This document shows positions 1 through 64,000 of a stretch of DNA of 64,000 bases, piece after piece. Numbering within the stretch: the first letter of the stretch is position 1; every line of letters begins with the position of its first letter. The DNA lies in UHGV virus genome UHGV-0141727; one strand, 5' to 3'. The translations under genes were made by a program, and so were the position numbers. The notes under the pieces are model-generated. The model worked only from the letters and a program-made list of their open reading frames with translations. It did not search any database and was not told the DNA's origin. The stretch comes from a virus.

Positions 1-90
1 TAAATCCGCCTTAAGCGGTACGGTTTGAGAGGGTATGGAGTGTGTTAATTTCGCAGAATCACACCCCGAAGGTTCTTACTCAAAAGGGGA

Positions 91-588
91 TCATGGTTGA
101 ACCTGGATAACATCACCGTTCTTAACGGTAATGATTTTGTTCAGAAGAACGATTTGCGGGAAATTTCCAGCATACCAACTGAACGAACCAATCACTTCAT
201 ACTGGCCTGGTGGTACGTTTTCGAACTCAAATTTGCCTTGAGCATCTGTCAGGACAGTTCTGTCATATTCCGCAACCCTGCCGTCGATTATTTCTAAGGT
301 CTGAGTGTCGTAATCAATTTTGGGGGTATTTTTGATATATGAAGTATACGGACGCAGTATGATATTGGAGCCAGCACCAATCTTCACATCCCCTCCGCGA
401 GTTACTCCAAATAATTCCCCCTTAACCTTACCTGTGCCTTTTTTCGGCAATGCCTGATATTCCTCGACAGGGAATGCCGGGCGTTTAACAAACTGTTTTA
501 CTTGCTGAGGCTTGTTGTATGTCTGAACCGGAGCACATCCTGATAATGCAAATGCACAAACAATAGTCGCTAATATTGCTTTTTTCAT
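91..588 (-). CDS. lipoprotein with CarboxypepD_reg-like region
   Basis: ORF 91..624; internal ATG at 588 gives MKKAILATIVCAFALSGC signal peptide with lipobox; GQYEV-type motif. Confidence 0.5.
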   Translation of the reverse strand: MKKAILATIVCAFALSGCAPVQTYNKPQQVKQFVKRPAFPVEEYQALPKKGTGKVKGELFGVTRGGDVKIGAGSNIILRPYTSYIKNTPKIDYDTQTLEIIDGRVAEYDRTVLTDAQGKFEFENVPPGQYEVIGSFSWYAGNFPQIVLLNKIITVKNGDVIQVQP

Positions 589-781
589 AACTTTCTCTTT
601 TCTCAAATAAATAACGCAAACCAATAATAACTAGTGTTATCATTAACTTAGCGCAACTTAACTTTTCTGTTAGATAATACATTGAATAAAGTTAAAGATG
701 AATGCCGTTTAATAATGTTTGGTGTAATAGAAATCACATTCTCAACATAGTTATTGCTCTTTTTTCATTCGGAGCATGATT

Positions 782-1267
782 ATGATCAATAATGAACCTC
801 GCTGGCTTATTGAAGCCCGTAAAAATATTGGAGTCACCGAAATAAAAGGAGCGAAACACAATCCTGAGATCGTCCAGTTCTGGCGGGATATTAAGCGCAG
901 CGGAATTAAAGACGACGAAACGCCGTGGTGCGCTGCATTTGTTGGTGCAATGCTGGAACGTGTAGGTATCCGCTCAACAAGATTTGAGTCGGCAAAATCC
1001 TATCTGGATTGGGGCGAGAAATTAGATACACCGGCATACGGATGTATCGTTGTATTTACTCGCGCAGGCGGTGGGCATGTAGGCTTTGTTGTCGGACGCC
1101 GCGCCAATGGCGATCTGCTTGTCTTGGGTGGGAACCAGGGGGATGCTGTTAATATTCGCGCATTCCCAACATCAAGAGTGTCTGGCTATCGCTGGCCTGC
1201 TGGCGAACCACGCAATACAGCTCTGTTACCAGTCGGAGACGCAGCAACCTCAACTAATGAGGCATAA
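782..1267 (+). CDS. cell-wall peptidase (CHAP/NlpC-P60-like Cys-His), probable endolysin-type hydrolase
   Basis: ORF 776..1267; WCAAFVG Cys and GGHVGFVV His motifs; GGAG 7 nt upstream of ATG 782. Confidence 0.5.
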   Translation: MINNEPRWLIEARKNIGVTEIKGAKHNPEIVQFWRDIKRSGIKDDETPWCAAFVGAMLERVGIRSTRFESAKSYLDWGEKLDTPAYGCIVVFTRAGGGHVGFVVGRRANGDLLVLGGNQGDAVNIRAFPTSRVSGYRWPAGEPRNTALLPVGDAATSTNEA

Positions 1268-1290
1268 AAAAGCCCCGGCCAGGCCGGGGC
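1265..1290 (-). terminator. GC-rich hairpin GCCCCGG/CCGGGGC followed by T-run on minus strand, downstream of ant fragment
   Basis: inverted repeat 1272-1290 with A6 on plus (T6 on minus). Confidence 0.5.
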
Positions 1291-1298
1291 ATCACACT

Positions 1299-2203
1299 TC
1301 AAGTTACGATCCAATCATTACCGACTGCATCCGCCGTCGATAAATCGACTTCCCGGATCTGGTATCCATTAATACAAAACCATCCAGTGGTAGAGCTATT
1401 ATCAGGCCAGACCCATACACCAACACTCCATGCTTTACGGCGGCACACTTCAGCCTGTCCTTCCCTGATTTTTTTTACCGCCTGCATGATGTCCATCACT
1501 CGCCTCCCCAACCGATTACCTGGAATTGCCCCATCCTTGGGTGATACCAGCGTTTTCCTCGGTGTTCAGCCTCCGACATCATCAGGGTAAAGGCATTCAT
1601 GAAGGGAGATAAGGCCACAATAGTACGACGCGACAATACCCCCTCTGGCGTCAAAAACTCATGCGTATCTGTGGGGATCCGGTAAGCGTTGACCAAGTTA
1701 CGGCATTTGGCTTCAGTCAGGCCGCATTTCGCCGCTAACTGGCGATAGCCAATGTAACCTTCCGGCATGTTGCCCTTCTTGATCTGCTCGACGGTTTCAG
1801 CGACCTGGCTAACCTTTGACTCAACAGCATGAAGCCGCTTTTGCTGCTGAACTGCATTCGCAGCCATTGCAGCGATCATCTCTATTTCGGTCAACGGCTG
1901 GCGTACTTGTTCTTCCAGTTCGCGCCAGCGGTCCACCAGCCGGGCGGTAAATTCGGGAGAAAGCTGCGCAACGACAATGATACTGTCACGCTTGCCTTGC
2001 TCGCCTTCGAAGAAATAGGCTTTTGTGTATTTATTAGGGCTAAGTGATTGATTATTCTCAACTGTAGCCAATGGCGTATGTTGGATAACTCCTTTAGCAA
2101 CAAGTCTTTCGATGCTGCGTTTAACATCAGAGTGACGACTTCCCACCAGTTCCGCGATCTCAATGCTGGTCATTGATGGCTTTTCGAGAATGCAGATATC
2201 CAT
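1299..2203 (-). pseudogene. Rha-family antirepressor (Ant-like) disrupted by frameshift
   Basis: ORFs 1496..2203 (Rha N-terminal domain, IAELVGSRH motif) and 1299..1511 overlap in different frames; together they align to the intact paralog 51286..52227. Confidence 0.55.
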
Positions 2204-2427
2204 CAGTGAGCCTCCGCAATGCCGGGATTGGTAATATTGCGATACCAGGGATTAGTGTTTGGTTGTGGGGAAGTAGAGAAACGACCAGTGAGAACGCCAT
2301 ACTGATCAGGGATCAGAGAACGGGCTTCTTTTTCAGTTGCGGCAATTGCGAAGTGATCACAATGTTTTTGCAGGGAGTGGAAACGCCAGATGAATTCTGG
2401 ACGTGAGCAAGGATTGGCATTAACCAT
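2203..2427 (-). CDS. icd: Icd-like host cell division inhibitor
   Basis: C-terminal part of ORF 2203..2751; internal ATG at 2427 with GAGG upstream; EFIWRFHSLQKH motif shared with paralog 52227..52442; directly precedes ant-like gene. Confidence 0.55.
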   Translation of the reverse strand: MVNANPCSRPEFIWRFHSLQKHCDHFAIAATEKEARSLIPDQYGVLTGRFSTSPQPNTNPWYRNITNPGIAEAH

Positions 2428-2583
2428 AGTTACGGCCTCATGTACAGGTTTAACAACCTGCAACCCGCTGCTAAACGGGTGGCAGGACGTGACGGGGTTA
2501 GCAGACTGGCGTACATGAAACCAGCAGGCCGAAGCCTCCCCATCACGCCCCACCATAATTTGGGCGTAACGTGGTTTACGGAC

Positions 2584-2614
2584 ACAAAAATACCGCAATA
2601 TCGGATATCTGCGG
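2584..2614 (-). terminator. hairpin plus T-tract on minus strand about 160 nt upstream of icd start
   Basis: CCGCA...TGCGG stem followed by TATTTTTGTG on minus strand; analogous element in copy 2 at 52625-52651. Confidence 0.3.
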
Positions 2615-2754
2615 TTGTCCGCATGTACATTCAGGCTGCTAAACCCGGTCGCAGAATTTGCTACGACGGCATGAATATAAGCCTGAACATTAGAAAGATC
2701 AACAGAATTTTTATCAGATGCTGTTTTTTTGTGACGATGTAAATCATACATTCC

Positions 2755-2787
2755 TGATTAGAAACATCAATTTAATTTTCTAACACA
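2755..2787. promoter_or_regulatory. operator-like inverted repeat ATTAGAAA-N12-TTTCTAAC upstream of immunity-like module 1
   Basis: member of recurring TGTTAGAAAA/TTTTCTAACA motif family seen at 7 sites. Confidence 0.4.
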
Positions 2788-2842
2788 CAATTACGAGCGA
2801 TGATTTTTCCGCCGCACGGTTATTGTACAGTCAATCGCAACA

Positions 2843-3802
2843 TCATCCCCGAAAGCCCTCCGGAATTGACCAGTCTTCCCGGTCAAATTCAGACCGATAG
2901 CCACGCTGTTTCATCTGGTCAAATGCTTCATTGATGGTTGCACATCCCTGGGAACCAGAATAATCCATAGAGAAATCCAGGGCGCTGGATCGTTTGGGCT
3001 TATTCACCGTGGTAGCACTACGTATCCATGCAAATTTTTTTGCCAGTTTTTCAGCGGTACGATACAGAGCCTGCCGTTTTGCGTACCCCTCGTCTGAACG
3101 ACGCTTTGCAGCTCTCGCTTTTGCCGCCGCCAAACAGTGGTTGGTATGTTCTTCCCTGATTACTGTTTTTTTATCCAGCAAGCCATTATCCGCTTGAGAA
3201 CTATCTGCTGGTGAAGCCTTTGGCTGAACCGCGCATGATCTTTCTCTTCTTTTGGCTATAGAGTGACTCTTATTTTCTATTGGCTGTTCATTTTGAACAT
3301 GGGGGGACTTGTTCAATTTGAACAGGGGGTGCCCAGTTTCAAAAAAATAACGAACCTTTGAAATCAACTGCTTAACCAGTTTTGTGGCGTTGGCAAATTT
3401 GATGCCCTGCTTACTCCCTATCTCCATTGCTACATGAATGAAGTGGAGAAATTGTGTTGTAAACCGGTACACGTTACACACCTGAGCATTGTTATTCGCT
3501 ACCTGATGCTGCTTAACAAGCATTCCGCACTTCGTCGCTTCGGTAAATGCCCGGCGCACAGTAGAAATACTGCGTCCTGTAATCTCGGACATATCAGCAT
3601 ATGAGCGACGGATCATGTATTCATCGGTAGCTCCTGCCAGGTTGGCGAACTCGGCAATAATGGCGCTATGTGAAGGGGAAAGAAAACCGCTATGACGAGC
3701 AAAAAAACTCAACTGATGACCTTTGATTTTTTTGTGGTATTCAGTGTTGTTTTTATACTCAGAAGTGTTGAAAGTTACTGGAACTGAATTTAAAATACTC
3801 AT
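2843..3802 (-). CDS. winged-HTH DNA-binding protein (possible replication or regulatory protein)
   Basis: ORF; HTH-like segment SEITGRSISTVRRAFTEATKCGMLV; 9-bp inverted repeat GTATAAATC/GATTTATAC in its promoter region 3828-3856. Confidence 0.35.
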   Translation of the reverse strand: MSILNSVPVTFNTSEYKNNTEYHKKIKGHQLSFFARHSGFLSPSHSAIIAEFANLAGATDEYMIRRSYADMSEITGRSISTVRRAFTEATKCGMLVKQHQVANNNAQVCNVYRFTTQFLHFIHVAMEIGSKQGIKFANATKLVKQLISKVRYFFETGHPLFKLNKSPHVQNEQPIENKSHSIAKRRERSCAVQPKASPADSSQADNGLLDKKTVIREEHTNHCLAAAKARAAKRRSDEGYAKRQALYRTAEKLAKKFAWIRSATTVNKPKRSSALDFSMDYSGSQGCATINEAFDQMKQRGYRSEFDREDWSIPEGFRG

Positions 3803-3864
3803 CAGATAGTTCCGTGAAAAATCTATCTACCGTATAAATCTATGCCAGTGGATTTATACACCCA

Positions 3865-3896
3865 AAAGCCGCTACTCAGCGGCTTTTGCTTTTTTG
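3865..3896 (+). terminator. intrinsic terminator-like hairpin AAAGCCGCT/AGCGGCTTT with T-tract on plus strand
   Basis: stem-loop followed by TTGCTTTTTTGG; no annotated plus-strand gene upstream. Confidence 0.35.
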
Positions 3897-4000
3897 GCAG
3901 TCGCTACCGGAGCAGTGACCGCGATCCTACTCGATCACGTGCCGTCGGATCAACAGTGTATAAAAACACACTGTGTTAGAAAATTAAGCTAGCTTTTAGC

Positions 4001-4999
4001 TCACATCCTCTTAGACACAAAGATCAGCGGAGTCACCGTCTTGTTCTCTTTCACCGGTATTTCTTGTTGTTTATTGGCTGATATTGGCAGACCATAAGTG
4101 GCATTAGCCCCTAGGGATTCAAGCATCGCTGCGACAATGCGTGCATCATCCTCTGACTGCATACGGCAGAGCGCCCGGCGCTGTTCTGCGCTGATAAAAA
4201 CAGGCATTTCCTGGATAGCATCACGCAAAATACGGCGGCATTTCTTCGCGTTCTCCCCCTGGCTTTCCATCATCGCGGCCTGGTCGCGTAGTTTGTCGCG
4301 AAGCTGCATATTTTCCACTTCAAGATGTATCAGTTCCGATTCCAGAGCTTCACGCTGTGCTGATTCAATCATTGCTTGTTGACTTTGCATTTGTGCAAAG
4401 TGATGAACAATATCTGTAGCCTGATTGTCAGTGAAACCTTGATCCATCAGCGACGTGTGCATAACAGCTTCACGCTCTTCAACGGACTCCATCATCGGTA
4501 TCTGTTTATCGAGGCTGATATAGTTCGGCACGGTAACGTAATCAAATCCATGAAAGGAGTTTACTATTGACACGAAAGAATCAGGTCCAATAGTCGCCCA
4601 TGACCAACCGCCAGCATTTGAGTTGATCAATCCTTGAACAATATGCCCTGTATATGAATCAAGAATTTCTTGGGTGTGCGTAATGACACCATTATCGTCA
4701 ATAGAAATATCAACTGTTCTGTTAGATGGCACATTTTCCAGAAGAAGAGGCTTACCATCCATCATAACAACGCAAACCTCTGGCAAATCTAGTGATTTAG
4801 TTTTGTTGTAATACATCGAGCGGCGACCATGACCGTAATATCCAAATAGCTCACCAAGAGCCATGCGCTCTTTAACTAGCGGTGATGTTATGGTTTTTCG
4901 CACAGCCTCAATAATGTATTTTCGGTTGTTCTGCGGTGTATGTTTGCGGATTTTCTCTACCAGGGAGAAGCGATCCGTAACGGTATTCAGTGATTGCAT
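4001..4999 (-). CDS. head morphogenesis protein (prohead protease/scaffold-like by size and position)
   Basis: ORF 332 aa immediately downstream of portal-size gene; coiled-coil C-terminal half. Confidence 0.3.
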   Translation of the reverse strand: MQSLNTVTDRFSLVEKIRKHTPQNNRKYIIEAVRKTITSPLVKERMALGELFGYYGHGRRSMYYNKTKSLDLPEVCVVMMDGKPLLLENVPSNRTVDISIDDNGVITHTQEILDSYTGHIVQGLINSNAGGWSWATIGPDSFVSIVNSFHGFDYVTVPNYISLDKQIPMMESVEEREAVMHTSLMDQGFTDNQATDIVHHFAQMQSQQAMIESAQREALESELIHLEVENMQLRDKLRDQAAMMESQGENAKKCRRILRDAIQEMPVFISAEQRRALCRMQSEDDARIVAAMLESLGANATYGLPISANKQQEIPVKENKTVTPLIFVSKRM

Positions 5000-5012
5000 T
5001 ATTTCCCTCCGG

Positions 5013-6698
5013 TTAATTATTGCTCATCACAAATTTTGCAAAGTTGATTAATTGTTCTTGCGTCCAGTTTTCCGGATCGTCACCGGACGACAACGGCGCG
5101 GATTCGTACATACCATGCTCGTTGTTTTGCTCTGATTCATTCGCCTTAAACTCTTTGATCATTACGTTGAGAGTGTCATCGTCGATACGAAGCTGTTCGG
5201 TGAACAGATAGCGCATAAACGCGTCGCTACCCGCCAGTTTCGGGTTGTTCTGGATCTGGTCCATTATTTGCGAGATGACAGCTACGAAGTTGGCGCGCGC
5301 ATCCAGCTCTCGGTTTTCCTCTTCCTGGATAGCTGTGTTCATTGAGTTGAATTGCACGTCATAAGGACGGTTTTTTTCGGTGTAAACCTTCCCGTATTTA
5401 TAAGCGAGGTGAATGTCATGAAGCCGATAAATAGTCCGCTGGGCGGCCTGTCTGATCCAGTTCGCGCGTAATGCGGCCTGGATAGCTGTTTGCTGCCAAC
5501 CGCCTTCTCCAAGCCCCCCACTCATCTGATCAGCCCAGCCAAGCATTGTTGCGTCAATGCCGAGGCTTGCCGCGAGCTGTCGGAGATGAAACATAACGTC
5601 TTCGATACCACTGATATCTGCGGGTATAGATTGCGTATCAATGGTGATCCCGTTCTTCCCATCCCCCATGACAGGTATCAGATGGTTAAGTACAGATGGG
5701 AGAGCATTAGAATTAATTGACCGTTGCGCTACGAGGTCGCTATGGCGCTTCAGTGCCTGGCTGACCCCGCGCGTATAATTCGCCGCGTTTACCGGATCTA
5801 TCGTGTTCGTTGTGAGTGCAATCAGGCGATCAATTTTTGCAGCGTTGTTTCGCGTTGCTTTCAGCGCAGCAAGCGCGGCACATAAATTCAGGTAGGGTTC
5901 ATAACTGTATTCAAGAAACGACGTACCGTAGTTCTGTGTCTCCATTAACGGCTTGTCCTGCTGTTCACTAAGCAAGGAATAGCCTGTAGTGCCGTAAGTT
6001 ACTGGCATTACTTTATGCTGAGGCGTCCAGTACGGGTTTTTCATGGAAACCAGATTCCACGGCTCGGTTATAACTCTGCGCAAAGTATGCGTGTCCAGAA
6101 TGTAATCACCGCTGAATCCGACAAGTTGGCTACCGCGATAAAACTCCTGAACGAAATGAGGGAGCGTGTAATAGCTCGACTCAATTCCAGTTATCCCCTT
6201 CCCTTGCTCTGCATATGGACGGATATACGACACACCGAAAATAGCCATGATCATGGCCCACGATGGAAGGCCATCATTAATCATTGAGCTTAAATCAGCG
6301 GTCAATTCCTCACATCGACTTACAGCCTCCTTATCCGCCCCATTTTTCGGAGCGAGAATAAATGCGAGGCCTGTTTTTTTTGATGGAGCCAGAGAATGCG
6401 CAATGTGAATGTTTAATGCTGTGGAGATAGTCGGACTTTTCGCCATCGTCTCCAGTATGTTGTATTTTTGCAGGCGGTCACTCGGTAATTCTGCCGATAT
6501 AGATACTGTATCCGCCGCGCTTGTCATTCCATCGCTATTGCTCCCCAGGATGCCTGGACGCAAGGCGGACAGGCCAGAACGAGCAACGACGCTATGCCCG
6601 CTCGCAAATACGACCGGATCGGCAGGCGTAACATCACCACCGCTGAAGGCTTTCTTCAATGCCGACAGAAAGCCCTTGTTTTTGTCTTTCGTTGCCAT
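5013..6698 (-). CDS. portal-like virion protein
   Basis: ORF 561 aa, portal-sized, first gene of head operon; assignment by size and synteny only. Confidence 0.35.
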   Translation of the reverse strand: MATKDKNKGFLSALKKAFSGGDVTPADPVVFASGHSVVARSGLSALRPGILGSNSDGMTSAADTVSISAELPSDRLQKYNILETMAKSPTISTALNIHIAHSLAPSKKTGLAFILAPKNGADKEAVSRCEELTADLSSMINDGLPSWAMIMAIFGVSYIRPYAEQGKGITGIESSYYTLPHFVQEFYRGSQLVGFSGDYILDTHTLRRVITEPWNLVSMKNPYWTPQHKVMPVTYGTTGYSLLSEQQDKPLMETQNYGTSFLEYSYEPYLNLCAALAALKATRNNAAKIDRLIALTTNTIDPVNAANYTRGVSQALKRHSDLVAQRSINSNALPSVLNHLIPVMGDGKNGITIDTQSIPADISGIEDVMFHLRQLAASLGIDATMLGWADQMSGGLGEGGWQQTAIQAALRANWIRQAAQRTIYRLHDIHLAYKYGKVYTEKNRPYDVQFNSMNTAIQEEENRELDARANFVAVISQIMDQIQNNPKLAGSDAFMRYLFTEQLRIDDDTLNVMIKEFKANESEQNNEHGMYESAPLSSGDDPENWTQEQLINFAKFVMSNN

Positions 6699-6930
6699 GA
6701 TTCACCGCAAAAGGTTTCCGATTTCGTGGCAGCTTATCCAGTGTGTGATTTCATCAGTAATTTTTCGTTGTTTTCACTATATGCTGATGTTTTTTCATAT
6801 GCGGAAATGCTTTTCCAAAAACGCAACCGCCAAACAAAGAAGTTATGTTTATAAACATTTTTGTTGTGTTTTATATCTTTTGTGTTATTATTCTTGTCGC
6901 CCATGATGGATAAATTGCATAAGGAAACTT

Positions 6931-7113
6931 GTGAAGTATTCAGAGTTCAAACGCTGGTTAATCCAGCAAGGGGCAGAGTTCAGGAAAGCGCCAGGTGGCG
7001 GCAGTCATCAGAAAGTGAACCTGAACGGAAAGCGGTCGGTTTTCCCGGACCACGGTTCAAAGGAAATGCCTGAACCGCTACGCAAGAAAATAATGAAGGA
7101 CCTGGGGCTTTAA
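6931..7113 (+). CDS. hicA: HicA toxin (mRNA interferase)
   Basis: 60-aa ORF MKYSEFKRWL...GGGSHQK; GTG start with AAGGA RBS; followed by hicB. Confidence 0.8.
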   Translation: MKYSEFKRWLIQQGAEFRKAPGGGSHQKVNLNGKRSVFPDHGSKEMPEPLRKKIMKDLGL

Positions 7114-7143
7114 GCCCCAGCCTTTTTCACTAGGAGCTTCTCT

Positions 7144-7575
7144 ATGTTTAACTATCCGGTAAAACTGGAGCGCGACGACAATACCGGCGCGTATGTCGTA
7201 TCATGCCGCGACCTACCATTGTTTAATTCCGTGGGTGACTCAGTTGAAGAAGCGTTGCTTGAGGCTGGTTATGGATTGGTCGCAGCGGTTGCGATTGAGA
7301 TTGAAGAACGCCGACCTGTTCCCACTGGTAGCGAGCCAAAAGAAGGTGAGTACGTTGTCTCTTTGCCAGTGCTACCAGCAATGAAGGCTGCACTCCACAA
7401 CGCGATGATAGAAACCGGCACACGCAAAGCAGAGTTGGCGCGCAAACTCGGAAAAAATGGAACACAGATTGATCGGCTTCTCGACGTCGAACATTCATCG
7501 AAAGTTGAAACTGTCGAGTTGGCACTGCATCAACTGAATAAAAATATCGCCGTATCTGTCACACCAATGCGGTGA
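7144..7575 (+). CDS. hicB: HicB antitoxin with C-terminal DNA-binding region
   Basis: 143-aa ORF immediately downstream of hicA. Confidence 0.8.
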   Translation: MFNYPVKLERDDNTGAYVVSCRDLPLFNSVGDSVEEALLEAGYGLVAAVAIEIEERRPVPTGSEPKEGEYVVSLPVLPAMKAALHNAMIETGTRKAELARKLGKNGTQIDRLLDVEHSSKVETVELALHQLNKNIAVSVTPMR

Positions 7576-7687
7576 CTGCTCCCCGCCCTGGCTGGGCGAG
7601 GATTTACGGGGTATTTGTTAAAAACGCTCTATTCAAAGAAGAAATACCGAATCCCCCGGAGGTTATCCGGGGTGTCCGGTCGCCAGG

Positions 7688-9073
7688 TCAGGTTTCCAGC
7701 CCAAAATCGCTTTGTTCTGTTTTGGCTTCGAACATCGTGAAGTTAAGCCCTTTCCCCTCTCCATGTTCCAGTTCAATCTCATTAGAAACAGCGGTCAAAA
7801 TACTACGTAGATCGACATCTCCACCGCCGAACATATCGCCCAACGCCTGCTGTTTATGAATCAGTTCGTCGTTGATTTTTTGTGCCATTTTTTTGAATGC
7901 AGCCCCCATGCGCTTCGCGCTTCGATTATTTGCCACGATGAATAGCGCCAACGCCTCAGCTTCCGGCGTGCTATCACCGAAGAGTCCGCGCTGGGCTATC
8001 ACCTCTTCCACTGCCTGACCGTTGTCTTTGGCTTCACGAACAAGGTTAATCGCGTCCTGGAGTGCTGCTATAGCCTGTTTATCCAGACCGTTCACCTGCT
8101 CTATACCATCAACCAGACCAGTTACAGCATCATGATGTGCATCGCCAGAAATCGACTGCATTTGCGCAAAGTCACTGGCTGCTGTATTAAGCGCGGTCAG
8201 GATATTGCGCATTTCCGGATCCGGTTCTTCCGCCACAAGCCGAACAAGTCGCTCATCCTTATAGGCTTTGGCAAAAATCGCATTCTGAATGCGATCGATA
8301 AGCTGTTTCGTTGGACGTCCATCGGCTGTAAGCAAACCTGCCGTCGCGGTATCGCCTATTTCGTGCAAAAACGCACGAATAAACGCATCATTGGACCGCG
8401 CCAGTAGATTGCCATCATCTGAAGGATTAAATAGCGCCATGACGCTCTCAGTGAGAAATTGCGCATCCGCATACGCTTTCTCACTTGCAGCCATCTCTTG
8501 CAGATCGCTGATGTTTGAGTCGCGTGCAAATTGAGCACGATCAACGTCAGTGAGGCGCTCGCGAACCAGTACAGGCATCACCATTGCCCTGACGTCTTCG
8601 GGATTAAGGCCAAACTCTTTAGCGTGATCGATAAGATATTGTCGGTAATCTTCAGCCTGCCCTTGTTCATAAGCACGCCAGATTCCCATGCTTCGACCAT
8701 TACCAGACTCAACGACATTATCCGGACCAACAATCGGGGAACCATGACTACTCATACCCGAATCAGTGAGTTGTGCCGGGCGTAAATTGGCGGCGATACG
8801 GTTAACCTGGAGCTTACTTGACAGTCGGGTGCGATCGCGAGGCTGGAGTTCCTCCGGAAATGACGGATTTATACTTCCGTCCAGGTTGTTAGAAATGATG
8901 AGCTTTTTGGCATCAATAACCTTGAACGCTGTTTTAACTTCGTCGCCTTTGCTGGTGACGACATAGCTGCTACGCCCCAACTTCGTCTCTTGCTTTTCAA
9001 GAGATGACACCACAGCGATAACCCCCTCAATGTTCGCTGCGGCTAGAAGTGCTGATGTTACGTTTTGAGTCAC
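7688..9073 (-). CDS. hypothetical virion-associated protein (last gene of Dar-like cluster)
   Basis: ORF 461 aa; position after DarA/DdrA-like genes. Confidence 0.3.
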   Translation of the reverse strand: MTQNVTSALLAAANIEGVIAVVSSLEKQETKLGRSSYVVTSKGDEVKTAFKVIDAKKLIISNNLDGSINPSFPEELQPRDRTRLSSKLQVNRIAANLRPAQLTDSGMSSHGSPIVGPDNVVESGNGRSMGIWRAYEQGQAEDYRQYLIDHAKEFGLNPEDVRAMVMPVLVRERLTDVDRAQFARDSNISDLQEMAASEKAYADAQFLTESVMALFNPSDDGNLLARSNDAFIRAFLHEIGDTATAGLLTADGRPTKQLIDRIQNAIFAKAYKDERLVRLVAEEPDPEMRNILTALNTAASDFAQMQSISGDAHHDAVTGLVDGIEQVNGLDKQAIAALQDAINLVREAKDNGQAVEEVIAQRGLFGDSTPEAEALALFIVANNRSAKRMGAAFKKMAQKINDELIHKQQALGDMFGGGDVDLRSILTAVSNEIELEHGEGKGLNFTMFEAKTEQSDFGLET

Positions 9074-9142
9074 AATTAACCACCTTTCTGTAAAAAAGGC
9101 AGTGTAAAAAGTGTGTTATTTCGCTGACTATTTTAAGAAGAA

Positions 9143-9168
9143 AGGGGCATTCTGCCCCTCTCTTTTAC
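9143..9168. terminator. hairpin AGGGGCA/TGCCCCT with flanking T-rich tracts
   Basis: stem-loop between 9165..9536 gene end and 7688..9073 gene start. Confidence 0.3.
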
Positions 9169-9536
9169 GCTGCATACCCGTTAGCTGAAACCCAGTTTAC
9201 GGTCTGTTCTTTGGCCTGGTCGAGTGTCAAAAATTCACCAATATATTGAGATATGCCTCTCAAAGCATCGATGAACTCCATTTGTGATGATTTAGTAAAT
9301 GCACCACTAAGGAAGTCAACAACAATTTTAGGCGTTTCTTGTGCCGCCGGTTGCACTTCCTCTTCTTGCTGTTGCGCTGGATTATTCGATGAACCAAGCC
9401 CCAGCTTCATCATCACTTCAACTATCCGCACGCCAATAGTGACACGTTGTACCGCAGTCGCGCTTTTTTGCGCTGACATCAGCTCAGACAGTTCTTTGCC
9501 TAAGCTAAGGCGCTCCGTTACTGATATTTTCACCAC
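9165..9536 (-). CDS. small protein, P1 DdrA-like position
   Basis: ORF 123 aa downstream of DarA-sized gene. Confidence 0.3.
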   Translation of the reverse strand: MVKISVTERLSLGKELSELMSAQKSATAVQRVTIGVRIVEVMMKLGLGSSNNPAQQQEEEVQPAAQETPKIVVDFLSGAFTKSSQMEFIDALRGISQYIGEFLTLDQAKEQTVNWVSANGYAA

Positions 9537-11482
9537 ACGCCCCCTTGTTGTATCTCTGCCAAAATGTTGATCAGGTGATCGGCTGCCGCACCAACAAGTG
9601 ACTCGTTCTCATCATATCGACCTGCGTTGATAAGAACATTAGCTGCCTCCTGAATGCGATCAAACTCCGCTCTAATCACCGTCAAATCACGGGACGTAAA
9701 CTGCAACGGCACGGATTTCAGATATTCCAGCGCACTGTCCGCCTCCTGATCAGCCTCACTAACGACTGGCCCATCTGAACCTGTATCAGACTCTTGGGGG
9801 GATTCAGGTTCAGACTCAGGTACTGGTACTGGTACTGCTTCCGGTGCCTGATCTAATGTCTGTTCAGCTTCGACTACTTCTGATTGATTCTGAAGCGCGT
9901 CATAGATATCCATTATAAAAAGGTTCTCCCCATCTCCAAGTGGATAAGCGACGTTAGGAAATGCTTTGCGGAAGAGGATTTTTATCTGCGCCTTAAAGGT
10001 TTTCAAGTCGCTTCCAAACAGATCAACATAGCCATCAATATGGTTCGACATACTGGACGCAACCAATTCGCCTGCAATCTCTTTCAATTCATCGTCACCA
10101 GGGAGATATAGCAACTCGTACTGACTGACTTCTTCGTCTGTCAGTTTGCGGTCATACGTAATGATTCCGTGACGAGCATATTCGTAATACGGATCAGCCT
10201 GATCAGGACGGTCAAGTACAGCTTTATTTCCTTCAGGAACCGCACCAACACCCGCCGGGCGAGATTGGAGCGCATAGCGATATTTACCAACCTCCAGGGG
10301 ATCAGGATGTGATTCTGGTTGTGGCTCCTGTTCAGGCTGCGGCTGATCAGTTGGCTCAGGCTGGCCCGGCAACACATCCACTTTGTATTGATCAGCATTA
10401 TGTTCACGATAGGCTTTAAGTAATTTGGTTGCAGCGTCCGCTGAACTCCCACCTTTAACAGCACTGACATCAATACTGAAATTGCCTTCTGGTGCCTCAA
10501 TCGTGACAAAGCTATCACTGCCTGACGTGACATACTTAACTACAGCACCATTATCCAGCGTTGTTTGGCCTTCTGTAGCAAGATTATGTTTTATGTGTCG
10601 CAGTTGATCATTGAAGGCACGCTCTTTAGTTCCTTGGCTCTTAGCTGACAATAAATTATCGCGTTTAGCCTGCAATTCCGCGTTAAGGGCTTTTTGTGCG
10701 TCTAATTTATTCTGCATATCATTGAGTGTTGAGCGTTTCTCTGCCAGCCCCCGCTGTGCGTCTTCAACCTGCTCAATCAGCACAGAACGTTCTTCTGCCA
10801 GCTTGTCGGCTTCATTGAGATACCCCTCAATATCAGCCTTCATTTTGTCTTGGCGCTCCTTTGCTTTTTTGAATTTTGCACTATTACGCTCAATGAGGTT
10901 AGAAAGCGCCTGGCATACCTGGCTCAGAGATACATCACGCCCACCGATTGGCGCAACAACATGCGTAACGTTTCTTTTGTTAAGAAGAAACTGAAACGCA
11001 ACCAGCTCGTCATCCCCTTTAATTCTTGTGCCGTCTGCGGTTGGAGAATGGAAAATTATGCTTGTCGTTTGCCCATCGGTTAGAGGTATTTGTGCTGTTA
11101 CAACAGGGATATTAGCAACCCGGCGCACGCGCCCAATGATTGCCCCACCGATACTATTACGTCCGTCTTCATATTCACCTGCCTCATCCGTACCCGCAGC
11201 AATGTCAGTGCCATTCAGGCCGCGATTAAGCGCCCGGACAAATGCTCGCATTGTTTGCGCTAACCGCAATTTTGTTGTGGTTATAGCTTCGAACATTGCC
11301 TCATTGGTAGTTACCAAAATTTCGTTGCCCATATAGGCCAGCTCGATATCTTCCAGCGTCGCAGGCTCGATAAGTAAATCATCCTCGGTGATATCTTCCG
11401 CCACCCAACGATTAGGCGTATATCCAGTGAGCGTATCTGCAAAAGTGGACTGGATATTTATTCGAATAGGTTTCTTTATCAT
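9530..11482 (-). CDS. large internal head/antirestriction-type protein, P1 DarA-like by size and synteny
   Basis: ORF 650 aa with central coiled coil and acidic Pro/Glu-rich linkers; follows LydA/LydB/Hdf-like genes as in the P1 darA operon. Confidence 0.35.
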   Translation of the reverse strand: MIKKPIRINIQSTFADTLTGYTPNRWVAEDITEDDLLIEPATLEDIELAYMGNEILVTTNEAMFEAITTTKLRLAQTMRAFVRALNRGLNGTDIAAGTDEAGEYEDGRNSIGGAIIGRVRRVANIPVVTAQIPLTDGQTTSIIFHSPTADGTRIKGDDELVAFQFLLNKRNVTHVVAPIGGRDVSLSQVCQALSNLIERNSAKFKKAKERQDKMKADIEGYLNEADKLAEERSVLIEQVEDAQRGLAEKRSTLNDMQNKLDAQKALNAELQAKRDNLLSAKSQGTKERAFNDQLRHIKHNLATEGQTTLDNGAVVKYVTSGSDSFVTIEAPEGNFSIDVSAVKGGSSADAATKLLKAYREHNADQYKVDVLPGQPEPTDQPQPEQEPQPESHPDPLEVGKYRYALQSRPAGVGAVPEGNKAVLDRPDQADPYYEYARHGIITYDRKLTDEEVSQYELLYLPGDDELKEIAGELVASSMSNHIDGYVDLFGSDLKTFKAQIKILFRKAFPNVAYPLGDGENLFIMDIYDALQNQSEVVEAEQTLDQAPEAVPVPVPESEPESPQESDTGSDGPVVSEADQEADSALEYLKSVPLQFTSRDLTVIRAEFDRIQEAANVLINAGRYDENESLVGAAADHLINILAEIQQGGVW

Positions 11483-12096
11483 GCATCTTCCTCCAGGCGC
11501 GCTATTTCTTCTTTCAATACGCGAGTTTTCGCCAGTTCCTGCGCCATCTCGGTTCTAATGATTTCAGTTTCTCTTGTTGCGCGGTCTGAATTACCTTGCA
11601 CCTGATTTAATTTTTCTTTGGCCCTTTCAATATCCTCGCGGATCGCATCGCGAGATTCCTTTGCCTCTGCTAGTTTCTGCGCATTGGACTTAACGCCTTT
11701 TATTTTCTTATTCCCATCATCAATATCTTTCGCCGCACGAGCTAACTTACGCGCCAATGATTTCTGAAATGATGATGCGCCTTTATTAAATAAAGCAGCC
11801 AGTGATTGCCCTAAAGCCGTCAGCGTTTTAACAGGCTTGAAAGGAACAATTTTTCCGTTCAGTTTTACACCAGAAATATCACCAGTATCATTAACCTGAA
11901 CGTCCATCGTCTGCTCATCGATTCCGATAAGGGTAAACGTGCGCGTCATGATCCCGTCTTTCTTCCTGCCATTACTGGCGGGGATCACCCTCGCTATCTT
12001 GTAGCCTCCTTTACCGATTTCTTTGACGAGTTTTGCCAGCCCCTTTTCGTTTAACTCATCATAATTAAGAAGAACATAATTAGACTTATTTGACAT
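11479..12096 (-). CDS. P1 Hdf-like protein
   Basis: ORF 11479..12120; ATG at 12096 with AAGGAG RBS; coiled-coil C-terminus. Confidence 0.3.
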   Translation of the reverse strand: MSNKSNYVLLNYDELNEKGLAKLVKEIGKGGYKIARVIPASNGRKKDGIMTRTFTLIGIDEQTMDVQVNDTGDISGVKLNGKIVPFKPVKTLTALGQSLAALFNKGASSFQKSLARKLARAAKDIDDGNKKIKGVKSNAQKLAEAKESRDAIREDIERAKEKLNQVQGNSDRATRETEIIRTEMAQELAKTRVLKEEIARLEEDA

Positions 12097-12532
12097 TCCA
12101 GTCTCCTTCACACTTTTCAATCATAAACTGGCGTTCTATGCAGTCATTGATAGGGAAAATGCGATAAAGCGGATTCAGGCGGCAATTACCGTTAGTCAAT
12201 GTGACCTTTAGATCCCACTTCGCTGGCTCAAGATATTTCGTGTCGATGAGCAAATATTCTTCTCTCTCACCGCGTTTTGATGCGTCAACTGGTCTTGTTT
12301 TCCCCGAAATAACCACAGATGGATTTTTCAAGTCCTGCAACCAATATTCGATTTGTGCATTGCTTACCCAGCTTCGCTTAACGCGAAGCGACACAGGAAA
12401 CGCTATAGCAGACTCTTTCACTACAGCTTCGCCAATGCTCAAAATATCAACACTCTTGCGACGAAATAAGAAACGGTCAATAACGGCAACAAATGCCATG
12501 ATAAAAATGAAATAATTTCCAAAGTCACCCAT
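12086..12532 (-). CDS. LydB-like antiholin
   Basis: ORF 148 aa with one N-terminal TM segment; same size as P1 LydB (147 aa) and same position after holin-like gene. Confidence 0.4.
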   Translation of the reverse strand: MGDFGNYFIFIMAFVAVIDRFLFRRKSVDILSIGEAVVKESAIAFPVSLRVKRSWVSNAQIEYWLQDLKNPSVVISGKTRPVDASKRGEREEYLLIDTKYLEPAKWDLKVTLTNGNCRLNPLYRIFPINDCIERQFMIEKCEGDWNVK

Positions 12533-12858
12533 TACTTCTCTCCACCTTTTCCCCCACTCGCTATTACGCTTAAGAGATTCAAGACGTTACTAGCTCTGGA
12601 CTTCAAGCCCTGTAAAATTTCACTTCCGTTGTTACTGGCAATCAGAACAACGCAGTAAATGATGCCTTCCGGCCATTCATAGCTATCAGCCACCCAAAAT
12701 CCCGCAAGCCCAGCAGTTACCGCAGTAAACAATTCACTCGCGAGGTTGAGCAGTGACGCAGAAATGCGCCCGTCTCTAACTCCGAGAAGGAATACGCCGG
12801 TTCCACTCAGCAGGGATGTTATGACTGCTACAGCCAGATTTTCATAATCTGCAAACAT
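12532..12858 (-). CDS. LydA-like holin
   Basis: ORF 108 aa, multi-TM small membrane protein; same size as P1 LydA. Confidence 0.45.
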   Translation of the reverse strand: MFADYENLAVAVITSLLSGTGVFLLGVRDGRISASLLNLASELFTAVTAGLAGFWVADSYEWPEGIIYCVVLIASNNGSEILQGLKSRASNVLNLLSVIASGGKGGEK

Positions 12859-12940
12859 ACCCCTCCAGAAATGACGTTTAACGCGGCTTCAACTTATCCA
12901 GTTTGTTATTTCCCGACTAAATGCCATTCACACAAAATGG

Positions 12941-13156
12941 ATGCATATGATGGCCCGGTGGTCCGTAAACCTCGTCACTCAGAGCGTGGAGGATGCCAAA
13001 TTCGCGTATCAACAAAATGGTCCAAACACGGCTTTAAAGAGAAATACGCTTGAATGCGCAAGATGTGAGCTGATTCTTGAGGACAAAATGATGACATGTG
13101 AGTCTTCACAAGCGTCATTCAGTGAATATAATACCGACTCTCTCAGATACTACTAA
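12941..13156 (+). CDS. small hypothetical protein
   Basis: ORF followed by strong terminator 13172-13207. Confidence 0.2.
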   Translation: MHMMARWSVNLVTQSVEDAKFAYQQNGPNTALKRNTLECARCELILEDKMMTCESSQASFSEYNTDSLRYY

Positions 13157-13171
13157 CTGGGTGTTCATTAT

Positions 13172-13207
13172 GCCCGCCGTCATTGACTAGACGGCGGGCT
13201 TTTTTTG
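13172..13207 (+). terminator. rho-independent terminator
   Basis: 9-bp stem GCCCGCCGT/ACGGCGGGC followed by TTTTTTTG. Confidence 0.6.
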
Positions 13208-13322
13208 TGCCGAAGGATAGCGTTGCTCAAAAAAAACACAAAACCGCACGCTAATGAAGCCCTCAACAAAAGAGGGCTTGAAATATCAAAAAAAATAGTG
13301 CTGATTGGATTGTTATGATTGT

Positions 13323-13745
13323 TTATGCAGGCATCTCAGGCCATGAGATATCTGCATCAACAGAAGTGTCAACTCTATTAAGAAGAACTCTATACCTCTT
13401 TAACTTTGTCAACATTTCTATTTCCTCATCAGTGGCAATATCCATATCAACAGCATCCTGAAGCGTTGATATTTTTATGCTCACATCATTCATAAGACTA
13501 CTTTTGGTGTTTTCAGCAATGCTGACTCTCTCCTCTAAGCTCATAGGTTGTGGGTCAGATAACATTGGATAACCATCGCCATTTGCAATTATTATTTTCC
13601 CATTGCCATACCCTGATAACAGTTCATCATATAAGTCATCAGGTATATGTACAGCATCGGACGGCCATGAACCGTTTTTATCGTAATCTTCTTTTAGTCT
13701 ATCGTCGTAGAAACCACCAGTCTCTTTGCTGTAATACTTTGCCAT
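13323..13745 (-). CDS. tail fibre assembly chaperone
   Basis: 140-aa ORF directly downstream of tail fibre gene; typical Tfa size and N-terminal region. Confidence 0.6.
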   Translation of the reverse strand: MAKYYSKETGGFYDDRLKEDYDKNGSWPSDAVHIPDDLYDELLSGYGNGKIIIANGDGYPMLSDPQPMSLEERVSIAENTKSSLMNDVSIKISTLQDAVDMDIATDEEIEMLTKLKRYRVLLNRVDTSVDADISWPEMPA

Positions 13746-13776
13746 TTAAAAACCTTCATTCTAATTAGCTATATTT

Positions 13777-16700
13777 TTAATACCCATAAGCAACATACTG
13801 TGCATATATTTTATCAGTGGAGCTACTTTTTACTGTAAAACCAGTGGCAGAGTTGTTGTATGTATAAAGAATTGCATTAACAGCATTCCCGCTATGAGGT
13901 GAAATCACAACTGCCGCACACGACTCAGGAAAAGAAGTCGGAAATTTAACTACGCTTCCTGGAGTAACAGCCGCTATAGTCCCCCACTGCATCATCACCT
14001 TAGTTGATGTATCCTTATGCCATCCATGAATGTTGGCATATGCAGTATTTTTAGCCTGATATTTCGTGTTGAAATTACTATAGTTACCAGGGGTAATCTG
14101 ACCAGCGGCAGATAAATTCCCCATAACCCTTACATGACCATCAGCACGTCCTAATTCTACGCGACCATCACCGCCATCTATCTTTAATGGAGTGTAAACG
14201 ACATCACCATTAACATTTTGCCCAGTGGTTGATATCTGGAAACTATATCCAGTATTAGTTATTAGGAATCCATAGTTATTATTATAAGTTAGGCGTATAG
14301 CATTTTGGCTGCTGGATATAATTTCACCGGTAACAGTACCACCTGTTGTTGGTAACGCACCAACATGACTTGCCGTTAATGTGATATCTGCAGAACCATC
14401 AAAAGCCACGCCACTTATTTTTCTGGCAGTTTTTAACTTTGTAGCTGTAGCTGCATTGCCACTTGTATTTTGATTCCCGGCAATATTAACGCCCGGAAGA
14501 TTGATGTTTGCTGAACCATCAAACGAAACCCCGCCTATTGTGCGTGCTGTTTGCAGTTTTGTGGCAGTTGCAGCATTGCCGGTAGTGCTCTGATTGCCTG
14601 TTTTATTCACGCCCGGCAGGTCGATGTTTGCGGTGCCATTAAATGAAACACCACCAATAGTTCTTGCCGTTTGTAATTTCGTTGCAGACGCCGCGTTTCC
14701 GGTTGTGTTCTGGTTGCCCGTGGTATTTACACCAGGGATGGAATCTTTCGATGTGTAGACCTGCGCCCACTCAGACCAACTAGCTGTATCAGTATCTCGT
14801 CGCGAACGTACATGTACAGGCGCATGAGCACCACTTGTACCGCTCCAACCTATGAACAACTCGCCTTCACCAGCGGCTGTTGCGCCCTTAAGATGAAGCA
14901 CATTCCCGTAAGCAGAAGGATAGCCGTTGTTGTACGCCTCATACATCTGCAATCCAGTGGTAGCACCTTGCGTTGTACTGGTGAGCGCAGTAACACGCCC
15001 TCTGGACGTAATTGTTGGTATCGAAATGTTCGCAGAACCATCAAACTTAACACCGTTGATTGTGCGGGCTGTTTGCAGTTTTGTAGCGGTTGCCGCATTA
15101 CCTGTTGTGTTCTGGTTACCGGCAATGTTCACACCCGGCAGGTTGATATTGGCGCTGCCATCAAATGCCACCCCGCCGATTGTGCGGGCCGTCTGAAGTT
15201 TCGTTGCGGTTGCCGCATTACCGGTTGTGCTCTGATTACCCGTTTTATTCACGCCAGGCAGGTCGATATTAGCACTGCCATCAAATGACACTCCACCGAT
15301 CGTTCGAGCTGTCTTGAGCTTTGTGGCAGTATCGGCGTTCCCGGTCAGCGTACCAGTAATCCCACCGCCAACTTTTACGCCGTTACCGATGGACACCAAC
15401 CCAGTTCTTAAGTTTATAGAAAATGGTCTTAATGGCCCGATGTCACCATTTTCACCCTCCCCTTCATTTGTCGGGATAAGATGAAGATATTCCTCGGATC
15501 TCCTGAAGATAAGGCCAAAGGCCTGGTTAAATATTCGAAGGGCATTTATTGTGCCAATTTTTAGCTGCCCCCCCATTGTGTCGCCAGAACGCTGAACGGC
15601 GTTACCAGCTTGAGAAGCAATATCCGTTAAGCCAAGATCTTCAGGGGTCAGAGTAATATCTGCCGAACCGTCAAATGCCACACCGTTAATCTTTCTGGCT
15701 GTTTTTAATTTCGTCGCAGTATCGGCGTTCCCGGTCAGCGTACCAGTGATCCCCGCGCTGAAAGTCTGGCGTGCACTCCATGTGTTAGCCGTGCTCAACA
15801 GGGGGATTTTTTCACCGCTGGTACCGAGTTCTCTTAAACCAAGGTATTGGATAACAGCCAGAGTGCTTGTTTTAGCCAGAATATCGCGACCGACTGACGT
15901 TAAATCAGTCTGGGCTACAGTGTCTGTTCCGGTAAAGTACGGTAATTTATTTGCCCCCGTCGCCAGGCCAGCGAGCGCGGTTAAGGTTGCGTCGAGAGGC
16001 TGCTTACCTGCAAGGGCATTTGTCATTGTAGTCGCAAAGTTCGGGTCATTGCCCAGTGCTGCGGCAAGCTCATTCAGGGTATCAAGAGCTTCTGGTGATG
16101 AGCCGACCAATGCAGAAATAGCGGCACGAACATAAGCGGTTGTTGCAATCTGAGTGTTGTTCGTACCTTGTGACGCCGTAGGAGCTGTTGGAACCCCCGT
16201 AAATGCCGGGCTTAATAACGGCGCTTTAAGAGCTAACGCATCATTAATCGTCTGGCTAAACTGGGGATCATTGTTTATTGCATCTGCAATTTTTTTCAGC
16301 GTATCCAACGCTGAAGGAGAACCATCAATAAGGGCGGTTATTGCGGCCTGAACAAAGGCAGTGTTTGCGATTTGTGTACTGTTTGTACCTTGTTCCGGAG
16401 TTGGAGATTTAGGTATACCAATAAACTCCGGGCTATCAACCGGAGCTTTTAGTTTGTTTAACGTGCTGATAGCAAGAGGTGTTGCGGCTTTATATTCTTC
16501 GTCACTATCCAAAGCACTGGAAAACTCAACACCAACAGCACGATTAGCACGATATTCAGTGCTAATCATATCTGCGGTAACGGCTTGAGCATTGTCAGGC
16601 ACGATCACGCGGCATAGCTCAATCTGGTTAGATGCTATTTCCTCATCAACGAGAGCAATAATTCTCGCTGCGCTAATATCCGATGAACTATCTACCTGGC

Positions 16701-17046
16701 TGGTTTTCACTCCATGTTCGTAATTAGCTTCAAGAACGATGATTGTCGTTACACCAGCTTCTACAGGAACAAGAACATCACTGACTTGCTGCACGGATAT
16801 CTGACATTTACCCACGTCAATTGAAGCCGCCCCTTTTCCCTCTGTTTTCTCGGATGTAATCCGCACAAACAGACCATCCCCTGGCACCGGGTCAAACCCA
16901 CAGTACACTCCGGGCAGAACGATATTTTTCATCTTCCTGTTTAGAGCTTCGGTGCTATACAGCTCAAAGTATTGCATGTCTGCAATTAGTGGAGCGGAAA
17001 TGTCCGAAGATAAGGTGACAATATTCTTTACTTTATCTGCGCACAT
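13777..17046 (-). CDS. tail fibre protein
   Basis: 1089-aa ORF with SPxFTGxPTAPT motifs and repeated GNxxTTGNAATATKLQTARTIGGVxFDGSANI units. Confidence 0.75.
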   Translation of the reverse strand: MCADKVKNIVTLSSDISAPLIADMQYFELYSTEALNRKMKNIVLPGVYCGFDPVPGDGLFVRITSEKTEGKGAASIDVGKCQISVQQVSDVLVPVEAGVTTIIVLEANYEHGVKTSQVDSSSDISAARIIALVDEEIASNQIELCRVIVPDNAQAVTADMISTEYRANRAVGVEFSSALDSDEEYKAATPLAISTLNKLKAPVDSPEFIGIPKSPTPEQGTNSTQIANTAFVQAAITALIDGSPSALDTLKKIADAINNDPQFSQTINDALALKAPLLSPAFTGVPTAPTASQGTNNTQIATTAYVRAAISALVGSSPEALDTLNELAAALGNDPNFATTMTNALAGKQPLDATLTALAGLATGANKLPYFTGTDTVAQTDLTSVGRDILAKTSTLAVIQYLGLRELGTSGEKIPLLSTANTWSARQTFSAGITGTLTGNADTATKLKTARKINGVAFDGSADITLTPEDLGLTDIASQAGNAVQRSGDTMGGQLKIGTINALRIFNQAFGLIFRRSEEYLHLIPTNEGEGENGDIGPLRPFSINLRTGLVSIGNGVKVGGGITGTLTGNADTATKLKTARTIGGVSFDGSANIDLPGVNKTGNQSTTGNAATATKLQTARTIGGVAFDGSANINLPGVNIAGNQNTTGNAATATKLQTARTINGVKFDGSANISIPTITSRGRVTALTSTTQGATTGLQMYEAYNNGYPSAYGNVLHLKGATAAGEGELFIGWSGTSGAHAPVHVRSRRDTDTASWSEWAQVYTSKDSIPGVNTTGNQNTTGNAASATKLQTARTIGGVSFNGTANIDLPGVNKTGNQSTTGNAATATKLQTARTIGGVSFDGSANINLPGVNIAGNQNTSGNAATATKLKTARKISGVAFDGSADITLTASHVGALPTTGGTVTGEIISSSQNAIRLTYNNNYGFLITNTGYSFQISTTGQNVNGDVVYTPLKIDGGDGRVELGRADGHVRVMGNLSAAGQITPGNYSNFNTKYQAKNTAYANIHGWHKDTSTKVMMQWGTIAAVTPGSVVKFPTSFPESCAAVVISPHSGNAVNAILYTYNNSATGFTVKSSSTDKIYAQYVAYGY
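14400..14740. repeat. tandem ~87-bp coding repeats within tail fibre gene (block 2)
   Basis: repeated DNA and peptide units; similar to block 15000-15370. Confidence 0.5.
15000..15370. repeat. tandem ~87-bp coding repeats within tail fibre gene (block 1)
   Basis: repeated DNA and peptide units. Confidence 0.5.
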
Positions 17047-17048
17047 AA

Positions 17049-17495
17049 TTATCCCTCGACCTGTTCAATGGTCATGAGCAAGCTGTATCGCTTACCTTTG
17101 AATAAGGTGTCCTGTTGAGTGCAAACAACCCCAAAAGCCTGATCCTCTGCATCTACGAGAACCAGCGTATTGAAATCGTAAGGTGTATCGTCCGGCATCG
17201 TTTCTTGTGGAAAAGCGGCATTAATCGTAATGACACCATCGAGGCTGGAAAGAATGAGATTGGATTCAGCAAAATGCTGTGCATCACTTAACTTGAAGTC
17301 GAGCGGAATATCAGAAATAGTCCAGCCACCAGCACTATTTACCGTCACAAGATCTGACTTGCACCAATAAGCCTTTGTCATAACAAAACGCTCACCCCTG
17401 CCGATTGCAGACTCTGCACGGCGAGAGTAGTAGTAAGAAAGGAGTTGCGCCTTGTAAATACTTGAATCGCTTTGAGATTTTAAAGTTTCAGCCAT
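17049..17495 (-). CDS. tail fibre/baseplate-associated protein
   Basis: ORF 148 aa immediately upstream of tail fibre gene. Confidence 0.3.
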   Translation of the reverse strand: MAETLKSQSDSSIYKAQLLSYYYSRRAESAIGRGERFVMTKAYWCKSDLVTVNSAGGWTISDIPLDFKLSDAQHFAESNLILSSLDGVITINAAFPQETMPDDTPYDFNTLVLVDAEDQAFGVVCTQQDTLFKGKRYSLLMTIEQVEG

Positions 17496-17611
17496 AAGAA
17501 CATAGCCCCTTTAACAAGCAATAAATCGAAGGGCAGTATGTTCAGTTTGTGATTTCCGGTGGTCTTCTGTTTTAAGAAATGGCCCCACCCAGTTTGGCGG
17601 GGCCTGGTTTG

Positions 17612-18454
17612 CTAAGGTGCAAAATTATAATCCAGCGCCCAGGCGTCGAGCGGGAGTTCATCGAGATGAAGCACTCTTTCCGTCGTCCGGTCTGGCCTTC
17701 CTGCGAACTGGATGCCGTCTAATTGAATGATCGTATCGCTAATAGATAGTTCATCGACCATCTCTTGCGTCGTGTACACCCCCTCAATAAAGGACACTTC
17801 CGCAGATAAGCAATTCAGGATCTCCGCCATTTCCGGCAATGTTGCGCTCAACTGGAAAGAAACACCATCAAACACGATATGCAATGGCAATAGCGGCGCT
17901 ATAACCGTATCAAAATCAGCAAGTAGCTTCTGTACAGCAACGTCTCGGTCATCGCTATCATAAGCTCGATACAGCTTATTTTGGTTGACGACAACCAGCC
18001 CTCTGGATGTCAGGAAAAACTCACCATATTGTGCCTGAGCGGTCGGTATTTCATTTGCGGTCGCGAAGAATGAACCATAGGGATGTTTTTCTGTATCGAC
18101 AGGCGCATACAAAGGTTCCCATGAGACGGGGATTGTGCCAAATTCACGCCAGAACGTTTGCTCTATCGGCCTTACTGTTCCTTTGAAGTGCACCTCATCC
18201 AGTCGTTGAGCTAATAGCATTGGCCTGCGTGTTTTGTCCGTTTCTGTGATAACAAAGAAACGACCATATTCAGCAATGCGAGTGTCCATATCCTCGCTTG
18301 CCATTGTGAAAAACGATTTACGGTTGCTTATTCGCGTGAGAATAGGTTCAACCGATTCATTCCACACGTCCTGAATCGTATCAACAAAGGCGGCCCACAA
18401 TTTAGAATCCTGTTTAAATTGCGTCAGACGCTCTTTTAGCCAGTTATTCTGCAT
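17612..18454 (-). CDS. baseplate protein (gpI-like position)
   Basis: ORF 280 aa between J-like and fibre genes. Confidence 0.35.
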   Translation of the reverse strand: MQNNWLKERLTQFKQDSKLWAAFVDTIQDVWNESVEPILTRISNRKSFFTMASEDMDTRIAEYGRFFVITETDKTRRPMLLAQRLDEVHFKGTVRPIEQTFWREFGTIPVSWEPLYAPVDTEKHPYGSFFATANEIPTAQAQYGEFFLTSRGLVVVNQNKLYRAYDSDDRDVAVQKLLADFDTVIAPLLPLHIVFDGVSFQLSATLPEMAEILNCLSAEVSFIEGVYTTQEMVDELSISDTIIQLDGIQFAGRPDRTTERVLHLDELPLDAWALDYNFAP

Positions 18455-18463
18455 TGTGACCTC

Positions 18464-19894
18464 TTACGGATAGGTTATGCTGAACGTTGATGATTCCACG
18501 TCCAGATAAACAAAATCATTAAAGTACACAGCTTCTTTCATGTTCTGCGTAGCCACGTCATAAGACAGGAACATATCCAGCGATTCGATTACTCGCCAGA
18601 TATCTTTTACTTTGACCTGTGCATAACATTGCTGTGAGTCGTCATCACTCTGCAATAGCTGGCTAAATGACATGGAGTCTTTACCGAAGTTCTCCTCCAG
18701 TGCCGCTTTAATTGCAGTTAGCGCGTCATCCACCAGCACACTCTTTTTTACGATACCGGTAAATTTGATGTTGAACGGCTGTTCATTGGTGGCGACGTAT
18801 TCGAACTTCTTATTCAGCTCATTAGGGATACTCTCAAGGGCTGATAATATCTCTGTTTTCAGAGCTTCCTGTGTTACGCCGGGCTTATGCCCACAAAAGA
18901 AAATTTTGTTGATATTACGCACATCAAAGCCCGTTATTTTCTCCTGTAGCGCCTCCCCCCACACGTTAAGCCATGACGTGCCACTGACCACGTTCTGAAT
19001 GAACTGGCGGTAATCACCGCCCCAAACAACCTGCTCATCGTAGGCCACATAATACTGCGCCCTGTTTCGGGTTTCCTCGGTAGTTTCCATGCCACCACCG
19101 CCAGAAATGATCGAATCGGTTTTTACTTCCAGTGATTCGACATACCCGGAGATGTTCCCTGCTGGTTCAAGTTTCTGGCCTTCAGCCAGCGTGTAATCAC
19201 CGAGGCTTGCCATAATATCAATGCGTACCTGACTCCCTGCCGCTGGCATCATCCCCATTGATCCATCACCGAAGCGCACGCCGATCTGTTCTGTCGGCTT
19301 ATAAACCAACACATAATGTTTACTGTTATCCCTGGACATGCGGAATAGGGGGTTATGTGTCCATTTTTCCTCGACACCATTAGTTATCACGACAACTTCC
19401 AGGCTGGCGACTTCTGCTGTTAACTCACGGGAAAGTAACAACGTCAGGAATGGTGTTTCTTGCACCACGTCGAACGTTATGCTGACTGCTTCATGCTGTT
19501 TTACTTCTATGCCGGATACTGTTTCACCAGCAGGGATAACAACACTACTGCTTGTTGCAATTGGTGTCTGGTCGCTTGTCAGTAATTCAGCCCCTCCGGG
19601 TAGCGTAATATCCCTGTCGGTTTTGTTGGTGATGGAAACAGTGCCGTATGACGCATCGACCAAACGACCGACATAGCCACGGTCTTCCGCTGCCGCGAGA
19701 ATACTTGCTCTGCGCGTCGCGGTGGAAATGAATCCTTCTGTAAGTGCACGGCTTGCAAATGTACGCGCAATATAAACAATCTGCGCGCCCAAAACGGACT
19801 GCATTTGAATAAACTGGCTGTTTACAAATCGCGCCCACCAGGGGTTTTCGTTCAGCTTGGCATTAAACTTGTCCAGTAATTCGGTAATACTCAC
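18464..19894 (-). CDS. baseplate J-like protein
   Basis: ORF 476 aa following W/gp25-like gene. Confidence 0.45.
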   Translation of the reverse strand: MSITELLDKFNAKLNENPWWARFVNSQFIQMQSVLGAQIVYIARTFASRALTEGFISTATRRASILAAAEDRGYVGRLVDASYGTVSITNKTDRDITLPGGAELLTSDQTPIATSSSVVIPAGETVSGIEVKQHEAVSITFDVVQETPFLTLLLSRELTAEVASLEVVVITNGVEEKWTHNPLFRMSRDNSKHYVLVYKPTEQIGVRFGDGSMGMMPAAGSQVRIDIMASLGDYTLAEGQKLEPAGNISGYVESLEVKTDSIISGGGGMETTEETRNRAQYYVAYDEQVVWGGDYRQFIQNVVSGTSWLNVWGEALQEKITGFDVRNINKIFFCGHKPGVTQEALKTEILSALESIPNELNKKFEYVATNEQPFNIKFTGIVKKSVLVDDALTAIKAALEENFGKDSMSFSQLLQSDDDSQQCYAQVKVKDIWRVIESLDMFLSYDVATQNMKEAVYFNDFVYLDVESSTFSITYP

Positions 19895-20265
19895 GCTGTA
19901 TCTCCGCTATCTTTCTGCATAACAACATTCACGGTGCCTCCTTTTGCCTGGAAGCTAATTAGTAACTGGTCTTCAGAGACAGTCGCGCAGCGGATCGCCT
20001 GGAGTCCAAGCCCTGGTAAGTCCTGCTGTAGCTTCGTCATCATTCGCGCTTCAATCGCCACTTCAACAATGTGTGACGTATCAGAACCGAAGGGTTCGTG
20101 TTTGAACTCCTCCATCGGATTCCCCCATGACGGCAATCCGTAAACGCTGCCATTTGGTGTCCGTAGCCATTCATCGAGTCGGGCTATCCAGGCGTTTGTG
20201 TCGCCTTCAGCGATCACCACCCCGCTCTCGTTTGTCTGAAGGCGGGCATCAATCTCATAAAGCAT
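19891..20265 (-). CDS. baseplate wedge protein (gpW/gp25-like)
   Basis: ORF 124 aa directly after the tape-measure-like gene. Confidence 0.45.
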   Translation of the reverse strand: MLYEIDARLQTNESGVVIAEGDTNAWIARLDEWLRTPNGSVYGLPSWGNPMEEFKHEPFGSDTSHIVEVAIEARMMTKLQQDLPGLGLQAIRCATVSEDQLLISFQAKGGTVNVVMQKDSGDTA

Positions 20266-20270
20266 CGGTC

Positions 20271-23200
20271 TTAATCCTCCAGTAATTTGTCAAGAGATGG
20301 GTCATTGATAGTCGTGCTGGCACGCTGACGAGGTTGTGGTTGTGATGTGTTCACAACTTTGTCCTGATCGCCTTTGCGGTTGTCTTTGCTTACGCCAAGA
20401 ATCTCTTTGAGAACGGAATAAACGTTCTCCAGTGCTTTCAACATAGCCGGATCGTTATTTGCGGTATCTGTTGTTAGCATCTGCCTTATTCCGCTTCGAG
20501 CGAGGTCCGTGACGGTTGGTAGCTGAGGAGGCATTGCAAGGAACGGTTCTTTAGCAGCCACGCCCGAAGCAAACAGGCTTTGATTGATTGCGCCAGTCGT
20601 GTCCCTGATCGTATCCGCCGTTTTCTGTATGCCACCATTCAGCCAGCCGCCAACACTTCTTGTTAACGGACTAATAGCGCGAGCAACATCGGTATTCTGT
20701 CCAGAGGACTGCAATACAAAGTCATTTAACATTCCGGTGCTATCGATACCGCCAACAAGTCGCGAGAGGTTATCTCCAACGGCGGGGAGGACGGCGGAGC
20801 CTACCTGTTTAAGCCCTGACACCGTTGAATCAAATAGCGAGCCAAAGAAGCCCCTGTCCTCACCTTCAACCACCTTGTAGCCGTTGTCGTAAATCTGCAC
20901 ACCCGCCGGTGTCGATGTGGCACGCTTCCCGCTGATGGTTGCCGGACTCTCCGGAAGCAGGTCAATGGTTTCTGTATCGCGGTTAACGTTGCGCTTTTGC
21001 TGTATAGCCGTAGTGATATCGGCGATCTGTTCCGCCTTCTGGAAACTAAAGTTTTTGCCCGTTGCTCTGGATATTTTTTCAACAAGGAACTTATCCAATT
21101 GCTTGGCTTTTGCTGCTAACGAGGACATCTCTTCCGGAGAACTGACAGGGCCGAGATTTAGCCCCATATTGGGATCTCCCCCAACTATCCCGGCGATGAC
21201 GCCCCCAACACCGTCTGCACTCATTAACCGATCCGTCAATCCGGCTGCGGCGGAAGAGTTGCCACTAGCTTTCGCGTGGCTGATCGCCTGGGCATTTTCC
21301 TGTTGAGCCGCCTTCGGTTTTTTAGCTGCCTGTGCGTGTTGAACCACATCAGTAGGGGTAGGCATTACAGCCTGGGCTACGCTTGACGCAGGAATAGCAG
21401 AAGATGAGCCATTGGCGTATTTGACTTTGCTACCGACACTATATTGGGAGTTGCGAGCGATTAGAGGACCGCCCTTTTCCTTCTGGATTTTATTAATGTG
21501 TTCCAGCGTTTCATCATTGAATTGCCCTTCCCAACGCCCAGTTTTAGCGTTGAATGAACCAAGAGCTGTTTTGATGAAATTGTTGTTAACCGCCGGGTTC
21601 CCCCCCTCCTTCGTCGCAATAGCGCGAACAAGGTGCGTCATAACTTCAGGGTTACTAACGTCTATTTTATCGTTGGGGGATACCCCTAGATATTTGCTGA
21701 CGTTTTCAATGTACTGATTGGTGTTGTTCTCTGTTGGTGGTGCCCATTTTGAAATGATGCTGGATACTGTTTGCAGCTTCTGATACCCGGCGGCAGCACT
21801 TGTACCGTTGTAATAACTCGATACCTGGTTTGCCAATGCCCGAATCCCTTCTTCGGGCGTATTAAACCGCGCAAAACGCTGTTCGCCTTTCGCGTTCGGC
21901 GCTTCCAGTACCGCCCCCTCCTGATTTGCAAAAACCAGGTTCCCCAGGTTGTTATTCCGGTAATTCCTGTTCTTGGCGTTGCTTCCGCCTATATTCAGAT
22001 CAGCCGTTATTGTATTTTTTTCAGGCGCTTTAAATTCGTCTGGCGATTTGTAGCCGTGTTCACCCACGCCATCCTCACCTCTGCGCCCGCCCTGTAGCTG
22101 TCGGGCCAGATCATTAATTGCGGCTACCGTTTGCTTGGTGCCATCTTCAACGGCTTTCTTAACCTGCGCAGTGCCTTCGCTGCTTGATGAGAACGATTCT
22201 TTTAGGCTGCTGAATGCGTTCTTCGACGCGTCGATAGAACTATTTATGCCGCGAGCGATATTGCTGGTATCAAGACTCTGAAGTTTTTGTCCGACACCTT
22301 CAAAGCCTAGCGCGGACATCCCCTCGCCAATGAGGTTAGCCGCTCCCGTCACCAGACCGCCCATATCCAGGACGTTAGCAGCGGCGTAGGCGCTCTTTTG
22401 CTGTGTTGTAACGTCCTGCCCTTCCTTCAGGTTATAAGTCGCCCTCTGCGCTTCTGTGTCGCTGTAGCCGTCTACGGCATCATAACCAACCATAGCCACC
22501 TGGCCGATGACTGGAATCGCCCTGAATCCGGCCCTTGCGGCAACACCTCCGGCAGCTTTGAGAGCCACTTTTCCAGCTTCTTTTTTCGCGATGTTTTCAC
22601 CAGTGGCAACGGCAACCTTACCCGCCTCTTTCCTGGTAAGGCTTTCCCCAGCGGAAGTTGCCGCTTTACCAGCGTCTTTCCCTGCCGCTCCACCAGCCGC
22701 CGTTTTGGCTACGCTTTCTTCAGTGACCTTACCTGCTCTGGTTTTAACTGAAGATTTATCACCCGATGATTTTGGTGAGGTACTACCCTCGTTCCCACCA
22801 GCATTTTTTGTCCGATTTTTTTCCTCGCCCGCACTGTTGTTTTTGCCTGGCTGATTTTTTTTCCCCTCTTTGCCTTCCTGACTCCTGCCCGTCTCAGTAG
22901 GTTTGCTGGTGTTTTTTCCCTTCTTGCCCTTGTTTTCTTTACTGTCTCCAGTGCGGCCCGTGTTGCCACCACGTGCACTGCTACGACCGCGTGTAGGGGA
23001 TATTTTGGAACGTAATCTGCCACCGCCGAGGAGGTCGCTCAGTTTTAGCCCACTCTCCTGCGACTTTCGTAGTTTCCGGATCTCTTCGGATACAGTTTCC
23101 AGCTCATCAATTATCTGGCTGTCGTTGCGTTGAAGAACTTTCGTTTGTTCTTCGATCGCACGTACAGATTTTTCTTTAACGGCTTCAGTAAATGCCTTTG

Positions 23201-24134
23201 CTGAACCGGGCGCGTTATCTGGAGTCTTCCTTTCATTGTCAGGTGCCGGGTAAGTAATGGCGGGGGCTTTTGCGACCACCGGTGCGCCAGCCGCCTTGTC
23301 GTTGCCATTATCTATCCATTCTTTCAATGATTTAGCCTTACCAGTAATCTCGCGGCTGATATCAAATACGCCCCGTGCTGCCATCCATAGTGGACCACCA
23401 GCCCCTACCCCGGCAGCATCGGTTACAGCTCCATCGTCGGCTTTCCCTGAACCATCAACCCCCATAATGGAACCGAGTTTTCGCAGGAACCCAACCTGTA
23501 GTTTTGCCTGTGCGCGTAGCTCATTCTGGCGTGCGAGATCCTCGTTTTTTTTCTGAGAGGCAAATCGTCCGTTGCTATCCCGTAACGGTGCACCAGAGGT
23601 GCTCTGGCTTTCTCTAACTGGTTGTTCTTGCCTTGCAGGCTGAATGTCAGGAGTGAGCAACTGAATGCGCTCTGGCGATGACTTCGTGGCTTTGCCTTCA
23701 GCCAGTGGTGCTGTTTTTGATTCCGAATGAGCGGTGCGGTGATCTGCTGCTGCTTTTTGCGGATTATCTATCTCGCTAGTGTTGTTTATACGTAATCTCT
23801 GTTTCCTGGTAGGGAGCCGGTCTTTATACGGCCCCTGTGTGAAACTGTTGCGTTGCGCCCCTGCTTTCCCTGTTCGGGCCAAGCGACGACTTACGCGTCC
23901 TTGTGGTGCGTCGCTGGTATCAGGATTGCGTCCGTAAGACTCAAGTGCTTTTTTTATTTCTGAAAGCGCAGCTAGCTCTTTCGCGTTTGCCGTTTGTATT
24001 GCGTCGATTATCGCTATTCGGTCTTTTTTATCGTTCAAAATAACCTCACTTACATCGGCGGTGATCACCCTGTTTTTTTGGCGTGGGCTTTGTATTTCTC
24101 TTCCAGTGCTTTTTCCATATGGAGTGCCCGCCAC
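20271..24134 (-). CDS. tape-measure/Sit-like tail protein
   Basis: 1287-aa ORF with Gly/Ser/Lys-rich low-complexity segments, upstream of baseplate genes. Confidence 0.55.
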   Translation of the reverse strand: MAGTPYGKSTGREIQSPRQKNRVITADVSEVILNDKKDRIAIIDAIQTANAKELAALSEIKKALESYGRNPDTSDAPQGRVSRRLARTGKAGAQRNSFTQGPYKDRLPTRKQRLRINNTSEIDNPQKAAADHRTAHSESKTAPLAEGKATKSSPERIQLLTPDIQPARQEQPVRESQSTSGAPLRDSNGRFASQKKNEDLARQNELRAQAKLQVGFLRKLGSIMGVDGSGKADDGAVTDAAGVGAGGPLWMAARGVFDISREITGKAKSLKEWIDNGNDKAAGAPVVAKAPAITYPAPDNERKTPDNAPGSAKAFTEAVKEKSVRAIEEQTKVLQRNDSQIIDELETVSEEIRKLRKSQESGLKLSDLLGGGRLRSKISPTRGRSSARGGNTGRTGDSKENKGKKGKNTSKPTETGRSQEGKEGKKNQPGKNNSAGEEKNRTKNAGGNEGSTSPKSSGDKSSVKTRAGKVTEESVAKTAAGGAAGKDAGKAATSAGESLTRKEAGKVAVATGENIAKKEAGKVALKAAGGVAARAGFRAIPVIGQVAMVGYDAVDGYSDTEAQRATYNLKEGQDVTTQQKSAYAAANVLDMGGLVTGAANLIGEGMSALGFEGVGQKLQSLDTSNIARGINSSIDASKNAFSSLKESFSSSSEGTAQVKKAVEDGTKQTVAAINDLARQLQGGRRGEDGVGEHGYKSPDEFKAPEKNTITADLNIGGSNAKNRNYRNNNLGNLVFANQEGAVLEAPNAKGEQRFARFNTPEEGIRALANQVSSYYNGTSAAAGYQKLQTVSSIISKWAPPTENNTNQYIENVSKYLGVSPNDKIDVSNPEVMTHLVRAIATKEGGNPAVNNNFIKTALGSFNAKTGRWEGQFNDETLEHINKIQKEKGGPLIARNSQYSVGSKVKYANGSSSAIPASSVAQAVMPTPTDVVQHAQAAKKPKAAQQENAQAISHAKASGNSSAAAGLTDRLMSADGVGGVIAGIVGGDPNMGLNLGPVSSPEEMSSLAAKAKQLDKFLVEKISRATGKNFSFQKAEQIADITTAIQQKRNVNRDTETIDLLPESPATISGKRATSTPAGVQIYDNGYKVVEGEDRGFFGSLFDSTVSGLKQVGSAVLPAVGDNLSRLVGGIDSTGMLNDFVLQSSGQNTDVARAISPLTRSVGGWLNGGIQKTADTIRDTTGAINQSLFASGVAAKEPFLAMPPQLPTVTDLARSGIRQMLTTDTANNDPAMLKALENVYSVLKEILGVSKDNRKGDQDKVVNTSQPQPRQRASTTINDPSLDKLLED

Positions 24135-24188
24135 TGCGGTAATTGTTCAACGTCACTAACTGGCTGGTAGCCGTATAACGTCAGGTTA

Positions 24189-24869
24189 TTAATAATGGTT
24201 AGCCATCCATTCAGATCTAATTGATGGGATAAACTCTCTATTGAGAAATGGGGCGTACAGCGTGGTAGTCACGTCTGCACCCTCCTTAGCGTTTTTGCAG
24301 CGTTGTGGCGGTAGGATCAGGCGGCTTGTGCCTCGTTCAATAGCCATTTTTAAGCCGTGGCGAAGGTCTTTCTGCATGAGCTGAATGCGAGCTACCAGAG
24401 GGGTAAACTCGGTTTCCAGTGCCATGTTTTCAATGATATCGAATCGTCTGTTTGCAGCTTGTGTGAAGTCTTCTGGATCGTCGTTCAGAGATGTACACAA
24501 GGCCAACTCAGCTATGCGGAGACGAGCAACCTCAGCACTGTACTCTGGAGTTTTCATATCAGGCAAAGTGGCGCGCATACGTTCAAGCAATTCAGCGCCT
24601 TTCCCTGTTAATGGTTTAAGCGTCCACTCGGTTGGTACTCCGTTTATAGGGACCATAGTTTTAATAAACGGCGGGACAGTCAGGATTTCTACCGTTTCGG
24701 CAAGGTCTGAAAGGTTAATATCTGCGTGATGAACGTTTCCACAGTGACCACACTCGTATGAGTAAGTCATTACGGCATCTGGTCTGGAATTGACAAAGAT
24801 CCACCAAAGCGCGGTTCTGCGATCCTGAACTGTCCAGTTTGAGCTGTCGTTAATTTCGCCGTCTTGCAT
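24189..24869 (-). CDS. hypothetical protein upstream of tape-measure gene (start uncertain)
   Basis: ORF 24189..25136 extends into the origin region; first ATG at 24869. Confidence 0.3.
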   Translation of the reverse strand: MQDGEINDSSNWTVQDRRTALWWIFVNSRPDAVMTYSYECGHCGNVHHADINLSDLAETVEILTVPPFIKTMVPINGVPTEWTLKPLTGKGAELLERMRATLPDMKTPEYSAEVARLRIAELALCTSLNDDPEDFTQAANRRFDIIENMALETEFTPLVARIQLMQKDLRHGLKMAIERGTSRLILPPQRCKNAKEGADVTTTLYAPFLNREFIPSIRSEWMANHY

Positions 24870-25081
24870 GGCGTTGAGGTATTCTGTTGTGGTTGCCTCG
24901 TCTTCTGCCGGATTGATGTCTGAATATTTCAGGGCATCTTTCACAGTAGGTGCATGAAACTGAATTTCTATTTCAGGCTGTGAAGGCAATGGGAATTTGG
25001 GAATGTTCAAGGATTCCTCCAGAAAAGTCGGTACTCGTTTGGCTGGAGGATAGGGAGTGTGTGATTTTGACTTTAACCTAT

Positions 25082-25190
25082 TTATCCACAGGGTAGATCC
25101 AATAAATAGATCCCAAAGAGAACCAGTAAGATCCAAAGAAGATCCCGGATCGCTGCGAGCCGCGCCATCACTGGCCTAAATGGAGATCAA
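25082..25190. promoter_or_regulatory. origin-proximal region: DnaA box TTATCCACA plus cluster of six GATC sites
   Basis: perfect DnaA box at 25082-25090; GATC sites within ~100 bp upstream of iterons. Confidence 0.55.
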
Positions 25191-25295
25191 CATTGACTAT
25201 GTGCGATTTAATGTTGACTATGTGCGATTTTATGTTGACTGTACGCGATTTAATGTTGACTATATGCGATATAAACATTGACTGTATGCGATAAT
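25191..25295. repeat. five direct ~19-bp iterons at ~21-bp spacing upstream of repA
   Basis: units (C/A)(A/T)TTGACT(A/G)T(G/A)(T/C)GCGAT repeated 5 times. Confidence 0.75.
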
Positions 25296-25372
25296 TCTCT
25301 CAGCCCTCAGACGGCTGTGGATAAGTATCTTTCATTTGGCTATAAAGCCCCGTCAATCAAGGAAATAACAGG

Positions 25373-26257
25373 ATGGTAGATGACAAAAAAGGCTTTCTGA
25401 ACGTTGAGGAAATATCAGGGAATACCGGAGAAATCCACAGCTTAAAGCCTAACAATAATAGCACTATTCAGCCGATAGCTTTGTTGCGGCTTGGGGTGTT
25501 TGTTCCCACATTGAAATCTACCAGTGTTGCTTTACGTCGCAAGAACGCCGGTTTAACTAACTCCACTGATGCGACAGAAGAACTGTCCAGCCTGAAGATT
25601 GTAGAGCAGGAAGGGTATCAGGGTATTGAGATTCATGGGCCACGTCTGGATATGGATACTGATTTTAAGGTGTGGATAGGCATTACATCTGCATTGTTTG
25701 ACTATAAACCAGATAATGATGGTGTGATCACCCTGACATTCTCTGAATTTGTGGATCGTTGCGGTTATCCAAGGAAGCGGCTGTCCAAGGCTTTTCGCAA
25801 GAGCATTGGCGACTCTCTAACGCGTATTCAGCAGACGTTGCTGAAGTTCAACTTGCCCACCAGCAAAGAACATGTTCGTTATATCCAGATGAATTTATTG
25901 GCATTTAGTGAACTTGATACTGAAAATGACATTATAAGAATCCAACCGCAGAAGCAGTTGTCTGAGTTGTATTACGTTGACTATAAGCGAATATTGAAGC
26001 TCAAAATGCTCGATAAACTTGGCAGGAAAGAGACAGCCAAGGTGCTTTATACGTTTTTCGAAGCGTTACCTTCAAACCCTGCGCCAGTGAGTATTGAGCG
26101 CCTTCGCGCCAGATTGAACCTCAAATCATCGGTTAGCGTTCAGAACAGTGTGATTCGTAAAGCCATGAAAGACTTGGAAGCTGTTGAATATCTTAAATTT
26201 TCAGAGATAAAGAATGGTCGGAAAATAGGTTTCCAGATCCATAAACGAAATCCATAA
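25373..26257 (+). CDS. repA: replication initiator RepA (P1 RepA-like)
   Basis: 294-aa ORF recalled to resemble P1 RepA in conserved blocks (VQPxAL(L/M)RLGVFVP, GPRLDMDTDFK, YTFxExLP) (recalled from memory, not searched); flanked by iterons. Confidence 0.8.
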   Translation: MVDDKKGFLNVEEISGNTGEIHSLKPNNNSTIQPIALLRLGVFVPTLKSTSVALRRKNAGLTNSTDATEELSSLKIVEQEGYQGIEIHGPRLDMDTDFKVWIGITSALFDYKPDNDGVITLTFSEFVDRCGYPRKRLSKAFRKSIGDSLTRIQQTLLKFNLPTSKEHVRYIQMNLLAFSELDTENDIIRIQPQKQLSELYYVDYKRILKLKMLDKLGRKETAKVLYTFFEALPSNPAPVSIERLRARLNLKSSVSVQNSVIRKAMKDLEAVEYLKFSEIKNGRKIGFQIHKRNP

Positions 26258-26487
26258 CATTGACTGTGTGCGATTCCAAGCGTTGACTATACGCGACAAA
26301 CATTGACGCTGGCGGATTTAGTTATTAACTTTTTCACATGATCAATGGATAAACCAGCTATTTCATTGAGTATTTGTCGCTTATAGTCAATCTTTCCTCA
26401 TTTCTTGTCGTGTGTAGTCAATGTTTTGTGATCGGGATCGAGTACAGTCAACATTAGTTGTAAGCCATTTCGCCTATAGTCAACATT
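26258..26487. repeat. downstream iteron array (three direct, four inverted copies)
   Basis: TTGACT/AGTCAA cores of the same iteron family in both orientations. Confidence 0.6.
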
Positions 26488-26504
26488 TCTCCATCAGCAG
26501 TCTT

Positions 26505-26795
26505 AAGGGCAATTTCTACACCTCTCTGTAGGTGTAGGATTTGCCCTTAAAGATGGGAGATTGAGGGCAATTCTTACACCATTAGTGAGTTGGTTGGAGC
26601 TTTAACGGCTAACATCATTTGTAATTTATTGATTAATAAGTAATGTGTAAAAATCACCCTCAGATAGCATCGTATGTTATAGCTATTTTTATAGCACACC
26701 TGTTAAGTGTTTTTTGAATGTAACTCATTGATTTTGTTGTGATGTGTAAAAAATGCCATCATTGACGTAAACAGCAGGTGTAGAAATTGCCCTCA
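26505..26795. repeat. four copies of a 16-bp motif GGGCAA(T/A)T(T/C)(C/T)TACACC in alternating orientation around an AT-rich spacer
   Basis: copies at 26505-26522, 26531-26548 (inverted), 26563-26580, 26778-26795 (inverted). Confidence 0.4.
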
Positions 26796-26837
26796 AGTTT
26801 GCCCCTTCCCCACCTTCTCGCACTTTAATATTGCATT

Positions 26838-27575
26838 TCAAAACTTGATCACGTTGCTGGCGGCGCTTTTAAGTGCGCTTGTTGCTAAACCAGCAGCTCC
26901 ATTGACTAATGCGGACAGGCCGGAACCAGCAGATGTGTATCGCTGGAACGTGATCGGATAGGACAAGAATTCGGACACCTGATCACGTGAGCGGCTGATC
27001 TCTCCTATCTGAGTAGGAAATACACGCATTTCCTCTTCCAGCTCTTTCCCGCCTTCCTGTGTAACGCGGTATAGCCTGATATTCATGAGATAATCTGGCG
27101 GCAGGTTTAGCGTACCATCGCTATTGGTTACACGGGCGCGGCGCTCCTTGAACCAATTCATTATTTTGCCGTCTTCTGTGTCTCTGACCGTCATTGTTAC
27201 CGGTCCGGCGGTTACGTGCGTTGGCTTATTGAACTCGACGCTACCAATGATTTTGCTTTCTGTTTCAATATTCCCGCTACTGTAAGTTATGTCCTTAACG
27301 AACATATCAAAGCCGCTTAATCCGTCTACATCTACCGTCCACTGCCAGCCCTGGGCATAGCGGATACGCATAGCCGTAGCAACTACGTTCTTTCCGTAAG
27401 CGATGTCATTGCCATAGCTCCCACTAACGCCACTGCCAGACACCGCTCTATCCAGAATGTCGCTGATAAGGTTGCTGGTGAATGATTTCGCGCTAAACGA
27501 TACCGCACTGGCTAGCGTTTGCGTTGCAGCACTAAAAATACTCACGTAGCCCTCCGTGTTAAAAAATGGTAGCAC
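26838..27575 (-). CDS. hypothetical virion protein
   Basis: ORF 245 aa in tail/head gene block. Confidence 0.3.
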   Translation of the reverse strand: MLPFFNTEGYVSIFSAATQTLASAVSFSAKSFTSNLISDILDRAVSGSGVSGSYGNDIAYGKNVVATAMRIRYAQGWQWTVDVDGLSGFDMFVKDITYSSGNIETESKIIGSVEFNKPTHVTAGPVTMTVRDTEDGKIMNWFKERRARVTNSDGTLNLPPDYLMNIRLYRVTQEGGKELEEEMRVFPTQIGEISRSRDQVSEFLSYPITFQRYTSAGSGLSALVNGAAGLATSALKSAASNVIKF

Positions 27576-28110
27576 CAGGGATAATGGCCCGGTTGGCTGC
27601 CATTTTTTCTTCTATCTCCTGAACACGCGCGTAGAGCGTCGCCTCATCAGGAAGATCGGAGTAATCAAACTTGCCATCAATTGACGCCCTTCGCTGGCGG
27701 GCAACGTTGCGGACATTGATAAGTGCTTCAAGATATTCCTCAAGCATTCCGATAATCGCAGGTGGCACTTGCCACTCATCCAGGTTGCGATCGCGGAGAT
27801 TTACAAGGTATTGCATCTTGAAAGGCCAGCGTTCAGAACCGGTAAGCTCAAGTTCGACAAAACCGGCAATCTCGTCGGCGTAAACCAGAAGTCCGTTGTG
27901 GTCAGTGACGTGGACCAGAGACAGATAATCATCCGGAACAGGGATCGCCGTACCGTCTGCTTTCTCCAGCTTTAATGCCTTCACTACTCCCGCTCTGTCC
28001 TGGTAAGTAGTCAATGCTTTGATCAGGAATGCTTTCAGTGTCTCCTCTTCCCGTACAAGAAGAGGATTGAATCGCGCTTTAACGCTTTCTAATAGTTCAG
28101 AAGGTGTCAT
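27559..28110 (-). CDS. hypothetical virion protein
   Basis: ORF 183 aa. Confidence 0.3.
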   Translation of the reverse strand: MTPSELLESVKARFNPLLVREEETLKAFLIKALTTYQDRAGVVKALKLEKADGTAIPVPDDYLSLVHVTDHNGLLVYADEIAGFVELELTGSERWPFKMQYLVNLRDRNLDEWQVPPAIIGMLEEYLEALINVRNVARQRRASIDGKFDYSDLPDEATLYARVQEIEEKMAANRAIIPGATIF

Positions 28111-28161
28111 AGATGCTCCGGACGGAGGGGGATAACCCCGCTCTTTTGAGCGGGATCGGTA

Positions 28162-28653
28162 TTACTCAACCCAGTTGTACACAATACGCAGGGTCGGTCT
28201 GACAACCGCCGTTACATCTTCTGATGAGAAATCAACGGCATCGGAATACACTTTGCAGTGTGAGTAAGTACGTGACAGACCTTTGCTGTCACCGCTGTTA
28301 GATTCAGCGGCAGCCTGGAAAGAGATATCCAGATATTTCTTCTCATAAACCATCTCTTTGACGGCAGCGAGTACAACACCTTCAATCGTCTCCGCACAGG
28401 TAACCTGAAATTCACCTGAGTTACGCAGCGGACCGTGTTGGTTGAACTTCATACCGCCTGGTGCGTAGTCTTCTACGTCTTCACGCGTCATTTCCGGTAA
28501 CTGCGCAGTGCGGATCAGCACTGACAGATTTTCGTATCCCTTAATGGTCATCCAGTATTCAGTGCCAATTAATTTTTCGCCTGCTGCCAGGTTCTTGTTG
28601 AATCTGGCTTTCAGGAAGGCGAGATCGGCTTTTGTGTTTGAAAAACCGGCCAT
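28162..28653 (-). CDS. tail tube-like protein
   Basis: ORF 163 aa; size and C-terminal YNWVE end reminiscent of myovirus tube proteins; low certainty. Confidence 0.3.
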   Translation of the reverse strand: MAGFSNTKADLAFLKARFNKNLAAGEKLIGTEYWMTIKGYENLSVLIRTAQLPEMTREDVEDYAPGGMKFNQHGPLRNSGEFQVTCAETIEGVVLAAVKEMVYEKKYLDISFQAAAESNSGDSKGLSRTYSHCKVYSDAVDFSSEDVTAVVRPTLRIVYNWVE

Positions 28654-28661
28654 AATTACTC

Positions 28662-29279
28662 CTAAACAAAAACAGATGAGATATTGCTGCGGTTAATAGA
28701 TGTGTTACCACTGCATTGCAGAGTGACCGTGTTGTGGGTGAAATAGCCTTCCGATGTGCGCGGGGCGTCAAGCTGATAGCTGACGCTTTTGATCACAACG
28801 TTCGTTAACATCACGTTTCTGCCGATATTTATCGTTACGGCTTCCGGGATTCGACCAAAAAGAGCAACGTCGTTTAGTTCTGGCGATGCCATTTTCAGCA
28901 ACGTCGTTATGGCGTCGTTTACCTCAGTTTTTGCGTTGGACATCGCTAAAAAATCCAGCACCAGGGTAAACTCCGGCGGCTGCTGCCCTTCCCACACAAG
29001 GGTGGAGTTGAGGCGGCTTTTGGTTGTGCGCCCGCTTATCACCTGTGCCACGCCAGTAAGAGCTGACGTCGCCTCGCTGATAGCGCCTAACACACTGCCC
29101 ATTGCCTTATCTTCGAACGGCGACTGCCACAGAGACGTTAATTCGGCAGAGGAACCTTCGCCGATATATCCGATGACCATATCCTCGCTTGATATGATGT
29201 ATGCTTTCATTAGCGGACTGATTCCGTCCGCAACGTTAGCGCCGCAAATCACTGCTATTTCTCCCAAACAGGCCACCAT
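28662..29279 (-). CDS. hypothetical virion protein
   Basis: ORF 205 aa. Confidence 0.3.
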   Translation of the reverse strand: MVACLGEIAVICGANVADGISPLMKAYIISSEDMVIGYIGEGSSAELTSLWQSPFEDKAMGSVLGAISEATSALTGVAQVISGRTTKSRLNSTLVWEGQQPPEFTLVLDFLAMSNAKTEVNDAITTLLKMASPELNDVALFGRIPEAVTINIGRNVMLTNVVIKSVSYQLDAPRTSEGYFTHNTVTLQCSGNTSINRSNISSVFV

Positions 29280-29297
29280 TACAGGTGGCTTACATCA

Positions 29298-30044
29298 TTA
29301 CAGACCGCGTTTTTTGCGAATGCGGATAGACTTACGGCGGCGAGTGTTAGCTATCGACGTATGTGCCTTACGGCGAGCTTTTTTCAGCGCCTGCTTTTGT
29401 AAGGACGTCATGCGACGCGGGCGCGGGCGTTTGCGGATGATAGTAACCTTGCCATCACGAACGACTTTTTTGCTGACAGCTTCGAGCATTGCGGCATTGC
29501 CACCAGCAACGGTGTAAATCGCAATGGCTTCTTCCATCATTTCACTATCGCTTTCTGACAGTGCGTCAAATACGCGTTCTGCTGCCGCGTCATCTTCGTC
29601 ATCGATCATCTCGGTGACGTCGTCCTGATCAGCGCCCAGGGCCACAGCCGCGTTAGCCAACGCCGCGAGTGCGTCGTTATATGCGTCAACCTGTTCGTCG
29701 GTCAGTTCCGTGTCTTCGTCAATGTCGGCCAGGCCAGCCATTGTGATTGCCAGCGCATCAAATGAATCCGCTTCAGGGTCGCCATCTTCTACCCAGCTCG
29801 CCAGCATTGAAGCTGCCAGACTGCGGATGTCACTTAGTGCACGGGATTCCACCGCTTCCATCATTGCGGCTTCGATATCCGCGCCATCGGTTCCATTCTT
29901 GGCACTTTCCAGGATGGCGTTATCGCCACTTTCAAAACAACCAGAATCTTTGGCGCTTTCCAGTATGGCTGTATCTGCGTTACCGGCTGTTTTGCCTGCA
30001 AATAGCGCGCGCATGAATGGATCAACAACAGAATAGTTTTTCAT
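29298..30044 (-). CDS. acidic Ala-rich protein with basic Arg/Lys C-terminal tail
   Basis: ORF 248 aa; acidic body, RKRPRPRR...RRRKSIRIRKKRGL tail. Confidence 0.3.
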   Translation of the reverse strand: MKNYSVVDPFMRALFAGKTAGNADTAILESAKDSGCFESGDNAILESAKNGTDGADIEAAMMEAVESRALSDIRSLAASMLASWVEDGDPEADSFDALAITMAGLADIDEDTELTDEQVDAYNDALAALANAAVALGADQDDVTEMIDDEDDAAAERVFDALSESDSEMMEEAIAIYTVAGGNAAMLEAVSKKVVRDGKVTIIRKRPRPRRMTSLQKQALKKARRKAHTSIANTRRRKSIRIRKKRGL

Positions 30045-30087
30045 TAGGAAACCTCATTCATCCCCGCGTTTCAGCGGGGAAGATAAA

Positions 30088-31743
30088 TCAACGCATCAGG
30101 ATTGGTTTGCCGAGGATTCGACGAGCAGTGCCTGTTGGACACACGGACCATTCCACTTCCCACAAGTCGATGTCTTTTTGAGTTACCTTGACCACATAAG
30201 GGTCAGAACCTTGAGATTCATCGCGTGGTGTAACCAGCGCACCAGCCGCATAAAAACGGTCCAGAAGATCTGTCAGTGCGTTAGTCAGACTTTCCTGCGT
30301 TACGCCATCAGGTTCATGCTTGATTGCCTGAGCAACTTCATAGAAATTGCGGGCAATTGCATTCATCAGTGATGAAACGTGCTGGAATCGCAGATAGTTA
30401 TTTTTGCTGTATGTCGTCAGGGAGTCGTCGATGTAGACAGAACCATCCGCTGCAACGCTTACTGGGTTAATACGAGCGGTCACATACGCTTCACGATCGA
30501 TTGTGCCAATCCCGGAGAGTCTGGTGATGTTCTGGCGATCAATGATTGCGCGAGACAGACCAGCCGGGGCGTAATGCCAGCCGCCTACATCAGACACAAG
30601 CGCAACGCCTTTAGCTTTTGCCACAAATGCGTCGCAACTGATTCCGTAAACCACATTCATACCGCTGAAAGTGTCACGGCATGAGTACGGGAAGTGATAA
30701 CGTGCAGCCTGGTGGGATTTGCCGAAACCATGTGATTTAGCTTCCGCGATAGCGTTATCACCAGTCTGAGCACATTTCAGGTCGTAGAACATATCCACGC
30801 GAACGTCTTCTGCCAGCGAATTAATTTTTGCCAGCACGGATGCGTCGTAGCAGCCCATAGAAAGCAGCGCGGTATAATTAACTTCTGACGCTTCGAGAAC
30901 CTCTAACGCTTTCAGATAATCATCAGTGTCAATTGAGGACAGATCGCCATCTGTACCGCCTTCAAACGCTACATCTTCGAAAGTCAGCAAGTGAGCGGAG
31001 TCTTCGGCACCATCAGCCAGTACAGCTCCAAGCCTGGTGGACTGACTTTCTAACAACGCAGGAATCCATGCTGGCTGGCCCATATCGTTCGTTGCATCCG
31101 GATCGAAAGAAACCTGGTAGCTTTCCAGCGTTTCTACAGAACCATCGGTCTGTGTCTCTTTCAGTTCCAGAGTGAACAGGTCATTTTCTTCGTCCTCACG
31201 GGTCAGTGATAACGTGCGGTTTGTCGAAGCATCACCGTCCTTTATGTAGAAAATAGCCAGTTCACTGCCGGAAATTTCAGGTGTTTCGCTTGCAGCGAAA
31301 GTTACCGGAGAAGTGGCTCCAGAAACGGCACGAACGGTCAGTGTATCGCCGATATTTACCGTTGCTTCGGTCGGAGCAATTTGCAGAGTTTTTGCTGACT
31401 TGGTGCTTTTCGACCTGGCCTGAACAGAAACGGCAATGCCCGGTACTTTCATGTCTTTTGCGCATACGCGAACCACATAACCGGTGCCGCCTTTTACTGC
31501 GCGTTCAACGTGGCGATATGGTTCAAATGCGGCCCCGGTGCGCGGGTGAAGAGGTGAACCTAACACGCTCTGATAGTTGGCTGCTGTAACCTGCAAAACC
31601 TTGCCTGGTGCCCCTCTGCGGGAAATAACCAACCCGGCAAAGACGGAAGCACCGCCAGATGTGTTGGACAGGGTAGCATCGGCATTTACGTCCGCTACCG
31701 CAACGCCCGCCGCCTGACCAACAGAAAAACCAATTTTATTCAT
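30088..31743 (-). CDS. major virion structural protein (sheath-size, P1 gp22-like position)
   Basis: ORF 551 aa adjacent to capsid-size gene; assignment by size and synteny. Confidence 0.35.
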   Translation of the reverse strand: MNKIGFSVGQAAGVAVADVNADATLSNTSGGASVFAGLVISRRGAPGKVLQVTAANYQSVLGSPLHPRTGAAFEPYRHVERAVKGGTGYVVRVCAKDMKVPGIAVSVQARSKSTKSAKTLQIAPTEATVNIGDTLTVRAVSGATSPVTFAASETPEISGSELAIFYIKDGDASTNRTLSLTREDEENDLFTLELKETQTDGSVETLESYQVSFDPDATNDMGQPAWIPALLESQSTRLGAVLADGAEDSAHLLTFEDVAFEGGTDGDLSSIDTDDYLKALEVLEASEVNYTALLSMGCYDASVLAKINSLAEDVRVDMFYDLKCAQTGDNAIAEAKSHGFGKSHQAARYHFPYSCRDTFSGMNVVYGISCDAFVAKAKGVALVSDVGGWHYAPAGLSRAIIDRQNITRLSGIGTIDREAYVTARINPVSVAADGSVYIDDSLTTYSKNNYLRFQHVSSLMNAIARNFYEVAQAIKHEPDGVTQESLTNALTDLLDRFYAAGALVTPRDESQGSDPYVVKVTQKDIDLWEVEWSVCPTGTARRILGKPILMR

Positions 31744-31778
31744 GCTGCTCTTTTCCTCTTTATCGAGCGGATTAGAGA

Positions 31779-31804
31779 AGTCTCCCCATTTGCATGGGGA
31801 GACT
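31779..31804. terminator. perfect 11-bp stem hairpin AGTCTCCCCAT/ATGGGGAGACT between Ig-like ORF and next gene
   Basis: stem-loop with TTTTATC on plus side. Confidence 0.35.
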
Positions 31805-31808
31805 TTTA

Positions 31809-32087
31809 TCAGGCTTCGCCGACCGTGAAGCTGTCACCTACCGTCACTTCTTTGGTTGACGGTTCAACGCTGACGGCGCTTACGCTCTTTGGGGCTTCAT
31901 TAACCGTTACGGTGCATGTTGCCGTTTTATTGCCATCGGTGGTTTTGATAGTGAGCACTGCCTGACCTGCTTTAAGTGCGGTACAGGTTTTGCCATCTAC
32001 GCTCACAATTTCCGGATGATCTGACTCGATAGTGAAAGATTTATCTGTCGCATCGGAAGGTGTAATAGTTACCTGAATATCAGCCAT
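31809..32087 (-). CDS. Ig-like (Big_2-type) domain protein fragment
   Basis: ORF 31809..32099; second ATG at 32087 has GGAGG RBS; contains the distal two-thirds of one Big_2-like domain and the start of a second. Confidence 0.45.
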   Translation of the reverse strand: MADIQVTITPSDATDKSFTIESDHPEIVSVDGKTCTALKAGQAVLTIKTTDGNKTATCTVTVNEAPKSVSAVSVEPSTKEVTVGDSFTVGEA

Positions 32088-32124
32088 TTTTTCCTCCATA
32101 TAGCCCCTTATTCAGGGGCTGGTC

Positions 32125-32240
32125 TTACTTCTTTTTGGGTGTTTTTCGTGTCTTTGAAGTGCTCGCGGCGATAGTTTCACCTTCGTTTACTTCAATTGCC
32201 GTTGGTGAAACTGACACGTTCGCCACTGCTACTTTTTTTC
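32125..32240 (-). other. candidate programmed -1 frameshift site (A AAA AAG at 32232-32238) and 35-codon extension carrying the start of an Ig-like domain
   Basis: slippery heptamer overlaps the stop codon of the 565-aa gene; 9-bp stem 32173-32181/32203-32211 downstream; -1 frame reads VAVANVSVSPTAIEVNEGET... Confidence 0.4.
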
Positions 32241-33926
32241 GTTGATTTGCCCGCTCAACATGTCAATCGCACCTTCTTTCGAACGTGTCAGGCGAAGGCG
32301 AGTGAAATAGTTCTCACCGTTGCGCGGATGCACATCGTTGATTGCTTTGCCCCAAAAAGTGGTGCGGTTCACTAGGGCTGGATTTGTTTCGTGGACATAC
32401 GGAATAGCAGGCACAGCATCACCTGCGACCAGGCCTGCTTTACCAATGCCTTCGCCACGACCATAGAAATAGATGTCGTCCAGGCCGAAGTCGTAGCCAT
32501 ATTTCTGGAATTGTTTGCAGATAGGCTTCGGCACTTCGTAGATACGAATGGAACCAAACAGGGTGCCGATGTATTGAATGTACGGCGACTGTACATAGCC
32601 CGGTGCCAACTGGAAGTGCTGCGGCGGTAAGGAACGCAGGAAGTTAGCAGCATCGCCACCAGCAAAGCCACCACGGATACCGGTGGTCAGGGTGCGGTCA
32701 GCCATCTCCTGTGACAGCGCGTTCACAACATGGCGAATTAAACCAACCCACGACTCGTAGTTCTGCGCTTCTGGCAGTGCCACATCAAATTCACGACCGT
32801 AAACGGTGTGGAATACCAGAGTGCGCAGGCGCATCATATCGATTTCGTGGGAAATCCAGTTGCGCATTGCAGAGAATTGCAATGCTGCCAGTTCGAGTCC
32901 GTGTTCACGGCTCAGGTCAGATGCAGCCATAACCGTATGTTCGGATGCGATCACGTACTCCGACGGGCGCAGGGCGTAATTGCGCATGGACTGGTTAATG
33001 ACTGGTATCAGGTTCGGATTGCGTTCAATGTTGATTTCAACCTGAACAGCGATTTCAGTGCCTTCTGCTGGTGCTTCATTAAAGGTGATATCGATAACGC
33101 CGGTATCGTATCGAACCTTTGCCGTCACAGAGAAAGAGTTGCCGTTGACGTCTTTGTCGTTGAAATACAGGTTGCCGTCACCATCATCTACTTTGGACGG
33201 TTTGCGGTTAATCAGCAGTTTGTTGTAGCCCTGGCGCAGCGGGCAGGCCTGGCCTTCGAAGTTCTGGATATCAAACTGGAAGGTGGTTTTTCTGCCATCG
33301 CCTTTTTCGGTCAGGATGTACAGGCGTTTCATCTGCGAATACACGCCAGCAGACTGCATGTTCAGTTCATCGCCCTGCTCGAATGTACCGAATTTTGTAC
33401 CAGCAACGTTGGTCAGCTCGTAAATATTGGTTTCATCACGATCACAAGGGATAAACGTACATGCGTCGCTGGTGGCTGCGCCGAGAGAAGCAGGCAGGAT
33501 CAGTGCGGCATATTGTGCAACCTTCATTACACCATCGGAGGTGCGCATGTCCTTGGCTACTGATTCAAACATGGCTTTGCCAGCGCCTTCATGCGTCTCT
33601 TTAGCGGACTCCATCATCAGGCGCTCAAGTGCCACATGGGCGTTGGCTAATACATCGCTTGCCGGATAATGCCCATACTGGCGTTTGTATTCATGAATAG
33701 ACATGGCCCAGCTACCAATGATCTGGCGAGCTGCTTCTGGTTCAACGCCTTCAAACATAGGCTCTTTCTGGATAGCTTTTTCCAGGTTAGCCATCATCAC
33801 TTCGTTGTCGGCAATCATGTTACCGGCAGCATCAGTGGTTGGATCGACGGTCATAGCCATGACGCTTGCCGCCCGATTCATAATCTCGCGCTCGCGCTTA
33901 CGAGCTGGCTCAATGTTCTTGTTCAC
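32229..33926 (-). CDS. major capsid-size structural protein (P1 gp23-like position)
   Basis: ORF 565 aa; ends GAA AAA AAG TAG; Ig-like domain sequence downstream. Confidence 0.4.
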   Translation of the reverse strand: MNKNIEPARKREREIMNRAASVMAMTVDPTTDAAGNMIADNEVMMANLEKAIQKEPMFEGVEPEAARQIIGSWAMSIHEYKRQYGHYPASDVLANAHVALERLMMESAKETHEGAGKAMFESVAKDMRTSDGVMKVAQYAALILPASLGAATSDACTFIPCDRDETNIYELTNVAGTKFGTFEQGDELNMQSAGVYSQMKRLYILTEKGDGRKTTFQFDIQNFEGQACPLRQGYNKLLINRKPSKVDDGDGNLYFNDKDVNGNSFSVTAKVRYDTGVIDITFNEAPAEGTEIAVQVEINIERNPNLIPVINQSMRNYALRPSEYVIASEHTVMAASDLSREHGLELAALQFSAMRNWISHEIDMMRLRTLVFHTVYGREFDVALPEAQNYESWVGLIRHVVNALSQEMADRTLTTGIRGGFAGGDAANFLRSLPPQHFQLAPGYVQSPYIQYIGTLFGSIRIYEVPKPICKQFQKYGYDFGLDDIYFYGRGEGIGKAGLVAGDAVPAIPYVHETNPALVNRTTFWGKAINDVHPRNGENYFTRLRLTRSKEGAIDMLSGQINEKK

Positions 33927-34036
33927 GGTTAAACCCTAAATTCGGGCGCGGCGTGAAGATTCTTTTGACGAGGTGACAATACTCACTTTGTTATTTAGTC
34001 AATAGCATTAGAAAAATAATTTTCGTTAACAATCTT

Positions 34037-34084
34037 GTGTTAGTATGGTTTAATCTTAATTTTCTAACATAAAACATTAGAACA
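34037..34084. promoter_or_regulatory. operator-like site with TGTTAG/TTTTCTAACA/CATTAGAACA half-sites
   Basis: recurring motif family, directly upstream of plus-strand gene 34085. Confidence 0.4.
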
Positions 34085-34477
34085 ATGGCGTACAAGATCT
34101 TCGTTTCATACAAAAATGGTGCTAAAAGCCATTCTCTGAACACAAGCAGCAGATGCCTTGTAGAAGCTCAACTGTCATCAATCCTTACTGAAAGAGACAT
34201 TCTTTCCTTGGCTGAACGAATCGTGATTCTCCATTCAGGTAAGGCTATTCTTAATGTTCCTGCGCTTACCCCGCCTTCTGACGTTTTGGCATCTGTTAAG
34301 TGGCCTCAAATCGGCACACCTGTAAGAGTGGAAGATCCTGTAACCACCACTCTTTATATGCCGAAGTCAGTAAGGGATTGGCTTGCTGCGGTTGGTAATG
34401 GGAAGGTCAGCGCGGGGCTTCGGAAGTTAGTGGAAATGGCTGATATTCCGGAGCTGAAAAATGCATGGAGACAGTGA
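34085..34477 (+). CDS. hypothetical protein with C-terminal ribbon-helix-helix-like segment
   Basis: ORF 130 aa on opposite strand to virion genes; C-terminus TTLYMPKSVRDWLAAVGNGKVSAGLRKLVEMA. Confidence 0.35.
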   Translation: MAYKIFVSYKNGAKSHSLNTSSRCLVEAQLSSILTERDILSLAERIVILHSGKAILNVPALTPPSDVLASVKWPQIGTPVRVEDPVTTTLYMPKSVRDWLAAVGNGKVSAGLRKLVEMADIPELKNAWRQ

Positions 34478-34488
34478 GCAGAGGACAC

Positions 34489-34947
34489 ATGAGTCACGCG
34501 AACCCATCGAAAACACAATATCGTTTAATGCTGGCTATCGCGTCAGCTATACCAACCAGCCTGAATCCACCCGCTGGCTATCCCGCTATTGTTGATGATT
34601 GTTTTCAGTATTACGGAGAAGACATCCTGAGCCAGTCCAAAGCGCTCAAGCAGTTATGTAAGGCAGGTATTCTTCACTGTATCGGAGATCCGGACGATTT
34701 TGTTGTTATGCTGGCGGATCGTGACTCTTTTCTGCTGTCATGGAAAGCCGGGGCGCGCGAAGCGCGTTTGGGCAATGGTATTGGCTACATCGACTATAGC
34801 GATTGTCCGCTGGCATTTGCTGGTGGATATATGCATTGGCATGAGCGAAATAGAGGCCGTCAGCGCCAGTATCGCTTGAGTGACTTTAACGTCTGTCACG
34901 GTTTCGAAGAAGCTGACAGCCAGGACATCTGGCTTCAGGAGCCTTAA
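34489..34947 (+). CDS. hypothetical protein
   Basis: ORF 34465..34947; ATG 34489 with AGAGGA RBS immediately after upstream stop. Confidence 0.35.
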   Translation: MSHANPSKTQYRLMLAIASAIPTSLNPPAGYPAIVDDCFQYYGEDILSQSKALKQLCKAGILHCIGDPDDFVVMLADRDSFLLSWKAGAREARLGNGIGYIDYSDCPLAFAGGYMHWHERNRGRQRQYRLSDFNVCHGFEEADSQDIWLQEP

Positions 34948-35267
34948 CCCCCCTTCCCTTCCCAAATCTCCCTATTCCTTTGGTTATTCAGTACGTTTCG
35001 TTGGTTGCATTCATCGATAGTGCTGAATAACTGTTCAGTGTATGCCGGATACTTGTTTAACAGCACAGGCGTGTCCTCTGGCACTATGCAAGGGGTATAA
35101 TCAATCAGATTTCCCTGCGGTTTGCTGGTGGCTTCTACGGTAATTTGCATTGGCACGCTGATTGATTTCTTTTGCCCGTTCCCGCTGCATCCTGATAACG
35201 TCATCAGGCACACGCACATCATTAACCCCAGCATTGCGTAAAGCAGTTTCAAGACGAGTAATTTCAT
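34944..35267 (-). CDS. outer-membrane spanin (o-spanin, lipoprotein)
   Basis: 107-aa ORF with lipobox LSGC; overlaps the i-spanin gene in another frame. Confidence 0.55.
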   Translation of the reverse strand: MKLLVLKLLYAMLGLMMCVCLMTLSGCSGNGQKKSISVPMQITVEATSKPQGNLIDYTPCIVPEDTPVLLNKYPAYTEQLFSTIDECNQRNVLNNQRNREIWEGKGG

Positions 35268-35559
35268 TCTGGCTTTCCTCCCGTTGTTTGATCAGGCTGG
35301 TATTCAGTTCTGCTGTTTTGCGCTGGTACTCCTTCTCCAGTGTTTTAATTCTTTCGTTTTCAGCCATCATGGCAGATCGCGATTTTTCACTTAACTGCAA
35401 TGCGGTAGAAAGCGTGTTGTTCTCGCTTTCAAGTTGTGATTTTGAGTCTTCCAGGGAACGGATATACCTGATGTGATCGATAACTGCCGCCGTAGTACGG
35501 TAAATTCCATAAATGGCTAAAAGCGCAACTACTATCAAAATTATCTTTTTCAAAACCAT
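35101..35559 (-). CDS. inner-membrane spanin (i-spanin, Rz-like)
   Basis: 152-aa ORF with N-terminal TM segment and coiled-coil periplasmic domain. Confidence 0.55.
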   Translation of the reverse strand: MVLKKIILIVVALLAIYGIYRTTAAVIDHIRYIRSLEDSKSQLESENNTLSTALQLSEKSRSAMMAENERIKTLEKEYQRKTAELNTSLIKQREESQNEITRLETALRNAGVNDVRVPDDVIRMQRERAKEINQRANANYRRSHQQTAGKSD

Positions 35560-35629
35560 CCTCTTCAGATTTTTTGTTGGTGTGATATGTGTACCAATTT
35601 GTAACCATTTATGGGCTTAAATGGTGTGG

Positions 35630-36424
35630 TTATGGTTCCTTTTTAGTGTTGCTTTGGAGCGCATCGATTACACCTTGTGGCATGATCAAACTGATTGCCG
35701 GACTCATTACTTCATCGCCCAGTAGAGAACCGGTTAACGTAATAGCTACAGCATTTTCCAGTCCCTGTTTGGCTTTTCCGGTAGAGTCCTTAACTTGCTG
35801 TGCAAGTGTTGAGAGACTACTGCTCGTGTTGTTTATTGCATTTATTTGTTCTGTTGCTGCTTCCACAGCGTCTTTTAGTGCTTTGATCTCTTCTTCTGTT
35901 AGTGCTGGTTGCTGTGTTGTTCCGGTGGAACTTCCGTTGCCTGAAGCCTCCTCGCTTGACGCCTGAACTTTTGCATTTATAGCGGTCATAGCTGAAGTGA
36001 TTGGCACCAGTTCAAATGCTGCCAACGCGTCAATAAGCGATTGCGGATGCAGGGTATCTCCCATAACTGTTACGAGAGCAAATTCTGGCGCAGGAGATAA
36101 CTCATTACCTTTGACGTAACATTCCCAGCCAATTTTCATCTGAAGTAATTCAGTTGGCGAAGTATACGGAGACAGCGAGTCGGCTAAATGGGTTGCTTCT
36201 GCACTGACAGTTTTCAGTTGTTCTGAAAAGACAGAAAGCTGATTGACCCATGAAACCACCGACGCCGGGTATGCTTTATCCTTCAGGATAAGAGCCTGGA
36301 TATTCTCTTCCAGAGAACTGGCATTGGATGACGCTGTTTTACTTAGCGTGATAGATGCAGGCGTAGTTGTGCCTGATGCATTTAGAATTTTGAATGCGTT
36401 AACTTCAGCGATTGAATCAAGCAT
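35630..36424 (-). CDS. Ala/Ser/Thr-rich hypothetical protein downstream of PAAR gene
   Basis: ORF 264 aa. Confidence 0.3.
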   Translation of the reverse strand: MLDSIAEVNAFKILNASGTTTPASITLSKTASSNASSLEENIQALILKDKAYPASVVSWVNQLSVFSEQLKTVSAEATHLADSLSPYTSPTELLQMKIGWECYVKGNELSPAPEFALVTVMGDTLHPQSLIDALAAFELVPITSAMTAINAKVQASSEEASGNGSSTGTTQQPALTEEEIKALKDAVEAATEQINAINNTSSSLSTLAQQVKDSTGKAKQGLENAVAITLTGSLLGDEVMSPAISLIMPQGVIDALQSNTKKEP

Positions 36425-36708
36425 TATGACACCTGAAAAATTGCCTCACCATTAGCGATGACTGAGCCACAAGAAAGGGGATCTCCCACACAAACAACTC
36501 CTTTCCCGCCTATTACAAACCATGAGCGCGTCGATACGGCTGATCCGGGGTGCGCGCTATTTCCGTCTGTATGGCTGGGGAACGCTCCCCCATCTACAAC
36601 CACTGGCTTTCCATTTACGGTAAACCAGGAAACTGTTTCTGCTACAGGTCGCGGAGGGAATCCTCCATGACCAGAACAAACTGTGTCACTGGTCGCAATT
36701 GCACTCAT
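36424..36708 (-). CDS. PAAR-domain spike-tip protein
   Basis: 94-aa ORF with CSGHGG, VNGKPVVVDG and CVGDPLSCG motifs. Confidence 0.55.
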   Translation of the reverse strand: MSAIATSDTVCSGHGGFPPRPVAETVSWFTVNGKPVVVDGGAFPSHTDGNSAHPGSAVSTRSWFVIGGKGVVCVGDPLSCGSVIANGEAIFQVS

Positions 36709-36777
36709 CTAACACCTCCTTTTTCTTAAATCTTCTCCACTTTGTGATTTTCACTCTTCAGATTTCTTACTTCTCAT

Positions 36778-36957
36778 ATTTGTCTCTGATTTGTCTCAAA
36801 AGGGTATCATTGGTACATCATGTATCATCTAAGTCTCTTTTGTGTCTCTTTTGTGTCTCTAGTTTGATGCTTTTTACGCTATCTAACTTCTGGTCTTATT
36901 TTGTTTTCTCATATAAAATTCAATTCTTTCTCAAATGTGTCTCAGAAGTGGAGCAAT
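36778..36957. repeat. parC-like centromere/promoter repeats (TTTGTCTC and TTTTGTGTCTC units)
   Basis: at least five copies of TGTCTC-containing unit upstream of parM. Confidence 0.5.
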
Positions 36958-37917
36958 ATGATGCGCATTTTTATCGACGATGGTTCTACCAATATCAAAA
37001 TGCTGTGGGAACAAGACGGGGAAACTCGAACCCATATCTGTCCGAACAGTTTTAAACGTGGATGGTCCGCCACATTTGGCGCAGGAAAGCCGTTTAACTA
37101 CATCATTGATGACGAAAAATATTCATATGACTTGATCTCGCCGGATGTGCTGCCGACGAATAACGTTGAATGGCAATACAGCCCGCTTAATGTGCTTGCT
37201 GTTCATCATGCCCTGCTTACAAGTGGCATTGAGCCTCAAGAAGTGGAAATAGTTGTCACGTTGCCACTGGCAGAGTTTTATGACGACGACGCACAATACA
37301 ACATGAAAAATATTGAGCGGAAAAAGGCCAGCCTGATGCGACCAGTCACCCTTAACAAAGGTCAGGTTTTTACTATCAAAAAAGTGACTGTGCGCCCGGA
37401 GTCAATACCCGCAGGGATCGGTCTGTGCGACAGCCTTGTGCCAGCGCATTCTGTGCTTATTGTTGATCTTGGTGGGACTACTCTGGATGTGTCGATGGTC
37501 GCCGGGCAAATGACCGCCGTTTCTCGCGTATTTGGCGATTCTAATCTCGGCGTTTCGCTGGTAACTAAAGAGGTCAGACAGGCACTTGCAAAAGCGAATA
37601 CCGAAACCTCTAATTATAATGTCGATCAATTAATCATTAATCGTGATGATGAGGATTATTTGACCGACAATATTAACGATCCGTCTGCTATTGATGATGT
37701 TAAGAAAGCCATTTCGTCAAGCATAGAACGACTCCGTACACGCGTACTGGATGTGATCAGTGATTTCAAAGGATACACGCATGTTATGGTCATTGGTGGC
37801 GGCGCGCCGCTTGTTGCTGATGCTATCCGTGAGCAGGTAAACATTCGTGACGATAGGTTTTTCGTTGCTGATGATCCACAACTTGCTCTTGTCTATGGTC
37901 TAAAATCTATCGGTTGA
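36958..37917 (+). CDS. parM: actin-like plasmid segregation ATPase ParM (StbA)
   Basis: ORF 36901..37917; ATG 36958 with GGAG RBS; recalled resemblance to R1 ParM in N-terminal blocks (FIDDGSTNIK, ICPNSFKR, VIGGGA) (recalled from memory, not searched). Confidence 0.8.
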   Translation: MMRIFIDDGSTNIKMLWEQDGETRTHICPNSFKRGWSATFGAGKPFNYIIDDEKYSYDLISPDVLPTNNVEWQYSPLNVLAVHHALLTSGIEPQEVEIVVTLPLAEFYDDDAQYNMKNIERKKASLMRPVTLNKGQVFTIKKVTVRPESIPAGIGLCDSLVPAHSVLIVDLGGTTLDVSMVAGQMTAVSRVFGDSNLGVSLVTKEVRQALAKANTETSNYNVDQLIINRDDEDYLTDNINDPSAIDDVKKAISSSIERLRTRVLDVISDFKGYTHVMVIGGGAPLVADAIREQVNIRDDRFFVADDPQLALVYGLKSIG

Positions 37918-37927
37918 TGAGGTTGCC

Positions 37928-38293
37928 ATGTCTCAGGAACGTCGAAAAGTATTGTTTTATCTTCGTCCTGGTCTTAACGCCAGTGAGCAATATGCTGATG
38001 CAAAACTTGAGGGCCATCCATTAAGAGATCGCAATGATATGGCGCGCACAGCGATGCTTGCAGGTATCGCTCTTGGCGAGGTTGATAGCAGATTACCTCC
38101 CATGTTGGCATCGCTTTTATCCGGTGATAATAGCCCTGAAGTGATCAGAAAAATGCTGGTTTCATTTCTTGAAATTTCGCCTGAAGTTCGGGAAGCCTCT
38201 GAAGGAAACACCTCTGTCTCAGAGGATGTAAAAAAACCAGGCGTTCCGAAAAGCCGCTCTGCACAGAATTTGGCAAACTCACTCCCTGATTAA
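37928..38293 (+). CDS. parR: ParR (StbB)-like centromere-binding adaptor
   Basis: 121-aa ORF immediately downstream of parM. Confidence 0.55.
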   Translation: MSQERRKVLFYLRPGLNASEQYADAKLEGHPLRDRNDMARTAMLAGIALGEVDSRLPPMLASLLSGDNSPEVIRKMLVSFLEISPEVREASEGNTSVSEDVKKPGVPKSRSAQNLANSLPD

Positions 38294-38329
38294 CCAATCT
38301 ACATCTTCAAAGGCTGCAATTTGCAGCCT

Positions 38330-38578
38330 TTTTTATACCGTTATGGTTCTGGTTTGGTGCTCTTTTAGTACCAAAACGGTGTTGTTATGGTGCTGCTTTG
38401 TATCTGGTTCCACTTTGGGGCTGATTTCGTGTTAAACAGGATGCAACAGAGGGCAAATTTAGAGTGTTTAGTGTTATACTTTTGCAAAGCATAGTGACTC
38501 CACTATAGAGCCAAAACCGCATCAATAAGGCTTCTGTTTGGAACCAGTTTGATACCAAAATAACACCGAGGAACGGAT
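38330..38578. repeat. centromere-like repeats (ACGGTGTT(A/G)TT units) upstream of parA
   Basis: multiple direct and inverted copies of AACGGTG/GGTGTT motif. Confidence 0.45.
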
Positions 38579-39220
38579 ATGATTATATTGGTAGTCAGCC
38601 AAAAAGGTGGCTGTGGAAAATCAACCACAAGCGTAAACATCTGTGCGGAGCTTGCCCGCGAAAATAAGGATGTAGTGTTACTAGATGCAGACAAGCAAGG
38701 AACAGCTGCCCGCTGGGCAGCTGACCGTAACACGGCAGAGGTTTCTCCTGTAATTCATTGTGTCCAGAAGTTTGGTAATATTCGAGAAACACTTCTCGAT
38801 CTGGATAAGCGTTATGAATTTGTAGTTGTTGATACAGCCGGGCGCGATAGCAAAGAGATGCGTACAGGCATAACCGCTGCAGATATTGTGTTGGTCCCAT
38901 TCAGACCATCTCAACCAGATTTAGACACGCTGGCACACTTTGTTGAAGTGTTTGAAGAGGCTTTGGACCTGATGCCTAATCCTAGCATTAAGGCGTTCGC
39001 AGTCTTAACAATGGCCCCATCCAATCCGGTTGTGAATGAAACCAATGAGGCCAAAGAGTACCTAGCTGAATATCCGCAACTGAAGTTGCTGAAAACCATC
39101 ATTCGTGATCGTAAGGTTTACCGCGATTGCATGGCTGAAGGGAAGGGCGTTGTTGAGATGGACAACGGGAAAGCTAAAGGTGAAATCCAGATGTTGGTTA
39201 AGGAGTTATTAAGTGATTAA
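38579..39220 (+). CDS. parA: small Walker-type partition ATPase ParA (type Ib)
   Basis: 213-aa ORF with deviant Walker A KGGCGKST. Confidence 0.7.
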   Translation: MIILVVSQKGGCGKSTTSVNICAELARENKDVVLLDADKQGTAARWAADRNTAEVSPVIHCVQKFGNIRETLLDLDKRYEFVVVDTAGRDSKEMRTGITAADIVLVPFRPSQPDLDTLAHFVEVFEEALDLMPNPSIKAFAVLTMAPSNPVVNETNEAKEYLAEYPQLKLLKTIIRDRKVYRDCMAEGKGVVEMDNGKAKGEIQMLVKELLSD

Positions 39221-39500
39221 GCCTCGTAAATCGGTAAAAGCCCCCGAAGTAAAAGACCCCGATCTTGAACGCCGAATTGAGGATTTTGCCAGTAAGGCTG
39301 ATTTGGTGCCGGGTGAGCAACCAGAAGACAACAAAGTGCTCGATAAGGACGCCCCACGTGATTTTAAATCCATTCGTGTTGGCTTCAATGAATACGAGTA
39401 CCAGGTACTTGATGCGTTAAGCAAAAAGCATAATCGCAGCAAATTGAATATGATCCGCCATGCTATTCTCATGCTTGCAGAGTCTGAGGATACAAAATGA
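39213..39500 (+). CDS. ParG-like RHH centromere-binding protein
   Basis: 95-aa ORF overlapping parA stop; C-terminal RHH-like segment. Confidence 0.45.
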   Translation: MIKPRKSVKAPEVKDPDLERRIEDFASKADLVPGEQPEDNKVLDKDAPRDFKSIRVGFNEYEYQVLDALSKKHNRSKLNMIRHAILMLAESEDTK

Positions 39501-39506
39501 CGCCGG

Positions 39507-39610
39507 AATAACACCGTTTTGGTTCCATGTGTTATTTTGAAGCTATTTTGATGCCTTTTTAGTACCAGAATGGTGTTATTAGTGTACCGTAACGGTGCTT
39601 GTTTGATGTT
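39507..39610. repeat. centromere-like repeats downstream of partition operon
   Basis: AATAACACCGTTTTGG, AATGGTGTTATTAG and AACGGTG copies related to the upstream set. Confidence 0.4.
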
Positions 39611-39635
39611 ATAAAAGCCCCATATGGGGCTTTTC

Positions 39636-40478
39636 TTAATTAAGCGTGGCTATAATGTCGTTAGCTATCATTCGCGTTGATGCTTTACAGGATACAGAGC
39701 GACGGGATGGCATAGGATACACCTTGAAGCCATTGCCAACGTAAAGTTCGCGAATGTTAGGCGCTCCACTGTTTGTTATCACAATTTTCGCCCCGCGTCT
39801 GTGAGCATCTACCAGCAGCGACACCAGCCGTTGTTGATCTTCAAACCTAAAGCTATGCCCTGAGTAATTTGTAAATCCGGTAGTGTCGGGCAATGGTTCA
39901 TAGGGGGGATCGCAGAAAATCACATCATCATTCCCGGCAGCCTCAATTACACCAGCAAAATCGCCGGACACAAATTCCGAATACTTTGAAATATCGTCAG
40001 CCAGGAACGCCTCCATTTCCGCGAGAGGGAAGTGGGGTGATTTCTGCTTTCCATATCCGACGTTGAACTCTCCTTTACGGTTATAGCGAGTGACGCCATT
40101 AAAACAATGACGATTGAGATACAGGAACGCCGCTGCATGGTGAAGGGAATCATAAGCACCATTGTTGAATGCATTGCGAACATTCAAAAATGCATCAGCA
40201 GAGTTGTAATCCTGAAAAAAACGATATGCCAGTGTGATAAGAGAATGCCCTTCACGCTGCAATGTCTGATAGAAGTTAATCAGGTCATTATTGATATCGT
40301 TCAGCAGGTTGCTTTTAAATCCGGCATTAGTGAAAACAGCGCCACCTCCAACGAAAGGTTCTATCAACCGTTTTCCGTGGGGCAGGTGTTCGAAGATAAT
40401 GGGCAGTGCAGAAAATTTGCCGCCGACCCACTTAAAGACTGGGCGATCAAATTCGTCCTCCGAGCGAATACGTCGCAT
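39636..40478 (-). CDS. dam: Dam-like DNA adenine (N6) methyltransferase
   Basis: ORF 39636..40670; FKWVGGK, FLYLNR...RYNRKGEFNV and DPPY motifs; ATG 40478 places motif I near the N-terminus. Confidence 0.75.
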   Translation of the reverse strand: MRRIRSEDEFDRPVFKWVGGKFSALPIIFEHLPHGKRLIEPFVGGGAVFTNAGFKSNLLNDINNDLINFYQTLQREGHSLITLAYRFFQDYNSADAFLNVRNAFNNGAYDSLHHAAAFLYLNRHCFNGVTRYNRKGEFNVGYGKQKSPHFPLAEMEAFLADDISKYSEFVSGDFAGVIEAAGNDDVIFCDPPYEPLPDTTGFTNYSGHSFRFEDQQRLVSLLVDAHRRGAKIVITNSGAPNIRELYVGNGFKVYPMPSRRSVSCKASTRMIANDIIATLN

Positions 40479-40545
40479 ATGGCTGATAGTGGCTTCCGCC
40501 GCAGGACGATGATTGTCGCTATAAGAAATAAATTTAGCACCAATA

Positions 40546-41226
40546 TCAGCCACGGATTCCCTCCTTATTTGCTTCAAATACAGCTCTTGCAAAACCGTAA
40601 GGTGTCGCGCTACGAAAATTCGCTCTTTCAGGTCCTGGCGGTGCCTTGTGTATTCGGTTATCTGGATCACCTAACGACTCGTCGATTCGCGGAGTTGGCA
40701 TGATGAATCCTTGTCCGCTCCACAGGCATGTTTTTTTGGTGTAATTGTCTTCCTTGCAATATGCAGTGAAGTGATAAGGATGGAATATGTGGTCAGGTTT
40801 ACGCCAGAATGTCGATATTTGGCTGACCGGGTTTTCAATCATGTACGGGCAACCAATCATCTTTGCAATGTCGTAACACTGCCAGACAACCTGCATTGCT
40901 TTGAACTGGAAAACCGGATCTTTTTTCGCTTTATCTGCGAACCAGCGTGCGCCAGATACAGCCAGGTCAGTACATGGAGGGAAACCGGCTAAAAATACAA
41001 CTCTGTGCAAATTTTTCCGAAGGAAATTGTAGACCTCATCACTGTCAATAATTGCGCTGATACGTGTGAGTACAGCACCTGACTCCATCAATTGGCTGCC
41101 GGACTCCTGGTGTTGCGGATCGACAATGACTGCATCAATGCCGTGTTCCAGCCAGGGGGAAACCATATTCCCTGTATAATCACAAAGACTCACCGCCAGC
41201 GGTCGGTTATTAATGCTCTGCTTCAC
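40546..41226 (-). CDS. short C5-cytosine methyltransferase-like protein (motifs I, IV, VI present; no obvious target-recognition domain)
   Basis: ORF 40546..41352; GFPPC and ENP motifs; GTG 41226 with GGAGG RBS overlapping rdgC end. Confidence 0.4.
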   Translation of the reverse strand: MKQSINNRPLAVSLCDYTGNMVSPWLEHGIDAVIVDPQHQESGSQLMESGAVLTRISAIIDSDEVYNFLRKNLHRVVFLAGFPPCTDLAVSGARWFADKAKKDPVFQFKAMQVVWQCYDIAKMIGCPYMIENPVSQISTFWRKPDHIFHPYHFTAYCKEDNYTKKTCLWSGQGFIMPTPRIDESLGDPDNRIHKAPPGPERANFRSATPYGFARAVFEANKEGIRG

Positions 41227-42115
41227 CGCCAATGGCCTCCACCAGCGAGCTAAACATCGCGGATAATTCGCTTGTGAACAGAATGAAGTCAGCATCAAAT
41301 CGCTGGGCAACATCTTCACGGTCGATGTCATCGTTCTGGTCATAGAGATCATCGCAAAACGTCAGTGCTTTGATGCTCATGTCATCGTTTAACCTGAAGG
41401 TCGCGCGGTCCTGCCAGTTGATTGCAACTGTTGTTGCAACTTTTCCGGCTTCAATATGAGTCATTATTTCCTCTGACTGTAGGTCTACTTTCTTGCAACG
41501 AACTGCGCCGCCGTCATCGAACAGAGATTTCAATATGGCTTCTTCGCCTGCTTTAAAGCCTTGAGGAAATGTTGACTTGAACCATTCGGTCATAGTCATT
41601 TCGAGCGGTTCTATCGGCGTGAATGGAATCACCGGAAGGCTGCCAAGTGATTTACGTAAGAGCGCCAGCATTTCTTCTGCTTTTCTGGCGCTGGAAGCTT
41701 CTACGAAGACCAGATAGTTGTCGCGATCAATAAGGATTCGCGACAATGATTTGCGAGTGAATGCGCGAGGCAACAAAGAGTGGAGAACTTCATCCTTCAG
41801 GGTGTTTTTTTCCGACTTCTTCAGCTTACGGGATTGCTCATTTTCGAGCTTTTCCACTTTTTTCTGCACTTCCTCCTTAATGACATGAGAGGGCAGGAGC
41901 TTAATTTCTCGCTGTTGCTGGAGAAGTAGAAAACCGTGGTATTCATGGATCAGGTTGTCAGCCAGAACCGGCACCCATCCGACTTTTGCCATTTCTTGTG
42001 ATGCGCATGGAGTGAATGTGAATTGGCTTAAGGCATCACTAACGGTGGTTGAGTCCAGTTTAATTTCGCGGGCAAGGCGATAGACGTATATGTTTTTAAA
42101 TGCGACCAATCTCAT
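41210..42115 (-). CDS. rdgC: recombination-associated protein RdgC (P1 HrdC-like)
   Basis: 301-aa ORF recalled to resemble E. coli RdgC along its length (recalled from memory, not searched). Confidence 0.8.
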   Translation of the reverse strand: MRLVAFKNIYVYRLAREIKLDSTTVSDALSQFTFTPCASQEMAKVGWVPVLADNLIHEYHGFLLLQQQREIKLLPSHVIKEEVQKKVEKLENEQSRKLKKSEKNTLKDEVLHSLLPRAFTRKSLSRILIDRDNYLVFVEASSARKAEEMLALLRKSLGSLPVIPFTPIEPLEMTMTEWFKSTFPQGFKAGEEAILKSLFDDGGAVRCKKVDLQSEEIMTHIEAGKVATTVAINWQDRATFRLNDDMSIKALTFCDDLYDQNDDIDREDVAQRFDADFILFTSELSAMFSSLVEAIGGEAEH

Positions 42116-42123
42116 ATTTCGTA

Positions 42124-42165
42124 AAACTGTGTTAGAAAATAAAACTCAATTATCTAACACAGTTT
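42124..42165. promoter_or_regulatory. perfect 13-bp inverted repeat AAACTGTGTTAGA/TCTAACACAGTTT operator-like site upstream of rdgC operon
   Basis: member of TGTTAGAA motif family. Confidence 0.45.
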
Positions 42166-42174
42166 TGTATTTTT

Positions 42175-42852
42175 CTATCCCTTCACAAAGGAGAAATTGC
42201 TCGCTGTTGCTTTTAGCGCGCCACCAGCGTTCAGGGCTATATCACCATCAGCGGCGACGGTTACATTGCTGCCTTTTACATTAACGTCTCCATCGGAGGA
42301 TACATTGGTTTTGCTGCTTGATTTGACGTTAACCTCACCTCCAGCATTAAGCACTATATTCGCCGGGCCGATTATGTAAATCTGGCCGGATTCGTTCATC
42401 CCTATCCTTGATCCTGCGGCGGTGTTTGCTATTTCATAGCCACCGCCAGCCGTTCTGACCTCAAGGATATTGTTTCGGTGAATAACAAAATCTTCAGTCG
42501 CCGAAAACTGGGGGCGGGCAGGAGCACCATCAACTTCTTCTGGCGACCATCCGTTTCCTTGTCCGGAGGCTTCCGGAGGCACATTTGGTACGCCTCCTGG
42601 GGCATCCTGCGCCGCGCCAACGATTAAAGGTCGGCGCGTGTCTATCCTGCCTTTAGCATCCAGATAAGGAAATTCGACCCAGACTAAATCGCCGCTGACT
42701 GTAGGTGTAAAGGCGTTACCGATAGGCATTTGATACTCTGCCCATGGGAGGTCTTCATCCGGTACACCGTTCCAGTCAGGCAGTATGCGGACCTGCGCTC
42801 GCATAAGTCCGGCAGGGTGTTTGGTCCCTACGATTTGCGCTCTGCGTTTCAC
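42175..42852 (-). CDS. baseplate central spike protein (gpV/gp5-like)
   Basis: 225-aa ORF with Gly-rich beta-helix-like C-terminus. Confidence 0.5.
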   Translation of the reverse strand: MKRRAQIVGTKHPAGLMRAQVRILPDWNGVPDEDLPWAEYQMPIGNAFTPTVSGDLVWVEFPYLDAKGRIDTRRPLIVGAAQDAPGGVPNVPPEASGQGNGWSPEEVDGAPARPQFSATEDFVIHRNNILEVRTAGGGYEIANTAAGSRIGMNESGQIYIIGPANIVLNAGGEVNVKSSSKTNVSSDGDVNVKGSNVTVAADGDIALNAGGALKATASNFSFVKG

Positions 42853-43829
42853 TGGTTGGGTACTCCTAATATCATTCGTGTTGTATAGCCGATCCGGTCT
42901 TCAAAATGGGCTACGTTTTTCACCAGCAGCTTACGAGGCAACGATTCGTCCAGCTTATTTTCCTGGTCGTAACGATACACGAGGATCTCAATAACCATTC
43001 CCGGCGTGATGTCGGGATTACCCGCGACCTCAATATCCATTTTGGGTACGAGCGACAATTGCATATTGCGCAGAGTTTCCATATCCGGATCGGATATATA
43101 GCGTATTGGAAGTGAGCTATCGCCATATTCGACATAGCCTTCAGTCATTGAATAGCCGGTAAATCGATACTGAGTATTTGCCGTAACGGCATACTCTTGC
43201 TGTATAAGCCTCATTTTTGAAATCGTGTATTCCGCCCTGGGGTTGTTCCCTTCATAGGTGAATGATGGTTTGGCTTTCATAAGGTCAGCTAATGTATAAA
43301 AGTTAAACTGACCACGGCAGGCCCAGCATAAAGCGCCTTTGTCGCGGGCCATTTCAGATAGCATTTTGGAGGGTTTTTCCCCGGCGGAAAGATGGTACGT
43401 ACAGCTTCGTTTCAATGCGCTGGAGGCGATTTTCAGTGTACCGGTATACGTCTTGAAGATGGTATCAGGCGTTTTATTTGTATGCAGGTTAGCCCGTAGA
43501 GCGGGGATCTTAAATATCCGAACGTCTTCACTGACTGCAATGACCGTAATGACATCACCAGCCAGCACCGCAGATGTTACGAAAAAAGTTGTTTTAAACG
43601 TACCTGAATTGCCTTGTGGATCACCCATCTCTGCAACCAGTGCTGCGCCGTATTTTGTTTTCCAGTCATCAATTATGGTGCCGGTAATGTCGTGAATTTC
43701 CAGTTTCAGCAATGGTGCTCGCAGGTTTGCCTTTTCCACATATACGGCAGTGAATATCCACTCCCTGGGCACTTTGTTTCCGTTGATGGTAATGGACTGT
43801 AGAAAGTATTGCTGTAGCTCCTGGGACAT
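42849..43829 (-). CDS. baseplate hub-like protein
   Basis: 326-aa ORF immediately upstream of spike gene. Confidence 0.3.
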   Translation of the reverse strand: MSQELQQYFLQSITINGNKVPREWIFTAVYVEKANLRAPLLKLEIHDITGTIIDDWKTKYGAALVAEMGDPQGNSGTFKTTFFVTSAVLAGDVITVIAVSEDVRIFKIPALRANLHTNKTPDTIFKTYTGTLKIASSALKRSCTYHLSAGEKPSKMLSEMARDKGALCWACRGQFNFYTLADLMKAKPSFTYEGNNPRAEYTISKMRLIQQEYAVTANTQYRFTGYSMTEGYVEYGDSSLPIRYISDPDMETLRNMQLSLVPKMDIEVAGNPDITPGMVIEILVYRYDQENKLDESLPRKLLVKNVAHFEDRIGYTTRMILGVPNQ

Positions 43830-43832
43830 GGC

Positions 43833-44600
43833 TTACCCCATTCTCAGAGAGGTTTCAGTAATAATTCGTTTCGCGTCCAGCTCCCAGGCGGTGATCACGT
43901 CTGCTATAACACTAATTGCCGTTTGTGCAGCATAAATACGCTCTTCCCCAATTGGGGCTGAAACATCAGTAAAACTGATGTCTTTAGCATCCTGAATCGC
44001 GCAAATTAGCGGGACGGGTACTCGTACCAGCGGGGTTGTTGCTTCAAACTGCGTTCCTGCCATCAAGCGAAGACGTGCTCCTAGCGAATTACACATCAGA
44101 CTCATGGTCGCCTTATCCGTCGCCATTAACGTAACGTCATACGTCAGATTTGCCTGGGTGTATTCCAGGGCTACTAAAGGCATACCGCTGCCAGGTTCGC
44201 AGAAGTGATCACAGCTTTTGCGGTCTATCTGCTGGTCATTGTTGATATAGCTGATATCCATTGAGCGCGAGATATTAATCAGAGGGAGCGCATCGCGATT
44301 AATGTTCGGATTCTCTGGCTTTCTCCCTTGCCCTGCATTAGCACGGCGAACCGCTTTAAGGAACTCGACCGCGTTATCAAAACGGGCAACATAAACACGC
44401 TCCGCTGGTGGGCGACTCAGGAATGATGCAAAGCGCCTTTCTTCTTTTGCTGGTTCCACCAGCGTTACGTCAGAAAAAATGTCGCTGATTAGCGTAGCAA
44501 AAGCGTTATCCACTCTTTCCAGACCAGTTGTCTGGAATTTTCCAGTACGCGTTGTCTGCCACTCGCCAATGCGGGACAGTAGAGTTTTGTTAGGTGTCAT
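43833..44600 (-). CDS. hypothetical virion protein
   Basis: ORF 255 aa. Confidence 0.3.
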   Translation of the reverse strand: MTPNKTLLSRIGEWQTTRTGKFQTTGLERVDNAFATLISDIFSDVTLVEPAKEERRFASFLSRPPAERVYVARFDNAVEFLKAVRRANAGQGRKPENPNINRDALPLINISRSMDISYINNDQQIDRKSCDHFCEPGSGMPLVALEYTQANLTYDVTLMATDKATMSLMCNSLGARLRLMAGTQFEATTPLVRVPVPLICAIQDAKDISFTDVSAPIGEERIYAAQTAISVIADVITAWELDAKRIITETSLRMG

Positions 44601-45403
44601 TCGATCACTCCGTTTTGAGTGGTATCAAAGTTCCTGGCCGGGATGCAGTAATAAAGGGAACCAACGTGTTGTGTTCCGTAGCTGAAGATTCGATGCACGT
44701 ACCACCAGCGGCGGGCGAGGCCATTCGCCATTTCTTCGTTCCATTCCAGGATTGAACCAACAGGTACGTTGTTTGCAGCAATACGCAGGATTAGCACTTC
44801 ATCAGCAAGACCATCCTGTTCTCCATCGGCATCAATGGCATGAAACGAATCCCTTCCGTCCGGGTTATCTAGGACGTATACGATTTCCGGTTCCAGATAG
44901 GTAAGCTCACGCTGGTTGTTGTCCAGTTGCGTGAAAGACTCTTCACCTGTTTCATCGTTTACGACGCCATAGGTGCCATCAGCCGGGCGATATAAAAGCG
45001 CCTCGAATGCGTCAGGGCTTGATTCAATAATAAGCATCCAATCGGCGCGGATCTGGTCGTTGAACGCTTTGTGTCCGTTATATCGGGTTTTAAGCTGCTG
45101 GTTTGGTTCTCTGTTTGCGAGCGATGCCGGTAGGGGAGCGATGTCAGGTTCAATCACTTCCGTAACAGAGTCACCAGCATTATCAGGCCAATTATCATGG
45201 CGGCTATCTGCTTCGGTGGCAGCGCGTTCTTCCAGAATACTGAATGGCCCTGTACTGACCTTCCCATTTTCCGTTGTGCTTCCTTCATTCGCTTCAACCG
45301 TCGTTGTCTCTTCTCTCTGCGTGCTGTCATGTTCTGTTCCCTTTCTCATCAGGCTTGCATCATCAGCAAGCCATTCATCAAAACGGCCCATAAGCGTCCT
45401 CAA
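44597..45403 (-). CDS. hypothetical acidic protein
   Basis: ORF 268 aa. Confidence 0.3.
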   Translation of the reverse strand: MRTLMGRFDEWLADDASLMRKGTEHDSTQREETTTVEANEGSTTENGKVSTGPFSILEERAATEADSRHDNWPDNAGDSVTEVIEPDIAPLPASLANREPNQQLKTRYNGHKAFNDQIRADWMLIIESSPDAFEALLYRPADGTYGVVNDETGEESFTQLDNNQRELTYLEPEIVYVLDNPDGRDSFHAIDADGEQDGLADEVLILRIAANNVPVGSILEWNEEMANGLARRWWYVHRIFSYGTQHVGSLYYCIPARNFDTTQNGVIE

Positions 45404-45540
45404 AGGTCGATTTATCAGGTATAGAGGGGAATTGTCTGGAGATTGTGATTTGTTTGTCGCCAGGTAATTTCTTTAGATTGATGAGGCGAAATCTATCGGA
45501 GGTGCGGTATCATTGTTCGGTCAGAACTTAAGGAGAAACA

Positions 45541-46080
45541 GTGAGTCAGGAAGTTGAAAAGTGGCGAGCATTTGAACACCCTGATGGTGTTATTCGTGAT
45601 TTGTCATTTCTTGACGCTCATCAGGCTGTGTTTGTTCAGCAACAAGAAGGAAAGCAACCGATAGAGTATCGCTTTTGGGTTACGTACTCTTTTCACTGCT
45701 TCACAAAAGACTATGCACACCAGACTGAGGAAGAGAAACTGGCGTTAATGTACCACGCCCCTAAAGAGTCTCGTCCATTTTGTGAGCGTCGCTATAATCT
45801 TGCCAAACTTCACTTAAAAGAGGCAATTCTGTCATTGTCGGAAGGTAAGGTGATCCATGCCGGATACGGAAGCTATGCCGTTATTGAGGTAAATATTGGG
45901 GAGGGTAACAAGGAGTATTATTTTGTTGCGTTTAAGGCTTTCAGGGAAAAGAAAAAGTTGCGGTTACACATCACTAGCGCCTACCCGGTATCAGAAAAAC
46001 CAAATGGCAGGTCAGTGAAGTTTTTCGCAATCGCATACAATCTGTTAAGGAACAAACCGCTTCCTAAGCCACCAAAATAA
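45541..46080 (+). CDS. orphan opposite-strand protein of unknown function
   Basis: 179-aa ORF, GTG start with AAGGAG RBS, own terminator. Confidence 0.4.
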   Translation: MSQEVEKWRAFEHPDGVIRDLSFLDAHQAVFVQQQEGKQPIEYRFWVTYSFHCFTKDYAHQTEEEKLALMYHAPKESRPFCERRYNLAKLHLKEAILSLSEGKVIHAGYGSYAVIEVNIGEGNKEYYFVAFKAFREKKKLRLHITSAYPVSEKPNGRSVKFFAIAYNLLRNKPLPKPPK

Positions 46081-46082
46081 CA

Positions 46083-46104
46083 AAGCCCACCTTAAGGTGG
46101 GCTT
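46083..46104. terminator. hairpin AAGCCCACC/GGTGGGCTT directly after 45541..46080
   Basis: 9-bp stem; T-tract on minus side. Confidence 0.45.
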
Positions 46105-46305
46105 CGCCAGAAATTATTTTCTGGTATTCAGAACGCCATTACCGGACTTTGCCTTGACCAAGTATCACAACTGGTTTGACCTGTTATGATAGCTGGTTGC
46201 GGGATGTCTGAATTTCTTCAGTCTGCTGCATCCTCGAAGGTTTGGTTCAACATGTACCATTCCTTCACCGTCATAATAGTGTACTATTCACGTCCTTGCA
46301 AACAC

Positions 46306-47511
46306 TTATACATTTTTTACGTTGTTCTTCACATACGCCATGAACATCTTTTCGGCTTGTGCTGGTGGTGTTCCTGCCATAACAAGCGCATCAATGAACG
46401 CCTGCTTCTTCAGTGCGAACTGATCAGCAAGGCGTTGCTGAAGTTCCTTGTTTTTCTGCTTCTCCCGTTGCAAAGCTGCTTCTTTTGCCGCTGCCCGTTT
46501 TTTCTGTGCGTCGGATAACTTTCTGGCCCTGGTCAGTTGGTCACGCAGCTTGTCGATCTTACCGTTGTCCTTTGCCAGTTTTGAGCTTAAAGCGGCCTGG
46601 CGTTTCTGATAGAGCTTCCATTCACGTTTAGCTGCCTCAACATTCGTTTTGCTGCTACGGTTTCGATTGAACGCCTTCTCGTCTTCTTTTGTGAAGTGTT
46701 TTGTCGTGCGGCGGCGATCGTCACCAAAGGCAACTTGCTTTGCAGCTTTTTGCAGGGCGCGAGCAATACTCATCTGCCAACTGGCAGACTGTAGTCGTGT
46801 CATTGAGTGGATCACATGTTTACAGGCGACGCCTTGCAGCTTAGGGTTGCGAACTTTTGGATAGGCGTATTCTTTTGGCGGGGCCAGGGCAAAGTTACCC
46901 GCAGTGGCGATGTAGCGATACCAGTATTGATGGCGACCGCAGTCACAGTCGAAAGACACTCGCCCGGCACACAGTGATTTTGTGACTTTCAGGGCTGATT
47001 TATCGTCTTCTGCGATGTCATCGACCATCTGATCCCATTCTTCAAAACGTACCCGGACAATGTGGTGCTGGTGAACGGATATATCGGACGCTTCCACGCG
47101 GATATTAATCACATTGTGACGAAGAGATACGGGCGTAGCTCTTTTGATACCAGAACCGTCGTCTACGGCGTTATTTGCTCGCTTAATATCGATAGCCTGG
47201 CTGGACGCTACCAGTTGTGCGTATGTGATGCCAGCCGTCTTGCTGTCATATTTTTCGCGTGCTTTGCTTCGCAGCTTTTCGAAGCCTTTCAGATCGTCAC
47301 GCGTAAAGAACGTGCCGCCTTTCTTTTTCCCCAGCTTAAGAATGTCTTCGGCTGATTTATTCCTAAGCCTGCCCGGCGTGAGTGTCCTGTGCGCCTGGCG
47401 GCGTTTGCGGTTTTGCTCTTTCCTGATGAGTTCAAATACGCGTGTGAAATCCTTAGAGGACAGACCGTTAGTGATATATCGCCCGTCCTGATTTTTCAGG
47501 AAGTCAGGCAT
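46306..47511 (-). CDS. SWIM-type zinc-finger protein with basic coiled-coil C-terminus
   Basis: 401-aa ORF; CxC...CxH pattern in FDCDCGRHQYW...ACKHV. Confidence 0.35.
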   Translation of the reverse strand: MPDFLKNQDGRYITNGLSSKDFTRVFELIRKEQNRKRRQAHRTLTPGRLRNKSAEDILKLGKKKGGTFFTRDDLKGFEKLRSKAREKYDSKTAGITYAQLVASSQAIDIKRANNAVDDGSGIKRATPVSLRHNVINIRVEASDISVHQHHIVRVRFEEWDQMVDDIAEDDKSALKVTKSLCAGRVSFDCDCGRHQYWYRYIATAGNFALAPPKEYAYPKVRNPKLQGVACKHVIHSMTRLQSASWQMSIARALQKAAKQVAFGDDRRRTTKHFTKEDEKAFNRNRSSKTNVEAAKREWKLYQKRQAALSSKLAKDNGKIDKLRDQLTRARKLSDAQKKRAAAKEAALQREKQKNKELQQRLADQFALKKQAFIDALVMAGTPPAQAEKMFMAYVKNNVKNV

Positions 47512-47833
47512 TTTCTATCTCCGGTGCCGAGCCAGCGTAATCGCGAATCTTGTTTCTTAGCCATGCTGCGTCAGGAAGAGTTAACGTTGTCCCTACCGGC
47601 ATTTCTTCCATTTCTGACTCATGGCCCACCAGCACGCGAAATACCCAGCGCAAATCAGCATTGCCATAGGCGCGATAGGCCGCCAGGTCTGAGCGATAAA
47701 CCTCATCAATTTTTATCGTGTACTGGAAATTATCGGAGTGATACTCCGATACCCGCTTGATCATCTCCTGATGGAATAGTGCGCGCAGCACATCGTCTTC
47801 AATGCATCGATCGTCGAGCCTGCTGTAACTCAT
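47504..47833 (-). CDS. hypothetical protein
   Basis: ORF 109 aa. Confidence 0.3.
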   Translation of the reverse strand: MSYSRLDDRCIEDDVLRALFHQEMIKRVSEYHSDNFQYTIKIDEVYRSDLAAYRAYGNADLRWVFRVLVGHESEMEEMPVGTTLTLPDAAWLRNKIRDYAGSAPEIENA

Positions 47834-47890
47834 AACAGTTCCTCACAGTCATAACCTGTGGGGAACTGTATGCAGGGTGTGAAATGCGGG

Positions 47891-47913
47891 AAAGCAGCGT
47901 CACCTGGCCTGGT
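47891..47913 (-). terminator. hairpin GCGTCACC/GGTGACGC downstream of higA-like gene
   Basis: 8-bp inverted repeat. Confidence 0.3.
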
Positions 47914-47925
47914 GACGCTGTAAAA

Positions 47926-48207
47926 TTATGCGTGGGAAAATAATGGACGGATGTTTGGGCGAGCGGTTTGCGAAGCAACCCAAAGCTCATACTGGGATTG
48001 CATACCGGTCCACATTTCGGCACTGGTTCCAAGAGCGGACTCCAGACGAAGTGCCATATCAGCAGAAATACCTGTTTTTTCGTTCAGAATTCGGGAAAGT
48101 GCCGTGCGAGTAATGCCTAATGCAGCAGCTGCGTCTGTGACTGACATGTCTCCCAAATATTCACGAAGAACCGCGCCTGGATGCGCGGGATTATGCATAC
48201 GACTCAT
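47926..48207 (-). CDS. HigA/VapI-like HTH antitoxin
   Basis: 93-aa [14 protein letters not shown]...DMALRL. Confidence 0.55.
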
Positions 48208-48503
48208 ATGTGGAAAGCAACCCGTTTACCGGTTGGCAATTCAACGTCCAGACTCAACTTTCCACCCATAGCCTCAACGTAACGTTTAAGCGTTGCTACT
48301 TTCAAGTCATTGCCTCGTTGTTCAAGTTTTGTGATGGCTGGTTGACTAATTCCCATCGCATCGGCAACTGTTTTTTGTGATAACTGAAGCTCCTCTCTCA
48401 ACATCTGCAATCCGACTTCCAGAATCATTTCATCAGCCTGCTCTTTGATACGAGCTTGGCTTTCAGGGGATTGCGCAGCAATAACTTCTCTTAGAGTTCT
48501 CAT
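48204..48503 (-). CDS. XRE-type HTH antitoxin-like protein
   Basis: 99-aa ORF with HTH, immediately downstream of RelE/HigB-like gene. Confidence 0.5.
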
Positions 48504-48850
48504 TATTTTTTCTCAAGTTCTGCAAGATGGTTGGAAAATTCGTCGTCTGCAATCCGTATCATTCTTTCGTAGAACTTTTTATCGTTACTCTTATCTCCGG
48601 CGCACAGGATTATGGCTTGCCTTACCGGATCAAATGCGAAGAATGCTCTGATAGGGCGACCAGCGTACTGAATCCGTAACTCCTTCATGTTTTTATGGCG
48701 TGAGCCTTTAACTGTGTCGGCATATGGCCTTGATAATGAAGGGCCATATGTTTCCAGATTGATCAGGTCAACCAGGATTTTTTCTTTTAATGCAGGTTCC
48801 TGTTCCTGGAACCATTCATCAAAAATTTTTCCAAAATAAATTTGCCACAT
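48503..48850 (-). CDS. RelE/HigB-like addiction-module toxin
   Basis: 115-aa ORF; ELRI...GDKS motif pattern; precedes two HTH genes. Confidence 0.5.
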   Translation of the reverse strand: MWQIYFGKIFDEWFQEQEPALKEKILVDLINLETYGPSLSRPYADTVKGSRHKNMKELRIQYAGRPIRAFFAFDPVRQAIILCAGDKSNDKKFYERMIRIADDEFSNHLAELEKK

Positions 48851-48885
48851 AGTTATTCAAAATCCTTTTTAATAAACTACATGTT

Positions 48886-48922
48886 ATAAACTACAGGTTA
48901 TATCATATAACCTGTAGTTTAT
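48886..48922. promoter_or_regulatory. 37-bp perfect palindrome in promoter region of toxin-antitoxin operon (candidate operator)
   Basis: ATAAACTACAGGTTATAT C ATATAACCTGTAGTTTAT. Confidence 0.5.
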
Positions 48923-48955
48923 ATTTTCAAGGCCATTTTTTATTCGATTTAGCAT

Positions 48956-49609
48956 TTAAAGTATCACGGTATCCTCATCAACTTCTTTCCCTGCCAGTGA
49001 CTTTGGCTGGGAGGCTGCTGCTTTAACCTTCTCATGCCCAATAATGGACAGGAACGAGGCCATTATCCCTGCTTTGTTTTCTTTCTCTACCGCTCCTGTC
49101 ATTTGTTTCAGGTAATCCGCGCTGGCAACATTGTGGTATACCGTTGCATAGCAGCACAGAATCATCAGGATGTGCTCTGGTCGGATATCTTGCCAGTTAA
49201 CTCGATAAACCTCTTCACCGTTGCCGTTGTATTCGGTATCGACGATAGAGTCGGGGATCTCAAATGCCCCTTTGTTCTTGTCAGGCAGGGATAGCAGCCT
49301 TTGTAGTTTCAGCTCCCGGTATCTTTCCATGCCGACAATGATCGCCGCTCTGCCGTCGGCGTGCCGTGTTTTTAATGTTACCTGACTGGCACCTGTACCG
49401 GCTGAAATGGTTGGCGTGATTTCGTCAACCAGCACCTTAAATTCACTTTTACGCAGCTCGGCAATTGCTGGTGGAATTTTTCGTTTTTGTTCAATAGCAG
49501 ATGCAGGGAGCGGCTTTACTTTGTCAATTACAAGCGCGCCGTCTTTCAGGACTGCCGTAGCCATCAGCGGCTTGTTAGTCGAAAGGCTGAATATTGCGAT
49601 CTTTTGCAT
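48956..49609 (-). CDS. hypothetical protein
   Basis: ORF 217 aa. Confidence 0.3.
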   Translation of the reverse strand: MQKIAIFSLSTNKPLMATAVLKDGALVIDKVKPLPASAIEQKRKIPPAIAELRKSEFKVLVDEITPTISAGTGASQVTLKTRHADGRAAIIVGMERYRELKLQRLLSLPDKNKGAFEIPDSIVDTEYNGNGEEVYRVNWQDIRPEHILMILCCYATVYHNVASADYLKQMTGAVEKENKAGIMASFLSIIGHEKVKAAASQPKSLAGKEVDEDTVIL

Positions 49610-49635
49610 GGCTTTTACTCCACGATAGCAGGCAC

Positions 49636-49659
49636 AAAAAAAGGCCGCACATGGCGGCC
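49636..49659 (-). terminator. hairpin GGCCGC/GCGGCC followed by T7 on minus strand
   Basis: stem-loop plus T-tract about 30 nt upstream of the 48956..49609 start. Confidence 0.4.
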
Positions 49660-49889
49660 TGCTTTGGCGTTATGACTCCCTACCGCGCATCGGCTGAAAG
49701 TTAGTCGTCAAAAGAACCTTCAACGGGAGCCGTTTGCGTAATGGATTTTGTCCAGATTGTGATTTCCAGAATAGTGTCAACAATTTTTTTGAATTTTTTA
49801 TTCGCTCTGAATTTGGCCTAGGTCATTTTGGCGTAGATGTTTGCTTTTGTAACATAAAGCTTCAGTTTGTTTACATGAAGGATGGTTTT

Positions 49890-50498
49890 GTGAAGTTAAG
49901 GGTTTTGGGAGCAGTGCTCGCGGTTATATTGGGGGGAGTTTCTCTTAATGCTGCCTATGCAGGCGCGTTACCTGCAAAGTATGAGGCTGGGCTGAAGGTG
50001 TTACGAAACGCCAAAACAAACTATACGCCTGATGAAGTTTCAAACTATTGCCAGAAAGAAAATATCCCACTGAAACCTGTAGAGCCATTCTTTAAAAGCA
50101 ACATAGAGTTCTGTGTATTTGCGTATGCAGCAGATGAAACAGGAAAGGCCATACAAAAGACAGGGTATTCCACCAAAGACACAATGTCAGTGTTAAGTAA
50201 CGGCGTGTTGCAGTTTGAGCTTTATCGTCAGCAAGGAATGGGAGATCTATTGCAGCCTTTGTATGGTCTAGCATTGGTGCCGGAAGGTCAGCAGTTTCTG
50301 ATCAAAAAAGGCCTCATGAGGCAGGAAGATGTAGCTGGTTTCGATGCCATCGTTGCCTATGAAAAACAACTCAAGGAACAGCGCAATAAAAAACCATCTG
50401 CCTCATGCGTGCAAAGCAAAACAGCAGAATACAGCGCAGTGGCTGGGCCTTTAGCCCCACAAATGGCAGAGCAATGGTGTAAACAATACGGGCAATAA
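49890..50498 (+). CDS. secreted protein of unknown function
   Basis: ORF 49734..50498; GTG 49890 with AAGGA RBS yields signal peptide MKLRVLGAVLAVILGGVSLNAAYA. Confidence 0.4.
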   Translation: MKLRVLGAVLAVILGGVSLNAAYAGALPAKYEAGLKVLRNAKTNYTPDEVSNYCQKENIPLKPVEPFFKSNIEFCVFAYAADETGKAIQKTGYSTKDTMSVLSNGVLQFELYRQQGMGDLLQPLYGLALVPEGQQFLIKKGLMRQEDVAGFDAIVAYEKQLKEQRNKKPSASCVQSKTAEYSAVAGPLAPQMAEQWCKQYGQ

Positions 50499-50518
50499 GT
50501 TACGCAGCGGAGGCAGAA

Positions 50519-50911
50519 TTGAAAAGATTAGCTATTGCTTTATTGGCAGCTTTCCCTTTGATCGCTCACGCCGGGAATTTACAAGTGAAGTGCGGTAGGT
50601 TTGATATAAAAATCTATCCGAACGCCATATTTCTGAATGGGAATAAGGTCGATAACGCGCACCGGAAAACTGAATCTGACGTAATGAGCTATGTGTTCCA
50701 GGAGTATGCCGAGATGGGGGGAACTTACACGTTGTACTCGCTGGATGTTCCATCTCGCGGTGATATGACGTTATCTCATCAATGGCAGAACGCCGATGGC
50801 GAAGCTCTGCGCGAGGTTAAAACAGAAAAATGTGGCACTTTCCATTCTTTTAAAGGGAAAGCGCCCAATGTTAAATCTACGCTTGAAAAACAGCGTGCTG
50901 GTGAGCTTTAA
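50519..50911 (+). CDS. secreted protein of unknown function
   Basis: 130-aa ORF with signal peptide MKRLAIALLAAFPLIAHA; GGAGG RBS. Confidence 0.4.
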   Translation: MKRLAIALLAAFPLIAHAGNLQVKCGRFDIKIYPNAIFLNGNKVDNAHRKTESDVMSYVFQEYAEMGGTYTLYSLDVPSRGDMTLSHQWQNADGEALREVKTEKCGTFHSFKGKAPNVKSTLEKQRAGEL

Positions 50912-51246
50912 ACCCCTTTAATCACGGAGATTTCGTTTCCCGCACGATAGCGGCGGGGAACGGAACTCTCCATCAGGTCACGAATTACTCCCGCTTCACG
51001 CAGTTCCTCTGTCTCCCAGTATCTGTTTGTCACCAGGTCAAGGCTGGCAATGACTTTATGCCGGTCATTCGGCATTGCTTCTTTTTCAGCCATTATCATC
51101 AGTGAGAACTCTTCATCCAGTAGAATTTGATACCAGACTTTTGACAGTTCCAACTCTCTAATGAGGGTGAAGCGCCGCTCAATTGTGGCAGCAGAATAAG
51201 TGAAATCTATTTTTTTGGTGGCATACATTTTGCTGTGTCCGGTCAC
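50908..51246 (-). CDS. hypothetical protein
   Basis: ORF 112 aa. Confidence 0.3.
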   Translation of the reverse strand: MTGHSKMYATKKIDFTYSAATIERRFTLIRELELSKVWYQILLDEEFSLMIMAEKEAMPNDRHKVIASLDLVTNRYWETEELREAGVIRDLMESSVPRRYRAGNEISVIKGV

Positions 51247-51258
51247 TTAGTAGTTAAA

Positions 51259-51277
51259 GCCCCGGCATGACCGGGGC
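51259..51277. terminator. hairpin GCCCCGG/CCGGGGC downstream of ant copy 2 (same stem as at 1272-1290)
   Basis: inverted repeat. Confidence 0.35.
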
Positions 51278-51285
51278 AAAAGCTA

Positions 51286-52227
51286 TTAACTAATAATCCA
51301 GTCGGTTGCTGCTACATCTTCTGGCTGCAAATCAATCGCACAGATCTTACCGTCGCGAATGGTGCGCCAGTTTTTCCGTGAGCCTCTTTCGGGCCATACC
51401 CAGACACTTTCAGGCCAGGATGCTCGACGGCATACGGTTGCATACCCTGTTTTAATCTTCTCTCTGGCGGTATGCAACGACAGGTTTGCCTTTGGACTTT
51501 CAGGCACAGGATGGTGAATGGCCTGAAATAGCCCCATCTTGGGATGATACCAGCGTTTGTTACGTGGTTCTGCCTCCGACATAACCTGCTTAAAGGCTTT
51601 CCGGAAGGGGGCCAGGGCCACAATGGAACGTCGCGCAAGCAAACCGTCGGGAGTTAAAAACTCATGCGTATCAGTGGGTATCCGGTAAGCGTTGACCAGG
51701 TTACGGCATTTGGCTTCAGTCAGGCCACATTTCGCCGCCAACTGGCGGTAGCCAATGTAGCCTTCCGGAATATTGCCTTTCTTGATCTGCTCGACGGTTT
51801 CAGCGACTTTGGACACTTGTGCCGATACTTCGGCTACCTGGGCATTAACGGCGTTGATCCGGCGTTCATGCTCAAGATGCATTTGCGCCATTTCAGCCAG
51901 AATTTCGGCTTTTGATTTTAACTGTGCCCGGGCATTCTCCAGTTCGCGCCAGCGGTCCACCAGCCGGGCGGTGAATTCGGGAGAGAGCTGCGCGACGACA
52001 ATAATGCTGTCTCGTTTGCCTTGCTCGCCTTCAAAGACATAGACCGGATCTTTGACAACCTTCCCTAAGTTATTGATTCTTTCGACGAACTCATTTTGAG
52101 TTTCTCGGATGACACCGCTCGCCATCATATTGCGAATGGTACGTAAAACGTTGCCATGACGACTACCAACTAACTCTGCAATATCCAGGCTATTCATTGT
52201 AGCTTTTTGGGTGATAGACAGATTCAT
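51286..52227 (-). CDS. Rha-family antirepressor (Ant-like), intact copy
   Basis: 313-aa ORF with Rha N-terminal motif; paralog of frameshifted 1299..2203. Confidence 0.65.
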   Translation of the reverse strand: MNLSITQKATMNSLDIAELVGSRHGNVLRTIRNMMASGVIRETQNEFVERINNLGKVVKDPVYVFEGEQGKRDSIIVVAQLSPEFTARLVDRWRELENARAQLKSKAEILAEMAQMHLEHERRINAVNAQVAEVSAQVSKVAETVEQIKKGNIPEGYIGYRQLAAKCGLTEAKCRNLVNAYRIPTDTHEFLTPDGLLARRSIVALAPFRKAFKQVMSEAEPRNKRWYHPKMGLFQAIHHPVPESPKANLSLHTAREKIKTGYATVCRRASWPESVWVWPERGSRKNWRTIRDGKICAIDLQPEDVAATDWIIS

Positions 52228-52442
52228 CAGTGCACCTCCACGCAGTTCATTGGTAGATTCCAGTAATTGAGGATCTCCATCGCATCAAGAGTGAAGCGTG
52301 CGGCAAAAATGCAGGGTTCTTCGGGAAGGTATGAGCGCGCCTCTGCTTCGGTAGCAGCCATTACGCAGATATAGAGGTGTTTTTGGCAGGAATAGAAACG
52401 CCAGATAAATTCAGAATGAGTTGGGGTAGGGATAGTAGCCAT
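52227..52442 (-). CDS. icd: Icd-like host cell division inhibitor
   Basis: 71-aa ORF, AAGGAGG RBS, EFIWRFYSCQKH motif; precedes ant. Confidence 0.6.
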   Translation of the reverse strand: MATIPTPTHSEFIWRFYSCQKHLYICVMAATEAEARSYLPEEPCIFAARFTLDAMEILNYWNLPMNCVEVH

Positions 52443-52459
52443 ATTGGCAGCCTCCTTTG

Positions 52460-52620
52460 ACTAAGTTAAGGAGCTACCGCGTGAGGTTCCAATCTCAATG
52501 GCGGTAGCACTGACTGGGTTGGAACTACCGGCGTCAAAGGGAACCGGCCTGCCTTTCGGCAGCCCAGCCAGCACTACCATTGATCTCTGAGCTAAACGCT
52601 ACGTATGGCTGTGCGATGGC
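52460..52620 (-). ncRNA. candidate c4-like antisense/leader RNA region upstream of icd (inference only)
   Basis: ORF-free structured region between a terminator and icd; position analogous to P1 c4. Confidence 0.2.
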
Positions 52621-52624
52621 ATGA

Positions 52625-52651
52625 CACAAAAAAAGACGCTTTCGGCGTCTG
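52625..52651 (-). terminator. intrinsic terminator AGACGC/GCGTCT plus T7 on minus strand
   Basis: hairpin immediately followed by TTTTTTTGTG. Confidence 0.55.
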
Positions 52652-52755
52652 TGTCGCCTTTGACATTATCCGGGGTTCCAATCCCGGCACCCGTTTTTCT
52701 AAGGTGCCGTAGAAATATACCCCACGATAATGCCAGGGCGCAACTGTGTGTTTTC

Positions 52756-52923
52756 TTATGCTTTTCTTTTCTTCTTTTGGGCTTGCTTGCAAGCGTAGGC
52801 CATTGCTTTAGCTTTCACTTCATCCAGCTTCCCGGTGATCACTTCTTTTCCAAGAGTGACAAACCAATCATAGCAACCGCCAGTGATGTTCTGGATTTGA
52901 AAGTTGAGGTAGCGAACGGTCAT
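52756..52923 (-). CDS. small basic protein (55 aa), not in supplied ORF track
   Basis: manual translation MTVRYLNFQIQNITGGCYDWFVTLGKEV...KKKRKA. Confidence 0.25.
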   Translation of the reverse strand: MTVRYLNFQIQNITGGCYDWFVTLGKEVITGKLDEVKAKAMAYACKQAQKKKRKA

Positions 52924-53254
52924 TTTGACACCCCCAGCGCGAGTAAAGAATGCAGATTATCGCGTGAGTGGCGGACAACGAGTGATGGGAAAAGACAGTA
53001 GCTGTTCATAGTGTAGTGACTCCTTGCTTTTGGAGCCGCCATCGACTGTTCCACGGTCTGGTGGCGGCGCAATAAAGGTTGGAACACCGTGAGTCAACGG
53101 GGGCTTTTCAGCCACCTATATTGCACCGCCATTGGTATGGCGGCGGCAATCATACGAAAAACCAAACGGTTTGTCTCAAAAAGTTGACCGGTGTACCAAT
53201 CGGTTGTGAATGTACAACGGTGAATTTCACAATTCAACTTAAAATGTTAGAAAA

Positions 53255-53830
53255 CTAATTTATTAATTCAGTCACCATCTGATACAACGTCATTTCATCG
53301 GCATTGTGCCGCCTGAAATCTGCTTTGCCGCCTATTTTTCCATCAGCATGAACAGGGACCAACCAGGGGTATTGCTCGCGTATCTCTGCTGGCGCTGCGT
53401 GTTGATGGTGCCATTTACACAAAGGGAGAACGTATTTATGCGCGTTCTCTGCCGTTCTCCCGAAGATGTGGTGCAGGGATACCACAGGGCTATGCTGTCC
53501 GTGCATATGGCAGGCAATGCAGGGGAGAGCACCGATGGCAGTTTGTATCCGGCGCTCATCTGCTGTGAGCGTTCTGCCTTTCAGGCCACGTGACGTGCGC
53601 GTTTTTTTGACTGGAGCAGAAGCGGCCTTCTCTTTTCTTCGCTGTTCATATTGCTTCGCTTTTTCAATTTTCTTTTGCCGATATTCAGGCGATGCAGCCT
53701 TTTCTCGCGCACGCTGCTGCTGGCGTTGAGCTTGCTGAAGACGCTTTGCCCTTTGTTCCTCCCGCCATTTCGGATCAGCCAGTTTTTTCAGGGCTTTTTG
53801 CGTCTGTTTCTCCCAATAGCTTTGCTTCAT
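53255..53830 (-). CDS. Ref-like HNH-type nuclease (P1 recombination enhancement function-like)
   Basis: ORF 53255..53872; Lys/Arg/Gln-rich N-terminus, C-terminal Cys/His cluster CIACHMHG...HHIFG...PLCKWHH. Confidence 0.45.
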   Translation of the reverse strand: MKQSYWEKQTQKALKKLADPKWREEQRAKRLQQAQRQQQRAREKAASPEYRQKKIEKAKQYEQRRKEKAASAPVKKTRTSRGLKGRTLTADERRIQTAIGALPCIACHMHGQHSPVVSLHHIFGRTAENAHKYVLPLCKWHHQHAAPAEIREQYPWLVPVHADGKIGGKADFRRHNADEMTLYQMVTELIN

Positions 53831-53872
53831 AGAAATACCCGGTTTGTCTACATCGCCGCTATGGTTGATCAA

Positions 53873-53911
53873 ATGTGTTAGAAAATCAAAATTGATTTTC
53901 TAACACAAAAT
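53873..53911. promoter_or_regulatory. near-perfect 34-bp palindrome TGTGTTAGAAAATCAA AA TTGATTTTCTAACACA in divergent promoter region
   Basis: strongest member of the recurring operator-like motif family. Confidence 0.5.
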
Positions 53912-53946
53912 GAAGATACTTTTTTCGGACGCTATATCAGGAGGTC

Positions 53947-54102
53947 ATGATGCTTGTCGCAATAAGTGCAATCCACCAGCAATCCGGTACAGAAATTGGG
54001 TTGCTATATGCCCTGTTTTTCACTGTCCTGGCGTTGTTTGAGCTGGGTATTGAACTCTTTGCTCTCATTAACTTTTGCGTAACGTTCCTGGGGAAACTTT
54101 GA
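53947..54102 (+). CDS. small hydrophobic peptide (51 aa), not in supplied ORF track
   Basis: AGGAGG RBS; MMLVAISAIHQQSGTEIGLLYALFFTVLALFELGIELFALINFCVTFLGKL; stop overlaps next start (TGATG). Confidence 0.35.
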   Translation: MMLVAISAIHQQSGTEIGLLYALFFTVLALFELGIELFALINFCVTFLGKL

Positions 54103-54713
54103 TGGCTATACGCATTATGAAAATTTACATCGCGGGTCCGATGACTGGTTATCCCGACTACAACCGCACAGCGTTTTTTTCGAAAGCAAAAGAGCTGATG
54201 GAGGAAGGGCATATTGTTCTGAATCCGGCGCTGTTACCTGCTGGCCTCTGCCAGAGCGAATACATGGATATTTGCCTTGCTATGGTGCGTTCGGCTAATG
54301 CGGTCTATTTGCTCAAGGGGTGGGAGGAATCAGTTGGCGCTCGTGCAGAGCACGAGCTGGCTCAAAAGCTGGGGCTGAATGTAATTTATGAGTCACCAAC
54401 CAACATTGAATGCCAGGTTGCTCCGCATATTTACCGGGAACTGGTCAATGCACTGCGTGATATCGCTGCTGTATATCACGGCACAGAACAGCTTCGTGAG
54501 CGTTTAGCCCATACCATTTCCTATTACCTGTCTGCATCTCATGAGCACAAGCTCCGTCAGAAGGTAATGATCAAATTTATCATGAGGTTATCGAAATCCC
54601 TGGCAAACGCCGATCCAAAGAATCCATTACCGAAAGTGGCAATGAATTACCTGAAGTCCTGCAACATTGTTTCTGAAGATGGCGTTCTTTTGGTTAGAAG
54701 GAGTTCTGCGTGA
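54102..54713 (+). CDS. DUF4406-like (nucleoside 2-deoxyribosyltransferase-like fold) protein with extra C-terminal region
   Basis: ORF 54075..54713; MKIYIAGPMTGYPDYN N-terminal signature. Confidence 0.5.
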   Translation: MAIRIMKIYIAGPMTGYPDYNRTAFFSKAKELMEEGHIVLNPALLPAGLCQSEYMDICLAMVRSANAVYLLKGWEESVGARAEHELAQKLGLNVIYESPTNIECQVAPHIYRELVNALRDIAAVYHGTEQLRERLAHTISYYLSASHEHKLRQKVMIKFIMRLSKSLANADPKNPLPKVAMNYLKSCNIVSEDGVLLVRRSSA

Positions 54714-55027
54714 GCTGGCGGGGATGGGGAAGGGCAGAAATCATGATACTCCGCCAGTGCGCCGGGACTATGACAGTCGAGGGTATTGGGAGACTGATCG
54801 GGCGTACCGGTGGTGCTGTCAGGACTAAAGCGCGGCAATTGCGGATCAGCATGATTCTGAAAGGTGACTTTCACCAGTCAGCCAAATACCGGCAGAGCGA
54901 TATAGAGCTGGCGCGGCAGCTTCATCAGTGTGGCGTTCCCCGCCGTGAGATCGCAGAAAAACTCGAAATGCCCTTGGGCATGATTAATCAGTACGTTTAT
55001 TTCGAAAGGAGAGTGCATGAAGTCTGA
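54710..55027 (+). CDS. putative HTH regulator
   Basis: 105-aa ORF, GTG start with AAGGAG RBS; HTH-like ELARQLHQCGVPRREIAEKL. Confidence 0.35.
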   Translation: MSWRGWGRAEIMILRQCAGTMTVEGIGRLIGRTGGAVRTKARQLRISMILKGDFHQSAKYRQSDIELARQLHQCGVPRREIAEKLEMPLGMINQYVYFERRVHEV

Positions 55028-55520
55028 AGGTTTAACGCCCGCACAACTGGCAGAGCGTAACGCTGAGTATGTAACGGAAATTTCCCGACTTGAGAAAGAG
55101 CGCGCGGCGCTGGCGGCGGAGAATGCACTTGCTCGTAAAGCTGTTCAGGCATTCTGTGATGTTGTTGGCGACAACACTGAGATTATCTCCGAGTTGGTTG
55201 GGCGAGATGGCGTTCTGGTTATTTTGGAGGCCATGAAAGTAACAGGAAATATGCCAGCCACCGACGCTTTCCTGGCTGAAATACGTGCGGAGGCACGCAA
55301 CGAGGGGATTAACTACACCGCAAGCCGCCTTGCTGCCGCTTTCAACCACGGATTTATCAATAAGTCTTTACGTGAAGTTTTCGACGTTACACGCATGATT
55401 CTGTCAGCGAAAGAAGAGTTGGCTAATGAACCGCACCCAATTGATGGCCTGTCCGGTGAATATGCGGAGAAATCCCTTGAAGAATGGGCGGAACAGATTC
55501 GCAAAGGAGTTCAGTCATGA
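55017..55520 (+). CDS. Ea22-like protein
   Basis: [12 protein letters not shown] motif shared with 56701..57411. Confidence 0.5.
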   Translation: MKSEGLTPAQLAERNAEYVTEISRLEKERAALAAENALARKAVQAFCDVVGDNTEIISELVGRDGVLVILEAMKVTGNMPATDAFLAEIRAEARNEGINYTASRLAAAFNHGFINKSLREVFDVTRMILSAKEELANEPHPIDGLSGEYAEKSLEEWAEQIRKGVQS

Positions 55521-55750
55521 GCATCCGAACTGAACATGGATTTGGTCCGTCAACGGTCGAAGTCGAATGGCTTGATGATTGCCCTAAGTGCCAGCACGGC
55601 AAAGCCAAGGTAACAGGATGGTCGGTAACCAAAGATTCTTTGTGGGCGGGTGATGAGGCCGTCTGTTCCAAATGCGGTCACAAAGGCGAAATCGATGCTG
55701 ATGGAGAGAATGCCTGGGTGGAATGGGACGAAATCGAGGAGGCACAATGA
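55517..55750 (+). CDS. small zinc-ribbon protein
   Basis: ORF 55484..55750; ATG 55517 with AAGGAG RBS; CPKCQHG...CSKCGH. Confidence 0.4.
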   Translation: MSIRTEHGFGPSTVEVEWLDDCPKCQHGKAKVTGWSVTKDSLWAGDEAVCSKCGHKGEIDADGENAWVEWDEIEEAQ

Positions 55751-56379
55751 GCAATATCGACACACTGGCGCTGCGTGAGGCGGCAGAACGTGCAATTCCG
55801 GCAATGGAACGCCTGTTAATGTTGCCAGTTGATGATGATCTGATAAGTGAACAGGAACTTAAAGATTACGGTGTGGATATTGATGCGCTCAACGCCTTCA
55901 AATTTCTGGCCGGACCAGAAACCGTGCTGGCACTACTGGATGAACGGGAAAGAAACCAGCAATACATCAAACGCCGTGACCAGGAGAACGAGGATATTGC
56001 GCTAACGGTAGGGAAGCTGCGTGTTGAGCTTGAGGAAGCAAAATCAAAACTCAACGAGCAACGCGAGTATTACGAAGGTGTTATCTCGGATGGGAGTAAG
56101 CGTATTGCAGAACTGGAAGCACGGGAAATAAAACCAGCCAAAGGTGAAGTTCTTGTCGTTGTTTCTGGTTTTACTGGTTGCGGAAAAAGCGCCATTGCCG
56201 GGGAAATAGAAATCGCGATGAAGGCTATTGGTGTACCGGTTCAGTGGACTAATGGCGATGCGGAAAAGCGCATGACAGGAGCTGACTGGCTGACAGCAAT
56301 TGAGATGTACAAACCAACTGTGCGCATCGTGGAAGTTAATGTGCCACGCGCCCCTGGCATTCGCATCAAAGGAGAGTGA
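55747..56379 (+). CDS. Ea22-like protein with Walker A-like C-terminal region
   Basis: N-terminal [10 protein letters not shown]...KDYGVDID module shared with 60980..61732; GFTGCGKS motif. Confidence 0.5.
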
Positions 56380-56380
56380 G

Positions 56381-56704
56381 ATGACCACATCGCATTCTGC
56401 AATCACCCAGGAAAAAGTATTTCGCTTGCTCGAACGTCTGGAGGCGCTCGCCACGGAGGAGGATATATCCCCGGAGATGCTGGTCGAGTGCAGCCGTGTG
56501 ATATTGCGTCGCAAGAACGACATCGCGCGGCTGACATCCGGCGCACCATCCGTATCAGCCAGTCCAACGCTTTATTGCAGCTTCTGCAACAAATCCCAGC
56601 ACACCGTTAAAAAGTTAATTGCCGGTGACAACGTTTTCATCTGCAACGAGTGCGTGAAAGATTGCAACAACATTATCCAGGAAGAGCAAAGGGAATCAGC
56701 ATGA
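56381..56704 (+). CDS. protein with ClpX-type C4 zinc-finger domain
   Basis: ORF 56300..56704; ATG 56381 with GGAG RBS; [36 protein letters not shown] matches the ClpX N-terminal zinc-binding domain as recalled from memory. Confidence 0.55.
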
Positions 56705-57411
56705 AATTTTCCAAATTTTCTGAGTTGGTGAATCGTATTTTGTCCAACAACCACAGCCATCGTCGCGATATGGATGTAACAATCGTTATTCATTCGCCTG
56801 GCAGCATTGGTTCAACACCTTCAGTTGAGGTTCAGTCAATTCACGCTGGTTTTGATTGGGATTCCGGGAAAGTGCTGATTTTCCCAGCACAGCCACTGAC
56901 CGCGCTAACACCAGAACAGATTACTGATATCACGGATAGTGTGCGCAAAGGTCAGTCTTGGCACGCATATCAGGAATACAAGAAGCATAAAGAGCAGTTG
57001 GAAAAATTGTCGATTGAACTTGATGCTGCAAGACGGCGCATTACAGAACTGGAGAGCGAACGCGCGGTGCTGGCGGCGGAGAATGCGGATCTGAAGTCTG
57101 TGCACCCTCAACCATTCGGAGCTGAGATGATGAAGGCTCTTGATGCGTATGAGAAGCATCAGGATGAAGTGCCAGAGACTGGAATGCTCAATGCATTTTT
57201 CATCTTGCGCGACAGTATCCGTGTTGACACCCCAGCCACCGATGCTTTCCTGGCTGAAGTACGTGCGCAGGGCGTGGATATGGCTCGTAACGCGATGATT
57301 GATTTTGTCGATGGTGAAGTTGGTCCAAACAAGAATGTTCCGGGGCTGATTAGAGGCGCAGAGATATGCGTAAGTATTGCTGAACAGCTTCGCAAAGGAG
57401 GCAGCCAGTGA
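56701..57411 (+). CDS. Ea22-like protein
   Basis: ORF 56650..57411; ATG 56701; [12 protein letters not shown] motif. Confidence 0.5.
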
Positions 57412-57683
57412 ATATCGACACGACAATAACGATCGATACGCTCCTAAATTCCGGTCTGGCACTTCTCGGTTGGCTTTACATCATGTCCCGTACATGGCGA
57501 TGGCTGGGTTCCATTTTCCTGAAACAGTGGAAAAAACGGCGCAAACATGAACTACGCCAGAAGGCATTAGAAGCGTTCTATGACGCATTTGAACTTGGCA
57601 GCATTGAACCAGGCACAACAGCGAGGATAGCGACAAAAGGCGACCTGATGATAGTGATGTTCAGACAGGAGAAAACAAAATGA
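57408..57683 (+). CDS. small membrane protein
   Basis: GTG start with AAAGGAGG RBS; one TM segment. Confidence 0.35.
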   Translation: MNIDTTITIDTLLNSGLALLGWLYIMSRTWRWLGSIFLKQWKKRRKHELRQKALEAFYDAFELGSIEPGTTARIATKGDLMIVMFRQEKTK

Positions 57684-57904
57684 CAGAACAGACGATGACA
57701 AATCGCGAACTTGTTGATGCCGCGATTGAACTTGCTGGCGATTTTTATTCCATGATGGGTTACGAACATCGTCCTGGTTTTAAGTATTGGGAGTCACCGC
57801 ATCCGCAAGAACAACAGGTGTTTGAAATGGCCTGCCGTGCTTTTGAGGTTATTCGCGGTTCTGATGTGATGGAGGCCGTTGCCGACTTGGAGGATGAAGA
57901 GTGA
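57680..57904 (+). CDS. hypothetical protein
   Basis: ORF 74 aa. Confidence 0.3.
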   Translation: MTEQTMTNRELVDAAIELAGDFYSMMGYEHRPGFKYWESPHPQEQQVFEMACRAFEVIRGSDVMEAVADLEDEE

Positions 57905-58212
57905 GCATCATTGTAGAAATGCCGGTAGAACGTGATGAATATGGCTGCTGGACACATCCGGAGTATGAAAAGTTTTGCGCAGGTCGTGAATATATATCCA
58001 CTGAGGAATTTGACGCCTGGATGAAGGAAAATAATCTTCAGTGGACTATTCGCAGTATGGATGAAGATGATTTTAATCTGGACGCAGATGGCCCCGATAT
58101 TGCCGCCTGGGAACCAGAGCGACCAGAGGGCGAAGGCTGGTTTGTTGGCTCTATTCATGACACTGAAGATGGTCCGGTTTGTATCTGGCTGCGGGAGAAG
58201 GTTGCCGCATGA
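57901..58212 (+). CDS. hypothetical acidic protein
   Basis: ORF 103 aa. Confidence 0.3.
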
Positions 58213-58895
58213 CCCAGGTGCTGCATGAAGTGAATTTATATAGCCGTATTGATGGTTCAGGCTACAGAAACATATGGGTTGTTGGTGATTTGCACGGTTG
58301 CTACACCCTACTTATGAATGAACTCCATCGTGTGGATTTTGACCCTACACAGGATTTACTGATATCGGTTGGCGACCTTATCGATCGCGGCACCGAAAAT
58401 GTTGAATGCCTGGAGCTATTGCAGATGCCCTGGTTTCGGTCGGTTATGGGAAACCACGAGCGATTAATGATCGATGCGTTAAGTCCCGCAGGCAACGTGA
58501 ATAACTGGCTAATGAATGGTGGTCAATGGTTCTTCATGCTGGACGCTGATCGGGAAATATTAGCCAGGGCGCTGGTGGAGCTGGTAAGACGTTTGCCCTA
58601 TATCATTGAGCTGAACACCGGGCATGAAACTATCGTTATAGCCCATGCCGACTATCCTGATAACGAATACCAGTTTGGTAAACCTGTTAGCGATCTCAAT
58701 GTTACCTAGCGGCGTGAGCGATTTTATGACGCGGTTGATGGTGTTGGTGGAATAATCACTGGTGCAGATAGCTTTATTTTCGGGCATACGCCAGTAAGCA
58801 GCCCGAAATCTTTCTGGAACCAGCACTACATAGACACTGGTGCGGTTTTTTGCGGAAATCTGACGCTAAAGCAGGTGAAGGTAGGGCAGTCGTAA
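58209..58895 (+). pseudogene. lambda-type Ser/Thr protein phosphatase interrupted by in-frame amber codon at 58707-58709
   Basis: GDLHG, GDLIDRG, GNHE motifs before the TAG; GHTP and IDTGAVF motifs continue in frame after it. Confidence 0.6.
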
Positions 58896-58925
58896 TCCTG
58901 AACACATCGTTTATGCACTCAAAAT

Positions 58926-58960
58926 GATGTTAGAATATTGATTTTAATTTTCTAACAGAT
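58926..58960. promoter_or_regulatory. operator-like inverted repeat TGTTAGAA-N14-TTCTAACA upstream of 59000 gene
   Basis: member of recurring motif family. Confidence 0.4.
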
Positions 58961-58999
58961 TATTTTACCGCTCGGAACAAAACAGAGTCGGTATACATT

Positions 59000-59995
59000 A
59001 TGAGTGCAATAATCACACCTCATTTCGTAAACGGAGCTGGTGTGGCTGTCTTTCCGGTAGACAAGCCCACCAGTAACTACATTGGCGCAGGTCGCCGTTT
59101 CATTATCTCTCCACTTCCGCGTGAACAGGCTGAAAACACGCCAGATGGCGTAGTGGATCTGAATTATTCGCTGGTTGCCAACCAGTCTCTGAAACCGTTT
59201 TTTCAAAGCGAGCGCGTATTTAACGCGTTGGGCGGTGAAGATTCGCTTGTTCATTGGGTAAGTTCCAATATCCACGATTGCCAGGCGCACGATAAGCGCG
59301 ATTGCAGCCACCAGCTAACCACTCATTTCTATAACGGCTCTGCCGTTCGCCTGTGCTGGAAGCATGATGCGGAATACATGATGAAGGGGTACAGCAAGCT
59401 GGACGACCAGTTATCCCTGAATCGTGCCAACTGGGTTATGAACTGGGCTGCGAGCGAGTTAAAACTACCGCCAGAACGCGATCTGAGCATGGTTGAACTC
59501 ACTTTTTGGGCCATTCGCCGAAATCTTAAAGACGAGCTGCCAGATGAAGCCGGTCGCATTGCATTTTGTCAGCCAAAACAGGAAATCCCTACCGGCACAC
59601 TGAAAGAATCGGATATCACCTGGGAGCACAGCACCCGTGAGCTGGTGGACATAACCGCAGAGCAGATCGTCAACCTGTCTGTAGATGAGGATTCCGGCCT
59701 GCTGTATATGCGCCGACCAAAAGCGGTTCTCGGTAAAAGCCCGACTTATCTCCGGTTTGTGATTTCTCGTCCGTGCATCGGATGCGGTGGCAAAGTTAAT
59801 CACCCGTTCATGTACCGCGCCCGCTCGTTAAACGAACACGATCGCTGGGCCGTTCCTCTTTGCGATGAATGCGCCAGAAGCGCAGAAAACGATGTCCGTG
59901 CATGGGAAAAAGCACATGGCATACGCCTTTACGTAGCCGCTAACCAGCTTTTCGACTTCGCCATCGAGCGCGGAGTGATCACGTTCAATAACTGA
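59000..59995 (+). CDS. hypothetical protein with C-terminal Ref-like Cys/His cluster
   Basis: 331-aa ORF; PCIGCGG...H...VPLCDEC resembles the C-terminus of 53255..53830. Confidence 0.35.
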   Translation: MSAIITPHFVNGAGVAVFPVDKPTSNYIGAGRRFIISPLPREQAENTPDGVVDLNYSLVANQSLKPFFQSERVFNALGGEDSLVHWVSSNIHDCQAHDKRDCSHQLTTHFYNGSAVRLCWKHDAEYMMKGYSKLDDQLSLNRANWVMNWAASELKLPPERDLSMVELTFWAIRRNLKDELPDEAGRIAFCQPKQEIPTGTLKESDITWEHSTRELVDITAEQIVNLSVDEDSGLLYMRRPKAVLGKSPTYLRFVISRPCIGCGGKVNHPFMYRARSLNEHDRWAVPLCDECARSAENDVRAWEKAHGIRLYVAANQLFDFAIERGVITFNN

Positions 59996-60011
59996 TGGAG
60001 TGGATCAAAAA

Positions 60012-60734
60012 ATGAAAGAACGCGGGATGATTTTTAACGATGAAATGGTCCGGGCCATCCTCGAAGGAAGAAAAACGCAGACTCGCCGACCTGTAAAAAA
60101 TGTCAGGGCCGATAACTGCCTAGTTATCCGTAAACCGACAAAGAAACGCAATGGTGTCTATACCCACGTTATGGATGCACCTGAACATGGTTTATGCCCG
60201 TTCGGTAACGTTGGTGATCGCATATGGGTCCGTGAAGCGTGGGCGATATTAGGCAATGAGGATGGTTGCAGTGTGGACTGGAACGACAACCTTTGTCGTG
60301 GCGATGAGAAGAACGCAGCAAGGATTTATCGGGCCAGTTGCGAGCAAAAGCCTGGTGATTACGGCTTATGGTCGATACCCGATGATGCCGACTGGAAACC
60401 TCACACTGTGAATGAAAAGTTTGATGGCGGGTGGTGTCCATCAATTCACATGCCGCGATGGGCATCACGCATTCTGTTGGAGATTACCAACGTGCGCGTT
60501 GAGCGGTTGAACGATATCAGCGAATGCGATGCAGGGGCTGAGGGCGTTCCGCCTGCTGGAAGTTTGCTTCCTGATTACCCGGAAACATTCCTTACTCCCA
60601 AGGGGGATTTCGCAATGGCCAAGGTTGCGTTCCAGCGTCTGTGGGAATCCATCTATGGTGAAGAAAGCTGGAACACTAATCCCTGGGTATGGGTAATCGA
60701 GTTTAAGCGTATTCAGGGGGCAACCTGTGAGTGA
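60012..60734 (+). CDS. hypothetical prophage early-region protein
   Basis: ORF 60000..60734; ATG 60012; MIFNDEMVRAILEGRKTQTRR N-terminus. Confidence 0.35.
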   Translation: MKERGMIFNDEMVRAILEGRKTQTRRPVKNVRADNCLVIRKPTKKRNGVYTHVMDAPEHGLCPFGNVGDRIWVREAWAILGNEDGCSVDWNDNLCRGDEKNAARIYRASCEQKPGDYGLWSIPDDADWKPHTVNEKFDGGWCPSIHMPRWASRILLEITNVRVERLNDISECDAGAEGVPPAGSLLPDYPETFLTPKGDFAMAKVAFQRLWESIYGEESWNTNPWVWVIEFKRIQGATCE

Positions 60735-60993
60735 GTCAAAATGCCAAATTAATGGCAACAAGATAGAACCGTGCGCGGCGTTGGCACAATCCCTGGAGCA
60801 TGACGCTGAATACACGACGCGAAAAGGTCTGCTGAAATACAAAATCTATAACCATGCATTAATTCATTCACAAGACCTGATCATGCTGCGGTCAGGCGAG
60901 TTTTCTAAATCGCCTATTCGAGTTTCATTTTGCCCATTCTGTGGTGAAAGTCTGAAAACGTGGGAAGCGGAGGCAGCCAGTGAGCAAAATTAA
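60727..60993 (+). CDS. small Cys-containing protein
   Basis: ORF 88 aa; CPFCGE motif. Confidence 0.25.
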   Translation: MSESKCQINGNKIEPCAALAQSLEHDAEYTTRKGLLKYKIYNHALIHSQDLIMLRSGEFSKSPIRVSFCPFCGESLKTWEAEAASEQN

Positions 60994-61732
60994 CTATCAA
61001 GAACTGCGTGAGGCAGCAGAACGTGCAATTCCAGAAATGGAGCTACTGACGCTTCCATTTGATGCTTGGTTAAGCAAACAGGAGCTTAAAGACTACGGTG
61101 TGGATATTGATGTCATCAACACCTTCAGGCTTCTGGCTGGACCGGAAACCATGCTGGAACTGCTGGATGAAATTAAGCGCCAGGAAGACACAAATATTGA
61201 TGCCACGTGCCGAATTTCAGAGCTTGAGACTATTCTAGCGACGCTGGTGGCAGAGAACGCCGGGCTGAGACACGTAATGACCACCTCCATTGAGCATGAG
61301 AATGTGGAGATTGAGCAAACGGCAGGTTGCCCACGTTTTAAGCTGAAAGGCAAAGACAGACTGATTGCAGATCTTAGAAAGCAACGTGCCGAATGGATAC
61401 GGAAAGCATTGCGTTACTCTGAAGAACGCGCAGCATTGGCTAAACGAATCGAAGAGATGGAGCAGGCCAACACAAGACAGGACGCCAATATAAACCACCA
61501 GCAGGAGGGCGTGACCCAATCAGTCACCCGATACATATATCACTACAACGCAGTGAATGGTTCTGACTCTATGTCTGGAATTGCGCGGTTAAGTTTCATG
61601 ATCAAATCACAATCTGACCTTGAAGAACTTAAAAGCGCGCTTAGGAATATTGGTGGTTTCCGTGCGAAAGCAATTACATCTCTTTCATATCTTGGGCGTG
61701 AGGAAGAAGGGCAAAACGATGAAAAACCGTAA
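60980..61732 (+). CDS. Ea22-like protein
   Basis: GTG start with GGAGG RBS; N-terminal module shared with 55747..56379. Confidence 0.5.
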   Translation: MSKINYQELREAAERAIPEMELLTLPFDAWLSKQELKDYGVDIDVINTFRLLAGPETMLELLDEIKRQEDTNIDATCRISELETILATLVAENAGLRHVMTTSIEHENVEIEQTAGCPRFKLKGKDRLIADLRKQRAEWIRKALRYSEERAALAKRIEEMEQANTRQDANINHQQEGVTQSVTRYIYHYNAVNGSDSMSGIARLSFMIKSQSDLEELKSALRNIGGFRAKAITSLSYLGREEEGQNDEKP

Positions 61733-61895
61733 AGCAAAATTACTTCTTTTATCGCGTTCGACGGGGTACGAGAAGCTACCAATCAGCAATCACAAACGGG
61801 CGGTGATCGGCATGTTTGGTAGGGTGGTATTCGCATTTAACTATAAACCCACCGCGTCGCGGAACAGACGAGAGAAGGGGTACGCAGTGCGATGA
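61719..61895 (+). CDS. small basic protein (MKNRKAK family, copy 1)
   Basis: internal ATG of ORF 61620..61895; paralog of next ORF. Confidence 0.25.
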   Translation: MKNRKAKLLLLSRSTGYEKLPISNHKRAVIGMFGRVVFAFNYKPTASRNRREKGYAVR

Positions 61896-62083
61896 AAAAC
61901 CGTAAGGCAAAGATGCTGATAGCAAAGCCCGGGCAGCGTATCCGTATCTCAAATCGGCTTGTTATTTACTATAGATATCTGGGTTTTAGGGGGTGTTCCT
62001 CTATTCGTTTTTACGGTGTCTGGCGGAGCAGAAGCGCGGCGCAAAACCGCTGGAAAAACCACTTGCGCACTAAAGGAGAGTGA
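61892..62083 (+). CDS. small basic protein (MKNRKAK family, copy 2)
   Basis: ORF 63 aa; overlapping ATGA junction. Confidence 0.25.
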   Translation: MKNRKAKMLIAKPGQRIRISNRLVIYYRYLGFRGCSSIRFYGVWRSRSAAQNRWKNHLRTKGE

Positions 62084-62303
62084 GGTGCCTACACTATTCA
62101 GGAAAAACTATCCGCGAAAGAGTAGAGCAATAGAATTGCTGTTTATCATTCTGTTTTTCGTGTTGCTGATACCAATAGCCTCAATATTAGTGACTGTTCT
62201 AATGGGGAGAGTATTTGAACCGTTAGTTGAACTGTATATCGATATAGTGTGGACCCCATTCAGGAAGCTACACAATAAAATTAACCCACATAAGGAAACA
62301 GAT

Positions 62304-62540
62304 ATGGCAACTTTGACAAAAGAAGATCGTTTTACCAAAAAACAAATCGCCGAGGCAAAAATCCTCGATAACAACGGAACCTACTTCATCAACGGTTCCA
62401 TTCTTCCTGTTTATATCAATGAAGATGGAGACACTTACCTTATTGAAGAGTACGAAAAAGGCGAGCCGAGCGAACACCTCATTAAAGATTTGTTCGCGGA
62501 TGGCGTTATTGTTGCTGTTAATCCGATTGGCTACAACTAA
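62304..62540 (+). CDS. small hypothetical protein
   Basis: C-terminal part of ORF 61959..62540; ATG 62304 with AAGGAAA RBS; in-frame GTG at 62085 would add a TM segment. Confidence 0.3.
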   Translation: MATLTKEDRFTKKQIAEAKILDNNGTYFINGSILPVYINEDGDTYLIEEYEKGEPSEHLIKDLFADGVIVAVNPIGYN

Positions 62541-62550
62541 AGCATAAATT

Positions 62551-63063
62551 ATGACCAGTATTACCAGAGAACAGGCCAAGAAAATTATTGAAGCTGCCGA
62601 TGAGGTTATTAGTGCGCTTGCCGGAACTAACGAGGATGTTCACCCTGGTAGCGATAACATGCTACGTCTGTGGGATGACCTGAATGACCGTTACGCGCCG
62701 CCGGAAGTTGTGCGTGAGCTGGCGCGTATCGTGCTGGCATCGCTGGAAGCGGAGCCTGTAGCGTGGCGATATCGCTACGTGAAAAAAAGCGTTACGGACT
62801 CTCAGGGGGAGCCGTGGGTTGGTGACTGGAAATATGTACCGACAAAAGAGGATTGCAACGACAGGCCGAGCTATGAGATTCAGGCCTTATTCACTGCCCC
62901 GCCAGTCCCGGTGACATCAGAAGGACTGGTTAAAGCCGTGCGTTTCTATGAACAAGTTAAGCGTGAAAATCCGCCAGTCGAAACCGGAGCATGGAAAGAC
63001 GCGGTTGACTGGGTGCTCAAAGAGGCCTGCCAGGTTGTAAACACTGGCATCAAAGGAGACTGA
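62551..63063 (+). CDS. hypothetical prophage early-region protein
   Basis: ORF 170 aa; ASLEAEPVAW motif shared with next-but-one ORF. Confidence 0.35.
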   Translation: MTSITREQAKKIIEAADEVISALAGTNEDVHPGSDNMLRLWDDLNDRYAPPEVVRELARIVLASLEAEPVAWRYRYVKKSVTDSQGEPWVGDWKYVPTKEDCNDRPSYEIQALFTAPPVPVTSEGLVKAVRFYEQVKRENPPVETGAWKDAVDWVLKEACQVVNTGIKGD

Positions 63064-63064
63064 T

Positions 63065-63274
63065 ATGGCTATTGCCGCAAGTTACACCATGCATCTCTAT
63101 TGTGATTGCCTCCAGTGTACAGATGGCAAATATAAGTCGCCAGACTTCGGTGAGTATATCGGTACGTCATGGGCTGGCTGTGCAAAAGAGGCGCGCAAGG
63201 ATGGCTGGCGAATAAGCAAAGACAAAACACGTGCTTTTGCGCCCGGGCATAAAGTTTTGAGGATTAACAAATGA
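63065..63274 (+). CDS. small Cys-rich protein
   Basis: ORF 69 aa. Confidence 0.3.
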   Translation: MAIAASYTMHLYCDCLQCTDGKYKSPDFGEYIGTSWAGCAKEARKDGWRISKDKTRAFAPGHKVLRINK

Positions 63275-64000
63275 CCACTGTAACCGACAAAGAACTGATT
63301 AAAGAAATCAAAGAGCGCATAGGCAGCCTGGACGTGCGAGACAATATTGAGCGCCGGGCTTATGAAATAGCGTTAGCCTCGCTGGAAGCTGAACCGGTGG
63401 CATGGCAGGTCACAATCACAAAAGACGGTCAGGACTCAGCCTCTATTATTTACCGTGACTGTGCAGAGAAAGACACATGGGTTCGGATACATGAGACACT
63501 TGGTTCTGTCGTACATGTCACTCCGCTTTACATGGCACCGCCAGCGCCGGTAACACAGGCTGATGTCGCGCAAGCAATTGAAAATCTCAGGCAGAAGTTA
63601 GTGGAATGCAATCGCTATAACTACTGCGCAGATGCAGTTAAGGGCGTAGAGGATGCCTGCCACGCTACCATGCTTCAGGGTAGCCAACCTGTAAGCCAAA
63701 CTTACAACTTGCCAGAATTAATCGAAGGGATGGAAGTTTCCATTGATGTAAGCACTTGTGATGCTGATTTAGGTAATCGCTATTTCGGCACCGTCACCGA
63801 GGCGTTAGAACTTGATACAGCCAAGAATGGTTACATCCTCCTGGTTCAGGACGCAGAGCCAAACTTCGATGTAAATGGCAACTCTCCGGGAACTCCGGAT
63901 AGTTGGATAAGCTGTAGTGAGCGAATGCCAGATGATGGTCAGCACGTAATTATTTTATGTGATGGCGCATTCGTTCTTTATGCGCAATATCGAGACGGAG
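63271..64000 (+). CDS. DUF551-like protein (3' partial, runs off window)
   Basis: ATG 63271; open to end of window; SWISCSERMPDDGQHVII motif. Confidence 0.4.
   Translation, partial: MTTVTDKELIKEIKERIGSLDVRDNIERRAYEIALASLEAEPVAWQVTITKDGQDSASIIYRDCAEKDTWVRIHETLGSVVHVTPLYMAPPAPVTQADVAQAIENLRQKLVECNRYNYCADAVKGVEDACHATMLQGSQPVSQTYNLPELIEGMEVSIDVSTCDADLGNRYFGTVTEALELDTAKNGYILLVQDAEPNFDVNGNSPGTPDSWISCSERMPDDGQHVIILCDGAFVLYAQYRDG

Follow-up and report, generated by a model that had tools for sequence, protein, structure and literature searches.

Capsid gene end and downstream Ig-like gene

The 64,000-nt stretch of viral DNA analyzed here, referred to as the window, carries on its minus strand a major capsid protein gene, a small gene for an immunoglobulin (Ig)-like protein and a tail sheath gene, in this order (Table 1). 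The capsid gene shares 76.7% nucleotide identity with that of phage D6, annotated as 'major capsid protein, similar to P1 gene 23'. D6 displays an identical layout (orf51, orf50 and orf49, 77% nucleotide identity). P1 and D6 have the same gene order, capsid and then sheath, and share the capsid processing site. The P1 capsid protein is cleaved at E120/S121 (PMC9024508), which corresponds to a predicted maturation cleavage at E121/S122 of the window protein; both residues are invariant in the alignment. The locus is that of a D6-like, P1-family phage-plasmid.

The 565-aa capsid ORF ends with the codons GAA AAA AAG TAG. A preceding sequence-only reading had described this gene end, with the heptamer A AAA AAG at the stop codon, and both were found on the minus strand exactly where it had placed them. 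A AAA AAG is the shift site of Escherichia coli dnaX. In the window, only two in-phase copies occur in the 19,418 codons of long frames. Inspection of the window, D6 and the Enterobacter relatives revealed no conserved AGGAGG-like element 6-14 nt upstream of the heptamer. A 9-bp stem about 20 nt downstream, also part of the earlier description, is present and forms the inner part of a more extensive predicted fold that starts 5 nt past the heptamer. RNAfold assigned this structure -25.3 kcal/mol (z = -3.3), and an equally good fold was obtained in 1 of 200 shuffles. Among D6-group variants the outer helix is invariant and the inner helix is partly retained, with no compensatory base changes or covariation for the two-helix structure. 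Folding was less convincing in D6 (z = -1.9) and in the Enterobacter lineage, where another hairpin occurs 9 nt past the heptamer (z = -2.05). The downstream RNA structure probably aids slippage.

Slippage by one base at the heptamer would open an extension of 35 codons. As had been noted, it begins with a Big_2 first strand: codons 1-24 (VAVANVSVSPTAIEVNEGETIAAS) correspond to strands A and A' and the start of strand B, and are referred to as donor 1. Codons 25-35 form a Lys-rich tail, and past the start of strand B the extension holds nothing else. An HMM of the relatives' donor segments scored the window extension at E = 4e-12. If the trans-frame product is made, the expected tryptic peptide is VAVANVSVSPTAIEVNEGETIAASTSK, with VMVANVSVSPTSLDVDEGETIAANTSK as its D6 counterpart.

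A GC-rich hairpin separates the extension stop from the Ig gene. Comparable GC hairpins are located 3' of the capsid cistron in D6, Enterobacter, Serratia, Pantoea and the metagenomic locus L031, the D6 version carrying A-U to C-G changes at the stem base. Together with a second hairpin, between the Ig and sheath genes, it was considered as an intrinsic terminator and rejected, since a scan on the coding strand did not call the hairpins and the junction hairpin has no T-run there. The Ig gene has its own ribosome-binding site, and the Ig proteins of the D6 group begin at the equivalent ATG (MANIQVT... or MADIQVT...).

Table 1. Features at the capsid-Ig-sheath locus of the window.
Feature	Position	Strand	Basis or remark
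Major capsid protein gene, 565 aa	32229..33926	-	ORF list; P1 gene 23 / D6 orf51 homologue
Slippery heptamer A AAA AAG, in phase with capsid frame	32232-32238	-	Sequence
Capsid TAG stop, directly 3' of heptamer	32229-32231	-	Sequence
Predicted two-helix RNA structure	32161..32229	-	RNAfold
Outer 7-bp helix GUGGCGA/UCGCCGC	32220-32226 with 32165-32171	-	Starts 5 nt past heptamer
Inner 9-bp helix AGUUUCACC/GGUGAAACU	32204-32212 with 32173-32181	-	Starts 20 nt past heptamer
-1 frame extension, 35 codons, VAVANVSVSPTAIEVNEGETIAASTSKTRKTPKKK	32128-32232	-	Translation
TAA stop of -1 extension	32125-32127	-	Sequence
GC-rich hairpin AGCCCCU-GAAUA-AGGGGCU, between extension stop and Ig gene	32102-32120	-	Sequence
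Shine-Dalgarno GGAGG	32093-32097	-	5-nt spacer to ATG
ATG of Ig gene	32085-32087	-	Sequence
Gene for 92-aa strand-deficient Ig-like protein	31809..32087	-	Frame 0 relative to capsid gene
Acceptor, Big_2 strands B-G, residues 1-64	31896-32087	-	Pfam Big_2
Donor 2, second A/A'/half-B segment, residues 65-92	31812-31895	-	HMM
Second hairpin AGUCUCCCCAU-GCAA-AUGGGGAGACU, between Ig and tail sheath genes	31779..31804	-	Sequence
Tail sheath gene, P1 gene 22 homologue (context)	30088..31743	-	D6 annotation
Sheath insertion, residues 118-152	31288-31392	-	Sheath alignment; present only in some split-Ig lineages

Pfam Big_2 (PF02368) matches the Ig ORF with E = 5e-7 (29.9 bits, gathering cut-off 22.8), but the match spans only positions 22-79 of the 79-position HMM (23-79 for the body alone), meaning that the domain is incomplete in this one polypeptide. 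The expectation that the ORF, behind a stop, hairpin, GGAGG and ATG, would hold the remainder of the domain opened by the extension was thereby borne out. When the first 20 extension residues were joined to the ORF body, HMM positions 1-79 were covered and the score rose from 30.8 to 39.4 bits. In the two other lineages described below, donor plus body likewise covered positions 1-79 and outscored the body, with gains from 24.6 to 27.2 bits and from 29.3 to 35.2 bits. Donors and body overlap in strand B, by about 4-5 residues. The ORF was also correctly said to end inside a second Ig-like domain: its last 28 residues (APKSVSAVSVEPSTKEVTVGDSFTVGEA) form another A/A' segment, termed donor 2, with E = 8e-11 against an HMM built from relatives' segments only. 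Joining this tail to the ORF's own body restored HMM positions 2-79.

AlphaFold2 gave the Ig body an Ig-core fold (residues 11-60, block-mean pLDDT 76-87), while residues 67-92 stayed undocked with pLDDT <50. The best Foldseek match of the model was the Big_2 domain 7quz (rmsd 1.3 over 66 columns), and the Ig domain of lambda gpV was matched as well. The ORF corresponds to a phase-shifted unit of a tandem Big_2 array, its profile aligning unbroken across the domain boundary there. In an exhaustive profile search with the 92-aa family, the 150 matches listed were all giant tandem Big_2 proteins, with no other small permuted proteins among them. A word-based protein search returned close D6-group relatives only.

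One further segment was considered as a donor. The sheath insertion is the window's best match to the donor HMM apart from the two A/A' segments; as a third donor it was rejected, the match having only E = 0.7 and Pfam Big_2 giving none.

Conservation of the split layout

The split layout, with the same break points, was found in three groups: the window/D6 group, an Enterobacter group and a third, metagenomic group. Across these, the capsid proteins are 72-87% identical to that of the window, the Ig bodies 42-58% and the strand segments about 30-40%. At this level of identity the strand segments keep the Big_2 pattern across lineages, and in all three the same point of the domain marks the end of both donors and the start of the body. 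Donor and acceptor always co-occur; none of the loci compared contained one piece alone. The sequence-only reading had taken the arrangement for an appended domain that was since interrupted, a view that, if a recent break or decay is meant, does not stand up to the maintenance of the split in three groups. Judged from these comparisons, the split is old and maintained.

The distribution of the heptamer, for which relatives lacking it had been proposed as a check, favours frameshifting. All 44 loci with the first donor in the -1 frame have it, and it is missing from all 3 loci in which the strands are in frame (L031, L032 and L085, of which L085 duplicates L032; L084 duplicates L033). Within the window/D6 group the capsid stop codon varies (TAG, TGA or TAA) while the heptamer is constant. 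In the Enterobacter lineage the capsid protein ends in frame 0 with an unrelated tail, longer by 15 aa, and the stop is reached two codons after the heptamer; the heptamer and its 5-codon spacing to 'VSV' in the -1 frame are retained. The Enterobacter extension contains no ATG, GTG or TTG and is therefore reachable only by frameshift.

In the third lineage, comprising the three in-frame loci, the A/A' segment is fused in frame to the capsid protein. Thus, the segment belongs on the capsid protein. The Ig body of this lineage is still a separate gene, hence the split persists whether or not a frameshift is needed. More distant relatives have an intact Big_2 domain in frame on the capsid protein (Serratia L002, L009, L010 and L060-62; Erwinia L011). 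In four of these Serratia loci (L009 and L060-62) the same heptamer lies upstream of the in-frame Big_2 domain, where a shift would truncate the protein, as it does in dnaX. A metagenome scan revealed no further split lineage. The three split lineages form one clade, from which it follows that the split arose once; the comparative support, as read from these sequences, is one of conservation and not of repeated origin.

Between the window and D6, the extension is 81% identical at the nucleotide level, with dN 0.175 and dS 0.37, while dS in the flanking genes is 1.3-1.8. Within the D6 group its dN/dS is about 0.47, with 7, 4 and 9 changes at the three codon positions. Protein-level constraint on the extension within this group is modest, and part of the conservation may act at the RNA level. 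Comparison of the Ig gene with that of D6 gave a dN/dS of about 0.05. Lys-rich tails occur in two of the three lineages and are not kept in the Enterobacter lineage. No clear signal of co-variation between donor 1 and donor 2, as would be expected if both were adapted to a single groove, was obtained within lineages; their identity is 8-11 of 24 residues, and similar between lineages.

Probable frameshifting and proposed complementation in trans

By comparison of the loci, a -1 frameshift where the capsid gene ends is well supported by the conserved heptamer and its frame-dependent distribution, and it may take place at a useful rate. We propose that this dnaX-type shift generates a minority capsid isoform, the tail of which completes the strand-deficient Ig protein in trans, a reading whose chances we judge to be about even. 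Most ribosomes would terminate at the capsid TAG and yield the ordinary capsid protein. A minority would slip one base back on A AAA AAG in the manner of dnaX, probably helped by the structure 5 nt downstream, and append 35 residues, the first 24 or so providing strands A, A' and the start of B. From its own ribosome-binding site, the Ig gene would supply a 92-aa protein of the same domain type without A and A'. The capsid tail could then slot into the incomplete Ig protein by donor-strand or fragment complementation. In this way the Ig protein would be tethered to frameshifted subunits only, and the frameshift rate would set the number of copies per head. Donor 2 might feed the next Ig copy, as the linker is too short to fold back, and short head-to-tail Ig chains could form. 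The more elaborate version, a natural split-Ig docking system in which a frameshift-rationed A/A' tag captures the Ig protein, chains grow from the head and recoding efficiency sets the number of anchors, is put forward tentatively. The split Ig looks like a working docking system and not like gene decay.

Alternatively, the frameshift could be real and serve no complementation: the extension, as a Lys-rich tail or a short beta-hairpin, might for example stabilise the capsid surface, and the Ig protein would act independently. The moderate constraint on the extension within the D6 group (dN/dS about 0.47) and the Lys-rich tails of two of the three lineages fit this view, as does the attachment of T4 Hoc and T5 pb10 through their own capsid-binding parts. 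However, the 92-aa protein consists of a truncated Big_2 body and a donor-like tail and has no other part. Moreover, the conserved part of the extension is exactly the piece missing from the body, with the same break points in three lineages, donor and acceptor always co-occur, and the Enterobacter lineage does without a Lys-rich tail. We therefore consider an extension unconnected with the Ig protein unlikely.

The tail of the Ig protein itself allows a further reading, in which the protein is a circular permutant that completes itself with its own C-terminal A/A' segment, either within one chain or in a reciprocally swapped dimer, and the capsid extension is not its partner. The order B to G followed by A and A' is that expected from duplication and truncation of a tandem array, and tail plus body restores HMM positions 2-79. 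Yet the linker from strand G to strand A measures only about 4-7 residues (APKS...), while the ends of an Ig sandwich lie about its full length apart, and AlphaFold2 left residues 67-92 undocked (pLDDT <50). Self-completion would also leave unexplained why a paralogous capsid segment has the same end point in three lineages, and we regard it as improbable.

The distant Serratia and Erwinia relatives, with an intact Big_2 domain fused in frame to the capsid protein, lend some plausibility to decay, by which a continuous appended Ig domain was broken by a stop, a hairpin and a ribosome-binding site, leaving the extension as a functionless stub and the ORF as a fragment. Derivation of the split form from an intact domain or a tandem array is indeed plausible. 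A remnant would nevertheless not be expected to look as the two pieces do: both are open and patterned down to 72% capsid identity, with synonymous sites saturated, the body of the ORF evolves with a dN/dS of about 0.05 relative to D6, all 44 loci with the donor in the -1 frame retain the heptamer, the extension has stayed 81% identical at a distance at which neutral sequence is expected to be almost saturated, and no locus was found in which one piece had been lost. A decayed remnant is thus very improbable.

We give equally little, or slightly less, credence to explanations without ribosomal frameshifting, namely termination-reinitiation on the 35-codon ORF, as implied by the D6 annotation of orf50, polymerase slippage on the seven-A run, or a silent ORF. 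Start codons are at hand, the ATG of D6 overlapping the capsid stop (TGATG), a relative (L026) having TAATG and the window a GTG 5 nt past TAG, and an independent small peptide from the extension is possible in D6 and the window. A run of seven A can also permit some transcriptional slippage, which would give the same protein. Against this, a run of seven A is on the short side for a polymerase to slip efficiently, start codons are missing from the Enterobacter extension, the segment in L031 is covalently in frame with the capsid protein, and a free 34-aa peptide would lack an anchor.

Translational bypassing akin to that of T4 gene 60, with take-off at the last AAG of the extension, a 37-nt skip over the stop and hairpin and landing on the AAA before the ATG to give an extension-Ig fusion, was rejected: although the window and D6 have a Lys codon in the ORF frame one or two codons before the ATG, beside GGAGG, and the Enterobacter lineage offers GAA and GAG as a potential match, the last extension codon in L031 is Ser and no Ser codon occurs from hairpin to ATG, leaving that lineage without matching take-off and landing codons, while chance matches are likely in A-rich spacers by the Shine-Dalgarno sequence, the take-off codon lies outside the hairpin and the ORF is well served by its own ribosome-binding site.

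Relation to known capsid decoration and strand-exchange systems

Ig-like domains appended by frameshifting are known from capsid protein 10B of T3, Lactobacillus phage A2 and Listeria phages A118 and A500 (-1) and PSA (+1) (PMC5009743). As proposed here, a minority of capsid subunits gains a C-terminal Ig-related extension by a frameshift near the gene end, and the same module is in frame in some relatives and out of frame in others (PMC5009743). The sequence-only reading had placed the window among such cases. A slippery site followed by Big_2 first strands is indeed present; the idea of an appended whole domain did not hold, as only the A/A' segment is added. Unlike in those phages, the addition comprises just the first 22 or so residues of the domain (A, A' and half of B) and a Lys-rich tail, and the other five or six strands are the product of a separate gene with its own ribosome-binding site. 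A literature search for split-Ig or donor-strand capsid decoration retrieved no description of such a split. To our knowledge, all textbook examples of frameshift-appended Ig in phage heads add a whole domain. At this locus one domain is split into a recoded capsid tail and the product of a separate gene, a division that evolution has preserved.

The recoding signal itself resembles that of dnaX in having the identical heptamer in the same phase, here with a predicted stem-loop 5 nt downstream. In dnaX the heptamer is accompanied by a stem-loop downstream and a Shine-Dalgarno-like element upstream; no convincing upstream element of this kind was seen here, and the shift would give a longer product, in contrast to the shortened one of dnaX.

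Chaperone-usher pilins and the cadherin EC1 domain are established cases of strand exchange in Ig-like folds, and a split domain of Ig-like type makes up the engineered SpyTag/SpyCatcher pair. In sequence terms the present locus is similar, an Ig fold deficient in an edge strand being encoded alongside a donor segment on another chain. As with pilins, head-to-tail polymerisation is open to a subunit that combines an acceptor groove with a donor arm. Pilins, however, lack the C-terminal G strand and have an N-terminal donor, while the N-terminal A and A' strands are missing here and the donor is C-terminal. Furthermore, no chaperone or usher is involved; the setting is a cytoplasmic phage head-tail module, and assembly is hypothetical. 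The pilus donor-strand systems are hence a possible mechanistic analogue, without homology or membership. Chains, if formed, would be the equivalent in a phage of donor-strand polymerisation in pili and of SpyTag/SpyCatcher.

The proposed role in head display would place the Ig protein beside T4 Hoc and T5 pb10, likewise small and probably non-essential Ig-like proteins, but those have complete Ig domains and a dedicated capsid-binding part, and the 92-aa protein has neither. Should the pieces assemble, they would represent a new mode of attachment for capsid decoration proteins, with copy number set by ribosomal slippage, and a natural example of protein-fragment complementation. They would also offer a ready-made and genetically small handle for display or tagging in phage-plasmids of the P1/D6 type, which are frequently carried by isolates of Escherichia and Salmonella, many of human and animal origin.

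P1 has no Ig module at all, and the paper on its virion proteome reports no decoration protein. In D6 the extension is annotated as a separate hypothetical gene, orf50, with no frameshift noted. This annotation is probably in need of correction: orf50 and its equivalents would not be genes in their own right, and a second product would be made from the capsid gene.

The capsid gene end and a divided Ig-like domain

The major capsid protein gene ends GAA AAA AAG TAG, placing on its stop codon a heptamer, A AAA AAG, identical to that of dnaX and in the right phase for tandem -1 slippage. All elements that the sequence-only reading had listed around this junction were found, on the minus strand.

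Features of the capsid gene end and other sites in the window
Feature	Position	Strand	Remarks
Major capsid protein gene, 565-aa ORF	32229..33926	minus	D6-like, P1-family phage-plasmid
Capsid residues E121/S122	33561-33566	minus	motif FE/SVAKDM
Slippery heptamer A AAA AAG	32232-32238	minus	
-1-frame extension	32128-32232	minus	35 codons, then stop; VAVANVSVSPTAIEVNEGETIAASTSKTRKTPKKK
GC hairpin after the extension's stop	32102-32120	minus	then GGAGG, 5-nt spacer, ATG
92-aa Ig ORF	ATG 32085-32087, end 31809	minus	preceded by GGAGG and 5-nt spacer
Second hairpin	31779-31804	minus	3' of the Ig gene
Tail sheath insertion, residues 118-152	31288-31392	minus	KTLQIAPTEATVNIGDTLTVRAVSGATSPVTFAAS
Other in-phase A AAA AAG	18743-18749	minus	…GIVKKSV…; in 476-aa baseplate-like ORF 18464..19894

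Pfam Big_2 matched the 92-aa ORF above the gathering score, yet covered HMM positions 22-79 of 79 only; the first strands of the domain are thus missing from this ORF. Joining the first 20 residues of the extension to the ORF body completed the coverage (1-79), with a score of 39.4 bits against 30.8 for the body alone. The downstream ORF does end inside a second Ig-like domain, its last 28 residues (APKSVSAVSVEPSTKEVTVGDSFTVGEA) being another A/A'/half-B copy. An HMM built from the relatives' segments, with the window left out, recovered the extension (E = 4e-12) and the ORF tail (E = 8e-11) among 1,460 six-frame segments. The 92-aa ORF profile aligns unbroken, from about position 5 to 90, within giant tandem Big_2 proteins. 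Hence, the ORF corresponds to a phase-shifted unit, in which strands B to G are followed by the A, A' and half-B strands belonging to the next domain.

AlphaFold2, run on a shallow alignment, predicted an Ig-like body (block-mean pLDDT 76-87 over residues 11-60), and residues 67-92 had pLDDT below 50 and were unpacked against it. Foldseek with the modelled body retrieved Big_2 domains (7quz, rmsd 1.3 Å over 66 columns) and the Ig domain of phage lambda gpV. Strand G is joined to the following strand A by only 4-7 residues, probably too few, going by Ig folds in general, for the tail to reach back to its own domain; the C-terminal tail thus looks like a free arm.

A GC hairpin lies directly 3' of the capsid cistron in every lineage examined (loci L001-L004 and L031 included), with or without an Ig module, and a hairpin 3' of the Ig gene is common to the split-Ig lineages. 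Beside the window's two hairpins a T-run is absent; they may therefore act by attenuation or by stabilising the mRNA, and not as full terminators.

Layouts among relatives and evidence for frameshifting

By capsid-protein similarity, 113 related loci were gathered from annotated plasmid and phage records, one genome per species, IMG/VR and metagenomes. The stretch from the capsid C-terminus to the sheath start was classified in each, giving five layouts (A-E) among loci that are not independent of one another. Layout A, as in the window, comprises the window and D6 groups (whose capsid proteins share 97% and 87% identity with that of the window). Here the heptamer is invariant, the stop varies (TAG, TGA or TAA), and the extension occurs as four 35-residue protein variants plus a fifth in the IMG/VR locus L024. 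In L024 a one-base change in A-run length alters and lengthens the end of the Lys-rich tail (…AQKKQSRSKAKTRP, then stop) and leaves the strand part intact; either the tail tolerates change or the homopolymer was misread in sequencing. In layout B, the Enterobacter group (L003, L033, L084; capsid 78% identical), the 0-frame tail (…QINSSASNPGETTDEEEKKSE, then stop) is unrelated and 15 residues longer. The heptamer lies two codons ahead of the stop, and the -1 frame reads VGVTGVSVSSDGQELSEGDSFAIE before its stop, with the same five-codon distance from heptamer to 'VSV' as in the window; downstream lie a hairpin and a ribosome-binding site, then the gene for a truncated Ig protein of 92 aa that ends VEGVSVDSEKQDATVGDTFTVGE. 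Layout C (L031, L032, L085; capsid 71-72% identical) lacks the heptamer and carries the A/A' segment in frame on every capsid protein (…GQVNGTSGTVVEGVTLSPASITVSAGDEITAGNTKKDS, then stop). Here too the truncated Ig protein has a gene of its own, preceded by a hairpin and ribosome-binding site, and an A/A' segment again forms its end. The Serratia and Erwinia relatives of layout D (capsid 45-53% identical) have a complete Big_2 fused in frame, and those of layout E (Pantoea, Citrobacter, Xenorhabdus and others) have no Ig at all.

In 44 loci the first segment is read in the -1 frame, and the heptamer was present in every one; it was absent from the three that have the segment in frame 0. No locus in the census had a donor (the extension or the ORF's terminal A/A' segment) without the acceptor (strands B-G), or the reverse. 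Since groups A, B and C are more closely related to one another than to the other layouts, the split most likely has a single origin.

Three observations argue for frameshifting: the -1 frame is conserved across indels that shift the 0-frame stop; the group B extension, which contains no ATG, GTG or TTG, cannot be initiated independently; and the in-frame fusion of group C shows the segment to be a covalent part of the capsid protein. On this comparative evidence, a -1 ribosomal frameshift at the capsid gene end is highly probable.

The 9-bp stem about 20 nt downstream is real and makes up the inner helix within a larger predicted fold, whose outer 7-bp helix (GUGGCGA/UCGCCGC) begins just 5 nt past the heptamer. 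Its predicted energy is -25.3 kcal/mol versus -16.5 ± 2.7 in shuffles (z = -3.3); the fold z for the region 3' of the heptamer is about -1.9 in D6 and -2.05 in group B. The outer helix is unchanged throughout group A, where no compensatory base changes were seen, so that the structure is only suggestive as support for frameshifting. No conserved upstream Shine-Dalgarno-like element was seen near the heptamer.

The window's long reading frames, 19,418 codons in all, contain just two in-phase copies of A AAA AAG; the baseplate-like copy is probably due to chance, since its -1 frame closes after about five codons (by eye). Four Serratia-type loci (L009, L060, L061, L062) carry an in-phase A AAA AAG (…FIEKK…) at about position 4155 of each, upstream of the in-frame complete Big_2. 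Ribosomes shifting to the -1 frame at this site would reach a stop after about one codon and make a capsid protein without the Ig domain, matching the reverse logic of dnaX, in which the shift truncates. The heptamer is absent in the related loci L002 and L010. On metagenome contig Ga0157364_1030525 (L099) the capsid ends …AAATGK, and the -1 frame stays open for ~75 codons rich in Ala, Lys, Asp and Gln, resembling the in-frame acidic, Ala-rich capsid tails of loci L057, L067 and L096; either a further recoded extension of a capsid protein or an indel from assembly may account for it.

Constraint on the split and a possible docking mechanism

The sequence-only reading had proposed a frameshift-appended Ig decoration that was since interrupted. 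Its frameshift and split domain stand, but not the interruption in the sense of a defunct module: the split is constrained, and its parts are retained together in groups A, B and C. Between window and D6, silent sites are saturated, as judged from the capsid gene (dN 0.077, dS 1.84) and the Ig gene (dN 0.076, dS 1.47). Despite this, the extension retains 81% nucleotide identity (dN 0.175, dS 0.37; changes at codon positions 7/4/9), falling to 57% just beyond, which indicates constraint. Judged from dN/dS (about 0.47), this is partly at the protein level, and probably partly at the RNA level too. Across lineages, where the DNA is unalignable, the extension keeps the Big_2 A/A' pattern with 7-10 of 24 identities, comparable to the C-terminal segment (8-13 of 24), the Ig body (42-58%) being not far above. 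The point within the domain at which both donor segments end and the body starts is the same for all three lineages.

Ig-like domains added by frameshift to phage capsid or tail proteins are well known (T3, A2, A118/A500, PSA), and the same module in frame or out of frame among relatives has been described (PMC5009743). In contrast to those systems, just a domain fragment is appended here, and the remainder is a separate, conserved gene product. We found no description of split Ig or donor-strand decoration of capsids in the literature searched. What sequence comparison establishes is a slippery site, a -1 extension with exactly the predicted strands that the next gene's product lacks, and their joint long-term conservation. 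A fraction of ribosomes would shift, producing a capsid isoform about 3.6 kDa larger, whose tail would fill out the fold of the 9.4-kDa Ig protein in trans, tethering it to the head; we put such complementation at even chances. The Ig protein's own arm could in turn complete a further copy, so that short chains would form. Comparable mechanisms, analogous but not homologous, are donor-strand complementation in pili, A-strand swapping in cadherins and the SpyTag/SpyCatcher pair. If complementation occurs, frameshifting would ration anchor points in groups A and B, and every capsid subunit would be an anchor in group C. The full scheme, frameshift-rationed docking by a split Ig together with polymerisation, is put forward tentatively and is the more doubtful proposal.

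Genomic setting and neighbouring features

Over 4 kb the region matches Escherichia phage D6 at 76.7% identity, and it is present in ~130 PLSDB plasmids, mostly of Escherichia and Salmonella. D6 annotation gives a major capsid protein (similar to P1 gene 23), hypothetical orf50, orf49 'structural protein with Ig domain' and tail sheath (similar to P1 gene 22). The extension is thus treated as the independent orf50, and no frameshift is annotated in RefSeq plasmids. In P1, unlike in the window and D6, gene 23 is followed directly by gene 22, without an Ig module, and decoration proteins are apparently absent from its virion proteome (PMC9024508). Metagenome contigs SKEN01000208.1 (L069) and PPYF01653838.1 (L070) encode a capsid protein that matches that of the window at 100% identity, and the window probably stems from the population of Escherichia phage-plasmids to which they belong.

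The tail sheath has a 25-35-aa insertion in the window, D6, L028 and L031, which by eye looks like Big_2 strands A, A', B and C; the donor HMM gave only E = 0.7, and Pfam Big_2 gave no match. The insert is short in the Enterobacter lineage (L003) and missing from Pantoea, Serratia, Erwinia and Xenorhabdus sheaths.

The capsid motif FE/SVAKDM does not vary among five diverged relatives and lines up with E120/S121 (SVAAEM), where P1 gp23 is cleaved on maturation. As happens in P1, about 121 N-terminal residues are probably cut away.

Follow-up and report, generated by a model that had tools for sequence, protein, structure and literature searches.

Between the capsid and the spanin genes of a P1-type element, within a late block that is read from the minus strand, lie two small genes of opposite orientation. 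An earlier note, made from the sequence of this element, had regarded them as an accessory regulatory or defence cassette with an operator of its own. This raises the question under whose control the two genes stand, when they are expressed and whether they form one unit at all.

The locus and its surroundings

The window, i.e. the whole stretch of 64 kb that was analysed, belongs to a D6-like phage-plasmid of the P1 family. Phage D6 itself is related to P1 and is carried in plasmid form. Positions 33900–35000 share 85% nucleotide identity with Escherichia phage D6 (MF356679, 54048–55153), and the gene order of the region matches that of D6. There, orf52 and orf53 (D6_52 and D6_53) are direct homologues of the two genes in the same position and orientation, already known and annotated as hypothetical proteins. 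The major capsid gene, which is of the P1 gene 23 type (D6 orf51), occupies 32229–33926 on the minus strand and is the divergent neighbour of orf52, with a control region of 158 bp common to both. As described before, two open reading frames of 130 and 152 aa were found on the plus strand, the orf52 homologue at 34085–34477 and the orf53 homologue at 34489–34947; a 160-aa reading of orf53 from the ATG at 34465 is likewise open. The claimed translational adjacency of the pair could be confirmed. The gap between the genes measures 11 nt and contains, as read from the sequence, the Shine-Dalgarno motif AGAGGA of orf53 (34480–34485, plus strand) ahead of its ATG. In L003, a more distantly related D6-like contig, the second gene starts at a GTG that overlaps the stop codon of the first.

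The position opposite to the late genes, from capsid to spanins, was also recovered. Next to orf53 an embedded spanin pair of the Rz/Rz1 type is found on the minus strand, with the o-spanin at 34944–35267 (lipobox LSGC) and the i-spanin at 35101–35559. It is followed in gene order by upfB-like and PAAR/upfC-like genes, also on the minus strand, and a ParM gene is located at 36901–37917 on the plus strand. P1 differs at this place in that it has neither orf52 nor orf53; there, gene 23 and mlp/ppfA, the homologues of the spanin genes, are separated by parS-parB-parA-repA-oriR-upfA.

Pairwise dN/dS values of orf52 and orf53 against their homologues range from 0.03 to 0.26, indicating that both are real genes under purifying selection. 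Homologues occur in about 140 plasmid records per gene. These plasmids are mostly 78–98 kb in size and come mostly from Escherichia and Salmonella, but also from Shigella and other genera.

At their ends the convergent genes meet closely, as the stop codons of orf53 (plus strand) and of the o-spanin gene (minus strand) overlap in the TTAA at 34944–34947. A terminator scan gave no terminator-like site between orf53 and the spanin genes. Early transcription would accordingly continue into the lysis genes in antisense orientation; conversely, late transcription would read through orf53 and orf52 as antisense. A search of 33000–36000 against Rfam found nothing.

Operator and predicted promoter upstream of orf52

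In the earlier note, the control region had been described as an operator with three TTAGAA half-sites. The hexamers are indeed present at 34008 (plus strand), 34062 (minus strand, reading TTCTAA) and 34077 (plus strand), but as a set of three they do not exceed chance: when the spacer, which is AT-rich and 158 bp long, is dinucleotide-shuffled, 68% of the shuffles contain at least three copies of some hexamer, counted with its reverse complement. AAGATT, too, is present three times in the spacer. Neither copy 1 nor copy 3 is conserved in D6, the E. fergusonii plasmid or L003. Copy 3 occupies the ribosome-binding position, where L003 has the Shine-Dalgarno sequence GAGGTG. The three-half-site operator was dropped on both grounds, leaving the middle copy TTTTCTAACA (34060–34069) as the sole invariant one. 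The first hexamer belongs to a weak operator-like sequence, AATTATTTTTCTAATGCTATTG, at 34000–34021 on the minus strand, which abuts the −35-like TTGACT on the capsid side. With 11.8 bits it ranks 13th in the window under the operator position weight matrix (PWM, see below) and is not conserved in D6, L019 or L003; the site is probably non-functional.

The middle copy has relatives throughout the element. With at most one mismatch, TTTTCTAACA gave 17 hits in the window compared to 5.4 expected, a number that was reached in 0 of 100 shuffles, and 11 of these sites carry the longer consensus AATTAATTTTCTAACAC. The orf52 site is a monovalent copy, TCTTAATTTTCTAACATAAAAC, at 34054–34075 on the plus strand. 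The ten further copies comprise four single sites at 662–683 (minus), 2770–2791 (plus), 3968–3989 (minus) and 53239–53260 (minus), and three divergent pairs spaced by exactly 20 bp (42130/42150, 53876/53896 and 58928/58948), which span 42124–42145 (minus) and 42144–42165 (plus), 53870–53891 (minus) and 53890–53911 (plus), and 58922–58943 (minus) and 58942–58963 (plus). The family is thus one of asymmetric sites of about 17 bp with a TCTAA core, of which numerous copies are scattered over the window, in part as pairs. Similar asymmetric TCTAA-core operators, dispersed as single and paired copies, are found at the C1 operons of P1 (Oref/ref, Odmt/uhr-hrdC-dmt, Op53/kilA-repL and Olpa/lpa).

A PWM was trained on the ten other window sites, leaving out the orf52 site. 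Under this matrix the orf52 site scored 22.5 bits and came 10th among some 128,000 positions, compared to 14.6 bits for the best site outside the family. The homologous sites scored 20.0 bits in D6 (54202, upstream of orf52), 30.2 in L019 and 19.5 in L003, and the core TTTTCTAACA is invariant in D6, L003, L004 and L019. By motif, score and conservation, the site at 34054–34075 is shown to belong to a phage-wide family of C1-type operators; the idea of a private operator for an RHH-like protein had to be abandoned. The best non-family site mentioned above, ATTTTGTTTTCTCATATAAAAT at 36898–36919, is a near-palindrome at the annotated parM start and may belong to the parC/ParR control region instead of the C1 regulon.

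The genes next to the sites point in the same direction. Window sites lie upstream of repL, icd/antirepressor, hrdC-dmt, ref (on both sides) and a pdcB-like gene, and the same PWM located D6 sites at 193, upstream of c1, and at 4626, upstream of lpa. In P1, repL, lpa and c1 are under C1 control. The C1 operators annotated in the P1 record are Oref, Omat and Odmt, belonging to ref, to mat and to the dmt operon, respectively. The operators of the window and of D6 are accordingly found at orthologous genes that C1 controls in P1 (repL, hrdC-dmt and ref, with c1 and lpa in D6), and one copy overlaps the predicted promoter of orf52-orf53. With the ten further AATTAATTTTCTAACAC copies, the presumed C1 regulon of the element can be mapped. 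The P1 operator ATTGCTCTAAT has the TCTAA core in common with the window family, whereas the flanks differ, AATTTTCTAACAC in the window versus ATTGCTCTAATAAATTT in P1. From the motif family, the orthologous positions and the analogy to P1 we infer that C1 binds the window type, including the site at 34054–34075. A C1-like prophage repressor is annotated as orf1 of D6; the window does not include the matching part of the present element. The consensus of the P1 operators yielded one lone site with up to four mismatches in the window and was discarded, as was CATTAGAA, considered as another phage-wide motif, for its eight hits compared to 2.3 expected have no common context.

A promoter for the pair was recognised by eye. 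It is a predicted sigma-70 promoter of the extended −10 type on the plus strand, with the −35 element TTAACA (34026–34031), a 17-nt spacer, TG (34046–34047) and the −10 element TTTAAT (34049–34054), implying a transcription start at about 34061. Despite substitutions, D6 (TTAACA-17-TGaTTTAAT) and the E. fergusonii plasmid (TTCACA-17-TGtTTTAAT) have retained this geometry, compared to TGgTTTAAT in the window; L003 shows TTGAAA-18-TATGAT. In total, three lineages conserve the promoter layout. A consensus promoter scan found no promoter for the operon, since the scan accepts only A as the second base of the −10 element. A search for the late-promoter box of P1, AAGTNACTT, combined with a −10 element gave no convincing site upstream of orf52 or orf53. 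The last base of the predicted −10 element is also the first of the operator (34054–34075), which lies 10 bp before the ATG. The operator covers the predicted start, so that repression by occlusion is the natural reading.

As the operator family sits at genes that P1 controls via C1, the pair is most likely a C1-repressed early operon, composed of genes with independent histories. We give this reading a probability of roughly 65%; our confidence in any biochemical role for Orf52 or Orf53 is much lower. The homologue of D6 orf52-orf53 would then be a bicistronic early operon, transcribed divergently from the capsid gene by a predicted host-type promoter, the start site of which is covered by a single asymmetric copy of the C1-repressor operator. 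C1 would keep the operon off in the plasmid-prophage state, and induction or infection would turn it on along with ref, hrdC-dmt, repL and lpa. Orf52 would head a slot that the lineages fill with differing cargo genes, and Orf53, a mobile, acidic early protein, would be one such cargo. The two genes probably have independent roles, and Orf53 might, speculatively, act via protein or nucleic-acid interactions in the early takeover. Membership in the C1-type operator family argues for repression in the prophage and expression early in lytic growth, and not for a superinfection, defence or stability function expressed by the prophage. Some C1-controlled operons of P1 are leaky in lysogens, and orf52-orf53 may for this reason also be expressed in the prophage.

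This reading changes the expected timing, as the products of the pair would act early in lytic growth and not in the carried plasmid state. It also provides AATTAATTTTCTAACAC as a usable operator consensus for D6-type phage-plasmids, which are common in E. coli and Salmonella. The additions to what is known, namely the placement in the C1 regulon, the picture of a cargo slot and the fold descriptions given below, are modest: this is ordinary phage regulation, applied to two uncharacterised families.

An alternative close to the earlier proposal is that Orf52 is an RHH autorepressor acting on the three TTAGAA half-sites and forms, together with Orf53, a regulatory or defence module that is expressed by the prophage. 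The extended 12-nt direct and inverted repeats of the spacer (11/12 each), in which the hexamers lie and which occur together in only 0.7% of shuffles, and the basic character of Orf52 (pI 9.6) are in accordance with it. The frequency of hexamer triples in shuffled spacers argues against this module, and so does the conserved copy, being a member of the C1-type operator family. Moreover, the putative DNA-reading strand of Orf52 is conserved, which does not hold for copies 1 and 3. Together with the lack of a PADLOC match and the evolutionary uncoupling of the two genes, described below, these points make such a module unlikely.

For the C1-repressed operon, further information comes from a Citrobacter lineage. 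There, the spacer between orf52 and the capsid gene contains only a candidate operator of 15.8 bits with one core mismatch and in opposite orientation, which counts against the C1-operon reading. The enriched intergenic motif of the Citrobacter phage-plasmid is a different one, TTAATTCTAAGG, with 13 sites in 45 kb. In the Citrobacter freundii plasmid NZ_CP114569, sites of the form TTAATTCTAAGG(C/T) were located at 9838, 20366, 23422, 23602, 29750, 31260, 34478, 36019, 36090, 44160 and 44270, among others. They include positions upstream of ref and of rdgC and in the spacer between cre and a 344-aa ORF, a possible c1 homologue. For the C1-regulon picture this support is suggestive only. The motif TTAATTCTAAGG(C/T) contains the TCTAA core common to the P1 and D6 operator types, which points to a joint diversification of repressor and operator specificity within the P1 supergroup. 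With AATTAATTTTCTAACAC and the Citrobacter motif TTAATTCTAAGG, the early regulon of such elements should be readable straight from their sequence.

Separate histories of orf52 and orf53

Homologues of Orf52 are always encoded divergently from the capsid gene, with a spacer of about 160–180 bp. This arrangement was found in D6-like elements and in plasmids of Citrobacter, Pantoea, Xenorhabdus and Leclercia. What follows orf52 differs between the lineages: orf53 in Escherichia, Salmonella and E. fergusonii, several small ORFs and a DUF262 gene in Citrobacter, nothing in Pantoea, NinX together with RelE/ParE, NadS and HicB genes in Xenorhabdus, and umuDC in Leclercia. The locus after orf52 can thus be flagged as a slot for cargo exchange. 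In the Leclercia plasmid NZ_CP042508 (L020, 1405–3384) the orf52-like gene is directly followed by umuD and a Y-family polymerase gene, and by gene content the slot can hold SOS-type cargo. Orf53 in turn occurs without Orf52, on the one hand in the early region of Vibrio phage douglas 12A4, which contains rdgC, and on the other hand in the cre-c8-ref early region of other P1-like elements, beside cre, a c8-like gene or ref.

The two genes also differ in their distance to D6. Between the window and D6, dS amounts to 1.84–1.87 for the capsid gene and orf52 and to 0.22–0.26 for orf53 and the i-spanin gene, and the nucleotide identity jumps from 66–84% to 91–99% at about 34494. The shift in identity and dS places a recombination (mosaic) boundary between a capsid-orf52 block and an orf53-spanin block at 34478–34500. 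In comparison to D6, orf52 of the window thus lies in a diverged block (dS about 1.85), whereas orf53 is nearly identical. Further downstream, the identity to D6 falls far below that of the flanks at 35750–36330, the body of the upfB-like gene (41–60%), and at 36730–36890, the spacer upstream of parM (31–54%). By this identity profile both are further mosaic joints. The upfB-like proteins of the window and D6 are just 59.5% identical.

Since each gene occurs alone elsewhere and a breakpoint lies at their junction, an obligate pair of the toxin-antitoxin kind can be ruled out; the obligate pairing of type II systems was not observed here. A type II toxin-antitoxin or addiction function, with Orf52 as RHH antitoxin and Orf53 as a toxin of another kind, would suit a short operon of two genes, the first of which encodes a putative DNA-binding protein, at a locus where P1 has its plasmid-maintenance genes. 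This explanation is nevertheless largely refuted and hardly probable any more: besides the breakpoint between the genes and their solitary occurrence in many elements, the RHH-like part of Orf52 is C-terminal and not N-terminal, and neither protein matched a toxin or antitoxin family. That other lineages carry toxin-antitoxin, DUF262 or umuDC genes in this variable slot would also suit the prophage-expressed module discussed above. In total, an operator-controlled accessory unit on the opposite strand stands as had been proposed, but not its description as one cassette, and not the suggestion of defence, as PADLOC gave no match.

The strict linkage of Orf52 to the capsid gene would be accounted for if Orf52 were a dedicated regulator, or a translational or morphogenetic helper, of the capsid gene and the late operon, with Orf53 being incidental. 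The divergent layout with its spacer of about 160–180 bp extends from Escherichia to Xenorhabdus while everything downstream varies, and orf52 has the history of the capsid gene (dS about 1.85). Further, conservation within the spacer is highest towards the capsid gene, where a hairpin sequesters the Shine-Dalgarno sequence and the start codon. However, the linkage may be plain vertical synteny, P1 expresses gene 23 from LP23 without having orf52, and the surroundings of the capsid promoter showed no conserved repeat suited to an RHH dimer. We regard a role of this kind as improbable and prefer the C1-repressed early operon also with respect to Orf52.

The leader of the capsid mRNA deserves a description of its own. 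It corresponds to 33918–33975 on the minus strand and shows 88–94% identity to D6, the highest within the spacer. In its hairpin, which is kept in five lineages, GCCC pairs with the Shine-Dalgarno-like AGGG/GGGC, and in the outer stem UUCAC pairs with the GUG start region, with one compensatory pair (UA to CG). The hairpin may serve in translational control of the capsid gene.

The two proteins

Searches with the whole Orf52 and Orf53 proteins against Pfam, NCBIfam, PADLOC and the PDB sequences gave no match, and nothing was found with their isolated domains in Pfam, NCBIfam and PHROGs at E values up to 10. In PHROGs the proteins fall in families 7830 and 8101, neither of which has an assigned function. 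Conserved virion components, the outcome that had been named as speaking against an accessory module, were not encountered: these two families are the sole matches, and no virion family was hit in PHROGs, Pfam or NCBIfam. In PADLOC zero defence families matched either protein at E values up to 1.

Orf52 (130 aa) shares 80% protein identity with D6 orf52. The AF2 model (pLDDT 84.5) shows a beta-beta-alpha-alpha-beta-beta-alpha domain at residues 1–70, a linker of lower confidence and two helices at 94–103 and 108–119. The C-terminal part, about 85–119, begins with an extended segment (85–92) before the helices; a strand is not formed in the AF2 monomer model. Conserved are a P-V-x-x-x-L-Y-M-P stretch and the loop G104-x-G106-x-x-S109, whose G104, G106 and S109 are invariant in the D6-like members. 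Ribbon-helix-helix (RHH) domains of the CopG/Arc/MetJ kind have a strand-helix-helix topology of about 45 residues with a G-x-S/T/N cap in front of the second helix. Similar to ParG, omega and some HicB antitoxins, which carry a C-terminal RHH, Orf52 is a small basic protein with a separate N-terminal domain, and it shares with such regulators the order of extended segment, 10-residue helix, G-x-G-x-x-S loop and 12-residue helix. The RHH-like C-terminus that had been noticed in the sequence is thus compatible with the modelled topology and the G-x-x-S loop, but profiles do not back it: no RHH profile was matched in Pfam (E values up to 10, with 12 C-terminal fragments), in PHROGs or in a PDB profile search. 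Topology and invariant loop also agree with the autorepressor discussed above.

The likeliest role of Orf52, at somewhat less than even odds, is that of a DNA-binding local regulator of the shared control region. Quite unlikely are the further-reaching ideas that Orf53 defines a new family of phage-plasmid early proteins, in which a winged-helix-like domain is fused to an RMF-like hairpin, and, separately, that Orf52 is a capsid-linked gatekeeper of the RHH type, opening a conserved slot for the exchange of accessory genes between lineages. Two possible relatives of Orf52 were rejected on comparison, the UpfA protein of P1, which also has 130 aa and occupies the same slot, and the product of the gene that precedes the Orf53 homologue in Vibrio phage douglas.

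Orf53 (152 aa, pI 5.4) is 98.7% identical to D6 orf53 and belongs to a rare family with 23 representatives among 1.84 billion proteins. Its AF2 model is confident (pLDDT 93.6) and consists of a winged-helix-like domain at residues 8–75 and an RMF-like helical hairpin with a C-H-G-F tail at 78–152, both with weak fold-match scores. As a winged helix we regarded an a1-b1-a2-a3-b2-b3 topology together with a fold match to wHTH proteins. A fold search against BFVD gave no hit at E ≤0.001; a phage RMF was among the weak hits. Sequence profiles (Pfam, NCBIfam, PDB, hhalign) confirmed neither the winged-helix nor the RMF relation, and homology to E. coli RMF was rejected by hhalign. RMF is a strongly basic protein. 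In contrast, the hairpin domain of Orf53 is acidic (pI 5.5), has no sequence-profile link to RMF, is fused to the winged-helix-like domain and bears an extra tail with the invariant C-H-G. Neither the sequence nor the basic rRNA-binding character of the RMF family was thus found in the C-terminal domain. The acidic charge argues against direct binding of DNA or an RMF-like binding of rRNA. Invariant residues of Orf53 include H116 and C136-H137-G138. Homology to P1 C8 was rejected on comparison, and a 1256-aa match to the Orf53 profile (P0048) turned out to be a repetitive artefact.

Under the quite unlikely reading of a new family, the target of Orf53 might be host translation, via ribosome hibernation, or else the machinery of RecA and recombination, given its repeated location near ref or rdgC. 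Outside the D6-like elements, genes of the Orf53 family were found within a few kb of the gene for Ref, a RecA-dependent nuclease, or for RdgC, downstream of cre (loci L002, L005, L006, L011–L014 and L016–L018). This proximity may merely reflect the conserved cre-ref early region.

Follow-up and report, generated by a model that had tools for sequence, protein, structure and literature searches.

The window analysed here, a 64,000-nucleotide stretch of the viral genome UHGV-0141727, carries a cassette that we consider, with high probability, to be a working partition operon of type II (ParMRC) that belongs to a D6-like plasmid prophage, and its most likely role would be to keep this prophage from being lost at cell division. 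The first-pass annotation had proposed a type II ParM/ParR/parC system at 36778-38293, and that identity is borne out by protein family models, by the similarity of the two products to R1 ParM and pB171 ParR, and by a conserved array of 11-bp repeats. Of the two boundaries, the end was placed correctly, as it coincides with the parR stop codon, whereas the start clips a weak iteron unit at 36768-36778.

The parM and parR genes

The parM gene (36961-37917, plus strand) is predicted, on the strength of Pfam, PDB and D6 comparisons, to encode an actin-fold partition ATPase of 318 amino acids. Its product scores 233 bits (2.1e-69) against PF06406 (StbA_N) and 189 bits (8.8e-56) against PF21523 (the ParM C-terminal domain), the cut-offs being 24.6 and 27.4 bits, respectively. 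The first-pass annotation had proposed a resemblance to R1 ParM across the conserved blocks, and the resemblance indeed runs the full length of the protein: the R1 ParM structures (1mwk/4a62) match it end to end (residues 2-319) with an E-value of ~1e-110, and pairwise alignment gives 54% identity. The pairwise alignments further show that DDGSTN (phosphate-1), PESIP with E148, DLGGTTLD with D170, and GGGA are all kept, the R1 numbering of E148 and D170 having been verified. In R1 ParM, DDGSTN, E148, D170 and GGGA are motifs of nucleotide binding and hydrolysis. With the NCBIfam ‘ParM’ equivalog NF010498 the protein scored 19.6 bits, far under the cut-off of 417; since Pfam and the R1 structures match decisively, we treated it as the model of another ParM lineage and set it aside.

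The start of parM was assigned to the ATG at 36961, which is the start used in both RefSeq pEC361_3 and the D6 record and which lies 7 nt downstream of a Shine-Dalgarno sequence, GGAG (36950-36953, plus strand). Two other starts were rejected: the mechanical open reading frame beginning at TTG 36901 is too long, D6 and RefSeq starting elsewhere, and the ATG at 36958 is likewise not the one that D6 and RefSeq use.

Comparison with D6 bears directly on whether the gene works. StbA of D6 and the window ParM share 94% of their amino acids, and codon analysis of the two genes shows saturated synonymous sites (pS 0.73) together with a dN/dS of ~0.013. Purifying selection on parM is thus very strong, which argues forcefully that the gene works, and the cassette as a whole very probably functions.

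The parR gene (stbB; 37928-38293, plus strand) starts 11 nt past the parM stop and encodes a predicted centromere-binding adaptor of 121 amino acids with an N-terminal ribbon-helix-helix (RHH) region. That ParR follows parM had been claimed beforehand, and the family and structure matches agree: the protein scores 53 bits against Pfam PF10784 (Plasmid_stab_B, cut-off 25), matches the PHROG 8671 ‘partition protein’ at 4e-56, and is matched by the pB171 ParR structure 2jd3 over residues 3-81 (E 3e-7). A predicted RHH-type ParR is thus found directly downstream of parM.

The window protein ends in ...SAQNLANSLPD. When five diverged ParR types are compared, a tail of the form A(R/Q/K)NL(A/K)(N/D/G)SLPD occurs in four, namely those of the window, D6, Klebsiella/Raoultella and Proteus/Providencia; the fifth, from a more distant P1-like relative (L021), ends differently in ...NSAIKRFSSQFPE. 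The same four types keep both the N-terminal RHH region and the C-terminal tail, with a linker between them that varies. This pattern is what would be expected of a DNA-binding head joined to a ParM-docking tail. The R1 ParR tail aligns weakly with that of the window protein, with two invariant residues, A112 and L115. Overall, the window ParR is 58% identical to that of D6.

The parC-like iteron array and the ends of the operon

Upstream of parM, about 13 units with a TCTC core stand in exact 11-bp register, arranged in three blocks over ~190 bases, and several of the 13 are degenerate. Block A (36768-36822, plus strand) holds five 11-bp units with the cores TTCTC 36771, GTCTC 36782, GTCTC 36793, GTATC 36804 and ACATC 36815, the last two of which are degenerate; at this position the D6-type and Klebsiella-type relatives also have a block of three TCTC cores in 11-nt steps. 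Block B (36819-36862, plus strand) holds four units, shifted in phase by 7 nt relative to block A, with the cores GTATC 36822 (weak) and GTCTC at 36833, 36844 and 36855. From the third core of block A to the first strong core of block B the distance is 40 nt in window-type, D6-type and Raoultella loci alike. A repeat-free spacer of 40 nt (36863-36902, plus strand), in which a weak candidate promoter lies, then separates block B from block C (36903-36946, plus strand), whose four units end just short of the ribosome-binding site. The cores of block C are TTCTC 36906, AATTC 36917 (weak), TTCTC 36928 and GTCTC 36939, and its last unit, TGTGTCTCAGAAG, is near-invariant across nine representative relatives.

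Both the enrichment and the phasing of the repeats are far beyond chance. In the 181 nt from 36765 to 36945, GTCTC occurs six times where its frequency in the remainder of the window predicts 0.074 copies (Poisson P 2e-10), and no other 181-nt stretch of the window, on either strand, holds more than two copies. Five pairs of neighbours lie exactly 11 nt apart, whereas none of 20,000 shuffles gave more than two such pairs. The cores also appear to be constrained: when six sequences of the window type are compared, the nine TCTC cores show no variation at any of their 36 positions, as against 13 variable positions elsewhere in the array, and the comparison of core with flank gives a Fisher P of 0.03 when five-nucleotide cores are used.

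The arrangement is also shared. In 26 relatives (20 loci from IMG/VR and 6 from GTDB genomes, with ParM 71-100% identical), the region upstream of parM has the same layout: a block of roughly three cores is followed, after the conserved 40-nt step, by another block, and beyond a spacer comes a proximal pair. This layout is kept although the surrounding sequence cannot be aligned. The earlier suggestion that the upstream repeats look like a parC centromere therefore holds up in their number, their 11-bp phasing and their recurrence, and we regard the array as a candidate parC, its centromere function being inferred from these features. The organisation is that of R1 parC, where the promoter has a set of five 11-bp iterons on either side and ParR binds these iterons both for partition and for autorepression (PMC2241845).

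The control signals around the operon are of unequal clarity. A scan of 36600-39600 with the sigma-70 consensus found no site at threshold in the parC region. Reading by hand, we noted a weak promoter candidate with TTTACG (36873-36878), an 18-nt spacer and TATTTT (36897-36902), and an alternative -10 candidate, TAAAAT (36914-36919), which falls inside block C. In the D6-type and L021 relatives, a TAAAAT or TATAAA is placed about equally far from the ATG; the TAAAAT of the Proteus-type leader is much further upstream and not comparable. The P1 C1-operator consensus has no match in the window at up to 3 mismatches, so nothing here points to control of par by the phage repressor. At the other end of the operon, a predicted intrinsic terminator (38309-38334, plus strand) is made of a GC-rich hairpin of 10 bp with a T run after it. 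RNA folding gives it -14.5 kcal/mol with a z score of -5.2, none of 200 shuffles being equally stable, and the hairpin, which also scored as an inverted repeat, is kept in D6.

Additionally, the proximal-iteron sequence TGTCTCAG has two more copies inside parR, at 37929-37936 across the start codon and at 38215-38222 near the 3' end, and 8 of the 32 GTCTC copies of the window sit within the 1.5-kb cassette. The copies in parR may be additional binding sites for ParR or may simply reflect the coding sequence.

The host element and the ParA-like cassette downstream

On one side the cassette is flanked, as in D6, by genes for sheath and capsid, upfB and upfC/PAAR, and on the other by the ParA-like gene, orf61, dmt and rdgC. 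The P1 proteins 22, 23, upfB, upfC and hrdC match the window at 31-57%, and the near-identical complete plasmid pEC361_3 is annotated with phd/doc, higBA, a Cre-like recombinase, a phage repressor, RepL and pacA. Taken together, the synteny with D6 and the phage and plasmid gene set of pEC361_3 place the element, by sequence, among the D6-like phage-plasmids, the P1-g2 group of relatives of phage P1 (PMC7969092). Its ParMRC lies 10.5 kb away from the replicon, in a divergent region with upfC on one side and dmt on the other.

Seven E. coli and E. marmotae plasmids of ~90 kb have the cassette at 98.5-99.2% identity, and at ~80% identity, for parM only, the matches extend to phage D6 and about 100 more plasmids, nearly all of them non-mobilizable, from Escherichia, Salmonella and Shigella. 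PLSDB has the cassette in 120 plasmids, of which 118 are non-mobilizable; of those listed, most are ~90 kb in size. Among complete E. coli genomes, 101 of 5,426 carry it, once each and always on a plasmid, and in 18 of these 101 it is of the window type.

Copies also occur in chromosomes, in Klebsiella sp. WOUb02 (L025, 3001-4344), K. pneumoniae ATCC 13883 (L029) and a Raoultella sp. (L024). These Klebsiella/Raoultella cassettes are 77-79% identical to the window's and have intact parC-like iterons, parM and parR. In Klebsiella sp. WOUb02 the neighbours are ordinary genes of a housekeeping type: an AraC regulator and a GH4 glycosidase are encoded to one side, the CbpM/CbpA-like and TerC genes lie to the other, and no mobile-element gene lies within 3 kb of the cassette.

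The window and pEC361_3 are otherwise 98-99.5% collinear but differ in the replicon cassette (25068-26486). The window version encodes a Rep protein 40% identical to P1 RepA and has 19-bp iterons, TTGACTATGTGCGAT, spaced by 21 nt at 25193-25296 and 26250-26494; it matches NZ_CP085065.1 at 98.7%, and pEC361_3 has a different RepB-family gene at this site. To judge from these alignments, elements that are otherwise 99% identical have exchanged their replicon cassette. Further mosaic patches, at 7727-9760, 12950-16140, 48212-48955 and 55127-56355, are 80-90% identical to pEC361_3 or missing from it; outside them pEC361_3 is 98-99% identical to the window.

Downstream of the parMR terminator, and separated from parMR by it and a 285-bp region, lies a pair of genes on the same strand that may form a second par locus. 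The first, parA2 (38579-39220), encodes a ParF-like short ParA of 213 amino acids, and the second, orf95 (39213-39500), overlaps it and encodes a candidate RHH protein of 95 amino acids. The parA2 protein is full length and scores above the cut-offs of Pfam CbiA and AAA_31; it matches ParF of TP228 (PDB 4dzz) with an E-value of 1.5e-18, and reaches 163 bits with NCBIfam ParA_partition, below the 180-bit cut-off. The orf95 product has a weak Arc-like RHH match to PHROG 3431 (E 4e-4) and no match in PDB or Pfam. Upstream of parA2 (38335-38578), hexamers of the TGGTNC type, in both orientations, are enriched about ten-fold, the motif having been picked after looking. We therefore describe parA2-orf95 as a candidate type Ib-like locus in tandem with ParMRC.

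This pair has a history of its own. Over 38551-39450 of the window, aligned to D6 (L001, 7625-8525), parA2-orf95 is 95-100% identical at the nucleotide level with a pS of 0.01; in sharp contrast, the DNA beside it (parM, parR and the intergenic region) is 40-85% identical to D6, with synonymous sites saturated. Near-identity amid flanks that align at 70-80% points to a recent exchange of this cassette alone between two old lineages. In L021, parMR is kept without parA2 and orf95, which suggests that of the two systems ParMR is the conserved one, with the ParA cassette as an accessory. In D6, the glutaminyl-tRNA synthetase gene glnS is inserted between orf61 and dmt (L001 8575-10552), and the window has no such insertion at the corresponding 39500-39636. 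Together with the state of L021, this insertion suggests that the interval from parR to dmt behaves as a variable cargo slot.

From these data one can build a broader proposal, which we hold tentatively and consider rather doubtful: that D6-like phage-plasmids carry ParMRC in tandem with an accessory type Ib-like par, that the modules, to judge from a ParA cassette 99-100% identical in nucleotides to that of D6 beside a parM saturated at synonymous sites and from the swapped replicon 10 kb away, are shuffled independently, and that the diverged ParR/parC versions represent distinct incompatibility types. If so, partition incompatibility between the GTCTC type and the (A/T)TCTCA type would shape which phage-plasmids co-reside.

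Function and comparison with known partition systems

In the searchable literature we found no experiment on the window cassette or on that of D6. By homology to R1 par and pB171 par1, we infer that the operon acts through binding of ParR to the iterons, filament formation, autoregulation and plasmid stabilisation. In the array upstream of parM, ParR dimers would occupy the 11-bp TCTC-core iterons cooperatively and wrap them into a segrosome, in which the clustered C-terminal tails of ParR would hold and stabilise the growing ends of ATP-ParM filaments. Elongation of the filaments would then drive sister copies of the low-copy plasmid prophage of ~90 kb to opposite cell poles. Since the iterons flank and overlap the promoter region and reach the ribosome-binding site, occupancy by ParR would be expected to autorepress parMR as well.

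Three other readings have to be weighed against this one. The downstream pair at 38579-39500 could take over some or all of the partition work, and it could be the real partition system of the element, with ParMR redundant or mainly an autoregulated accessory. The idea draws on the full-length, ParF-like character of the ParA-like protein and its ParA_partition score, on the weakly Arc-like RHH partner, and on the enriched hexamers upstream. Two par loci on one plasmid also have a precedent in pB171. They are known in Shigella pINV, too (PMC6519299). Yet that same score stays under the model's cut-off, parMR persists in L021 where parA2 and orf95 do not occur, and the purifying selection on parM is extreme; besides, ParMR and ParA systems need not exclude each other. 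We thus judge it unlikely that parA2-orf95 does the work and ParMR does not.

Much less credible still is a use of ParM filaments in the lytic cycle, for positioning phage DNA or assembling virions, instead of in prophage inheritance. The cassette does lie among late morphogenesis genes (upfB, upfC/PAAR, capsid and sheath) and far from the replicon; however, close homologues with the same iteron array exist outside phages, in MobI-linked elements of Proteus/Providencia and in Klebsiella chromosomes, the operon is built like an autoregulated par operon of plasmids, and neither a late-promoter signal nor a P1-type C1-operator signal was found. The least probable of the three, which we reject, takes the TCTC repeats for replication-origin iterons or an unrelated regulatory array with no centromere role. 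Plasmid origins bear iteron arrays as well, and the TCTC array sits in a divergent intergenic region. What decides against an origin is that the replicon lies 10.5 kb away with its own, unrelated 19-mers around the RepA-like gene; moreover, the TCTC array moves with parM and parR through plasmids, phage-plasmids and chromosomes that have different replicons, and its 11-bp period and its place upstream of parM match R1 parC. The reading of the cassette as a parC-parM-parR partition operon is accordingly the one we retain.

As a member of its family the operon is ordinary and already annotated within a known phage-plasmid lineage, for it has been recorded in D6 and in about 100 E. coli and Salmonella plasmids. 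The GenBank record of D6 (2018) names orf58 and orf59 ‘StbA type’ and ‘StbB type plasmid stability protein’, PGAP names ParM and a plasmid partitioning/stability protein in more than 100 plasmids, and the partition genes of the D6-like Salmonella plasmid pYU39_89 are given as parM, stbB, parA and cop (PMC6799933). What is gained here is an explicit map of the candidate centromere that can be used for stabilisation or incompatibility work. The annotation detail is useful for phage-plasmid typing and leaves knowledge of partition systems or of D6-like elements unchanged.

Compared with P1, the cassette has the same role as the type Ia ParA-ParB-parS system and sits in the same general neighbourhood, from gene 23 to dmt, but it has no sequence relationship to ParABS. 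The P1 record places parS-parB-parA next to repA, between gene 23 and upfA, whereas the window par is 10.5 kb from its replicon. In a tblastn search at E 1e-3, P1 ParA and ParB matched neither the window nor the complete pEC361_3, whose annotation lists no ParB. The first-pass annotation had called a type II system unusual for a P1-like element, with P1 itself using type Ia ParAB. The statement about P1 is correct; ‘unusual’ does not stand, because type II partition, though unlike P1 itself, is the norm for the D6 branch. The D6-like (P1-g2) branch of the P1 group thus has an actin-like ParMRC in place of P1's ParABS.

With R1 parMRC the window operon shares the order parC-parM-parR, the 11-bp iterons in separate blocks, and a spacer that parts the blocks upstream of parM (B from C in the window). 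The differences lie in the details of the centromere and its binding protein: R1 ParR is ~28% identical to the window's, its iteron cores are of an ACCCA type unrelated to TCTC, and its array reads five iterons, 39 bp and five iterons, against three blocks with a 7-nt phase shift here. The host replicon differs as well, being a conjugative IncFII plasmid for R1 and a tailed-phage plasmid prophage for the window. The closest solved relative of the window ParR is 2jd3, from par1 (StbA/StbB) of pB171. That plasmid also carries a type II par locus beside a short-ParA type Ib-like par locus, the two being divergent around a shared centromere region. The window pair resembles it in this juxtaposition and differs in that its two loci are tandem and on one strand, not divergent around a shared centromere region.

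The nearest known counterpart is the StbA/StbB pair of D6 (orf58/orf59; MF356679 / NC_050154), which occupies the same place, from upfC to the ParA-like gene and dmt, in the same operon layout. D6 and the window agree in their proximal iterons, ribosome-binding site and terminator. The distal iterons are (A/T)TCTCA in D6 and GTCTC(T) in the window, the two parC regions are unalignable at 33-55% identity, and the glnS insertion is present in D6 and absent here. Because megablast had matched only parM to D6, we suspected for a time that parC and parR had been swapped, and dropped the idea: parM too has saturated synonymous sites, and the dN of ParR (0.29) is close to that of the neighbouring upfB (0.34). 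Divergence of ParR/parC on the scale of a neighbouring gene suggests an old split between the window and D6 operons under different constraint, with no module swap.

Follow-up and report, generated by a model that had tools for sequence, protein, structure and literature searches.

We analysed a window of 64,000 nucleotides (UHGV-0141727) which, by its sequence, represents a D6-like E. coli phage-plasmid: its identity is 99.5% to pEC361_3 and ~87% to phage D6. The window carries a parM-parR pair directly followed by a parA gene and a small partner gene, surrounded by repeats and hairpins:

36772-36946, plus strand: parC-like iterons of ParMR, (T)TGTCTC units at 11-bp spacing (lag-11 z = 4.3)
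36958-37917, plus strand: parM, actin-like ATPase, 319 aa (Pfam StbA_N, 2e-69; ParM C-terminal domain, 9e-56)
37928-38293, plus strand: parR, adaptor, 121 aa (Pfam Plasmid_stab_B, 3e-14)
38309-38337, plus strand: predicted intrinsic terminator after parR, 10-bp stem, 3-nt loop, U6 (dG -14.5 kcal/mol, z -5.2)
38334-38444, no strand assigned: upstream array A (parC1-like), ~11 hexamers (lag-11 z = 4.3)
38473-38481, plus strand: putative parAB promoter, extended -10 TGtTATACT, read from the sequence
38540-38567, no strand assigned: upstream array B (operator-like), 3 hexamers (lag-11 z = 3.8)
38579-39220, plus strand: parA, 213-aa type Ib deviant Walker A ATPase without N-terminal HTH domain
39213-39500, plus strand: parB-like gene, 95 aa, putative centromere-binding protein
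39499-39610, no strand assigned: downstream array (parC2-like), 11 hexamers (lag-11 z = 3.8)
39613-39634, no strand assigned: palindromic hairpin AAAAGCCCCAT/ATGGGGCTTTT, an inverted repeat (predicted dG -14.6 kcal/mol, z -3.3)

The first pair belongs to a type II ParMR system. In ParM, the phosphate loops DDGSTN and DLGGTT are intact in the directly read translation, and the protein aligns over its full length to pB171-type ParM. The parC-like iterons upstream of parM fall into three groups (36772/83/94, 36834/45/56 and 36929/40), and their (T)TGTCTC motif is unlike the GGTACC-like repeats around parAB.

The first-pass annotation had proposed that a second, type I partition system, consisting of the 213-aa ParA and the 95-aa RHH protein, lies immediately after ParMR, and this proposal was supported on every testable point. 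The N-terminus of ParA reads MIILVVSQKGGCGKST and has the deviant form of the Walker A motif (KGGCGKST, residues 9-16). Its length, its KGGxxK[ST] motif and the missing N-terminal HTH domain are those of type Ib ATPases of ~200-230 aa. The top PDB match is TP228 ParF (4dzz; E 1.5e-18, residues 3-211, ~30% identity), and NCBIfam ParA_partition (NF041546) matches the full length with 162.8 bits, which falls short of the 180 bits required for an equivalog. Inactivating Walker mutations, which had been named beforehand as a sign against a working system, are absent: K9, G10, G11, G13, K14, T16, D38 and D85 are invariant in the homologue alignment, and D36 is kept in at least 90% of it. The predicted protein is full length with all ATPase motifs intact, and its gene is under strong purifying selection (dN/dS 0.02-0.06).

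The partner gene starts with GTG, 9 nt after an AAGGAG, and overlaps the end of parA by 8 nt, which shows an operon arrangement of the two genes. The 95-aa protein itself found no match in a Pfam search and close relatives only in a word-indexed search; a PDB match to AcrF10 (E 0.54) was discarded as spurious. Its RHH fold becomes visible only with an exhaustive profile search and a deeper alignment. The 77 relatives include members matching NikA-like (27), RHH_1 (20), DUF6290 (13) and TraY (5) families, and an AF2 model computed from the alignment of all 77 reached a pLDDT of 83.7 (>93 for residues 50-90), up from 57 in an earlier, poor model on a shallow alignment. The protein begins with an M-I-K-x-R motif, followed by a conserved helix (residues 16-29); a linker then leads to the C-terminal RHH, with its strand at ~51-58 and helices at 60-72 and 77-92. 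At the family level (123 representatives), a C-terminal RHH is supported, combined with a conserved basic N-terminus. A small, downstream-encoded centromere-binding protein in which a flexible N-terminal tail precedes a C-terminal RHH is what characterizes type Ib systems (PMC3074162, PMC5016525), and the 95-aa protein has this make-up. The strand segment RDFKSIRV is invariant in close relatives while the array sequences diverge, and a dN/dS of 0.08-0.25 shows strong purifying selection on parB. In PHROG, the family is listed as 9169, 'unknown function'.

Such a gene pair might also serve a purpose other than partition, be it as a VirC1/VirC2- or NikA-like DNA-processing accessory, in lytic development or in superinfection exclusion. 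The Pfam match of ParA to VirC1 (1.9e-12) and the NikA-like and TraY matches within the ParB family would fit such a role, as would the setting of the locus amid phage structural genes, with the D6 plasmid replication gene ~11 kb away. However, VirC1, one of the Pfam hits of ParA besides AAA_31, CbiA and MipZ, scores weaker than the partition-family matches, the top full-length matches are ParA_partition and ParF, and the NikA and TraY matches mirror the common RHH fold. A VirC1/VirC2-like or relaxosome function would go with a relaxase, an oriT or T-DNA border and transfer genes, but 120 of the 122 matching plasmid records are typed as non-mobilizable, and neither plasmid typing nor the gene tables around the locus contain a relaxase. 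On other plasmids, moreover, the parAB module adjoins replication genes, and phased arrays overlapping the promoter together with a downstream array are a characterised type Ib architecture (PMC7602700). We consider a role outside partition very unlikely.

The repeats that had been reported on both sides of the operon were confirmed as non-random. Each unit is a hexamer resembling GGTACC (GRTRYY, or the complement RRYAYC) with 11-bp phasing, and lag-11 autocorrelation is significant in all three clusters (z = 4.3, 3.8 and 3.8) and reaches z = 6.3 for the upstream region as a whole. In array A, units start at 38334, 38345, 38356, 38367, 38378, 38389, 38400, 38406, 38417, 38428 and 38439, keeping an 11-bp spacing with a single 6-bp phase shift at 38400/38406. 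Array B consists of GGAACC (38540), GATACC (38551) and AACACC (38562); it lies between the putative promoter and the ribosome-binding site, and the equivalent site is occupied in distant relatives. Downstream of parB, units at 39499, 39510, 39521, 39528, 39539, 39550, 39561, 39572, 39583, 39594 and 39605 again keep to an 11-bp spacing, which is interrupted once by a 7-bp phase shift at 39521/39528. We adopted this model of phased hexamers because a 17-bp ACC-N5-GGTG unit, tried as the repeat and rejected, was weakly enriched (11 matches vs 4.9 expected window-wide, a count reached by 5 of 100 shuffles). The hexamers are degenerate, with the strict pattern in 12 of ~25 units. The 64-kb window contains eight hexamer pairs with strict phasing, seven of them inside the parAB flanks, and the 8-mer ACGGTGTT (at most one mismatch) occurs five times in the ~420 bp of flanking intergenic DNA vs 59 times in the remaining 63.6 kb. 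The phased motif is also enriched 14.6-fold (Poisson p ~7e-24) in the DNA bordering the module in 20 distant relatives. The arrays are significantly periodic and nearly unique to the parAB flanks.

The putative parAB promoter has no good -35, and GTTATACT-like elements occur at the matching place in most D6-like relatives. We infer it from the extended -10, since it escaped a simple sigma-70 scan. Arrays A and B flank this -10, so that, at the sequence level, the region resembles the upstream short-repeat centromere of type Ib systems, which overlaps the promoter. The repeats could instead be mere operators of an autoregulated two-gene operon or unrelated structural DNA, with a downstream array that is fortuitous or belongs to the dam/glnS junction. 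The putative promoter does lie between part of array A and array B, the downstream array is wholly different in window-type and D6-type backbones (45% identity), and some distant relatives have few strict downstream hexamers. Yet the D6-type downstream DNA, for all its difference, again contains GGTGCACC, GGTTCC and GTACCA units, and the more diverged D6-like loci L017, L018 and L020 have very regular downstream arrays. In type Ib systems, furthermore, the same repeats double as operator and centromere (PMC3074162, PMC5016525), and dual arrays, up- and downstream, are documented in pESBL, pB171 and pSM19035 (PMC7602700). Repeats that do not act as a centromere thus appear highly improbable.

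The two gene pairs seem to be expressed separately. The hairpin after parR is common to all D6-like relatives and, as a predicted terminator, divides the parMR transcript from parAB. A regulatory region common to both pairs was rejected because the scan of the 64-kb window found no phased GRTRYY pairs near the parM promoter. At the other end, the hairpin at 39613-39634 likely stops transcription in both directions, from parB and from the convergent dam gene. Rfam found no RNA family over 36600-39800.

We interpret 38334-39634 as a self-contained type Ib ParABS cassette that follows the type II ParMRC and, with it, makes up a tandem double par locus, and we put the probability of this reading at about 85%. 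The finding is ordinary though correct, because pB171 and other plasmids already provide examples of type Ib paired with type II. For comparison we used the locus of pCE10A (L023), which we take to be of the pB171 type from its architecture. The double par locus of pB171 places par1 (type II parMRC) beside par2 (type Ib parA-parB with parC1 and parC2), and the same pairing is found here, with parM-parR at 36958-38293 and parA-parB at 38579-39500. Sizes are similar (ParA 213 vs 214 aa, partner 95 vs 91 aa), and identities to the pCE10A proteins are 43% for ParA, 42% for ParM over its full length and 33% for ParR, whereas the ParB proteins share no detectable sequence similarity. The parAB arrays lie on both sides in either system (PMC7602700, PMC4270457), the 11 phased hexamers downstream of parB taking the place of parC2. 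The arrangement differs: in the pB171-type locus, parMR and parAB diverge from a shared central region with parC1, whereas here both lie in tandem on the plus strand, divided by a terminator and each with arrays of its own. The repeats differ as well, being of the TCA(C/T)A type there and GGTACC-like hexamers here. With this tandem layout, other motifs and a dissimilar ParB, the regulatory cross-talk of pB171 is therefore not expected in our element. The par2 system of pB171, with parC1 and parC2, is functional (PMC4270457), and the combination of a type I RHH system and a type II system is reported in 971 PLSDB plasmids (PMC13245405).

Other type Ib systems share parts of this architecture. 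In the IncI1 pESBL type, for which an IncK2/Z relative (L024) served as comparison, a small ParA (44.5% identity) is likewise followed by a ~100-aa ParB, which in pESBL binds arrays of short direct and inverted repeats up- and downstream (PMC7602700). Its repeat unit, however, is the octamer GATAACAA rather than a hexamer, and pESBL, which is conjugative, has just one par system. Profile comparison of our ParB family with pB171-type, IncK-type and Burkholderia ParB-like proteins gave no significant similarity. The top PDB match of our ParA, TP228 ParF, works with ParG, which resembles the 95-aa protein in its flexible N-terminal tail and C-terminal RHH; a sequence match between the two was not found, and the N-terminal motif M-[IV]-K-x-R (residues 1-5) contrasts with the mid-tail arginine of ParG. 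The TP228 parH site is similarly an array of short degenerate boxes that is also an operator (PMC3130281, PMC5016525), but it consists of tetramer boxes and lies upstream only.

A direct counterpart is phage D6 itself, in which orf60 and orf61 (NC_050154) form the same locus, likewise after StbA/StbB-type genes. The D6 annotation gives orf60 a 'possible ParA partitioning function', orf61 is hypothetical and the centromere is unannotated. The ParA protein of D6 is 100% identical to that of the window and its ParB 98%, whereas the flanking arrays and parMR have strongly diverged and glnS is inserted downstream. At the gene level, parA is 99.7% identical (dS 0.014), compared with 80% for parM (dS ~2.9), and a ~92% parA allele was found on both backbone types. 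These patterns indicate that parA/parB alleles were recently exchanged by recombination between D6-like lineages.

The pairing as such is old. ParA-type and ParMR genes co-occur in 121 of the 122 matching plasmid records and in all D6-like loci from L001 to L021, L022 having ParA but no parM. The earlier suggestion of a recent cassette acquisition is not an apt description, because both systems are kept across the whole D6-like clade. Within E. coli the parAB module occurs on plasmids only (85 of 5426 complete genomes). Beyond it, a ParA lies directly upstream of a ParB-family gene in 24 of 25 loci, which come from a range of Proteobacteria and chiefly from Gammaproteobacteria; they include Sodalis, Serratia, Rahnella, Hahella, Aeromonas, Methylococcales and Marinobacter, with ParA identities of 57-70% and one weaker match (36%, L045). 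No ParM was found near the gene pair in these 24 distant loci.

This conservation bears on the idea that parAB is a redundant or decaying passenger in a prophage maintained by ParMRC alone. Plasmids with two systems can lean on one of them, as SCP1 does with parABS1 vs parABS2 (PMC13245405), and RefSeq names the two proteins just 'AAA family ATPase' and 'hypothetical protein'. Against decay stand the low dN/dS values of both genes and the intact catalytic residues, the clade-wide retention of both systems even where parM synonymous sites are saturated, and the parA alleles, which are actively exchanged and stay intact. A mere passenger is, in our judgement, extremely improbable. With ParMRC present, the share of parAB in stability could still be small under laboratory conditions, as with parABS2 of SCP1.

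How a type Ib ParABS cassette might work here can be outlined from type Ib precedents, on which every step is modelled. Dimers of the 95-aa RHH protein would bind the GGTACC-like hexamers cooperatively, one helical turn (11 bp) apart, and partition complexes would form on two arrays, one on each side of the operon. By occupying the sites near and beyond the extended -10 promoter, the protein would autoregulate parAB. ParA-ATP dimers would bind the nucleoid non-specifically, and the basic N-terminus of ParB (K3, R5) and/or helix 16-29 may touch ParA to stimulate ATP hydrolysis. The resulting ParA gradient would equi-position the prophage-plasmid copies ahead of cell division. With its own iterons and a terminator in between, parAB would act in parallel to, and independently of, ParMRC.

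D6-like phage-plasmids are present in clinical E. coli, Shigella and Salmonella and are frequently mis-annotated as mere plasmids. Our analysis adds a tandem variant with a predicted new ParB and centromere specificity to the theme of type Ib plus type II double par loci, and leaves the general picture unchanged. For annotation, the gain lies in two complete, non-overlapping partition systems with their own cis sites, of which the ParB gene and both arrays are at present unannotated. The 95-aa protein may represent a widespread unnamed lineage of type Ib centromere-binding proteins, whose GGTACC-like, 11-bp specificity has been kept from Enterobacterales to Methylococcales and Marinobacter, while D6-like elements swap parA/parB and let arrays and parMR diverge. 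Partition genes could then be 'public goods' of co-resident phage-plasmids, with incompatibility set by array architecture and ParMRC. We regard this scenario as doubtful; if true, it would offer a testable route to understanding coexistence and exclusion among related phage-plasmids. The predicted centromere arrays are targets for incompatibility-based curing or typing, and the possession of two partition systems would explain the stable low-copy inheritance of D6-like phage-plasmids.

The partition region of this genome appears to be a tandem double par locus in which a ParMRC system is followed by a type Ib cassette with dual centromere arrays; the kind of locus is well known, and this is a new example of it that had not yet been annotated. 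Its features are:

36772-36946, upstream of parM: centromere-like parMR iterons, (T)TGTCTC, in three groups with 11-bp spacing (lag-11 z 4.3)
36958-37917, + strand: ParM (Pfam StbA_N 2e-69, ParM C-terminal 9e-56)
37928-38293, + strand: ParR (Pfam Plasmid_stab_B 3e-14)
38309-38331 plus U-tract: hairpin terminator, 5' cassette boundary (-14.5 kcal/mol, z -5.2)
38334-38444: array A, ~11 hexamers with one 6-bp phase shift
38540, 38551 and 38562: array B, three hexamer units
38579-39220, + strand: ParA-superfamily ATPase, 213 aa (Pfam AAA_31, CbiA, MipZ, VirC1)
39213-39500, + strand: ParB-like protein, 95 aa, GTG start overlapping the parA stop by 8 nt, AAGGAG 9 nt upstream
39499-39610: downstream array, 11 hexamers with one 7-bp phase shift
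39613-39634: hairpin terminator, 3' cassette boundary (-14.6 kcal/mol, z -3.3)

To judge from its relatives and neighbouring genes, the window is a D6-like phage-plasmid: positions 36700-39700 share 99.5% identity with plasmid pEC361_3 of E. coli and ~87% with phage D6, they match 122 plasmid-collection records (nearly all non-mobilizable, ~90 kb, from Escherichia, Salmonella or Shigella), and the surrounding genes are of P1/D6 type (capsid, PAAR/upfC, dam, rdgC, baseplate).

The first-pass annotation had proposed a second partition system after ParMR, and the protein matches bear this out. ParA aligns end to end with NCBIfam ParA_partition at 162.8 bits, just below the equivalog cut-off of 180 bits, and its closest solved structure is TP228 ParF (E 1.5e-18, residues 3-211 aligned). 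An alignment of the window ParA with eleven closer relatives and with ParF, a pB171-type ParA and an IncK ParA showed the residues of the deviant Walker A (K9 G10 G11 x G13 K14 S T16), A' (D36/D38) and Walker B (D85) motifs to be invariant or nearly so, and the window ParM, read directly from its translation, retains both phosphate loops (DDGSTN and DLGGTT). The inactivating Walker mutations that had been named as what would refute the proposal are thus absent from both ATPases. The dN/dS of parA is 0.02-0.06. A two-residue insertion at 38972-38977 (residues ~132-133; LDLMPNPS versus LDL--NP in all 14 other aligned sequences) sits in a variable loop and is shared by D6 ParA, a protein identical in sequence to that of the window.

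The ribbon-helix-helix (RHH) identity of the 95-aa protein emerges from its family. Alone, the window protein matched no Pfam family; PHROGs assigned it to phrog_9169, listed as of 'unknown function', and also gave a weak Arc-like match. An exhaustive profile search gave 123 cluster representatives of 55-130 aa, and among 77 aligned members the models matched were NikA-like RHH (27/77), RHH_1 (20/77), DUF6290 (13/77) and RHH_7 (6/77); the family profile also matched CopG and HP0222 weakly, from the strand through helix 2. The alignment of the 123 representatives runs from a conserved N-terminal M-[IV]-K-x-R through the likewise conserved segment IExFAxxAD and a variable linker to the block FKxIRVPFNEYEYxxL...GRSKLNxIRxAI. 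The strand segment RDFKSIRV is invariant among D6-like relatives, and parB dN/dS is 0.08-0.25.

Repeats on both sides had likewise been noticed, and they are real, but the signal is an 11-bp period rather than ACGGTGTT alone. With at most one mismatch, ACGGTGTT occurs 5 times in the ~420 bp flanking parAB versus 59 times in the rest of the window. Autocorrelation at 11 bp gave z = 4.3 at 38335-38440, 3.8 at 38530-38575 and 3.8 at 39500-39612, and 6.3 for the entire region upstream of parAB. Stacked in register, the unit is a GGTACC-like pseudo-palindromic hexamer (GRTRYY or complement) followed by a T-/A-rich 5-bp spacer; 22 of 25 units match GGTRYY at five or more of the six positions. Strict hexamer pairs at exact 11-bp spacing number 8 in the whole 64 kb, 7 of them in the parAB flanks and none at 36772-36946, where the parMR iterons form a distinct motif. 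Between arrays A and B we infer an extended -10 promoter (TGtTATACT, 38473-38481), which has an equivalent in D6-like relatives; a simple consensus promoter scan did not call it, and the assignment is therefore kept as putative. No Rfam family matched in the par region.

Type Ib systems are defined by a small ParA lacking an HTH domain, by a small, flexible-tailed centromere-binding protein of the RHH class, and by repeats upstream of the operon that have a second role as operator (PMC3074162, PMC5016525). Because its features fit these definitions, the parAB cassette can be assigned to type Ib, and the type I partition reading is supported. The extra downstream array resembles pB171 par2 with its parC1/parC2 (PMC4270457) and the IncI plasmid pESBL, for which binding of ParB to octamer arrays on either side of the operon has been demonstrated (PMC7602700). 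From these definitions and precedents we infer that ParB dimers would bind the hexamers cooperatively on one helix face, with promoter-proximal sites mediating parAB autoregulation. ParA-ATP would be bound to the nucleoid, its ATPase stimulated by the conserved ParB N-terminal K3/R5 region and/or helix 16-29, and prophage copies could thereby become equi-positioned.

A recent count in PLSDB gave 971 plasmids with both a type I RHH and a type II system (PMC13245405). In the pB171-type locus on plasmid pCE10A, parR and parM are divergent from parA and parB and the repeats are of TCA(C/T)A type, whereas the D6-type locus pairs the same kinds of systems in tandem, insulated by a terminator and without a shared regulatory region. 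Cross-talk between parMR and parAB as in pB171 is therefore not expected. Identities to the pCE10A proteins are 43% for ParA, 42% for ParM (full-length alignment) and 33% for ParR; the ParB proteins are not alignable.

Comparison with other genomes supports treating parA, parB and the arrays as parts of one module. A ParB-family scan of one genome per species found 25 loci, in Sodalis, Serratia, Rahnella, Chimaeribacter, Kangiella, Kushneria, Hahella, Aeromonas, Pseudomonas, Marinobacter, Nitrotoga, Methylococcales and others. ParA lies directly upstream in 24 of the 25, with 57-70% identity to the window ParA in 23 and a weaker 36% in one (L045); only the Candidatus Methylobacter oryzae contig (L051, 1416-1559) has no detectable ParA homologue there. 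ParM was found within 2.5 kb of none of them. The same hexamer and phasing recur in the flanks of distant loci, often on both sides (e.g. TTTTTGGTACCAAAACGGTGCCGATTTAGTGCTTG in Hahella): across 20 loci, 29 strictly phased pairs fall in 8.6 kb of module flanks versus 22 in 95 kb elsewhere, a 14.6-fold higher density (Poisson p ~7e-24). Among D6-like relatives the array sequences differ considerably while hexamer and phasing are retained. On other plasmids replication genes adjoin the module. The Enterobacteriaceae bacterium Kacie_13 plasmid (CP045667; L025, 1-5890) carries it beside RepB, with a ParA 67% identical, together with a type Ia ParA/ParB, a different kind of double-par combination with the module as second system.

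Recent acquisition of the cassette, another early suggestion, does not describe its history correctly. The double locus is old in the D6-like clade, because every relative examined has both systems; what is recent is the transfer of the parA/parB coding block from one lineage to another through homologous recombination, which belongs to the general mosaicism of these phages. Between window and D6, parA is 99.7% identical (2 differences in 642 nt, dS 0.014) and parB 95.5% (dS 0.17), versus 80% for parM (dS ~2.9, saturated), 58.5% for parR (dS not computable), 75% for the upstream intergenic region and 45% for the downstream array. In 20 IMG/VR loci, parA alleles of 99.5-100% and ~92% identity each occur on both backbone types. 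This spread and the discordant divergence of parA and parM indicate coding-block exchange with breakpoints in the intergenic arrays. Median identity of the whole window to D6 is 79%, with a handful of patches of at least 97%, the longest being parAB (38601-39400). The others (1001-1300; 3201-3900, within a 319-aa minus-strand ORF; 51901-52200; 52801-53100; 54401-54800; 59001-59500) indicate additional mosaic exchange.

Window positions 39501-39640 were compared with 6575-8530 of the D6 locus. In D6 and close relatives, glnS (glutaminyl-tRNA synthetase) separates the downstream array from the dam-like methylase gene. The window-type backbone lacks it, so that the array abuts a terminator shared with dam. 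The downstream arrays of one backbone have no sequence relationship to those of the other, but both consist of the same type of hexamer. The mechanical Dam methylase ORF (39636-40670, minus strand, 344 aa, GTG start) overlaps the next ORF, and the pEC361_3 RefSeq gene is shorter (918 nt); the real start is probably internal.

D6 annotation calls the four par genes StbA-like partition protein (orf58), partition protein (orf59), 'ParA-like... possible ParA partitioning function' (orf60) and hypothetical (orf61). RefSeq likewise labels the parB-like gene 'hypothetical protein', and it names ParA only 'AAA family ATPase' because the score narrowly misses the NCBIfam cut-off. This annotation gap touches 85 complete E. 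coli genomes. Our analysis adds to a known kind of system a ParB family with a conserved, GGTACC-type, 11-bp-phased putative centromere motif, a tandem insulated par arrangement, and a parA history discordant with that of its flanks.
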